From Saccostrea echinata (taxonomy: Eukaryota), in the NCBI RefSeq assembly GCF_033153115.1, contig NW_026889774.1:19344001-19408000 (forward strand): a stretch of 64,000 nt of DNA, written 5' to 3'. Below, in pieces: positions 1-64,000 of this stretch. The notes under the pieces are model-generated. The model saw only the letters and a list, made by a program, of their open reading frames with translations. It was not told where the DNA came from and searched no databases. The position numbers were made by a program, and so were the translations under genes. Positions within the stretch are counted from its first letter, which is position 1; every line of letters starts with the position of its first letter.

Positions 1-29
1 TTTTTTATTTATTAATTATTATTAATTAA

Positions 30-256
30 TTACATGTAATTATTGTCAACTGCTGACTCCAGTGTATTAATTACATTGTGAAATTACATATATAAAGTAT
101 ATGTACTGGTCTGTGCTCCATAATTATTTCTGTTTATCTAACTTGTATGTATTCCAGCTATTTCACGTGTATCTTTTATATTGTCTTTGTATATATTGTA
201 TATAGAACCTCGTGTACCACTAAGTGGTTTGGGTGAATAAATTGAATTGAATTGAA
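30..256 (+). mobile_element. 3' tail of a non-LTR retrotransposon, repeated at ~6412-6638 and ~12796-13022
   Basis: Ends in AATAAA followed by an (ATTGA)3 microsatellite tail typical of CR1/L2/RTE-type LINEs. 5' boundary approximate. Confidence 0.5.
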
Positions 257-432
257 TGCTGAAAAGTATCATTAATTTACTTTAAGATATAATACAAAAC
301 ACTAATTTATGGTACCACACGTGTTATAAGAATTTTTATTTTTATAGAAGCAGTGCTAATGAAAGTATGGAAAAATCTGCAAAAATTGTATTTTTTTTTC
401 TTCCGATCCATCTGCAGCTAAATTTTTTTTCC

Positions 433-575
433 ATGAAATGTAAAGATAACGAACAGTAATCAAGCTCAAAAATCCAATAAAACAAATTGCGAGTAGAACA
501 TACATGGACCTCTGAAAACATCTGAGGTGCGATCAGGTGCCATGAAGGAGTAAGCATCCCCTGTCGACCGGCTAC
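433..575 (-). mobile_element. Short Penelope-like element 3' fragment, repeated at +6382 and +12766
   Basis: Reverse complement matches 15170-15310 and 52200-52245 (gatgcttactcc...atggcacctgatc), which lie downstream of a PLE RT remnant. Confidence 0.65.
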
Positions 576-1314
576 ATGATCAGAAGTGTGAGACTCCGGA
601 GTCTTTTATTTCTAGTTCAATGGGATATATCAAATCACCAAATTAATGAATAAATAGTTAATTCATAAAACGTTATTGATATATTTGAATGTCGAATCGA
701 AGGCCACTTCTTTTCATGTAGTAGGTTTTGAATAAATTTTTGCTACAGAAGTCTGCTAATAATGGAACACAATTAAAACCCAGATTGTTGGAAAACCTGG
801 TATCCATTGCAATGCATTATATAGATATTGACAATGAGACTCTTAAGCATCCTTTTAATATGAATTTCAGAGTACTTGTGAGTGGAATCAGAATGGTTTT
901 TAACAAACTAAGGTTGTAGATGACCAATGACAAGATAGGAAAATTTGCGAGTTCCATTGTTATTAAAGAAGCAGTTGTCTATGATGTCAAAAAAAAAGTC
1001 TTTAATTTATAACTCATGAGAAGGACATCTGGGAATTAACCAAAAGACGGTAAGTCGACCGATGAATGAAAATATTAGATAGTTATTTCGAGTTATAATT
1101 TGAATGAAAAGTTAAATTTAGAAATAACTATGGATTGTTTATTTGAAAAAAAAATCCATCAAAATTTTTTAAGTTTGGAAGGAAACGGTTAACCTACAAA
1201 TTTGATTTACGGTCTTGACCTCATTTTTTTTTCAAATCTTAAATACGATATATATCTCTGGCATTATCATAAACAATAGAATCTAACAACAGAATTTCTC
1301 TTTAATTACAGACA

Positions 1315-2296
1315 ATGAATTCTTTGATATTTACACTTGTGATTGCAGTAGCTCTTTGTAAGTAACTAAAACATCTCTGATTTCATTTTCATTGAACGTG
1401 TATGTTTCCCGTAATACATGTATCCCCTAAGCAAAAATAAAATGATTAATGAATCTTTCAGTTGAAGTAAAGGCAGAAACAAACGCTGTAGCCTTTTCCG
1501 CTGGTCTCTCTAAAAACCTGCAGCTAGCGCACACCGAGATCGTAGTCTACGATAGAATCTTTACCAACGTTGGATCGGGCTACGACTCCAACACAGGGAA
1601 ATTCCGCTGTCCCACCAGCGGGGTCTATGTTTTCCAATTCCATTCCGTTGCTAACCAAGTAAGCCAAATTAGTTTCCAGTTAAAATTCGATTTCAACTTA
1701 TATGGCTCTTGCAATGTCTGTGAATATGAATTTATACGCAGCCGTTGGTACATGTATGAACAATAAATAGTGTTTTTAATTATTGTTATTATTATTTTTA
1801 ATTATTTTTAAAATTATTATTTTTATTTTTTTTTTTTACATACATGTACTCTAACATGTTCCTGTATATTGGATCCTTCCAGGATAAAACCATTTGGACG
1901 GAACTTTGGCACAATGGGTACTATATTTGCTCGATGTATGGACACACGTCTGGTGATTACGCTTCTGGAGGAAATTCGGCCGTCCTCCGTTTAACAAAGG
2001 GTACGCAAAGTGAACATATGTTCAAAGCATCATCCCAATGTTGTATATCTATATTACCAACCCCTTTTCTTGTAAATATTGTAAAAAAAAAAAGTTTGCT
2101 TTCATGAGAAGGATTCTTAGAAGTTTTATGTTTTATGCGGATTTTCTTTGAAGGTGATGAGGTTTACGTCAAGGCTGTAGATGCCGTAAATGGGGCCGCA
2201 ACCAACATGTATGGCGCCAGTGACGAGGTCTATTCAACATTCTCCGGCTATATGGTGGCTCCAGTCTACGAGGAATTCCCATCCGTTGTTGGATAG
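1315..2296 (+). CDS. Secreted globular C1q-domain-containing protein (C1qDC), 166 aa, copy 1
   Basis: Exons 1315-1357, 1462-1658, 1883-2000, 2154-2296, all GT-AG and phase-consistent (501 nt). Signal-peptide-like MNSLIFTLVIAVALF. gC1q motifs VAFSA, YDRIFTNVGSGYDSNTGKFRCPTSGVYVF, LRLTKGDEVYV, STFSGY. AATAAA at 2335 and 2351. Probable 5'UTR donor GTAAGT at 1050. Confidence 0.93.
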
Positions 2297-4072
2297 AAAT
2301 GACTATTAAAACTTCTGTGCAATTTTTATATGTAAATAAAGATATACAGAAATAAATATGTTTATTAACGTCCAATCAATTCTGGGATAATGTATTGTCC
2401 TCCTGTCTCCCAAGACTATCCTTGCAGGATTGGTTTTGTTCTGTCATTTTTGTCCGTCCGTCTGTCACAAACGTATTGAAATCAAAACTCTATATTGGAG
2501 TCGATCTTCATTAAGGTACTACCAATCACTTAGCGCATTCGTTTATGATCCAGAATCACGTGGCAATGTCATGGAATACAGTATTTTACAATCTTTTACA
2601 CAAATTGTATTGCAACATAAAAAAAAATATAATTTCAACTACCAACCCGAAGGAAATAATCATGGATTCTCGCTATTTATATAAAGTGCTGGATATTGAG
2701 ACATTTTTCTTTTCATGGTGCTGTACAAAATTGTGCATTTGTTAAGCAGTTAAAACAAACCGAGCAGTGTATAATGTCTGGAATGCGTCAGTTACCCCTT
2801 CGATGGTGACTGCTCGGGAAATAAGACATTTCTAGATACATGTACTTGAACATTGTGTGGGTGCTCTAGAAGACACATCCAGACACCAGAACGATGCAAC
2901 AGTTAAATAAATGAATGCCAATCTGCTTTTTCCCAAATCTTCTCTTAAACGACTTGTATTTATGTCTACGAAATACAAACCTAACAACACAATTATGAAT
3001 AAATCAAAATTAAATTACAAAGAAAACATTTCCAGTCATAAAGCAGTAATTAATGTGATATAGGTATGAAATGATCATTTCTATACTTACATGTTATGTG
3101 ATACAAATAGACTACATTAATATGTATGGTATATGAAATTTTTATGAAATGTCATTTTTCGGAATAACTCGTATTCACAAGTGGAAAGACCGATGTCTTA
3201 CAGTCCTTATATTTTTTTCGCATCTTCCCAATGTCAGGACCGTTGAGTCCACTTTTGACCGTGGGACTCAGAACCCGTAATATTGTGAATGAGAATGATT
3301 TTCCCGATCTTGTGAAAAGTAAATCTAAAGAGTAGAAGAACGATAACTCTTACAATAACGATACTCCTTTATTGTTATATTGTATTATATATATGTAATC
3401 TATAAAACCGCCATACAATGCCATTATGTAATATTTTGTATTATATATTATTGTTGAAATGCAATAAGATGTACGTCTTAAGCAATAATAATAAATAATA
3501 ATAATAATAGATTGTTAACAGACAATTTTTATTGTAATGTGTCATGGTTACCATGGCAACATTCCTTATAATTTGAAAAAAATAGGATTTTGAACAATCA
3601 ACTTATTCAGCAGTGTTGAAAAGTGACAATGACTGTGTCGAAAGTCAAGTAAATTATATTTGGGAAAACAACTATTACAAATGTTACCATTAAACAAAGT
3701 ATAAAATGCAATAATTTTATCTATTTTGATCATATATACATTGAATAATAAGAGCAATCCCCAACAAATAAATTCTATATTTAACTATAGTTTGCTATAG
3801 TTAACTATAGTTTCAAAGTTTTACTATAGTAAATCAAAGTTTTTACTATAGTAAATCGAAGTGTTTTATTATGGATTTCAAATTGTTATATTTTATATTC
3901 TCCAGTTCATAAATGCACATTTTTTATATTAACTGGAACTATTTCTTGTATATTCAAATATTATTTCCACATTTTACATCACTGTTATCGAATTTAAGAG
4001 ATTTTAAGCTTTGAAAGCTCAGACAAAGTTCTAGAGTAAAGTTTTACAATAAACCAAAATATTTAATATTAA

Positions 4073-5896
4073 CGAGGTCCGTTCCTGAGCTTTTGAGAAG
4101 ATTTTTGTGTAAACCTCTATCTAAAAAATTCTGCATAATGTTTTATTTATTACAATAAATTTGGATTGTGCAATGCTCATTTAACTATATTCAATTAAAA
4201 CCTCATGATTAAATTCCGTACTGAAAGCATTAAGTTAGAAACTATATTTTGTGGCGGAAGGTTTTATAGAAGAAAATTATCTATTTTTCTCATTCGAAAT
4301 ATTTACAGTATTGTTAAGTTTGGAGTCCTATTTTTACATGCAGCCTGCACACAAAGTTATTTTGAGCAGTGAAATGTTTTATGCTGGTCCTAAATAATAT
4401 ATTAAATTAACCGTCATGAATTCTGTCATCATATTGGACAAATATAACAAATATATTGAAAAAGTACAATTAACCGCCGCTAGAATTGTAACAGGACTTC
4501 CGATTTTTGTGTCTAGAGAAGCACTATATTCTGAAACTGGTTGGGAAACTTTAAAAAGCAGGCGATATATTGCAAAAATGACAACTATGTTCAAAATTCA
4601 CACGGGAAGAGTACCTGAGTATTTGCATGATATTGTCCCCAATAAGCGTGAGCATGTATCTCTATACAATACCCGTAATAAACAAGATTATATTATTCCA
4701 AGGTGTAGATTAGAATTATTTAGAAACTCTTTCGTACCTGATGCTGCAAAACAATGGAATTTACTAAAAACAGAGGTTAGAGAAGCCATCTCAATCAAAA
4801 CATTCCGAAAAAACTTGATAACAAAAATTAAAAATCCACCATCATACTTCTCTTTTGGTAAGCGATACACCAATATCATTCATACTAAGCTAAGACATTC
4901 CTGTATTCTAAATTATGATCTTTATAAACGAAACATTATAAATAGTCCCTTATGTTTATGTGGAAAAAACGAAGATGTGTACCATTTCTTTTTTGCATGC
5001 AAAAATTATTCTAATGCAAGAAGTACTCTTTTTAATCGCTTGTTCACTCTTGAACTGGTTACTATTGATATAAATCTATTATTATGTGGTGATGTTAATT
5101 TGCCTTTACAGATAAATAACAGTATTTTTGCTGCTGTTCATAAATTTATTGACGAAACATGTAGATTTTCTAGTTGATATGCTATTTAATTGCTTTTTCA
5201 CTTGTATTAATTGTATTATTTTCTTCTATTTTGCATGACAAATTGTTATATATAAGGAGAGGAACTTTGTAAGTTGTAAAGAACTTGTTTCCAATCCTTT
5301 TGATGTACTCAATAAAATATGTTCAAAACAAACAACAAATATATTGTGAAAGTCTTGGGGAAAAATAGCCCATTTTAGGCTGAAAATTAGCACTATTTTA
5401 GTTATATCTAAAAATTAACATCACATACCCCCACTTTTAATTTTATTTTCTGAATAAACAAGATAATTTTAACCATTCTGCTTAATCTCAGAAAAATGTC
5501 ATTACTTTCAAAAGATTTTATTGCTTGTTAAATTTTTAATGCCAGAAAAATGACATTTTTTGAGAGCAAAAAGGTCAAATAATTGACTATGCGAAGTAAT
5601 ATGAAACACTTTTTTTGTTGTCACAAATTTTAAAGAGACTATTCAAGACGAAAAAAGACTGTATTTGTTCCCATAATTTATTTGGATAAAATTTATGAGG
5701 AAAAACTTTGAAAAATTGATTTATGTGTAAGACGTAATTAAAGTGCAAAAAGGTCATATTAAATGCTCCGTAGCTCCGAAAGAAGTGCATTGACCCCCAT
5801 TTTTGGTTTTGATTTTTAATTAAGCTATGTGTCTAGATTCCCAAAATATACTTGATAAAAAATTCTCAATACTTTTGATAACAGGATCCAACCTCC
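4073..5896. mobile_element. Non-autonomous TTAA-flanked DNA element (Kolobok/Crypton/piggyBac-like) hosting a LINE insertion; second copy at +6383
   Basis: TTAA at 4069-4072 and 5897-5900. Imperfect terminal inverted repeats (cgaggtccgttcctg vs reverse complement ggaggttggatcctg). Confidence 0.5.
4459..5333 (+). mobile_element. 5'-truncated CR1/L2-group LINE (RT thumb and C-terminal CCHC region plus 3'UTR)
   Basis: [13 protein letters not shown]...[16 protein letters not shown], tail AATAAA...(CAAA)n. 13-bp target-site duplication AACAAATATATTG at 4446-4458 and 5334-5346. Confidence 0.9.
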
Positions 5897-7696
5897 TTAA
5901 AGAGATATATCAATTTACGCACAAGAAACTGTAAGAAAAGCAGTTGTTTTTCGTGGACTTAATAATCATTATTTTGTTTTCAATAACATATTCATAATCA
6001 AAACTGGAATGCCTGACACATAAACTCTGAACCATGATACATCTTTGGATATACACTGTATATTCTCAAAATATTCAACATGTTTGTACACAAACATCGA
6101 CACTATTTTGCTTAAAAGGTTCAGAATACAAATACAAAAATAATTTGTCATTGTAGTTTAGGTATTAAATATATTTTACGCAACCAATCTTCACAAAGTG
6201 AGTTTTCTTTAGGAGAATTTTACTGTCAAAAACAAAAGTAGCATTCTTGTAACTTGTACATTGTACTACGTAAATGTTAAATCACACATGAAGACAGCAA
6301 TTTTCTCAAAGTTGTCGATCATATGCATATTTGCAAGTTTTCTTCGGTTGTTTGTATACAGCTGACATGAATGTCACTGTTTTTTTTTATTTATTAATTA
6401 TTATTAATTAATTACATGTAATTATTGTCAACTGCTGACTCCAGTGTATTAATTAAATTGTGAAATTACATATATAAAGTATATGTACTGGTCTGTGCTC
6501 CATAATTATTTCTGTTTATCTAACTTGTATGTATTCCAGCTATTTCACGTGTATCTTTTATATTGTCTTTGTATATATTGTATATAGAACCTCGTGTACC
6601 ACTAAGTGGTTTGGGTGAATAAATTGAATTGAATTGAATGCTGAAAAGTATCATTAATTTACTTTAAGATATAATACAAAACACTAATTTATGGTACCAC
6701 ACGTGTTATAAGAATTTTTATTTTTATAGAAGCAGTGCTAATGAAAGTATGGAAAAATCTGCAAAAATTGTATTTTTTTTTCTTCCGATCCATCTGCAGC
6801 TAAATTTTTTTTCCATGAAATGTAAAGATAACGAACAGTAATCAAGCTCAAAAATCCAATAAAACAAATTGCGAGTAGAACATACATGGACCTCTGAAAA
6901 CATCTGAGGTGCGATCAGGTGCCATGAAGGAGTAAGCATCCCCTGTCGACCGGCTACATGATCAGAAGTGTGAGACTCCGGAGTCTTTTATTTCTAGTTC
7001 AATGGGATATATCAAATCACCAAATTAATGAATAAATAGTTAATTCATAAAACGTTATTGATATATTTGAATGTCGAATCGAAGGCCACTTCTTTTCATG
7101 TAGTAGGTTTTGAATAAATTTTTGCTACAGAAGTCTGCTAATAATGGAACACAATTAAAACCCAGATTGTTGGAAAACCTGGTATCCATTGCAATGCATT
7201 ATATAGATATTGACAATGAGACTCTTAAGCATCCTTTTAATATGAATTTCAGAGTACTTGTGAGTGGAATCAGAATGGTTTTTAACAAACTAAGGTTGTA
7301 GATGACCAATGACAAGATAGGAAAATTTGCGAGTTCCATTGTTATTAAAGAAGCAGTTGTCTATGATGTCAAAAAAAAAGTCTTTAATTTATAACTCATG
7401 AGAAGGACATCTGGGAATTAACCAAAAGACGGTAAGTCGACCGATGAATGAAAATATTAGATAGTTATTTCGAGTTATAATTTGAATGAAAAGTTAAATT
7501 TAGAAATAACTATGGATTGTTTATTTGAAAAAAAAATCCATCAAAATTTTTTAAGTTTGGAAGGAAACGGTTAACCTACAAATTTGATTTACGGTCTTGA
7601 CCTCATTTTTTTTTCAAATCTTAAATACGATATATATCTCTGGCATTATCATAAACAATAGAATCTAACAACAGAATTTCTCTTTAATTACAGACA

Positions 7697-8679
7697 ATGA
7701 ATTCTTTGATATTTACACTTGTGATTGCAGTAGCTCTTTGTAAGTAACTAAAACATCTCTGATTTCATTTTCATTGAACGTGTATGTTTCCCGTAATACA
7801 TGTATCCCCTAAGCAAAAATAAAATGATTAATGAATCTTTCAGTTGAAGTAAAGGCAGAAACAAACGCTGTAGCCTTTTCCGCTGGTCTCTCTAAAAACC
7901 TGCAGCTAGCGCACACCGAGATCGTAGTCTACGATAGAATCTTTACCAACGTTGGATCGGGCTACGACTCCAACACAGGGAAATTCCGCTGTCCCACCAG
8001 CGGGGTCTATGTTTTCCAATTCCATTCCGTTGCTAACCAAGTAAGCCAAATTAGTTTCCAGTTAAAATTCGATTTCAACTTATATGGCTCTTGCAATGTC
8101 TGTGAATATGAATTTATACGCAGCCGTTGGTACATGTATGAACAATAAATAGTGTTTTTAATTATTGTTATTATTATTTTTAATTATTTTTAAAATTATT
8201 ATTTTTATTTTTTTTTTTTACATACATGTACTCTAACATGTTCCTGTATATTGGATCCTTCCAGGATAAAACCATTTGGACGGAACTTTGGCACAATGGG
8301 TACTATATTTGCTCGATGTATGGACACACGTCTGGTGATTACGCTTCTGGAGGAAATTCGGCCGTCCTCCGTTTAACAAAGGGTACGCAAAGTGAACATA
8401 TGTTCAAAGCATCATCCCAATGTTGTATATCTATATTACCAACCCCTTTTCTTGTAAATATTGTAAAAAAAAAAAAGTTTGCTTTCATGAGAAGGATTCT
8501 TAGAAGTTTTATGTTTTATGCGGATTTTCTTTGAAGGTGATGAGGTTTACGTCAAGGCTGTAGATGCCGTAAATGGGGCCGCAACCAACATGTATGGCGC
8601 CAGTGACGAGGTCTATTCAACATTCTCCGGCTATATGGTGGCTCCAGTCTACGAGGAATTCCCATCCGTTGTTGGATAG
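7697..8679 (+). CDS. Secreted C1qDC protein, 166 aa, copy 2
   Basis: Exons 7697-7739, 7844-8040, 8265-8382, 8537-8679. No coding difference from copy 1 seen. Confidence 0.93.
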
Positions 8680-10841
8680 AAATGACTATTAAAACTTCTG
8701 TGCAATTTTTATATGTAAATAAAGATATACAGAAATAAATATGTTTATTAACGTCCAATCAATTCTGGGATAATGTATTGTCCTCCTGTCTCCCAAGACT
8801 ATCCTTGCAGGATTGGTTTTGTTCTGTCATTTTTGTCCGTCCGTCTGTCACAAACGTATTGAAATCAAAACTCTATATTGGAGTCGATCTTCATTAAGGT
8901 ACTACCAATCACTTAGCGCATTCGTTTATGATCCAGAATCACGTGGCAATGTCATGGAATACAGTATTTTACAATCTTTTACACAAATTGTATTGCAACA
9001 TAAAAAAAAATATAATTTCAACTACCAACCCGAAGGAAATAATCATGGATTCTCGCTATTTATATAAAGTGCTGGATATTGAGACATTTTTCTTTTCATG
9101 GTGCTGTACAAAATTGTGCATTTGTTAAGCAGTTAAAACAAACCGAGCAGTGTATAATGTCTGGAATGCGTCAGTTACCCCTTCGATGGTGACTGCTCGG
9201 GAAATAAGACATTTCTAGATACATGTACTTGAACATTGTGTGGGTGCTCTAGAAGACACATCCAGACACCAGAACGATGCAACAGTTAAATAAATGAATG
9301 CCAATCTGCTTTTTCCCAAATCTTCTCTTAAACGACTTGTATTTATGTCTACGAAATACAAACCTAACAACACAATTATGAATAAATCAAAATTAAATTA
9401 CAAAGAAAACATTTCCAGTCATAAAGCAGTAATTAATGTGATATAGGTATGAAATGATCATTTCTATACTTACATGTTATGTGATACAAATAGACTACAT
9501 TAATATGTATGGTATATGAAATTTTTATGAAATGTCATTTTTCGGAATAACTCGTATTCACAAGTGGAAAGACCGATGTCTTACAGTCCTTATATTTTTT
9601 TCGCATCTTCCCAATGTCAGGACCGTTGAGTCCACTTTTGACCGTGGGACTCAGAACCCGTAATATTGTGAATGAGAATGATTTTCCCGATCTTGTGAAA
9701 AGTAAATCTAAAGAGTAGAAGAACGATAACTCTTACAATAACGATACTCCTTTATTGTTATATTGTATTATATATATGTAATCTATAAAACCGCCATACA
9801 ATGCCATTATGTAATATTTTGTATTATATATTATTGTTGAAATGCAATAAGATGTACGTCTTAAGCAATAATAATAAATAATAATAATAATAGATTGTTA
9901 ACAGACAATTTTTATTGTAATGTGTCATGGTTACCATGGCAACATTCCTTATAATTTGAAAAAAATAGGATTTTGAACAATCAACTTATTCAGCAGTGTT
10001 GAAAAGTGACAATGACTGTGTCGAAAGTCAAGTAAATTATATTTGGGAAAACAACTATTACAAATGTTACCATTAAACAAAGTATAAAATGCAATAATTT
10101 TATCTATTTTGATCATATATACATTGAATAATAAGAGCAATCCCCAACAAATAAATTCTATATTTAACTATAGTTTGCTATAGTTAACTATAGTTTCAAA
10201 GTTTTACTATAGTAAATCAAAGTTTTTACTATAGTAAATCGAAGTGTTTTATTATGGATTTCAAATTGTTATATTTTATATTCTCCAGTTCATAAATGCA
10301 CATTTTTTATATTAACTGGAACTATTTCTTGTATATTCAAATATTATTTCCACATTTTACATCACTGTTATCGAATTTAAGAGATTTTAAGCTTTGAAAG
10401 CTCAGACAAAGTTCTAGAGTAAAGTTTTACAATAAACCAAAATATTTAATATTAACGAGGTCCGTTCCTGAGCTTTTGAGAAGATTTTTGTGTAAACCTC
10501 TATCTAAAAAATTCTGCATAATGTTTTATTTATTACAATAAATTTGGATTGTGCAATGCTCATTTAACTATATTCAATTAAAACCTCATGATTAAATTCC
10601 GTACTGAAAGCATTAAGTTAGAAACTATATTTTGTGGCGGAAGGTTTTATAGAAGAAAATTATCTATTTTTCTCATTCGAAATATTTACAGTATTGTTAA
10701 GTTTGGAGTCCTATTTTTACATGCAGCCTGCACACAAAGTTATTTTGAGCAGTGAAATGTTTTATGCTGGTCCTAAATAATATATTAAATTAACCGTCAT
10801 GAATTCTGTCATCATATTGGACAAATATAACAAATATATTG

Positions 10842-11716
10842 AAAAAGTACAATTAACCGCCGCTAGAATTGTAACAGGACTTCCGATTTTTGTGTCTAGA
10901 GAAGCACTATATTCTGAAACTGGTTGGGAAACTTTAAAAAGCAGGCGATATATTGCAAAAATGACAACTATGTTCAAAATTCACACGGGAAGAGTACCTG
11001 AGTATTTGCATGATATTGTCCCCAATAAGCGTGAGCATGTATCTCTATACAATACCCGTAATAAACAAGATTATATTGTTCCAAGGTGTAGATTAGAATT
11101 ATTTAGAAACTCTTTCGTACCTGATGCTGCAAAACAATGGAATTTACTAAAAACAGAGGTTAGAGAAGCCATCTCAATCAAAACATTCCGAAAAAACTTG
11201 ATAACAAAAATTAAAAATCCACCATCATACTTCTCTTTTGGTAAGCGATACACCAATATCATTCATACTAAGCTAAGACATTCCTGTATTCTAAATTATG
11301 ATCTTTATAAACGAAACATTATAAATAGTCCCTTATGTTTATGTGGAAAAAACGAAGATGTGTACCATTTCTTTTTTGCATGCAAAAATTATTCTAATGC
11401 AAGAAGTACTCTTTTTAATCGCTTGTTCACTCTTGAACTGGTTACTATTGATATAAATCTATTATTATGTGGTGATGTTAATTTGCCTTTACAGATAAAT
11501 AACAGTATTTTTGCTGCTGTTCATAAATTTATTGACGAAACATGTAGATTTTCTAGTTGATATGCTATTTAATTGCTTTTTCACTTGTATTAATTGTATT
11601 ATTTTCTTCTATTTTGCATGACAAATTGTTATATATAAGGAGAGGAACTTTGTAAGTTGTAAAGAACTTGTTTCCAATCCTTTTGATGTACTCAATAAAA
11701 TATGTTCAAAACAAAC
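10842..11716 (+). mobile_element. 5'-truncated CR1/L2-group LINE, duplicated with the tandem unit
   Basis: Same as 4459-5333 with the same target-site duplication. One I/V difference (G11078). Confidence 0.9.
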
Positions 11717-14623
11717 AACAAATATATTGTGAAAGTCTTGGGGAAAAATAGCCCATTTTAGGCTGAAAATTAGCACTATTTTAGTTATATCTAAAAATTA
11801 ACATCACATACCCCCACTTTTAATTTTATTTTCTGAATAAACAAGATAATTTTAACCATTCTGCTTAATCTCAGAAAAATGTCATTACTTTCAAAAGATT
11901 TTATTGCTTGTTAAATTTTTAATGCCAGAAAAATGACATTTTTTGAGAGCAAAAAGGTCAAATAATTGACTATGCGAAGTAATATGAAACACTTTTTTTG
12001 TTGTCACAAATTTTAAAGAGACTATTCAAGACGAAAAAAGACTGTATTTGTTCCCATAATTTATTTGGATAAAATTTATGAGGAAAAACTTTGAAAAATT
12101 GATTTATGTGTAAGACGTAATTAAAGTGCAAAAAGGTCATATTAAATGCTCCGTAGCTCCGAAAGAAGTGCATTGACCCCCATTTTTGGTTTTGATTTTT
12201 AATTAAGCTATGTGTCTAGATTCCCAAAATATACTTGATAAAAAATTCTCAATACTTTTGATAACAGGATCCAACCTCCTTAAAGAGATATATCAATTTA
12301 CGCACAAGAAACTGTAAGAAAAGCAGTTGTTTTTCGTGGACTTAATAATCATTATTTTGTTTTCAATAACATATTCATAATCAAAACTGGAATGCCTGAC
12401 ACATAAACTCTGAACCATGATACATCTTTGGATATACACTGTATATTCTCAAAATATTCAACATGTTTGTACACAAACATCGACACTATTTTGCTTAAAA
12501 GGTTCAGAATACAAATACAAAAATAATTTGTCATTGTAGTTTAGGTATTAAATATATTTTACGCAACCAATCTTCACAAAGTGAGTTTTCTTTAGGAGAA
12601 TTTTACTGTCAAAAACAAAAGTAGCATTCTTGTAACTTGTACATTGTACTACGTAAATGTTAAATCACACATGAAGACAGCAATTTTCTCAAAGTTGTCG
12701 ATCATATGCATATTTGCAAGTTTTCTTCGGTTGTTTGTATACAGCTGACATGAATGTCACTGTTTTTTTTTTATTTATTAATTATTATTAATTAATTACA
12801 TGTAATTATTGTCAACTGCTGACTCCAGTGTATTAATTAAATTGTGAAATTACATATATAAAGTATATGTACTGGTCTGTGCTCCATAATTATTTCTGTT
12901 TATCTAACTTGTATGTATTCCAGCTATTTCACGTGTATCTTTTATATTGTCTTTGTATATATTGTATATAGAACCTCGTGTACCACTAAGTGGTTTGGGT
13001 GAATAAATTGAATTGAATTGAATGCTGAAAAGTATCATTAATTTACTTTAAGATATAATACAAAACACTAATTTATGGTACCACACGTGTTATAAGAATT
13101 TTTATTTTTATAGAAGCAGTGCTAATGAAAGTATGGAAAAATCTGCAAAAATTGTATTTTTTTTTCTTCCGATCCATCTGCAGCTAAATTTTTTTTCCAT
13201 GAAATGTAAAGATAACGAACAGTAATCAAGCTCAAAAATCCAATAAAACAAATTGCGAGTAGAACATACATGGACCTCTGAAAACATCTGAGGTGCGATC
13301 AGGTGCCATGAAGGAGTAAGCATCCCCTGTCGACCGGCTACATGATCAGAAGTGTGAGACTCCGGAGTCTTTTATTTCTAGTTCAATGGGATATATCAAA
13401 TCACCAAATTAATGAATAAATAGTTAATTCATAAAACGTTATTGATATATTTGAATGTCGAATCGAAGGCCACTTCTTTTCATGTAGTAGGTTTTGAATA
13501 AATTTTTGCTACAGAAGTCTGCTAATAATGGAACACAATTAAAACCCAGATTGTTGGAAAACCTGGTATCCATTGCAATGCATTATATAGATATTGACAA
13601 TGAGACTCTTAAGCATCCTTTTAATATGAATTTCAGAGTACTTGTGAGTGGAATCAGAATGGTTTTTAACAAACTAAGGTTGTAGATGACCAATGACAAG
13701 ATAGGAAAATTTGCGAGTTCCATTGTTATTAAAGAAGCAGTTGTCTATGATGTCAAAAAAAAGTCTTTAATTTATAACTCATGAGAACATAAAATTTTCC
13801 AATGTAGAGGAAAAAATAATTGCATATTGTAAATATACCATCGTTAAAGAGCTTTATGTTTTATGGCTTAAAAAAAACACACTTGCAAGTCTAGAATTTC
13901 TGTGGAGCAAAATACTAGTGAGATCTAATACTCCGCGTACCATTGACAGATAACGTGATTCATACACGGAGACTTTCTTCAGTTTCAAATACTTCAAACG
14001 TCAGATTAGAAATACACACTATATTTAAACCTCTTCAACATTCATTTACGATTACTATAAAACTTGACAATATTTATCAGTCACGCGAGATTCAAACTTC
14101 CTTAGGGCAGATTATGAAAACAGGAAAACTTATAAATAAAATTTCTTCAAGAAACACAGAAAGAGCAAAAGATGGTACCCAATAGAAGGTTTAAGAAAAA
14201 TAGTTCCACCTCAAAAATGTTAACGCTCACACAAGTACATAAAACATGTATTTTTCACAGTCGGTAACCAGGCGATAATATTGTAGGGCAAATATATCAG
14301 GAGAAGAGGGGGTTACCATTATACAATTAACATAATTACACAAATACTACAATTGGTAGAAGGAAAAAGTAGTCAGAAGAGGAGCGGTTGCTATGGATGA
14401 GATTGCACCCCATTTAGAAAAATATATAGTAAAAAAGCTTAAGGTGGGCGAACAAGGCAAGCGAAATGCCTGTTGTGTGACTAAAAAGAAAGTGAAAAAT
14501 TTAAACTTAATTATGACAAAGTTTTCCTTGATATTTCATTTAACATTAACGTATACTTTATGTAAAATCGCAACAAACTCTTGAAGATTGAAATTATTCG
14601 TCTATGAAATAGCAAACAATTGA

Positions 14624-15310
14624 ACATTTAGATGTATCTACGACGTTTTATCAATTATCAATATTCATTTTCATTCGCAGGTTGATTCGATAAATCCATT
14701 TTAACTCGAAATAAAAGATACTGTAGAGTCTGACACATCTGTTTCATATTTGGATATTTTACTAGAAATAGACGTTAATGGCAATCTAACAACAGAACTT
14801 TATGATAAACGTGATGACTTCAACTCTCTACCGCCAACTTACATTATTTATGTAGCGATAAACAGTAATCACCTGCATATGGAGTTTATGTCTCCCAGTT
14901 GATTCGAAACGCAAGAGCATGCTCTACATACGAACAATTTCTAAAACGAGGCAACAAATAAGTTGAGGAGAACAGAATATCAACAGTCTCGTTTAACATT
15001 CGCAAATTCTATGGTCGAACGAATGATATTCTTAGCAAAAACAATCTATCGAGTCGAATTTTGACTGACGTTTTTCATACAAATTGTAAGGCCATTATTT
15101 TTACACTGCATGAATTATCTAAGGATTTTTCCGTTTGTCCGATCATGAAAAGGAGCACATGACGGGTGTGGCCAGTAAGGGATGCTTACTCCTACATGGC
15201 ACCTGATCCCGCTTCTGATGTTTTCTGAGGTCCGTGTTTGCTCTGCTCCAAATTTGTGTTGTTTTAATGGACTTTGAGTCTGATCACTTTTCGTTATCTT
15301 CATATTTCAT
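14624..15310 (+). mobile_element. Degenerate Penelope-like element (RT C-terminal half and 3' region)
   Basis: FRCIYDVLSI at 14627 (decayed FRYIDDVLSI catalytic motif), EIKDTVESDTSVSYLDILLEIDVNGNLTTELYDKRDDFN, PAYGVYVSQLIR. Contains stops and frameshifts. Confidence 0.85.
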
Positions 15311-16181
15311 CTGAAAGGGAAAATTGATACTCAGGATTTTTATTGCTTGGGTTTGAACCCCAAGAATCCCACATTTTTTTAAATTGTAGAATGATTTTTG
15401 TCGAGAAAATTCCGCAGAAAAATTTAATTTCAGACATTTCAGTGATATGAACTTTACTTTAAATACTCACAAATTGAATATGACTTTTCTACTTTTTTAA
15501 GCTATAGGCATTTTGCACGCTTTGTTCACCCATGTCCTTTGTACATGTATCTAACTTTATTAGAATTTCATAGATGTCAATTAAATGTGAAATGATTCCA
15601 GAATGCACCAGAACTCACCAACAAAGTATCCATATACATGTAAAAATATATTTTTAAAAATCTGGCGGGGAAGGGGAGGGGGGACGTGCCTGCATTTCCT
15701 GGCATGACTTTAAGCTCATAAAAACCTTCAGATGTAAGGATCGAGGCAAAACTTAAACTTATTCAGTTTTACAAGATTTAGAGACTGCAAGCTTGTTCAA
15801 TCGTTTTAGTGTCTTTTTTTCTATTAAATTAGAATTAACGCTCTCCCTTCTAATTTCTTTAATCTTATGCGCATATAATAGAACTTCATTGGTCACTTGG
15901 AAAACAACGATACTTTCTCACCTGTCGTTCAGGTAAATATGCATTAATGACATTATTAAGATAAAGTGCCCTCCCACCCGAACACGGTGAAGACGACGCT
16001 ATCTTTACTCTGACACAGAGAATTGACTGGTTCACTTGAACGTTCTACATTCCGGGGTAACCCTATTGATATCAACAATATCATACAAAAGCTTTTAAAA
16101 CATCAATAACTTGAGGAGTCTAGCCAACGGACGTGGAAGCACAGTTTTACCTCCCCTTGTTCATTGGTGTTTCTACTTAAA

Positions 16182-16747
16182 ATGGGAGGAAAGGTATGTT
16201 TATGTTCGTTTAGGATTTAATTTTTCCCCAATTATCTGTGATGGCTGTTATTATTTTCCATTTTCGTACATCTAAAAAAAATTAATTTTCTTTTTTTTTC
16301 TCTTAGATTACAATTTAAAATTTCGGGGGTATAAGTGTTTGGATTAACACTCGATTGTATGACCAAATTTTCATTGATAAAACGAATTTTACCTATCGGT
16401 CACCGGGGTCAGATAATGCAAAACTTGAATGAAGTGTTTACTTAATGTATAAACAAACTCATACATTCTTATTTTTATTGTTAATATTTGGATTTTCAAA
16501 TAAAAACGATTTTTATTTTCGCAGAAAATATCAGGACAAATTATTTTTCCGCATATGGAGATATTACCTGGAAGTATTTGCTTGGAATATGATTGCAAAA
16601 TTTGATAAAATTTCATTTAAACATAACAAGGTTTGACTAATCTATGTATGTTTGTCTTTATCTGCGAACTCAAAATTATTTATGCAGAAGGAAATTTAAT
16701 ACGAATAAATTGGTAGAGAGGATATTAAGAGGGTATTATATATATAG

Positions 16748-16789
<42 letters not shown>

Positions 16790-19700
16790 AAATTGTTTTA
16801 TTTCCTACCATTAATTATTACTGTAAAACGACGTACATGTAAAAAATCAGTATAATTATTCTGCTACTAGTTTATACAGAAAGCGGTACGAAGTAAAAAC
16901 TAAATATGTACCATGAAATACACCATGATGGTTGGATAACATAAAGATAATTTACTAAATCTACTAACTATTTTATCTATCGTATTATCAAACATTCTGT
17001 TTCATTTCAAAATAATGATTTTAAGTTTTTATCATTTGGTGACATATGGACAAAAAAAGGTAAAACAGCGAAACACGTGTTTATAGTTGCCTCATATTTT
17101 ATACCTTATCTGCTTTAACTTAGCAGGTCTAATATATGAGAGTACAAAACTGATATTTTTACAACTTTCTTTAAGATATATAATTCCTGTTAAAGTTTCA
17201 ATATAAAGTCAGCAAGTACTAAGACTTAAAAAAAATCACAAATATTTCGTTTTTAAACAAATTAACAACAAAACGAAGGATTTACATGAATAGTTTTGAA
17301 TGAAAATACAGAAATTTTATTTGCTGGAAATACATTTTTTACTAACACAGGGTTTAAACAAATTTATAATATATACTTTTGGGTTGATTTCGATCGTTTT
17401 AAGGGACAGCATTGTGTTTGAAACACTGTGACTACTGATTTATGGCGCCCTTTGCAGACAAAGTAAATACGTAAACAATGACATTTTTATATATATCCAT
17501 TTTACGACTGAAATGTTGGTGGATATACTTATATAGTGCATGATTATCTAACATTGACACCAAAGTGCCTAAATTTATTCCGACAGATTATGATATACTC
17601 AAATATTTGATTTTTCCGCCAAATTAATTGCGAAGAACAGAAAATAAAATATACAGGGAGTTACTTTCAAACATTTATCATAATGTCCGTCCCGGATTTC
17701 TTAACCCTTTTACCTGTCCTTATCAGTTGGTTTTTGGGTAGTAATAGGCGCTCCTTATTGAGGCTTTGAAAAGCAATGTTTGAAATCAATCAATTTTCTG
17801 TTATCATTTGTTTGTCGTCTGCCAACTGCTTCTTAAGTAACCTGCAGACTTGGATTCGAAGACCTGGACACAATTTAAAACGTTTAAAAGACCCAAAATT
17901 AATACCAATAATAATATCATTTACCCAGATGTTTACGAGAAATTTCATCCAGTGTTATACTATACAGACAGTATCGTTTTTAATCATTATGTACAAAACT
18001 TGTTCAAGTGAATTTAAATAGTGCTGAAATACATGTATAATTACAGCCTTGTTCTAAAGTTTGAAGATGAATCAGTTCCTTGAATGTCATTGATTGTGTT
18101 CCGGGTAACAATCTTTAAAATGTTGAGATAAGTCAAAAATTGTCATTCATAGTCATCTCAATCACCCATAAATCAGTGGCAATGTTATAAATGAAACATT
18201 CCATTGAGGAGTGCTTATCCCCCATAAAACTTGAAGGGCTAGATGTAAAAATAAATTTTGAAAGTGACCAACCCATGGGGCAAAGGACAGAAGATTACAG
18301 CATTCAGTGGGGTGGAGGGGTCACGTTGTTTGTCGATTATGCTTTTGAGGAAACACAGAGTCTTTTCATATTTTTAGTCTTCATTCTATTAAGTTTTTTA
18401 AAAATATCATATTGGAAATTAACCAGGTAACACAGAATAACACGTGTAGTTATAGTTTTTACAGCTTCGGAACATTTCTGATATCTCTCTCTCCAATATT
18501 ACAAATGGATACTTTTAATCACTCTTAAGAGAACCTAAGTGTATATAAACTTTTTCAGCAGTTGGTTTGTAGTATAGTACTTTTCATATAATTACCTGTC
18601 TACAATTTGCTAACAGGATTTAAACACTAATCCATAAGGACCATTAACTTTTTTTTTCAGTCCGTTACGCATTTCATTAGTCCGTCCTATGTCATATGAA
18701 AATGATAATACGTTGATAATCCCACATTGTTATCTTACACCCCCTTTTTGGACGTACCTTTATATAAGATAAAATTTAGAATAAAAATTCTAATTCTAAT
18801 TCAAATCTAGCTACAGAAAAACCAGTTCAGCATATCAAACATGATTTTCATTATGTTTAATTACATTCATATTTTGATTTTTTAAAAAAACTTCGACTTG
18901 TGTGTGGTCATGTATTATTTTGTTTGCTTGCTGTTTTTTTTTTTTTTTGAATTTGTTTATGTTTGTTTGTTTGTTTGTTTTTGTAAATGCATGGTAATAT
19001 GGAGTAACATAAACCTAAAGTGTCACAAAACCATTAAAATAAATGTTTTCTTGATTGTGTTAATGAGGAAAAAATGGTTGAATTTTTTTGTGCTTTTAGG
19101 GATATTAGCCTTACCCATATACATGACCTAATTATTTACAACTATTGTGGTAAGTGAATTGTTAAATATCATCAGTGCGTTTCAATAGTATGAAAGTAAT
19201 TGTTGACTTGAAGATACGGTCCCATGTTGACACCAGCTGCTGTGAAAACGGCATGAAAGTTTAAAAATATTTGATAAATTTTTCATAAATAAACTAAGAT
19301 GATTTTATGAAAGAGAATGAAAAATCCCCCTCCCTCTTGAAAATCTGGCAAAGTTTTAAAATTTCGCCCCAGTCTCGTCTAGCTGAATCCTGGAAATACA
19401 TAAACATGCGTTCCTTTTTTATTTCGTCTAAATATTATAAATTTATGAATTATCACAATATTATGAATTTTCACAAATCCATACTGACTAGTGCTTTATA
19501 AACTTTAATAGTCCGACACATTGTCTACTAGTCTTAGACTTAACGGTCATGAAGTAATTTTGAACCTTGATTGAGTTATATATATCATCATTAAATTCTG
19601 TATTTACTGCAAAAAATTGAAGACTTTTTTCTTATATTTGCAAATCAAATAAGACACTGACAAGCGATTACCAAGGAAATGTAACCTAGTTCTATTAAAT

Positions 19701-22700
19701 GTCACTCTCCGAAGTCTGCCGAAAAAAAGAAAGAAAAAAAGAATATCCTATATAGTTACGATGTTATTTAGAACAGCCCTGAATCTAAGGGATACGTACA
19801 AGATAGATTTAATTTCAAAAAGCAAACATACAAATATTCAAGTATCCCAAACAAAATGCATTCTTTTATATTTCACAATATTTACAATATTGCTATTAAT
19901 TCCTTTGAGATTTTCATATTAATTACATTCTAGCAAGATCTGGTCACGAATTTTACAAAAAGATTACCTTTGGTAGGCGTTGACTACCTACATGTCAATC
20001 AGAACTTCTCAGATCTCATCCTATAGAGGAAAAGGAGCTTGCTAGAAAATTGCAATGACCTTGGCCTTTAGATGTGGTCTTGTCATGCATGTTCAAGATC
20101 ATCAATGTCAGGTAAAAGAGTATTGTGACATCATTTTTGTGTAGAGCTCCAAGGTCATTCTTTTTCATAGATTCAGAGATAGAGCCTGACAAATGTCCTA
20201 GCTCGACTGCTGTAATGACCCTCATCTTTGAGAAATGATTTTTTAGCCAAGGCCATGATACACAACCTTTGCAGATAAAAAAAAACCGTGTGTGAAGTTT
20301 GATACAGGCAAGCATCAATTCAATTTCGAAAAAACAAACACTACCGAACACAAAAAGTATAGAACGGATTCAGGGAATCTGAGACTCTTTCCCCGCCCCA
20401 CTTTAGAGCGTTTATAGAAATCTAAAAAAAAATTGTGTTTGATCATCAAAATTCTTCATTGTAGAGAGCGGAATGGTCGAACCCTGTGGAGTTTATTTTA
20501 ACTTGTGTGGGGTTTGCTGTTGGTTTGGGTAATGTCTGGAGATTCCCCTATTTAGCATTCAGGAACGGAGGAGGTAGGTCAAAATTTCATTAAATCTACT
20601 TACAATGCACAATAGAATTGTCATCGTATGCAAAAACACGCAATTTTCCCGATCTGTATATTGGTGTGACGAATGTGTAAATTTAAGTTCATAAGAGGAC
20701 AATTATATTCACGAAAATGCATCATCCAATTTGGATTACCGAATCAAGTCTTCATTTTAAAACACCTAAAAAGTAGTATGTAATCAAATTTTGTACAAGA
20801 CCATGCATTTATAGTATTTCCCTTAATCCAGGCACGACTACGGACCATAAAGTATTGTACCATGATGTTCAGATCGGTTTCATGTAACACACGACAATCT
20901 GTTGAATTTCAATGAGATGTTCTACTACTCTTTAACCTTGTTATTGTTCATTACTTTCAGGGGCATTTCTTATCCCGTATTTCATTTGCCTGGTGGCCAT
21001 TGGAATCCCCCTCTTTTATTTAGAAATCGCATTTGGACAGTTTGCCAGTCTCGGACCCGTTAACATATGGAAAATAAATCTTTTGATGAAAGGCAAATAT
21101 TTTTATGATCAGCTTAAGGTTCATCACCCTCCGATAAGAGAGATAACTCTCACCGAGATAAATAACTATTATTTCCTTTATAAAATTTTTAATTCAAAAG
21201 AAAATTTCTGTCAAATTTTGCCCCGCACGGTATGCTGAAAATGTGTGCCTTTATAATTATAAATTCGATTTCATTTGGAAAATCATTAGCGTTAAAACAA
21301 AATTTTACATGAGTGATCAGAGGGACGATGAACCTTAATTTTCTAATCAAAAAAATTATACCTAATTATTTTGGAAAATGTCAAATACCTTTTTCTTGTA
21401 CTTGAAATTTACGAAACATATTTCAGATTTAGTTCTCACTAAATGTATTCATTTTTTTCTTTAAAAATAGGATTGGGGTTTTCCATGATAACAGTTTCAG
21501 GGGGTATAGCCCTGTATTATGTGGTCATTATTGCTTGGTGCTTGTACTATTTCTTTGCTTCGATGACGTCATATCTACCGTGGCAAGATTGCGACAACAA
21601 CTGGAATACATGTCTGTGTCAAGATGGCAAACGGAATTTTTCACTGCCAGATCCCTGGCTCGGAGCACGTAATGAGTGTTGTAAGAAAAATTTTATTTTT
21701 AGTGAAAAAAAAAATAATTCAAAGATATTTGCAAGACCAGGAGTACTATATATTCAAAGAAAAAAAAAATTAAGATTTTCTATTCACAATGCATGCATTT
21801 TAATTTTTGATGTGTTTGCTTAGTTGATTCTTTTTCCTGTGGTCCAGAATTGAACCAGGAACATTCTTCGCTTTTAACTGAAAACCGTTGACTGTATCTT
21901 TTTCAGTGACTTTTGATTATCCTATAAACACTACTGGGGTTGCTGTCAGTGAAGAATATTTCAGGTATACATAAACAAACGAAGTATATAATAATTGATT
22001 AATAATTCTAACACTATCTAAATTGATTGACCTGGAATTGAAGGAACAGAACATATTAAACGTTTTTAAGATTTCTCTTCCCTTTCTCAGACGTCGGGTT
22101 TTGGAGATCACGGACGGATTCGAGTCCACCGGAGGTGTGAAATGGGACGTAACTCTGTGTAACCTTCTGGCCTGGACGATTATTTTTATCGTTTTGTCCA
22201 AGGGTATCAAAACACTGGGGAAAGTATGTATCAACAAAAACTTTGTTTTTATTATCAACGAGTTTGTTAAATATGCGAGTCCATAAAAATAAAGTCACCA
22301 CAATTCCTCATAAGCACAACTCTTCCGTAAATCCTAAGTTTATAATCTTGAATATTTTATTTACCAGGTTGTGTACTTTACAGCTATTTTCCCATACGTT
22401 TTACTCACAGCTCTTCTCATCCGGGGACTTACACTGGATGGCTACAAACAAGGAATAGAATACTACTTTACTCCCGATCTGGATAAACTCACGGACGCCA
22501 GTGTAAGCAGATTAGTCTAAGGATCAACATTTGAAATATATATTCATTCTATATGTTGGAACCATACAGATAAATTTTTGTGCTTTCTTCATATATAACA
22601 TCGAGTAGATTTTTTGTTTAATATGAGCACTCGTGAATTCGTACTCTTAATCCTCAAACTCACTCAAAAAAAGAATACCTACATTATTGTTTTATTTAGG

Positions 22701-25421
22701 TATGGTCGGATGCTGCGGTCCAGATCTTTTACTCTCTCAGTGCTTGTCAGGGAGGACTAATAGCGATGGCCAGCTTCAATAAGTTCGATAATAATGTTCT
22801 GAGGTACGCCTAATTTTGTTATGTTTTAAATTTTGAATTTACTGGGTGGGAGTACATACAAAATTCAGAACATGAACTCTAAATTTTGTATGGACTCCCA
22901 CCCAGTAAATTCACGATTTAGAACATGACATTTTCCTTACTCCAGGAAAGGGCAATGCGACGCCTTTTTTTTGGTAACTTGATACTAGTTAAAAACTCAT
23001 TTGATCTACATGTACTTTTCTAGCAAACAACCCGATTGATTTTCATTGCTTATATTATAGTTTTATCAATTGTTATTGTAAGCTCACATGAATCTGATTC
23101 ACTCCCTCTGGAAAGAAAATTCTGGGGTGTAATTCTGCTGTATTTATGCAGGTTTTTTTTAACATCTTCACAACGTCATATAGGGGTCTAGAGTCCACAC
23201 TTGGCTGTGGGACGTACACGAGGGGACTCATTACTCCAGACGTTGTGATGATGGTTTTGTAATTAGGAATACTAGTAACTTTCCTTATTGGTAAATTCTA
23301 CAGACCACACTGTTTGTTTTTGTTTTTCAGAGATACGTTTTTGGTCCCAATAATTAACTGCTTAACGAGTCTCTATGCAGGCTTCGTCATCTTCTCAGTT
23401 TTGGGATTTATGGCGGAAGCTAAAGGCGTTACGGTTCCAGAAGTGGCCAAGGGAGGTAAACCATATTTACCATTTGAAAATAGAGCTTTCGACTGTTACA
23501 ATTTTACTCTTGTAGAGGATGATGATGTAGTTTTCATCCAATGCCTCCATTCCTAGACAGACTATGAAAAGTGGACGTATTTCTTAAAAAAATACATTTA
23601 ATTATATCTATGAAGGATCATCTCCCCATTAACTTGTGAAAAAAATATTTCCTGCACTGTAAACATTTTAAAAAAAGTTTGTGGATCAGCTTAATTCAAT
23701 ATATTCCAGGTCCTGGTCTGGTGTTTATTGTCTACCCAGAAGGTTTGGCTCAGATGCCGGTAGCACCGTTATGGTCAATATTGTTTTTCTTCATGATGGC
23801 GACATTAGGATTCAGCTCAGCGGTAATATTCTTAAAATTCAAATGTATAGTCATTGAAACTGTTTTATTATTAGATGTAAGGTATAAGGTCATGATTAGT
23901 GTTTGTCTACATGTGTCATAAAGCCATGCATTCATTCAATATATAATGTCTCTTAATAGTTTTCCATTGTTGAAACGGTAATGACTGGTCTCCTGGATGA
24001 ATTTCCGGCCCTCTCTAGATCAAAATGGCGAGTTCTTGGTTTCCGGTTTGGAATCTGTATGTCTGGGTTTCTTTTGGGACTTCCAATGACAACTAGAGTA
24101 AGACTAAGTACAATATTAAAAGTGTTCTGGTAAAATACTAATATAAAGTTTTTATCAGTTCAACTTTTTTTTGGATAAGTGATACACATTTATTGTAAAA
24201 CTATTGGTTTATCAAGGGAGGTGATTACATGCTTACACTTGTGGACAATGCTGTTGGTGGGTTTCCGCTGTTGTTTGTTGGATTCTTGGAGGTTGTTCTT
24301 TTATGTTACGTATATGGTAAGCATAGGACTAGAATTACTACCAGTGTTGAAAATTATTTATGTAATGAACTTTTTATCAACTCGTCGTACATTTTGCTAA
24401 GAATAATGGATTTTTTCATGCAGATCACATTTAACATGCAGATTAGTAAAAACAATCAAATACTACACTTTTCACTTTCCTTGTCTGAAATCTATATAAA
24501 ATAATAACATGTGAAGGATTAACAAGCATGTAAATTTAACAAAAATTGTATAATTTGCAGGTTTCTTCAGATTTAAGCGGGATATTGAGATGATGATTGG
24601 TGACCGACTCTGTGTCAAACCCTGCTTCTGGTATTTTGGTGCCTGCTGGATGCTTATATCTCCATTGGCACTATTGGTCAGTTTCCACAAAAAATACTCA
24701 CTAGTATTTAGAATCCGCTTATCTCATCTGAAAAAAACCTAATCTTTATACATGTATCTCCTCTGTTCCTTAAATTCAGATTAACCATATTACAAACCGA
24801 ATAAGCTTTACTAAGCCTATTTTGATGACCTATGATCATAGGAATACCTCAAAAATTATATTTTAAATGGTAATCATTTATGGAAAATGAAGAACGATAT
24901 TTAAAATGCGGTATGATATTATTTAACTTCTTTCTTTTTCCAGGCAGTAATTATCTTCAAAATTGTTCAAACAGAACCTCTGGAAAGTGATGGTTATTTG
25001 TACCCGGACAGTGGTCAGGTGATCTTCTGGTTGATTCAAGTCACGTGTTTGATTGGAATTCCTGGTTGGTTTATATACTACAGCTGTAAAAAGGGCCTTG
25101 GGAAGGTAATGTACACCACCACTAAGCTCAAATCAAAATCGATTTTTTTGAAAATTAATACATTCCAAATTCATCCAAGAATTTTTCTCTCAAAAGAAGT
25201 TTGAAATTTATTGACATGTTTTACAGCCGACAGCAGACTGGGGGCCCGCCTTACCTGAGAACAGAACAGGTCGTTATTCCGTCGCATTCAATGAAATCAC
25301 TACCAATGGATCCGCCCCTGCAAATGATTACTCAGTTGACATGATGAAAATGCAGCCCAATGAATATGACAATAAAGCTTACGTGATAGACACGGGAGAC
25401 ACAACTGCCACAAAGTTCTAG
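16182..25421 (+). CDS. SLC6 (NSS) Na+/Cl- dependent amino-acid transporter, paralog A, ~613 aa
   Basis: Exons 16182-16193 (MGGK, inferred), 20465-20573, 20961-21092 (GC donor), 21471-21680, 21907-21964, 22091-22223, 22368-22502, 22700-22803, 23331-23455, 23710-23822, 23960-24097, 24217-24316, 24561-24676, 24944-25105, 25227-25421; 1842 nt in frame. Motifs [57 protein letters not shown]. First exon and last acceptor are less certain. Confidence 0.93.
16751..16786 (+). repeat. Poly(A) run of 36 nt in intron 1 of SLC6 paralog A
   Basis: Directly visible. Confidence 0.9.
22817..22931. repeat. ~115-bp foldback palindrome (MITE-like) in an SLC6-A intron
   Basis: gaatttactgggtgggagtacatacaaaatt pairs with aattttgtatggactcccacccagtaaattc. 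Confidence 0.85.
23166..23251. mobile_element. Short hairpin MITE family; relatives at ~3224-3293 (and +6383), 30857-30925 and 36584-36637
   Basis: Shared ends cttcacaacgtc...gagtccac / gtggactca...gacgttgtga. Confidence 0.6.
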
Positions 25422-26550
25422 AAGAAAAATCACCCAAAAATTAACTGTTCTCTGTCTCCGTGACCCTCTTAATTAATCGTAATTAGGGTTGAAGGACTGA
25501 TGAAGATGGAGACGTGAAAAATTCAGCTTTATTTAAAGGGCGTAATTATATACGATAAGCTGACATTAAAAAGTATTCCACCAGCCATATCCTTTTTAAT
25601 GAAGCAGAAGGCATATATGGAAATCAAACTAAAAACAGTTGTTATAAATTCTTTTACCAAAGGGAAGTAGATCTTGACATTATTGTATAATTTTTTTTAT
25701 ATCAATTATACATATATAATCAAGTTATAGTGTATTATGTTTTATGTAAATAAAATTAAAATACACTTTCGGGTGCATTGATTCCTATTTATTGAGGCGA
25801 CGCTGTGAATACTCATTGTTCGCTGATGCCAGTCAATCAACACCTGACTACAATAGGTAAAATTTGTTCAACGAAAATGATATTGCATCCCTAGCGAAAA
25901 TAAATTTATTATGTAAAACACCTGTAAACAACAAAAACATTTTTACTTCTAATATAATTACATATAGCACATGAATTGCCTTCCCGGTTCGGTATTTTGG
26001 ATGTCTCTGAAAAGTGTACAAGGTAATTCCCGGAAAATTTTCACACCACTCGGCACACCTCTGCGGATTCGTACCTTTTATAAAGGTGACAGAATTACCC
26101 GAGGTTTGCCGAATGATAATCACACAAACAAGCATTGTGACGTCATACTATATGACGAAACAAAACATTATCAACCAAACACAAAGGGCTGCGTAAAGAG
26201 TAAGTATAAATTCTCTGTATCTTTATAGTTTGAAATTCTAGAGAAATGGCATTTTTGAAATAGAAAAAAGTTATGAGTTGTAAATGCTTGCTTTTTCTCT
26301 TAAACCCGAGTACCTAACATCCAAATACCCCTTATATAGCTCAATTAATGATTATGCTTAGAAAAGGGATGGAAACGTCAGCTTCAGCTATTTTGGTCTA
26401 TTGTAGCTTGCTTTTATAAGAAAATATAATGGGTATGGATGACGGTCTTGTGTGGCAATTTTTTTTCTCAGACCAGATCTGCAGTTTATTGGTCCTCCTT
26501 TCTAATCTATAGTATAGTATTTGAGGAAATCATCCCTCCGACCATTCACT

Positions 26551-26901
26551 TATTGCATCGTTTTTGAAAGTTGGGGGGGGGGGGGGCAGCCAGAGAAAAA
26601 ATTTCAACTTACCTGAAAAAGAAAACTTGACAAGCAAAAAAAAAAAAAGGAAAATTGAAAATATCCGAACTCGAAAATCCTTTTTCTTGGAAGGGGGGGG
26701 GGGGGGGGCTTAAGTTCCAACTTCTTTCAGTACCAAATTTTATTCATACCTACTACAAAACACTTATTTGACTATTCTACAACAAAAGGGGGGGGGGAGC
26801 AACAGGCCTTTCAATTAACATTTCAAATAGTAAAAAAAGTCTGGAAAAAAGTGGGGGGTCAACCCCCCCCCCCCCACTGTTGCTACGTGACTGTATTGCA
26901 C
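26551..26901. mobile_element. G/C-run-rich non-autonomous element with a truncated left end
   Basis: Several long G runs and one C run, ends tgctacgtgactg, TATTGCA on both sides. Confidence 0.45.
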
Positions 26902-27301
26902 AGACCAGCAATAAATAAGATTCATGTAATCCATTCATATGTGTTCCTGTATCAGTTTTTGAACCAGTAAACTGACCAATATGGATATCAGATCTAGAAA
27001 TTAATCACTCGCAAAAATAACATTTCAATTAGTGCCTTAAGAATCTCACTTACTGATCTAATGACCAAACAACATGCATGTAACAGGCGTGCTTAATTCA
27101 ATTAAATGAGGCAAATCCTTAAACTTAACTCCTAAGATATCATTTTGTCTCCAGAAGTACATGCATGTAGATTTAAACTTGAGAGCTTAATTATTCCCTT
27201 TTTAAACTAATTACAGTTCTGAGCATGAATTACATGTATAATGTTTAGACTGTGTAAGTGAATTTCTTTCTTGTTTTGTCAATTAGTCAATCTATTTATA
27301 A

Positions 27302-28713
27302 AGCCCCGTTCACATGCACCCATTTCCTTTCAAGTGTAAACTTCACACATATGCAAATTTTACTCATGGTACGGTATGTAATTGTAATTTTTGCGATGTG
27401 TTCACATGTGCCAGTAAACTGTGTGTATTAAAGGTGCTTAGACACAGATGTGAACTTAATATTTTCTCAAATTTTCTGTATAATATCACGAATTATATAT
27501 TGCAATAGAATTTCACAAAATACAATTAAAAACTTATTTTATCTGGAAATTATTGGAACTACGAATTCCGGGACGCTTTTGATTAACACATCTCTGCACT
27601 TACACGAATTTTAACTTTATCCTTAATATTTAAAAGAAGAAGCGATTTTTTTTTATGTATTAATGAAAAATATTACATCTATAATCAAGAAAATTCAGAG
27701 TAGAAATGTTCGAAAGCAAAACCAACTCACCAGTATTGTCAGTCCGTGCTCTGTGATGTGTACAGAGTTTAACAAATTGAACACGCCCGAAAAACGTAAA
27801 CTGTTTTTGCAAACAGGGCAAGAGCTCTGTTATTGTTAATGTTTACGATTCACCAGGTGTGTTCAATTGTTAAACTCTGCACACACCACTGAGCACGGAC
27901 TTACAATACTGTGAGCGGGTTTTGCTTTCGAACATTTCTACTCTGAATTTTCTGGGTAATAGTTTTAATATTTTTCATTAATACACAACAAAATTGCCAC
28001 TTTTCTTAAGTATTAAGAATAAAATTAAAATATATGAAAGCGCAAGGATGTGTCAATCCAACGCGTCCAGAAATTCGAAGTTTTAATAACTTCGAGATGA
28101 AATAAGATTTTTATTATATTTTAGTATGAAATGCTATAGCAACATATAAGTCATGAAATTATACAGAAAATTTGAGAAAATATTAACTTCAAATCTGTGT
28201 CCAAGCATTTCCAAGCACTCTAGAAAAAAAGTTGGATGACTTGTTTTATATTTTCTAATTATTTTTTCATCTCTTTGTTCCTGTTATATACCAAGGAGAA
28301 AATTTGCTTCTTCAGCAGTCTATGCAGTTCCTCTTCTACTCTCCATTTCTTGTTCAAATCAATGCTACTCAAAACTATATTTGAATTTATCAACACGTCA
28401 TAATGTCACTCTTTATGATATAATATAAAATGCAATTTTTAAAAATGTGATGTATTGTTTTACAGACAATTTCAATATCTGGTATATTTTGCTACGCATT
28501 CATGAAAATACAAAAGGACTAAATTTATTACTCATATGTAAAAGTTAATTTGCAATGCCCTAAATGACTATAAATTTGCACTAGAAGTAGAAACACTCGC
28601 GTGCAAATCTTGCTTACCCTCGCCATGCGCTAAAATACAACCGGGAGCAAAATTTGCGTATATGTACAATTTTTTTTCAAACCGTGTGTAAATTGGCGCA
28701 TGTGAACGGGGCT
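27302..28713. mobile_element. Non-autonomous TIR element (PIF/Harbinger-like ends) with a nested foldback
   Basis: TIRs AGCCCCGTTCACATGCACC and GGCGCATGTGAACGGGGCT. Target-site duplication not preserved. Confidence 0.75.
27428..28210. repeat. ~780-bp imperfect palindrome (foldback MITE)
   Basis: Arms ~27435-27801 and ~27841-28207 are reverse complements (e.g. gaaaattcagagtagaaatgttcgaaagcaaaacc / ggttttgctttcgaacatttctactctgaattttc). Starts TTAAAGG. Confidence 0.9.
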
Positions 28714-28810
28714 GTCGACGTCAATCATCACCACATATGTACATTGTATTTTATTTCAAATCAATATTTTATTCGTTAATTTTTGGGTCTAATTCCAGCA
28801 ATGGCATTAT

Positions 28811-30005
28811 TTCCGGATTTCAGTAGCCTAAAATCGGAACACTTCTAGTATACCGGTCCCTATAAATATGGCGCTAAAATAGGTGCCGCCGAAGGCGGTG
28901 TACAATATAATACGATCGCGTGAGCGATCGACAAAATCGATAAAAAAGGCCACAAATCGCAAAATTGAGCCAAAAATCGTGTTCCTTGTGAAAAATTGGG
29001 TTTAAAAAACTGGTTTTTAAACACAGTTTTTTAAATGAGAATTAAAAGGTTTTGTAAAATAACGTACTTGTTTAGTAGATAAAACTCCATTTTGCGTTGT
29101 TTAGGAATGTGGTCACATGATCAGCTTTTGACGTAATCTCATAAATATTCATGACGTGCGTCACTTGTGTTTTGACGTAATGAAGACTTATGAAGAAGTA
29201 GTTGATAGGACTCAAAGTGAAATGCTACTAAAATTGCAAGATTTTTGTGAGAAATGCAGGGATTTAACAAGTGATAACTAATTACTAGTAATTGGTTGAT
29301 TGAATTGTGCATCACCATTGATTTGAAAGAAAAAATATTCTGAATATGGACATTAGGAGGTTAGGATATCGAGCTAAGTAAACGGTAAGTCGCTTTTACC
29401 AATTACTTGCCAAAACTTAGCGCACCATATCGGGCACGTTTCAACATTAGACCAAGGCTAATTCATCCAAGTTTCGCAAAACTTTCCTGTTCTTCCGGTT
29501 CTTTGTAAGCAAAAATTGTATGAATAACTTCAATAAGCCCAAAGTGATATAGATGCGAGCATGGGTGAATGTAAAACAGTTACAATATCCGAGCTATTTA
29601 TATTCTAACCCTAATCCGTAGGTCGCATACAGTGCCATATTTAATTAACGGTTTGTTTAAGTTTTGCATGTTTCATGCTTTACTCCTATAAAATGGTATA
29701 TCGGCACGGTTCGACATTAGGCTGATTCATGCAAGTTTTTGGTCACAAAAGGCACTTGGCAGTGCCTTTTGTAAGCAAAAATTACATGAATTAGCCCGAA
29801 GTCAGGAAGATTTAAGAGTGGATTTATAAAACAGTTCCAATCTTAAAACAATATACCCTAACCCTAATCACTCGATCGAATGCGTTTTGTTGAAGCGAGG
29901 GGAAAATGGCGGTTTGTTTACATTCTGCATAGCAACGGCAAGGGAAATAACTGCTCATGCGCAATCGCGTGATTCTGGGGACCGGCATACTAGAAACTTC
30001 CCGGC
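28811..30005. mobile_element. Helentron/HINE-like non-autonomous element with two internal ~270-bp repeats
   Basis: Subterminal inverted repeats TTCTAGTATACCGGTCCC (28843-28860) and GGGACCGGCATACTAGAA (29978-29995), terminal hairpin 28811-28839, T-rich flanks. Diverged tandem units ~29427-29696 and ~29697-29935, each with TAACCCTAA. Confidence 0.65.
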
Positions 30006-30125
30006 TTTTTTAAAGTAATGTAGTCCTTTAACTTTTAACTAATTTCACACTGACGTTCTTGACTTACGGTCGTATCAATAAAAAAATGTATGCTTGGGAC
30101 TGTAAAAAGAGAAATATATTGTGTA

Positions 30126-30230
30126 TGACGTCATAAAAACACACATATACACCACAAGAACGTAACAATCAATGTGACGTAACAATTATCACTACAACAA
30201 AAGTGGATGCGGATGTCGGACATATTGGCG
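30126..30230 (+). promoter_or_regulatory. Putative CRE-containing promoter and non-coding first exon of the orphan gene
   Basis: Perfect TGACGTCA at 30126-30133, TGACGTAA at 30175, candidate donor GTAAAA at 30231, acceptor TAG at 30312-30314 just before the ATG exon. Confidence 0.45.
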
Positions 30231-30320
30231 GTAAAATTCACGACTGAATTGAAATTTTTTGTTTTTGTTGATAGGAGGTAAAATATGCTCATAAATATGC
30301 CTTTTTGTTTGTAGAAAATC

Positions 30321-33300
30321 ATGGATGTTGAGTTGGATTTCGGGAATGAGGCAGTTAAAGATGTGGTAAGTAGTTCGACATAAGTTACACATCTTGCACA
30401 TCAATTATGAAAGTATTTTTTGCGACGAAATAACTGCATGGTAACTACCTTTTACAACAAGTACAGATAAAATTGTTCGTTAACAAAAATCATGATTGTC
30501 ATCATTCCATTGAAGTAAGAAAACTCAAAGGTATTAATTAATGTTGGTTGCAATCACCACAGTACAAAATATATGTAAATCTTATTTGCATTGTTTACAC
30601 TGAAGAAATATGACAAACATTCATACAAATCTCAAATACTATGTGGTTTTTTGAATAAGTATGTAATGTTTAAGTGTTTTTAAATTAGCCTGAAATAAAG
30701 AAAATTCTCAAAATTACATCGGTGTTGTGTTTTCAGGATACCAAATTACACATTTTGAAATTCGGCTATAGCTGGGTGGAGGAAGTTGAGAAGGAAGAAA
30801 GACTTATGAAGGTACATGTATTCAGCGTATCTAGACTTATGAAGGTACATATATTCACATCGTCGGTAACCCACGGGTGATTCACATCGATTCGTGGACT
30901 CAAAACCGTGGTTTGCGACGATGATGTATTCAGCGTATCTAGACTTATGAAGGTACATGTATTCAGCATATCTAGAAATGTCTTGTCACTCTTGTGTACA
31001 CAGTAACACAGTACAGTTCTAACAAGACTTAGTTCACAATTTGATTTCCTTAAAATTTATGGCACTATAGTATTTTTCATTACACATTTAAGCATATAAG
31101 CTATTTTGTGAATGAAATAAATGAAGTAAAACGTCCTTTTGAATCTGTTTTCTAGGAAGTCAAAGAACCAGTTTTAGAACAAAAAGATAAACAGAAGAAT
31201 AAATGCCAAATAAAACCGTTCACAAAAGAGACAAAGGAAATTACCAGGTAAAACTAGAAGTCTGTCAGTCTGTAGGATTATAATAATACTAAATTCTATA
31301 TGTTATATTAATACTGTATATTTTATATAAATTTTGCGTAAAATTGGCATCATACAGTAAATTCAAAATTTACGATACGACATTTTCATAACAAGTATTG
31401 ACTCTTGCAGAGAGCCACTCCTGGATTTCGGCGATGGACCGGTGGTAGATTTGGTAAATAAACAATTTGCTTTGTTTTGTTATTGTTGCATTTTTTAATT
31501 CACATGGTTTTGTGAAAGATACTTAAAAAGTTTTCCCATTAATTACATGTATATGTAACCATGCTTTTTCATGATTATATTGAGTAATTATGTATGGATA
31601 AAATGGATATGATTTTCAAATACAACCCCATCGAGAAGTTTTATTAAATATTATTTCACCAAATTTAACTTTGGATGTTTTTATTTAAGGACGCAAAATT
31701 AGAAATACTAAAGTTTCCGTACAGTTGGGCGGAGAAAGTTGAAGAGGAAGAGAGAGGAACAAAGGTAAAAAAAAAAGCCTCTTTTTCTCATAGTTACATT
31801 CGTAGACAAATTCACGTCTGTGTATTAAAGGAAGTCTTATAATTAATTTGTAAATGGAGCACAAAACAAATAAAGTTATGTTTAGGTACATATCTATTGA
31901 GGAGAATGAATTAATGATGAGGTTTCCTAATGATTTATAGAATACGTATGAAGGAGTATAAATGATAATTAAATACTTGAGTAATATTAATGATATTGTT
32001 AAATTTTGTTTGAATTTTAAATATCATCGCGGATTTACGGTCACTTCATAGCAAAAAAGGTCCATTTGAAATGAAGTATTTCTTAATCTGTTTTTGTAGG
32101 AAGTCAATGAACCAGCCTTAAAACAAGAGAGCGAACCCAGCGTTAAGATTTTCAGAGAAGAGAGAAACGAAATTCCCAGGTAATACCATAACTCTGTCGC
32201 ACTGTAATAGTATTGATTTATAAAATTCGAATCTCACGATAATACTCGATTGTTTCTCCGCATATTTAGTTTGCTATATTTGTAAATTTAACGTACACTA
32301 AACAGCAAATGTATCTAGTAAAATCGCAGTTACAATGACAATTTGATAGTATGCTCATTTTTTTTTTTATAACAGAGAGCCACTCTCGGATTTCGGCGAT
32401 CGACCGGTTACTAATTTGGTAAGTAAACCTGATATATTTTGTTGTTGCTGTTTATTTAATTAATATGAATTAGTGTAAGATACTGAAAAAGCGTCATTTA
32501 TAGAATTTAGTATATAGAATGTAGTTATGGTGATATGGGTCAACCGTGCTTTTTCATGATTGGAAGTTTCTAACTTTATGATGTACTGAACTAAAGTGAT
32601 GCTAATTGTTTTGTAGAATTATTTTCAATTTAACGTTGGGTGTTATAATTTTTAGGAAGAAAAATTAGAAATACTCAAGTTTCCCTACAACTGGGCAGAG
32701 AAAGTGGAAGAAGAAGAGAGAGAAACAAAGGTATGGATTTATTTTTCATATTTAAATTAAACTGATGTCACTTGTTTTTAAAATCAACAATCAATAAATC
32801 AAATGTCAATACTTTTAAAAAAAAAATATTAGTGTTTCTACTTTGTCAATTAAAATTGTTCAATTTTCTTAATATCACTTACATGCTTTACGGATTTGAA
32901 ACTTAGCAGTTAGACCACTCTAATAGTCTAACAGGATAAAAGAATGATAAAAATACTTAAAAAAGAAATTTTTACTTCATATAAATAAAAAAATAATTAA
33001 AATACTGATTCTTTAAAACACCCAATCATTTATTTTTTTTAGCTCTTATGCAACGAAGAAGATGAAAATGAAAATGACAACTACTTTGTTCCAAGAAGAC
33101 TTTTTCTTTTTGGAGTCGAAGAGTTCAAGGTACTTTTATTGTAAAAGATACATTTGAAATAATTTAAAACCGCATCACTTGTGTGTTCAAAAGGGTGAAT
33201 TAATTTTTATACCTTCCTTAATCAGTCAACATCATACACGCTTAACATTTTTTGTCAACCATAATATCCAGATGTCTAAAAATCGCAATATCCTTCATAA

Positions 33301-33817
33301 TTTAATGATGGGGCCCGACTCCTTGTCCATGATGGTTACAAAGTCCCCATTTTCTGGCCAACAGGTGTAAAATCAGACTATAATCTTTTATTTCAAAATA
33401 TTTTGAATCTCTGCAAATGAAAACTCTTGGATTCTTAAAGTAACAATTTTCCTCACCAAACAGTTATTGGAAGAATTTTTAGTGCATGCATGCAATTTAA
33501 TTGTAAATATAATTGTCCATCTGGCTATAAGATTGTTTTTTTTTTTTATAGAGCGATTTGAAGCAGTCAATCAAAAACACCAAACAACCCGATGTTCCTG
33601 AGAAATCAACTGATATGGTCTGCTCTAAATATGATTCTGTAGCAAAAGTGGTAAGTTAATGAAATAATAGCATCCAAAACATACTATGACAAAATAATTG
33701 CGTACAAAATTGTAAGTGTGAGAAATTCATGCATTTCTCATATTTTCTTTTCAGGCAACTATCAGAAAGAGAAATAGTATCGGCAGAAAAATCAAGACAT
33801 TCCTTGGACTCAGATAA
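30321..33817 (+). CDS. Uncharacterised 289-aa charged repeat protein encoded by 12 short exons
   Basis: Exons 30321-30365, 30737-30811, 31156-31247, 31411-31453, 31690-31764, 32100-32179, 32376-32418, 32656-32730, 33043-33129, 33272-33364, 33552-33650, 33755-33817. All GT-AG, phases match, 870 nt with no internal stop. Begins MDVELDFGNEAVKDVDTKLHILKFGYSWVEEVEKEER, ends RKRNSIGRKIKTFLGLR*. AATAAA at 33851, 33905, 33971. Confidence 0.85.
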
Positions 33818-34620
33818 AAGGAAAAATAGCAATGCAGTGTATATTTCTGAAATAAACATGGACGAAAGTACTTCAAGACTTTTTTTGGTTAAACTTCATC
33901 ATCAAATAAAAAAAATACCCATCTATTTATTTCTGTGTTTCTGTTTTCTTTTATGTTTTCTTTCATTTACAATAAATAAGGCCATTATTAGACTAAACAT
34001 TTTATATTATGTATAATCATTTGAAAATTAATGAATATTTTTTCAAATTAGGTCAAGTTTTGGACATAAAAAGTACACCAATTTTTCTTTAATAATCCGA
34101 CATGTACAATAAAGAAGAAAACGGATTTATCTTAAGACTTTGCTTTTCAACATTCGTTCAACGTAAGAATTTGTATTCCCTGTTTTTTTGTCTGAAACTT
34201 GCCAGTATTTCATATTTTCTAAGTACCATGTGGAATGTGGAACAAGATTACAACACCGTGACATAGATCATGTTATTTTAGTTTATTTGTTAGGTATAAT
34301 ATTCACTATTCCTGGCTTGTCAATAACATACGGGTAACATGTAATTAGATGATCTGTTTGATACTTTGATCAATGTACATGTAGACATCCCAAGATGATG
34401 AGGTTACACGGTTATACAAGAATACACACACTGATATGAATACTTACTTGAAATATACCATTCACCATGTCAATGAAAATATCTACAATGTATAGTTTGT
34501 TGAGAAGTACAAGAGACTAAATACTCAACGGAATCTATTAACTGTTAATTTCACTCCCAACTTAATATTCAGAGATTTCGAACAACAACTTTGTACAATT
34601 CAAGAACCCTGTCCTACTTT

Positions 34621-37600
34621 TCATTCCTTAGTCTCGTCATTTTCAAACGCTGGATTACTGAACTGAACATTCGGTTTCTGAGGTTCAACTTTAGCTGTTC
34701 CATTTTCCACCACTTCCTGAACTTTAGCTGTTCCATTTTCCACCACTTCTTGAACTTTAGCTGTTCCATTTTCCACCACTCCTTTATCCGATGTCTGCCC
34801 ATTCTGTCCTGTTCCTTGATCTATATCCACTGTGTGTTGTTCTGGTCTCCCGTTTGGTATGATTTCTGTATTTGGTTTGACAAAGGTAGTTTGAAGTGGA
34901 GTGTATTTTTCCATAGGAGGTTGAGACTGATCGGAGAGACTACTTTTAATGTAACCATTTGTTCCATTTATCTTTTGGCTTCTAGCTTTGTTTTCTTCAC
35001 TGTACCTTCCCACCTGATTTTCTGGCAAAGCTGGTCCCCAATTCTTTTCAGGAGAGGTTATTTTGACCAGCAACTAAAAAAATGTTTAAGGACGCATTTG
35101 ATTACTGCAACTCCACAAATTGCATGTTTCAGACATGATTTTTTAAATTCATGAAAAGTCTTTTTTTGTGATCTTTTAAATTCGATAGTAATTTCGACTG
35201 CAAATATTCTAAAGGAATTATCGCGATACAAAATTATCATTCGCATGTCTCATCGCAAGGACAGTTTTAGTGCAAACTCTTTTTTTTTTTAAACTTACAT
35301 CATATACCAAACTCCCCATTGATTTCTTTTATTTCATAGAAATTGGTGAAAATTCGTATATAAAGAATGAGATTATTAAATTATACCCTTCCAAGTCCAT
35401 TTCTGAAGGCCTCGAAGAAGAATATGACTGGAATCCATATTAGTGGCGCCAGTACCATAAGCCAGCCCAGTGCCTGACCAAAGTCCGGATAAACGTAACT
35501 TCCGTCTGTGGCTGGTTTGGTCTGAACAGCTTTGAAAATTATCACAGCCTGTTCGAAAATTAAATTTTTGACTTAACTTTTCATTGATTTTTTTTTATAA
35601 CGAATATAAAAGACATATCAACAAGAAAAAAAGGCCAAATAGACAAAATGGAAAAAAGATATCAAAATCTTACAGGAATACAATACATGAATAGATTCAT
35701 CTAAGCATGTGTATCAAATTCGCAATGTCATCTACAGTAAAACATGAAAATGTTCAGAGTGAGCACGCTTAAAACGAATACCAGCTGGTTATAACAAAAT
35801 TAAGCAAAATTAATTTAAACAAACTTAATTTAATGGACGATTGGCTCTTCATCTGCTTACATTTAATGGATGTATATTTATCAATGCAGTTTCAATGCAA
35901 AATGTTCATCTCTGAGTATATACACATATTATGGAAAACTTACTAGTAGTGCCAAGGGTGAAATCAACAGCCACATGGTCGCAAAGTAGCCGAAAAATAT
36001 GTTGATAACAATGTTAGAACCCAGCATCATCTCAATATCTCTCTTGAAGCGGAAAAACCCTGAAAATTGTTAATTCTGAATCTTGAATTCTTTCTTACAT
36101 ACGATGTACGTATGTATGTCTGATAAAAAACATCCAATATCGATGCCAATTGAATGCTAAGTTTCAATTTAATTTCTCAAGGTTAAAAACTGCCGAATGG
36201 AGGAAAAAAATATGGAAATAGGATCCAGATTATACACACCGTAGATATAAATTATGGCGATGATTTCAAATAATCCGACAAACAAAAGCGGGAAACCTCC
36301 AACAAACGTGTCCATTAGGTTGAGAGTATATTCTCCACCCTGCAAAAAAGAGTACATTTTTTTCTGCCATTTTTTTTCAAAAGTGCAACGAAGGAAATTA
36401 ATTACTCCTCGACTGAAATCTTGAGAGAAAGTCACCATTTTTCTTAAATTTCAGTGGGCAAATATAAAATCCATAATTATGAAATATTGCCCCTGGTATG
36501 AAAATTATTTAAGCCTGTGAACAAGTGAATTGGGTTGGTGATCATTTTCTATATATTTTTACTGGGTATTACTTTCCTTCATCCTTCACAACGCAGGGGT
36601 TTTAACCACGAGTGGACTCAGGACCCCTGACGTTGTCCCGCTACTGAACTGTTCAGTAAAATCTTGATTACTTTTATTTTTAACACAGAATCACTGTTTA
36701 TTCAAATTAAATATATACCAAATAACAATCATTTCATTCTGGTACATTCCTATAGACTGGAACTAATAGAACATGACTACATGTAGCTTACTCTGCAAGT
36801 CATGGGTAAACCAAGGAGAAATGCGGTACCACAAATTCCGGCGCGGAATAAAATCAGCCTTTTTTTGTTTGTGAAGAAATGGGGAAACTCATCCACTATT
36901 CCGGTAATTACCGTCTCCGTGATCGAAAACTAAAATGATAAAAAGAGAACTTTTTTATTTCACAATTAATTAGGTTGATCTCATTTAATCCGTGCATTGC
37001 GTTTTAAGGAAAAATGTCCATTCTTGTCAAAAAGCAATATACATGTTAATTTGCTTGCTATCAGATAGTAATGGGTAAATGAACTAAGAAAAAAAGTTTA
37101 AGCACCTGTGAACTGAACCCAAGTGTAGCCATCATGAAGAAAAATAGAATAGCCCACAATGGAGCCACCTGCATCTGCGCAAGGGCTTCTGGATAAACCA
37201 CAAACGTAAGTCCAGGTCCTACAAATAAAATAAAAGCAATAATTTCCTTAAATTTTGCAAATTGTGTTACTCGGACATTTAAAGTTATTCATAGTCTGCG
37301 CACGTGAACGATTAAAAGTTTTCTTCTCATGCATCCATGACGCATCAAAAAGCATAACTTACTGCTCTCATACTAGAAAATATTTTTTTCCAAGAATATT
37401 ACATCTGTATTTGGTACCTCCTTTAACTACATTGTCCATTGTGACTCCTTTATAATCAGCCATGAATCCAAGTACTGAGAAGATCACAAATCCGGCATAG
37501 AAGCTAGTCAGGCAATTAATAAAGGGGACAACCAGCGAATCCCTAAAAATAATTATTACAGTAAAAGAATAATGATACTACTACAGTGACTAATACAATT

Positions 37601-40600
37601 TCATTTACTATACAAAATAATGAGGGGCCGCAACAGACCTTAGAACATTATTATTGAATTTGTTATAGCTCGCCATTGCAATCAGACCACCAGAACACGC
37701 ACTGAGGGAATAGAAGATCTGCACTGCAGCATCAGACCATACCTAAAACCCAAACAATGGTAATAACAGTTTTTTTCATAACGACAATTTTATGTAATTG
37801 TAAGAATTTGAATGTCTTAATTTCTTACGCTGGCTTGCAGGAGTTTGTTCCAGTCTGGTGTAAGGTAGTACATAACACCTTCATGGGATCCGCTTAGTGT
37901 GAGTCCGCGAACCAGCAATACTGTCAACAAGATGTATGGGAATATGGCAGTGAAGTACACAACCTATACATCGAAAATGTAACAAAGTAACTCTTCAAGG
38001 CCTAAAGAATAAAGATTTTTTTTTTATATCTTTGTGGTATTAAATTCTCTTTATATTGAAAAATAAATCGAGTGTATTGTGTACCTTTCCGAGGGATTTG
38101 ATCCCTTTGGATAAAACCAAAAATACAATCAACCACGCCAGCAAGTTACACAAAGTCACATCCCATTTCACTCCTCCGGGATCCGTCCAAGAATCTGTAA
38201 TACCTAATACCTTTTGCCTGTTTATAAACACAAGACACGAGGATTAAAAACCTTTATATTAAACGAATATCATTTGAAATATTTAGAAGTGCTAAGAAAA
38301 GTAAATTAAGTCTTACGTAAAATATTCGTCACTTGGGGTCCTCTTGGTAGCGTTTACAATATCTGGAAGTTGGGACACTGTAACAGAGAATAATCAAAGG
38401 CTAAGAAAACTTCTACAATGTAATCAATACAAAACTGAAGTTGGAAATTTAATGATCATAATTTAGTTACAGCATTCGGGTCTTTTTCCGTTCCAAGGAT
38501 CAGGACTGGAGAAATTTCTTGTTTTATCGATACACTTGCACGTGTTCCATTCGTTTTCGCAATCCTGCCAAGGCAAATATGACGTCATCGATGCGAACAG
38601 GTAATACAAGCACCAAGCAATTACGACATTGTAATAAAGGGCGATTAATGCTGATATTATTGTCATGGCAAATCCCAATCCTGAAAAATTAAAAAAAATA
38701 TTATATCACCAGTAAGGAAAATAATTCCTTAATATAAATGAATAAGTGATCATCTTACTTTCTTGGGAATTTTGAAAATATAGTAAGTTTTCATGCATAT
38801 ACACGTCTTTTTTTGTCATTTACACTATTTCACTAAAAGATGAATTATCAATTGCTTATAAATACACTATAGTTAATATTCCAGACCTTGCTAAGGTTAT
38901 TACCTTTGAAAGCCGGATTCACAACCCATATTCTTATGGGGCCCAGACTAGCAAACTGACCAAAGGACAATTCAAGAAAAAAGAGTGGAATTCCAATCAG
39001 GACCAGGGAAACAAAGTATGGAATGAGGAAAGCACCTGTCAGAATGTATAAATAAAAGAATTCTTTTTTTTTCAAGTATAAAGTTTTCTTTCTTTCTTTC
39101 TTAAACCAGAAAGATAAGTTACATCATTTATTCCTTCATGTTTTTATTTCACGCAATAGATAATGATGACGAAATTCACAAGAATTGGGTACATGAATAA
39201 CTAATAAAAAGATGTTCACTTTGAGTAACGGAGCGAACTTCGAAGGCTGTTTATAACTGTTGATGAAGAAAATTTTATATTAGATAGAATTCAAAATTTC
39301 TCATTGTTGCCAAAAAAGGTGTCTTTAGTAAATGACTAAATGTTCATGTCTGGAACACTTGCTTCACTCACCTCCTCCATTTTTGTATGCAAGGTATGGA
39401 AATCTCCAGACGTTCCCTAACCCTACAGCATACCCAATTAGGGTCAAAACAAACTCGATCTGATTAGACCAAGCAGCCCTCTTAGCCTGAGGAAAAATAA
39501 AATGAAAAGTACTAAGTCTTTAGGACATTCAGGGCGCAGACTGCTCTGTAAAATTAAGACCGGTACCTGTATTGCAAACAGGTTATCTAAACTTTCAAAT
39601 GGACTTATCTGAATCTTGATGACGTCGCCATCACTATAACTTTCTTTTTCTTGTAAATGGCACTAAATTTTGTTTTTAAAATATTCAATTTACACTCTAA
39701 ATTACATTATTTGCAGGAAGAGGACGAGATAAATGAAGTTTAAAGTTTTATCAGGTTCCAGATCAAGGCATAACATTTTCTCCAGTGTATTTTCCTTTAA
39801 ACAGATCATGACTCCTGCTGATATTTTTTTTCTTTTATACATTTCAATATTAATAATTCATCATTAAAAAATATCTTACACATGGCAAACGTTGTTATAT
39901 GTAGGTGAAATGTCAAACAAGAATAGGCTAGCTGCACTTTATACATAAAGTACACTAAAAAAAAGTCTTCCAGAATAGACATTGTAATAAAAAATAATAA
40001 CTTTTTCTTTGAGCTTATCTGTTTTAAAATGTGTTTAAACACTACCCAATGCTTAACCAACTCGTCTGTGTTTAATAATATTATCATATTTAGGATGATC
40101 CTTAGCAATAAACGTATTGTCAATATACTTTTATTCACAAATTGACATATTACCCTGTGAGTGGGCACTGTCAATACAAAACAAATATTACGTAACATAA
40201 TGTGCATAATATTTTGAGCCACAAATATTTTATCTCTTCCACAGGTGTATCAATAATATCAAATTTAGAACAAGCTGTTTTACCACCTGTACCCATTTGG
40301 CGTACATAAAGAGACTTCAGATCTGGTGTGTTGATTCATAAATCTGATTTGTTTAACATGTTAACCAAATTACAAAGGTTCTTAGGATTGTCTACGAAGT
40401 ATACGTAAGAACTGAGAAATATAGACAGTGACATTTTTATGACAATCTAAACAAATACTCCAAAAATAAAAATTTTCAAGTTCATTTGCTAAATAACTAA
40501 GAACGTTTTGAAGAAGTTCTATATAAAATGTATATGCAATATGTTACCCATAGAATCATTGATGAAATTTAATTCGCTAGGTACATGCGTATATGAATGT

Positions 40601-43600
40601 AATTTGACTTCACTAAATTTTTACAGCAGAGCAGCACTGACAAAAACAAAATATCATTGCTCTCAAGTTGATATCAACAGTATTTTTGTTCATTATTTCA
40701 TAGTCACGTGGTGGCTTGATAGATATAACAACTGATAACCGATATCTTAAAAATAGCAACGTCTGTACGGCACCTCCATGTCCGTAAAAGTTGGGGATAA
40801 CAAGAGGCCTTTGGGCCTCAATGCTCACCTAAGTCATATATGTCTGTCTAATGTAAAGTTGTGGCCTTGAGCTTAAAACCCACGATGTCGGAAAATTTTA
40901 ATTTACAGTATGCTGCAAATTATTCTTCAAGGGTTATGTATCTTGTTGTGTAATGTGGCTACCCCTACTGTGGTCCCAACCTTACCTCCAAAAACAATTT
41001 AAAACGTTACCAATGTATTCCTTTTCGAAACTTTGACCCAATAGTTAGGCGCCACCCAGGCCCGTGTTAGTTATGATTTGAACAAATTTGATTATATTAT
41101 ATCTAAGACAGTTCAGAAGACGGTATTTATGGATAAGACCACCTCTAATTTATTATTTCCTGATTAGTGGGACACAGTCCTTCATTAAGGGATAAAATAA
41201 TTCCCTAGCTCCAACTGAAGATGCTTTAGGTTAAAAGTTGAATTGGCCGAGTTGTTCTAGAGAACACGACAAAGTGTGAAAAGTTTATGTACTTCACATC
41301 ACAGACAGACACCGAAATCAACTGCAACCAAGTTAACGAACTGCAGTTTTAATTCAGTAATGATCTGTTTTCTAAACGAAAAAATGTTGAATGGCAATTT
41401 AATAATGCTAGAACGGAATGCAGGTCAGCATACAGATTTCGTACCAGAGACATGTAAACCATGTCTCTTTTGTTTGATTTTCAACTCCTTCGCAGTCGCG
41501 GAATGCCGGAGATTAAATTGAATTGCCTTAAAAATACCACCTACTTACGTCATGCCTCGAAGTTGTTTTCTGTTTCTGTGCCCACCAAATTATGTCAATA
41601 TATCTTTATCCTTTTGTGTTATAAAAAATACATAGTAAATATTCAATGTTATAAAGTTGGATATGGAATTTATTTCAGGATTAGAATAAGATTTCTTTTA
41701 ATATTCACGAGTTTAAATATTAAAAAAAATCTTGCAATATCTTGCAAAATTTGCCGATGAGAAAAAAAATGAAACGCAGCAACTGCATCTTAAGTTATCA
41801 GTTCATTCTTGTCTTAAAATGCAAAACTCTTCTCTTAAAATTTCATAAATATTTTGAAATCTGTTTTTAAAATTTAAAGTTACTAAAAGGAATAGACATG
41901 TATAGGTGTATATATTGTCACAAAATCTTAGTTATTGTCACAAAATCTTATTTGGTCAGAATATATTGATAGTGTTGTAAACAGTGCTTATAAAAAACTA
42001 GGCCTCTTAAAGAAATTGAAGTTCAAAATGGGTAGAAAAAAATTATCAAAATTGTATATTACGTTTATCAGACCTATGCTTGAATATGCTTCAGTTGTTT
42101 GGGATGGCTGCTCTAAACAAAATTCTGAAAAGCTTGAAAAAGTACAATTAACCGCCGCTAGAATTGTAACAGACTTCCTATTTTTGTGTCTAGAGAAACA
42201 CTTTATTCTGAAACTGGTTTCGAAACTTTAAAAACCAGGCGATATATTGCAAAAATGACAACTATGTTCAAAATTCACACGGGAAGAGTACCTGAGTATT
42301 TGCATGATATTGTCCCCAATAAGCGTGAGCATGTATCCCTATACAATACCCGTAATAAACAAGATTATATTGTTCCAAGGTGTAGATTAGAATTATTTAG
42401 AAACTCTTTCGTACCTGATGCTGCAAAACAATCGAATTTACTAAAAACAGAGGTTAGAGAAGCCATCTCAATCAAAACATTCCGAAAAAACTTGATAACA
42501 AAAATTGAAAATCCACCATCATACTTCTCTTTTGGTAAGCGATACACCAATATCATTCATACTAAGCTAAGACATTACTGTATACTAAATTATGGTCTTT
42601 ATAAACGAAACATTATAAATAGTCCCTTATGTTCATGTGGAAAAAATGAAGATGTGTACCATTTCTTTTTTGCATGCAAAAATTATTCCAATGCAAGAAG
42701 TACTCCTTTTAATCGCTTGTTCACTCTTGAATTGGTTACTATTGATATAAATCTATTATTATGTGGTGATGTTAATTTGCCTTTACAGATAAATAACAGT
42801 ATTTTTGCTGCTGTTCATAAATTTATTGACGAAACATGTAGATTCTCTAGTTGATATGCTATTTAATTGCTTTTCCACTTGTATTAATTGTATTATTTTT
42901 CTTCTATTTTGCATGACAAATCGTTATATATAAGGAGAGGAACTTTGTAAGTTGTAAAGAACTTGTTTCCAATCCATTTGATGTACTCAATAAAATATGT
43001 TCAAAACAAAAACAAAACACATGTATAGGTGAATGACAGAATGGCGAATTTAAAAAAGGGGGGATAAAATTTCTTTCCAATTTCATACAGTGTCAATTTA
43101 TCTTACTGTGGTAGATAAAATTAGTTCTAAAAGATAATCAGTAAATAATGAATAATATGTGCAAGTTTTTAACTCTTTTTTGACAATATTAAATAATGTG
43201 TCAGATATTTTTTTTGGTTTCTAAGATTTTTTTATTTTCCGGTTGGTATAGGAATAAATTGACTAATTGCCTTGTTTATTAAAATCACCTCGAAGAGGAA
43301 GCAAAAAATAACCACACGTATTGAGGTCATACATGTATGTAGATAAAGTTTTTGAAAACAGGGTACCGTATTTGCGTCTTACCTCAGTCTTGTAATTAAT
43401 TGAAAGGAAAGGTACAGAATAGTTCGGTTGCTGTCCAGATAATTTTCACCTTAAGTGAAAAGTTTGAACCCGGAAGAAATAATTTCGTGTTGGGTACATG
43501 TACTTCATATGATCAACAACAAAAAGACAATGAATACTATAGAATAAGATACTCCATGTAAAAAAAAGTTATCGGTATTTCGAACGCCGATATCGCGAAT

Positions 43601-44203
43601 ACCGTGGATATATGTTGAAGTGAATTGGAAGTCCCAACCACTTTTTCTTTATGTATTTTACCCTCAATATCTCGAACCTTCGGATATCTTGAAGATTTTT
43701 CTCAGGCTCATCGAGTTCGAGATAACAAGGTTTGGGTGTAGATATATATACGTAGTTGTCCAAGACGAACAGGTGCACTGATCTTCAGAACTTAAAAAAA
43801 ATGTTGTCAGTCTGTCTGATATTGGTAAATTTAGTTGAATAGTTAAGATTAACAGACATTTTATTTGAAACAATGACGAGACAACAACATTCTCGACGGC
43901 TGCTTGTTAGCTCTCCTGCTCGAGGATGGGATGGTAAAATGTGCGTCTGTCAGTCTGTCTGTAAACAAAGAGCTTTTCTTTGAAAATTAAATCTGATGTT
44001 TTATTCGTTTATTCATGGCATATGTACATTTATTTATGTGAGGGTGTGCATACTCTAAAAAACAGCGGAATGAAAACGATTACTTACACTCTAAAATATA
44101 TTGATAACAAAACAGATGACAATTAAACTACAGAGAAATCATGAATTCAATCATTACATTTTAGATTTGATTCAAAACAAAGAAATCAACTTACCTCTGG
44201 CAT
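34621..44203 (-). CDS. SLC6 (NSS) Na+/Cl- dependent amino-acid transporter, paralog B, ~701 aa
   Basis: Exons in transcript order 44203-44195 (MPE, inferred), 39486-39372, 39035-38904, 38680-38471, 38377-38317, 38217-38085, 37963-37829, 37742-37639, 37542-37418, 37218-37106, 36929-36792, 36339-36240, 36059-35944, 35548-35387, 35073-34621; 2106 nt in frame. Same intron positions as paralog [29 protein letters not shown]. Confidence 0.94.
34687..34780 (-). repeat. Coding 33-bp tandem repeat, ~3 copies ([11 protein letters not shown])
   Basis: aactttagctgttccattttccaccact occurs three times in the last exon of SLC6-B. Confidence 0.95.
40799..41340 (-). mobile_element. Degenerate HINE-like (Helentron-associated) element
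   Basis: End motif aacaagaggcctttgggcctcaatgctcacc resembles the reverse complement of the terminus at 57195-57227. CAGA microsatellite near the other end. Confidence 0.6.
41909..43018 (+). mobile_element. 5'-truncated CR1/L2-group LINE, same family as 4459-5333, antisense within SLC6-B intron 1
   Basis: [19 protein letters not shown]...[12 protein letters not shown], then a 1-bp frameshift near 42171. Target-site duplication ACATGTATAGGTG at 41896-41908 and 43019-43031. Confidence 0.92.
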
Positions 44204-46108
44204 CGTCGTCTCTAAAATTCAATGCATACATGCACTAAGAAAAGAGTTTCACTGAAACCTTTTTTCGAAAGAATTTTCACCCAAAAAGGGTGGAAAGTAG
44301 ATAACAATTTATTCTCTGATTGGCTGATTTTGAACTCAATGATTTCTCCTAGGGGTAGGTGCTTTTGGTTTGTTATCTCCTTAAAGGCCGTTAACTTTAT
44401 CCAGTCCTGGTGCATGTTCCTATTTACAATTTGCTATATACATGTAGTCCTCACCAGGAAAGAATGTCAACAGTTGATAAATGATAATTAAACTATATTT
44501 ATCTACAAGAAAAGTACATATACTGTATGACGGGTAACAATTGCTTGCACGTATGGTTTTTGGTGTCATTCAGAATTCTTTTTGAGGAAGATTTTTTTAA
44601 ATCAAGGTTAAGTATGGTAAAAAGGATTCGAATCCCCTTCAAGTTGTTTAACTGTGTTATTGAAAAATTACCTAAATTTGGCGAAAATCGCACAGATCGG
44701 GAAAATCGCAGGCTCGAGATATTTTATAGAGCCCGGCGGAGAAATAACTGACATATAACACTGTATGCACTATATTTTAATGAGATGTAAAAAAAAATTA
44801 TATTTCGCATATCCCATCTTTGTCTAATTCAGAGGGGCAATATGCGCGCGGGGAAGGGGGGGGGGCGTTGAGGGGTCCCTCCTAGCGAAGCTGGTATGTG
44901 TATATGTTACATTATATTGAACATCGTGGCAATTCACTTTAAAGGATACCAGTCCTTCCCTGCCACACTTCTTTTAAAGATTTCATTCTATTGTGACCTT
45001 ATTTTTAATGCAACCCCAGTTTTAGTTTAAAAAAAAAAATTCTTGTTTTATATTCATTTATTAATTTATTAGTTACAGTAAGGTGATGAATTTAAGGGGA
45101 CAAACCCCCATTTTTTCCCCTTAAATGCAGTAGATGAATTTATACATTATTTCGTTTGTGTAAAATTTTCTTGTCAGGTAATTAAGTTATGATAAATGAC
45201 AGATATATCTAATTTTGTATGATAAAAACAAGTTGTTAATCATGTTGGTATATAGTTTCACTAAAAGTCAAGCTGCAATGAGATAAAAGCAGAAGGGGTT
45301 ACTGTCCAACCCCCCGGGCCTTCCCCACTACATGTATTATAATAGAACAGTGCCTCTGTGGCCGTTGCAAAACTAATCCACCTTGGTGAAAAACCGTATT
45401 TCTTTTAACTATACAATCATACATTTATTTTAGCACTGTTTGCAAACATACACAGAGGGGTCATGCAACTTTTGGAGGGAAATCATGAGACACGGTCAGC
45501 CGACATGCGGATAGATCCTCATTTTAGATCAGAGTTTTATATAGAGTCATGACATTATTTGTTTTTCTAATTTATATAAAAAGATATGGTAATCTGAGAG
45601 ATAAAATCAATTCAAATAAAAGGAATGTGTGTACATGGTCTATAGTTAAACGTTGACGAAGTACATTCTATGTATGTATTGTGTCTTTTCAAGTCGAATT
45701 GTTTCTAGCGCGAATTCTCTTATACCGATGAACCGGAAATTTTGATGTGATGCGAAATTCGAAAGATGTTTATGTTAGTTGCAATATCGGCGACGTTGAT
45801 TTCAGGTGGTTTTATGAAAATGAACGGCATTTAAGATAATCAAGTCAATATTTAATACTGAACAATATTTCAGCAACACAAAACAAACACCTATCGTGAA
45901 TGTAAAGGTGGATGGAACATTAACAAAACGAGTTTGGACATGTCCGTCAACTGTTTATGTTCATTCATTTGGTATGTTTTTCCTGCTAAATGTTATCTTT
46001 GAGAAAATATATATGCTTGTTAAGAATATCGTGAATTCTGTGATGTTTTAGATTCAATAGAATACATATCGTTGACGAAAAATTTCAAATCATGTTTAAT
46101 TCAGTAAT

Positions 46109-47516
46109 CAGGTCTAGCACAATCTCTTGATTAAGCTATACAGCTAACTGCTTGAAATAGCTATATAGCTTTATTAAGCTATTCAAAATAGCTTGATAAA
46201 GCTATTTCTATGCAGGTTTTCACAAAATGTTATTTGTACAAAATAGACAAAAAGTCGCAAGCATTTGACTATTCATATATATAATATAGGTTATCAAATC
46301 AACAACCAAAATCAAAGATAGTTCTAACATTGCAGCATTTGAATACTTTTAAGCAAAAGATGAATTTCCATTGTTTGGGTAACTGTACACTACCTTGTGT
46401 GCGTTGAGGCATGGATAAGTATGATTGCTTCTCATTGTACTGAACTATTACCAATCAATTATCTTGTTGACCGTAATTGGCCTCCTTTATAATTATTGAA
46501 GAAGTAACTGTATCAACTGCTTTATATAGCCCCAATACTTTTAGAACTTTGAGTACAAAGTCTCTTAAGGAGACACAATTTGATGAGTGATTTTTACATG
46601 CATTATTTTCATAAGAGTTCAAGGTTGAATATCATCACTGCACCAAGGTGCGACTTTTTGTGCATACTTGGAAAATAACACATTTGAGAAAAAAGTGTGA
46701 TAAAATAGCTAAATCCAGCTATTCTGAATAGCTTAATAAAGCTATATAGCTAAATCAAGCTATATAGCTTAATCAAGAGATTGTGCCGGACCTGGTTTTT
46801 GTGCAGCACAATTTCTTAATTTATTATTTAGTAATTTATTTAGCTGTAAAGCTTGAATTAGCTATATAGCTTTATGAAATTATTCAAAAATAGCTAAATA
46901 AAGATAAAACTTTTTCAATGCAGTTTTTCTCTATTTTTTAAAATAAGAAATCGACAAAAAAATGCTAGTATTTGTGTACTATAACTATTAAAAACAGTCC
47001 AAATCAAACATTGTTTTAAACATTGCTGCTTTTAAACACTTTGAAGGAAAAGATTTTTTGGTAACTATAGTAACTTGTGTGCAATGAGGTATGGCTAAGT
47101 AGCATTACTTCACATTGTGCTAAATCAATTATCTTGTTGATCACAAATGATCTTAATATTTTCATCCAAGAAGTACATGTAACTTTTGTGATCACAAATC
47201 AATTTATCTAAATGGCCCCAAAACTTTTAGTTCTTTTAGTACAAAGTCTCTAAAGGAGAGGTAAATAATTTGATAAGTAATTTTTTGATGCATTGTTTTC
47301 AGAAGAGTTCAGTTTTGAAATTTTCACTGTGCCTATGTGTAACTTTTTAATTTGCTGAAAAAAATTCACATTTAAAAAAGTATGATAAAATACCTAAATC
47401 AAGCTATTTTGAATAGCTATCTCAAGCTGTGTAGCTAATTCAAGCTATTTTAACTAATTCAAGCTATTTTAATATTTCAAGCTATATTGCTACATCAAGA
47501 GGTTGTGTCAGACCTG
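46109..47516. mobile_element. Two adjacent related MITEs (46109-46794 and a more diverged ~46799-47516)
   Basis: TIRs CAGGTCTAGCACAATCTCTTGATTAAGCTATA and TATAGCTTAATCAAGAGATTGTGCCGGACCTG. Second copy ends caagaggttgtgtcagacctg. Subterminal AGCTA/TAGCT repeats. Confidence 0.8.
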
Positions 47517-47641
47517 ATAGTGATTAGGCCTGTAACCAAATTCAGTATAAACATGCATGTATTGGACATTTAATCATTCAAATAAAAAAAATATCTGATG
47601 ATATTATTTGATATTGTTTTAAAATCTTATTTATCTAGAAA

Positions 47642-50600
47642 ATGGAGAAGAAGCAACAGAGGGTAACAGTGAAGAGAACAACAGTTTCTGGACAGGGGAA
47701 AGTTAATGAAAAAGGAGGAAAAGTACTTGTTCATTTTATATTGATAAATTTTGAAAAGATGACACTACCAACATGACCAAAGTGGTCATTTTTTATTTAT
47801 GGAAAATTCTGTGAAATGAATAAGTTCTAAATATCTGGTTGAGATTTTAATCTAACAAAGACAAAATGTTTTAATTCTTTAAATTTAAGTATATCTTTGA
47901 AATACTAGATTAGTTATTGCACAGATATCTATTTATTTTTACAAATAAGTTGAAATTATTGTCTAGAGAGAGAGAGAGAGAGAAATACTATTCTTTAGAT
48001 GAAAAAGCATTGATTATTCATAGCGATTGTATTTTTCACTATATCTATAGTAACAGAAAATAAAATATTAGGTACTTGATGCAATTTCATATATCGTCAC
48101 CTGATCTATCAAAAATTTATTAAAAATTACAATGTAATTATTGCATATAGTATAAACCTTTTAAATTACAGTGTAATTATTACATATGTATGTTAACCTT
48201 TTAGTTTCAATTTATATATTTTCATATGGACTTATTTGAAGTAATGATTATTTCAACATCTGATTTGTAGGTTGGAAAAGCAAAAACTGTTGGTGTGAAG
48301 TCAAAAATTAAGGCAGTGCCTGCAAAAAAGTATTCATTTTGTTCTTAGTAATTTTTATGTTTCAAAGGAATATTATCAAAGAAAGCTCTTTATTATGATG
48401 CATGTTTTGATATACATGCTTGTATAAATTTCAGTAACTTCTTAGTTCAAAATCTGTTTTTCCTTTTACATATATAGTTCTAACTTCGTAAATTGTCAGA
48501 ACATGTTTTATTAAGTTATCCACAATGGAAGTTGTCATTATAACAAAGTTTACATGATGTATGAAAAAAAAAATTTACAACAATATTATTATTAAAATTG
48601 TGATTTTAGAAAGTTTACATGTAACACAAATACATTGTGTTTTAAAAAATAATATTTTTGATGGTATTCATTTTTTTGCAATAGGCAAGCAACCAGAGTA
48701 CCAAAGAAAACCAAGCCAGCTCCACATGTAGAGCCAGGCTATACCCTTTACTCCAGTTTGTCTGAGGAATCCTCAACCCAGGAGACATGTGTCAGGCTTT
48801 TTAATCAGCTGAAGGAGAAAACAGGTATCAGGAGTTATCTTTCTTTTAACAATAGTCTTTGAAGTTCTTGCAGCATAATTACACGTGCAGTCAAACTTGG
48901 GTATCACAAACATCAATTTCTCAAAAACCATGGATATGTCAAAGTGATTTGGAGACCCCAAGGATTTTTCTTTAAATATTTTGCCATCAATATCTGGAAT
49001 TCCCACATACCTCAAATTTTAATCTCTGAGTTTCAATGAGTTTGAGATAATGAGGTTTGACTGTACTTACAAATACTTATGGATTGCAAGTCCCAACACA
49101 AAATTGTAACCAGTTTTAGTCTAAAGCTGCAAAAAAAATTTTTTGTTTCAAGTTTGAATTGAGTTTCCATTAAAGATAATTATCAGGTTTCCTTTTTGTA
49201 GAGGAAGTGGGCCCCCAGACACAGTTTAATACACGATTATCCTCCTCCACACCAGACCCGGACCGGCTGTATGTTGACTTGGACCAACAGCTAATTCCAG
49301 AGAGGGATACCACTTCTCCATTGTGGAAGACTGTACTGGCATCTCAACAAGTATCAGCAACTAGGGGTAAATTATCTTTCTTGTTTTTAGTTCAGGGCTC
49401 TTATATCACTTTTTGGTACAGGGGCTTGGGCTGTTAAAATTTGGAAAGTTGGTGTCATGATGTGGAAAATTGAAGAAATCAACATGTAAAATTTCTTTTT
49501 TCTGATGTTTTCATATCAACTTTATCAATACTGATGAAAAATTATAAAAATAACAACATTCAACTGGTAAAAGTACCTATTTTGCATTCAAATCAGGGCC
49601 AATATTTACATGATTTATTGAAGTAGGTAAAATATTTTAATGTATTGTCATATTTATCATGTTAGGTAGCTAGTGCTGCTCTAAAGCAAGTAAAATAATT
49701 TGAAGGAACTTTGGGTTCACACTGATTGTACTAGGCTAGAGTTCTTTCAAATACATGTAACAATTTCATTTCAGAGTCTTGTATCACAAATCAGGGGCAT
49801 ACTTTAAACCAATGGAGGACAGAGGGTACTGCTTACTTTGTTCCTTTGAAGACACCTGCATCTCTAGCTAGTGATAAACCACTAACATATTATACCCCAC
49901 ATAATCAGGATGTACCAGTCCTACAAACTAACAGTGAGGGGTTTGTGCCAATCACTACTGGAATTGACAGTGATTTGGAAAGTCTTCAACAGTTTCCAAT
50001 CAAAGAAACCCTGCCAAGTGGTCAAACATTCAATGTTGGGAGTACTGCAAGTGGTCAAACATTCAATGCTAGGAATTCTGACAGTCATTCAGATAATTTG
50101 ACAACTCCAGAAACCAGTAGATCTGGGTATGTCAGCTTGCCAAAGCCAGCAGGTGGTGGTGTGATTCCCATGCAACAATCTGCTGTTCCACTTTACACGC
50201 AGCAAAATGGCCTCTATCAATTGAGGCCCCAGGCCCCTCAACAACCACAAGTAAGACCTCCATTCTCAAAAGATTCAACACTTCAGTCCAGTGAAATCCC
50301 AGATGCTCCTCTAAGAGGAAGGTTATTTGAGCATTATGCCAGTGGGCAAATGTCATACCCTTCTCCAGTACCAGAGGACCAGAAACAGTATCACTTCGAG
50401 GGCAGTTATTTACTCACACAGGCAGTTATACCAGAAAGAGACACTCCTCCATTCACTGTTCCTGGCCTAAATTTATCCGGAGGACAGACTGAAAAGGATG
50501 TGAATCTTCATGATACTTTGTCTACCATAACTGGGTCAGTAAACCAGTCAGTAGATACTCCACGGACATTAACAAGCTCAGGTTCACCGAAGAGTAACCA

Positions 50601-51761
50601 ACAAGTTACACCCAAAAATTCCTCCAGCTCATCCAGCTCAAAGAGTGTTCATTTTCAAATTCCAGACAATTTTGTGAAGAATTTATCAAAAAGCAGTAAA
50701 ACTAGTCACCAAACACAAACAGATGATGGCAGCTTATCTCAGCAAGCAGGAGCAGGCAACCAATTTATTTCTGTAGGGGTACCAGCTACCTCTTATTTTT
50801 CTGTTGATTCATCTGTGCAAACCCAGCAACAAGTAGAACAGTTATCATCTGATCATGGTATGAAACAATTTTACATACACATACATAATGATTTTGATAA
50901 AAAAGAAATATAATTGATGTTTTCTTATGTATACAACTAGTCATATTGAACCTGTAGTTGTGAGCAGTGTTCCCCAGAAACACTTGCTGTGTCTAATATT
51001 TTTGAATTCAACATCATGTTATTTAAAAAAGGTTCTATATCTATTAACATTGACAGATTTGTAGGGAGTTTTTTTAAGGTGATTTTTCTGTTTACAAATG
51101 TAAAATTTACTTACCCCCCGTAGGTTTGTGTAAATCTAAAATTTTATAGTTAATATAGCTGCCAAGATCCAACAGGTAAAAAGGGGTTAACTATTAAATT
51201 TGTTCTTTGGGTGAATATACTTATGAAAATTCATACAGACCATTTAATACATACATGTACATGTATACAACATTCCAACAGAATTGGTAAAAATTTAAAT
51301 TTCTTACAGATTCTTCACAGTTAGTGACCTCTTCTGTAAAGAGTGATGTCCCAAATCCGTGGAGTGGTGTGAAGGCTAAAGCAGGCATGAAGAAACTAAG
51401 ATACTGTCTAAAGGAGCTCAAGGAATGTGGCAAAATCAACAGTAAGACTTCACTATCAGTCCTGTTTATACAATTACATGTACATACCTTCAAGGTACAG
51501 CACAAAAAAAGAATAAAGATGAGTGATAAATGCACTACTTTCTCAGTAGATTTCTCCATCTTTATTAAGAGAAATTGCAAATTAAAGCCCACATAATGGT
51601 TTCTTAATATGTATACTCCATTACAGTGGACCTTCAGATATCCAGACGCCAGATATCTGGATGCTTCCAGACCATTTTTCCTGGGAACTGAATGTTTTAA
51701 CATTATTTTGTCTCATTTATCCAGAATTCCATGTTCAGTGCCGACAGTCTTTTTTCACCAT

Positions 51762-51792
<31 letters not shown>

Positions 51793-64000: not shown

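What the first reader, a model, noticed from the sequence alone, without database searches (positions are those of the whole stretch)
30321..33817. Hidden 12-short-exon orphan gene with three SLIP1/MIF4G-binding-like motifs
Seen: twelve 43-99 nt exons with canonical splice sites join into an uninterrupted 289-aa frame that the ORF track does not recover. The module (L/S)DFG-x5-6-(V/L)-(D/E)xKLxILKFxY-(S/N)WxExVExEER occurs three times (SWVEEVEKEE, SWAEKVEEEE, NWAEKVEEEE), followed by an unrelated region and a basic amphipathic end (RKRNSIGRKIKTFLGLR). Known: the SLIP1/MIF4GD-binding motif of SLBP, eIF3g (SWADQVEE) and DDX19/DBP5 (SWALAVDE) has the same W-x3-V-(D/E)-E pattern. Inference: this may be a lineage-specific multivalent adaptor or decoy for MIF4G-domain translation factors, possibly membrane- or RNA-tethered through its C-terminus.
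Basis: partly seen in the sequence, partly recalled or inferred. Interest (0 to 1): 0.85.

Follow-up and report, generated by a model that had tools for sequence, protein, structure and literature searches.

The report
Oyster gene with three SLIP1-binding-like helices
This is a real, spliced and expressed rock-oyster gene, already listed in NCBI as an uncharacterised protein, from a large family seen only in the genus Saccostrea, whose repeated helix matches the short motif that SLBP, eIF3g and DBP5 use to bind the translation adaptor SLIP1; that binding is untested.

Summary
The exon chain is real. Exon 10 (33272-33364) is skipped: exon 9 joins exon 11 in frame.

The gene is not hidden. It is Saccostrea echinata LOC133192929, "uncharacterized protein", 266 aa. 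That model lacks exon 10 and adds a 6-codon first exon (30213-30230).

It is not an orphan within its genome:
- The 25-aa Trp exon has at least 107 matches in about 74 clusters on 18 contigs.
- Synonymous sites are saturated, and pN/pS is 0.03 at the conserved codons.
- Outside the genome, 1.84 billion representative proteins gave 31 matches. Every one that carries an organism name is Saccostrea, apart from one weak fungal hit. No Pfam domain matches.

The SLIP1 resemblance held up better than expected:
- The near-invariant positions ([S/N]-W-A-[D/E]-x-V-E-x-x-E) are the published SLIP1 contact positions.
- A blind search of all PDB sequences returned only the SLBP peptide from the SLIP1 complex and eIF3g, both below significance.
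- The oyster's own eIF3g carries SWAEQVEQVE, and a SLIP1-like MIF4G gene is present.

Binding is untested. The equally conserved upstream KLxILKFxY has no counterpart in known motifs. My reading is a multivalent SLIP1/CTIF ligand, confidence about 0.4.

The parts
30213..30230 (+). Annotated first coding mini-exon (M-S-D-I-L-A), followed by a GT donor at 30231
   Evidence: Read. It matches the N-terminus of NCBI product P0002. A similar N-terminus is seen in the S. cucullata relative P0032. It was not seen in the RNA contigs, which begin at 30315.
30315..30365 (+).
   Evidence: Contigs of X3 and X4 start exactly at 30315. The joint 30365|30737 is seen in X1, X3 and X4. Translation.
30737..30811 (+). 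Trp-motif exon 1 (75 nt, phase 0-0): KLHILKFGYSWVEEVEKEE
   Evidence: Residue +1 is Val, so the match to the SBM is looser here.
30858..30923 (.). 66-bp element in intron 2 with 14-nt inverted ends, flanked by a 42-nt duplication that copies the exon-2 donor context
   Evidence: The copied donor sites are not used in the contigs.
31156..31247 (+). Linker exon 1 (92 nt, Lys/Glu-rich)
31411..31453 (+). LDFG exon 2 (43 nt)
31690..31764 (+). Trp-motif exon 2: KLEILKFPYSWAEKVEEEE, a strict SBM-like match
32100..32179 (+). Linker exon 2 (80 nt)
32376..32418 (+). LDFG exon 3 (43 nt)
32656..32730 (+). Trp-motif exon 3: KLEILKFPYNWAEKVEEEE, a strict SBM-like match
33043..33129 (+). Exon with the second family motif (acidic run, then YFVPRRLFLFGVEEFK)
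   Evidence: 31 matches in the same genome, lying downstream of Trp exons. The motif is present in P0001, P0006, P0009, P0018 and P0025. X4 carries an in-frame 6-nt deletion at 33062.
33272..33364 (+).
   Evidence: The joint 33129|33552 skips it in all four runs. Only an unspliced contig at depth 2.3 covers it. It is absent from P0002.
33552..33650 (+). Gene-specific exon (99 nt)
   Evidence: It is the only match in the genome, which also rules out an intronless retrocopy as the source of the joined contigs. Joints.
33755..33817 (+). Last coding exon, ending in RKRNSIGRKIKTFLGLR and a stop codon. The 3' UTR continues to about 33886-33990, with AATAAA at 33851, 33905 and 33971.
   Evidence: C-terminal ends of the same type are seen in P0001, P0011 and P0025.

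Best explanation
Shown:
- This is an expressed gene of Saccostrea echinata with 11 coding exons (12 counting the annotated mini-exon).
- It encodes a 258/266-aa, mostly disordered, Lys/Glu-rich protein.
- An old tandem triplication of a roughly 960-bp, three-exon unit gave the protein three modules.
- Each module is an LDFG segment, a short helix (KLxILKF) and a longer acidic helix that starts at an invariant Trp.
- After the modules come a PRRLFLFG motif and a basic C-terminal end.
- The gene is one of about 70 loci of a family seen only in Saccostrea.

Inferred:
- The Trp helix ([S/N]-W-A-[D/E]-x-V-E-x-x-E) works like the SLIP1-binding motif of SLBP, eIF3g and DBP5. It would dock as a helix on the convex face of a SLIP1/CTIF-type MIF4G domain.
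- With three copies, the protein would act as a multivalent ligand. It would either compete with eIF3g, SLBP and DBP5 for SLIP1, or bring several SLIP1 dimers together.
- The PRRLFLFG motif and the basic C-terminal end would add a second, still unknown, attachment.
For: The gene is real:
- Ten GT..AG joints are seen in contigs of four runs from two studies.
- The NCBI product P0002 is identical to the exon chain without exon 10.
- Exon 11 is unique in the genome, so there is no retrocopy.

The motif is under selection:
- 35 paralogous Trp exons have saturated synonymous sites.
- pN/pS is 0.21 overall and 0.03 at the 11 conserved codons.
- Introns of the repeat units are at the shuffled baseline while the exons are 86-87% identical.

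The motif matches the SLIP1-binding motif:
- W, V(+4), E(+5) and E(+8) are invariant or conserved in at least 90% of copies. A(+1), D/E(+2) and S/N(-1) predominate.
- PMC3763545 names the SLIP1 contacts as Trp94/Val98/Glu99/Glu102 with Gly95, Asp96 and Asn93 in SLBP, and Trp6/Val10/Asp11/Glu14 with Ala7 and Ser5 in DBP5.
- The family profile searched against all PDB sequences gave only 4jhk_C (the SLBP peptide bound to SLIP1) and eIF3g at SWADQVEEE.

Structure and placement fit:
- AlphaFold2 predicts helices at pLDDT 70-82 for the modules and disorder elsewhere.
- In most family members the module sits at the very N-terminus. PMC3763545 places the motifs of DBP5 and eIF3g in unstructured N-terminal regions.

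The presumed partner system is present:
- The oyster eIF3g mini-exon reads KPISWAEQVEQVED.
- The only PDB matches of a SLIP1-like MIF4G exon are SLIP1 entries, at E = 3e-7.
Against: - No binding data exist, and no model of the complex could be made with these tools.
- The PDB matches have E-values of 0.33 and 5.2, so only their identity is telling, not their score.
- The most conserved part of the module also includes KLxILKFxY and LDFG, which no known SLIP1-binding motif has. The hydrophobic residues (L, I, L, F, Y, W, A, V) could instead form the core of a small helical hairpin, rather than a surface offered to a partner.
- Module 1 of this gene has Val at +1, where the SLIP1 pocket takes Gly or Ala.
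- In the oyster SLIP1-like exon pair, my hand alignment keeps Arg76, Gln84, Phe87, Leu125 and Pro128. It does not keep Arg77, Asn81 or Ala124, and the first exon scores better against PAIP1.
- The SLIP1-like gene is not expanded along with the family: there are two identical copies and two broken ones.
Confidence: 0.4

Rival explanations
1. The module (LDFG, KLxILKFxY, then the Trp helix) is a small folding or self-associating unit of its own, or a ligand for an unrelated partner. The likeness to the SLIP1-binding motif would then be convergence on a generic acidic amphipathic helix. The family would be a genus-specific set of disordered scaffold proteins whose function is set by the PRRLFLFG motif and the basic or Cys-rich C-terminus, for example membrane or cytoskeleton attachment.
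For: - The invariant residues extend 10 positions upstream of the Trp and are mostly hydrophobic.
- AlphaFold2 predicts helix-turn-helix for each module at moderate confidence.
- The second and third family motifs are conserved independently. One subfamily replaces LFLFG with a Cys cluster before a basic end (P0007, P0022).
- The SLIP1-like gene has not expanded along with the family.
Against: - Seven positions of the Trp helix agree with the SLIP1 contact positions.
- The only two PDB sequences that the profile finds both carry the motif.
- A simple hydrophobic-core reading does not explain the near-invariant Glu at +5 and +8.
Confidence: 0.45
2. The module was copied from the oyster's own eIF3g N-terminal mini-exon (or from SLBP) and then amplified. 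It would then be a true homologue of that motif, not a convergent look-alike.
For: The oyster eIF3g mini-exon KPISWAEQVEQVED and the family's FPYSWAEKVEEEE agree at 8 of 10 positions around the Trp.
Against: - The stretch is too short for any test of homology.
- The exon borders differ: the eIF3g exon starts 4 codons before the Trp, the family exon 12 codons before it.
- No eIF3g Pfam match is found in any family member.
Confidence: 0.1
3. The repeated exons are neutral, decaying copies, either repeat-borne or pseudogenes, and transcription is noise.
For: - Some genomic copies contain stop codons.
- The family is large and dispersed.
Against: - pN/pS is 0.03 at the conserved codons while synonymous sites are saturated.
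- Contig depth is 76-196 and splicing is precise in four runs.
- The frame is kept across units: 210 and 198 nt per unit.
- An in-frame indel allele is seen.
Confidence: 0.03

Closest known systems
[quoted passage not shown] 2013, PMC3763545; PDB 4JHK, 4JHJ)
   Same: - The positions agree: S/N at -1, Trp, a small residue at +1, an acidic residue at +2, Val at +4, an acidic residue at +5 and Glu at +8.
- The segment is predicted helical within a disordered region.
- It usually sits at the N-terminus.
- These proteins are the only PDB hits of the family profile.
   Different: - The motif occurs 1-4 times per protein, against once in the known cases.
- It is preceded by an equally conserved KLxILKFxY and an LDFG segment that known SBMs lack.
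- The host proteins have no RNA-binding, helicase or eIF3 domain.
- The family has about 70 loci and is confined to one oyster genus.
- Binding is untested.
eIF3g N-terminus of the same oyster (G000 C30, about 10.885 Mb)
   Same: SWAEQVE there against SWAEKVE here. Both are carried on very short exons.
   Different: No similarity beyond about 10 residues. No PF12353 domain or RRM is found in the family.
Uncharacterised NCBI models of Saccostrea echinata and S. cucullata (LOC133192929, LOC134277992, LOC134260298 and others, some auto-named 'tropomyosin-like', 'golgin-like' or 'myb-like protein X')
   Same: These are true family members: same modules, same PRRLFLFG motif and same C-terminal end.
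   Different: They have no described function. The automatic names reflect Lys/Glu-rich composition only.

Membership tests
SBM-bearing SLIP1 ligands (SLBP / eIF3g / DBP5 type) | Essential Trp at the start of the helix | tested here: met
   Trp is invariant in 41 of 41 aligned copies, including all three modules of this gene. The requirement comes from PMC3763545.
SBM-bearing SLIP1 ligands (SLBP / eIF3g / DBP5 type) | Small residue (Gly/Ala) at +1, fitting the shallow pocket | tested here: inconclusive
   Ala in modules 2 and 3 and in 30 of 35 paralogous exons. Val in module 1 and in 4 of 35.
SBM-bearing SLIP1 ligands (SLBP / eIF3g / DBP5 type) | Val at +4, acidic residue at +5, Glu at +8, and an acidic residue at +2 | tested here: met
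   Among 35 paralogous exons: Val 33, Glu(+5) 34, Glu(+8) 33 (the other 2 are Asp), D/E(+2) 30.
SBM-bearing SLIP1 ligands (SLBP / eIF3g / DBP5 type) | Lies in an unstructured region and can form a helix | tested here: met
   In the AlphaFold2 model, helices start at the Trp with pLDDT 70-82, and the linkers and tail are below 50. This is a prediction only.
SBM-bearing SLIP1 ligands (SLBP / eIF3g / DBP5 type) | Direct, Trp-dependent binding to SLIP1 (or the CTIF MIF4G domain) | not testable with these tools
   No complex modelling or experiment was available. A SLIP1-like MIF4G exon exists in the genome, with pocket residues only partly conserved under my hand alignment.
eIF3g (Pfam PF12353 plus RRM) | eIF3g domain present | tested here: not met
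   None of 10 family proteins reaches any Pfam curated cut-off. The real eIF3g gene lies elsewhere, on C30.
Any curated Pfam family | Score above the gathering threshold | tested here: not met
   The best hit is 16.2 bits, against cut-offs of 21 bits or more.

The most novel reading that the evidence does not exclude
One oyster genus has amplified, to about 70 loci, a family of disordered proteins that carry one to four copies of a working SLIP1/CTIF-binding helix. These would be multivalent decoys or clustering agents that retune SLIP1-dependent steps of mRNA export and translation, histone mRNAs among them. It would be the first case of a translation-factor docking motif expanded into a gene family.
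Probability: 0.3. Interest if true: 0.8.

Novelty: new variant of a known kind. Interest (0 to 1): 0.55.

Why it matters
Only three proteins are known to carry the SLIP1-binding motif, each with one copy. A large, genus-restricted, strongly constrained family with several copies per protein would be a natural experiment in how a short docking motif is recruited and multiplied. It would give a direct handle (peptide against MIF4G domain, Trp-to-Ala control) on SLIP1/CTIF biology outside vertebrates.

If the motif does not bind SLIP1, the family is still an unreported case: an abundant set of proteins under strong purifying selection, with three conserved linear motifs and no known domain.

Tried and rejected
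- **Joined spliced product:** Exons were searched one by one, by reference. The full-length product came back from the database as P0002 and was used from then on.
- **Exon 10:** rejected.
- **Pfam:** nothing above any cut-off.
- **ESM Atlas on one module:** no usable feature hit. The structure rows were unrelated bacterial and viral helices.
- **Fold search:** not run, because the model's mean pLDDT of 57.9 would give meaningless matches.
- **Full-length family profile against 5.8 billion proteins:** only Saccostrea. The single non-oyster hit of the motif profile is a fungal repeat protein at E = 5e-4, and I take it as unrelated.
- **Exon 12 against the same genome:** only itself. The query is too short for the first-look filter, so conservation of the C-terminal end rests on the protein models.
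- **Co-expansion of SLIP1-like genes:** not found.
- **Other motif classes, compared from memory and by eye only:** kinesin-light-chain W-acidic, gamma-ear DFGxΦ, PAM2, eIF4E-binding YxxxxLΦ, LIR and RVxF. None fits the conserved positions.
- **5' end:** contigs stop exactly at 30315, so the annotated mini-exon 30213-30230 could be neither confirmed nor refuted.
- **Run metadata:** tissue and organism of the runs are coded, so nothing can be said about where the gene is expressed.
Full report
**What is in the sequence.**
The window is G000:C25:19344001-19408000 of a 923-Mb genome. Named database matches identify it as the rock oyster Saccostrea echinata. Each has an AG acceptor and a GT donor. 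Lengths are 45, 75, 92, 43, 75, 80, 43, 75, 87, 93, 99 and 63 nt, and together they read as 289 codons plus a stop.

Exons 1-8 are an old tandem triplication of a roughly 960-bp, three-exon unit. The 43-nt and 75-nt exons of units 2 and 3 are 86-87% identical. Their introns are no more alike than shuffled sequence.

**Is it transcribed and spliced as predicted?**
I laid the contigs of four public runs (two studies) on 29000-34900. Contigs of 836-852 nt at depth 76-196 carry ten GT..AG joints at exactly the predicted borders, with one exception. Exon 9 is joined directly to exon 11 (33129|33552) in all four runs. Predicted exon 10 (33272-33364) is covered only by an unspliced 156-nt contig at depth 2.3.

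Both neighbours of exon 10 are in phase 0, so the frame holds and the product is 31 residues shorter. Exon 11 occurs only once in the genome, so the joined contigs cannot come from an intronless DNA copy.

That is where the annotated intron 1 would end.

Exons were searched one by one, by reference.

**It is annotated, and it is not an orphan in its own genome.**
A profile of 41 copies of the 25-aa Trp exon (A1) was run against 1.84 billion representative proteins and found 31 matches. One of them, P0002 (266 aa), is the product of this gene: NCBI "uncharacterized protein LOC133192929 [Saccostrea echinata]". It lacks exon 10 and begins with a six-codon mini-exon that I located at 30213-30230 (donor GT at 30231, acceptor AG at 30313-30314).

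A relative in S. cucullata (P0032) has a similar N-terminus.

Within the genome, the Trp exon has at least 107 matches (a lower bound). They fall into about 74 clusters on 18 contigs, with one to three copies per cluster, mostly spaced 650-1050 bp apart. The exon with YFVPRRLFLFG has 31 matches downstream of such clusters.

Outside this genome, every match that carries an organism name is from S. echinata or S. cucullata. The rest are short unnamed metagenome fragments and one weak fungal repeat protein. No member reaches any Pfam cut-off.

**Selection.**
Among 35 distinct paralogous Trp exons the synonymous sites are saturated (pS about 1). pN is 0.20 overall and 0.036 at the eleven conserved codons, giving a pN/pS of 0.03 there. 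Leu, Ile, Val and Ala at invariant positions use all their codons. The peptide, not the DNA, is what is conserved. An allele in run X4 has an in-frame 6-nt deletion in the acidic run of exon 9.

**What the protein looks like.**
AlphaFold2 with the family alignment gives mean pLDDT 57.9. Each module is a short helix over KLxILKF, a turn, and a longer helix starting at the Trp, at pLDDT 70-82. The linkers and the C-terminal third are below 50.

The family shares three linear elements:
- one to four N-terminal modules, (I/L)LDFGxxPVxxx-DxKLxILKFxY(S/N)WA(D/E)xVExxE;
- a (Y/F)xP(R/K)(R/K)LF(L/F)FG motif near the C-terminus;
- an end of the type K-R-x-S-I-x-x-R-I-K-x-F-L-G-L-R. One subfamily has instead a Cys cluster followed by I-G-x-L-x-R-I-R-K-x-F-R-R-N.

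**The SLIP1 question.**
The paper that defined the motif (PMC3763545) gives the SLIP1 contacts:
- In zebrafish SLBP: Trp94, Val98, Glu99 and Glu102, with Gly95 in a shallow pocket, Asp96, and Asn93 making polar contacts.
- In DBP5: Trp6, Val10, Asp11 and Glu14, with Ala7 and Ser5.

These are positions -1, 0, +1, +2, +4, +5 and +8. In the oyster family those are the constrained positions of the second helix. The counts below are from 35 paralogous exons.

| Position | Residue | Copies |
|---|---|---|
| 0 | Trp | 35/35 |
| +4 | Val | 33/35 |
| +5 | Glu | 34/35 |
| +8 | Glu | 33/35 (the other 2 are Asp) |
| +1 | Ala | 30/35 |
| +2 | Asp/Glu | 30/35 |
| -1 | Ser or Asn | 34/35 |

As a blind test I searched the family profile against all 177,635 distinct PDB sequences at E up to 10. 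Only two came back: chain C of 4JHK, the SLBP peptide bound to SLIP1 (NWGDEVEEQE, E = 0.33), and eIF3g at SWADQVEEE (E = 5.2). The scores are not significant. The telling point is that both are motif carriers.

By my own rough estimate from typical residue frequencies, the strict pattern should occur less than once per proteome by chance.

The system the motif would plug into exists in this oyster:
- eIF3g has a mini-exon reading KPISWAEQVEQVED.
- A well-formed exon 4.6 kb upstream of the SLBP RNA-binding exons reads RDWAEEMEIRDRE. This is a candidate only, since one such match in 8 kb is not unexpected.
- An exon at C17:5165056-5165361 has SLIP1 (4JHJ, 4JHK, 2I2O) as its only PDB matches, at E = 3e-7.

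**What speaks against it.**
- Nothing here shows binding.
- The upstream half of the module is as conserved as the Trp helix and has no counterpart in known motifs. Its residues are mostly hydrophobic, so Trp, Ala and Val could be the core of a small hairpin rather than an exposed docking face.
- Module 1 of this gene has Val at +1.
- In the SLIP1-like gene, my hand alignment of the upstream exon keeps Arg76, Gln84 and Phe87 but not Arg77 or Asn81. That exon scores better against PAIP1 (E = 0.009) than against SLIP1 (E = 0.83).
- The SLIP1-like exon exists as two identical copies (C17 and C63, possibly one locus assembled twice) plus two broken ones. There is no co-expansion.

**Verdict.**
It is wrong on exon 10, and the words "hidden" and "orphan" overstate the case.
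- I put about 0.4 on the Trp helices being SLIP1/CTIF-type ligands, and about 0.45 on an unrelated partner or a self-contained fold.
- The family itself has, as far as these searches show, not been described: about 70 loci, one genus, strong constraint, no known domain.

Noticed in passing
window 30816-30998 (intron 2): A 66-bp element with 14-nt inverted ends (30858-30871 and 30910-30923) sits between two 98%-identical 42-nt copies of a segment that repeats the exon-2 donor context (CTTATGAAG|GTACAT). This creates two extra donor-like sites, which the contigs do not use.
   Followed up: partly
window 32397 -> 31689 (read-laying table 5c): Contigs in all four runs (depth 151 in X1) join the start of an exon-7-like LDFG exon, through 20 other letters, to an exon-5-like Trp exon. 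Other loose ends at 31409, 32373, 32680 and 32719 look similar. These are most likely expressed close paralogues (for example C25 at 13.41 or 21.92 Mb) or alleles.
   Followed up: no
window 33062 and 33581-33621: Run X4 carries an in-frame 6-nt deletion in the acidic run of exon 9. It also has a contig with about ten substitutions within 40 nt of exon 11. This is a divergent allele or individual.
   Followed up: no
window 29203-30002 and 34281-34900: Transcript contigs lie on both sides of the gene. Upstream there is a non-canonical 453-nt skip (29467 to 29921, ends CA..TA). Downstream there are contigs at depth about 105-130 in X1. These are probably neighbouring genes or UTRs and were not examined.
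   Followed up: no
G000 C17:5165113-5165331; C63:100628-100846; C63:209287-209502; C63:138000-138140: A SLIP1-like MIF4G exon is present as two 100%-identical copies, on C17 and on the small contig C63, plus two copies with stop codons on C63. Earlier notes of this scan mention a co-duplicated MIF4G gene with an unusual N-terminal exon elsewhere in this genome. I did not check whether these are the same loci.
   Followed up: partly
P0031 (Drechslerella stenobrocha EWC43694.1, 1309 aa): A fungal hypothetical protein has five matches to W[AGS][DE]xV[ED]xxE, at residues 861, 929, 997, 1064 and 1123 (59-68 aa apart). It is an unrelated repeat that happens to share the pattern.
   Followed up: no
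window 30120-30185: Two CRE-like sites (TGACGTCA, TGACGTAA) lie 30-90 bp upstream of the annotated first exon. A/T-rich TATA-like runs lie at 30277-30297, just before 30315, where the contigs begin.
   Followed up: no
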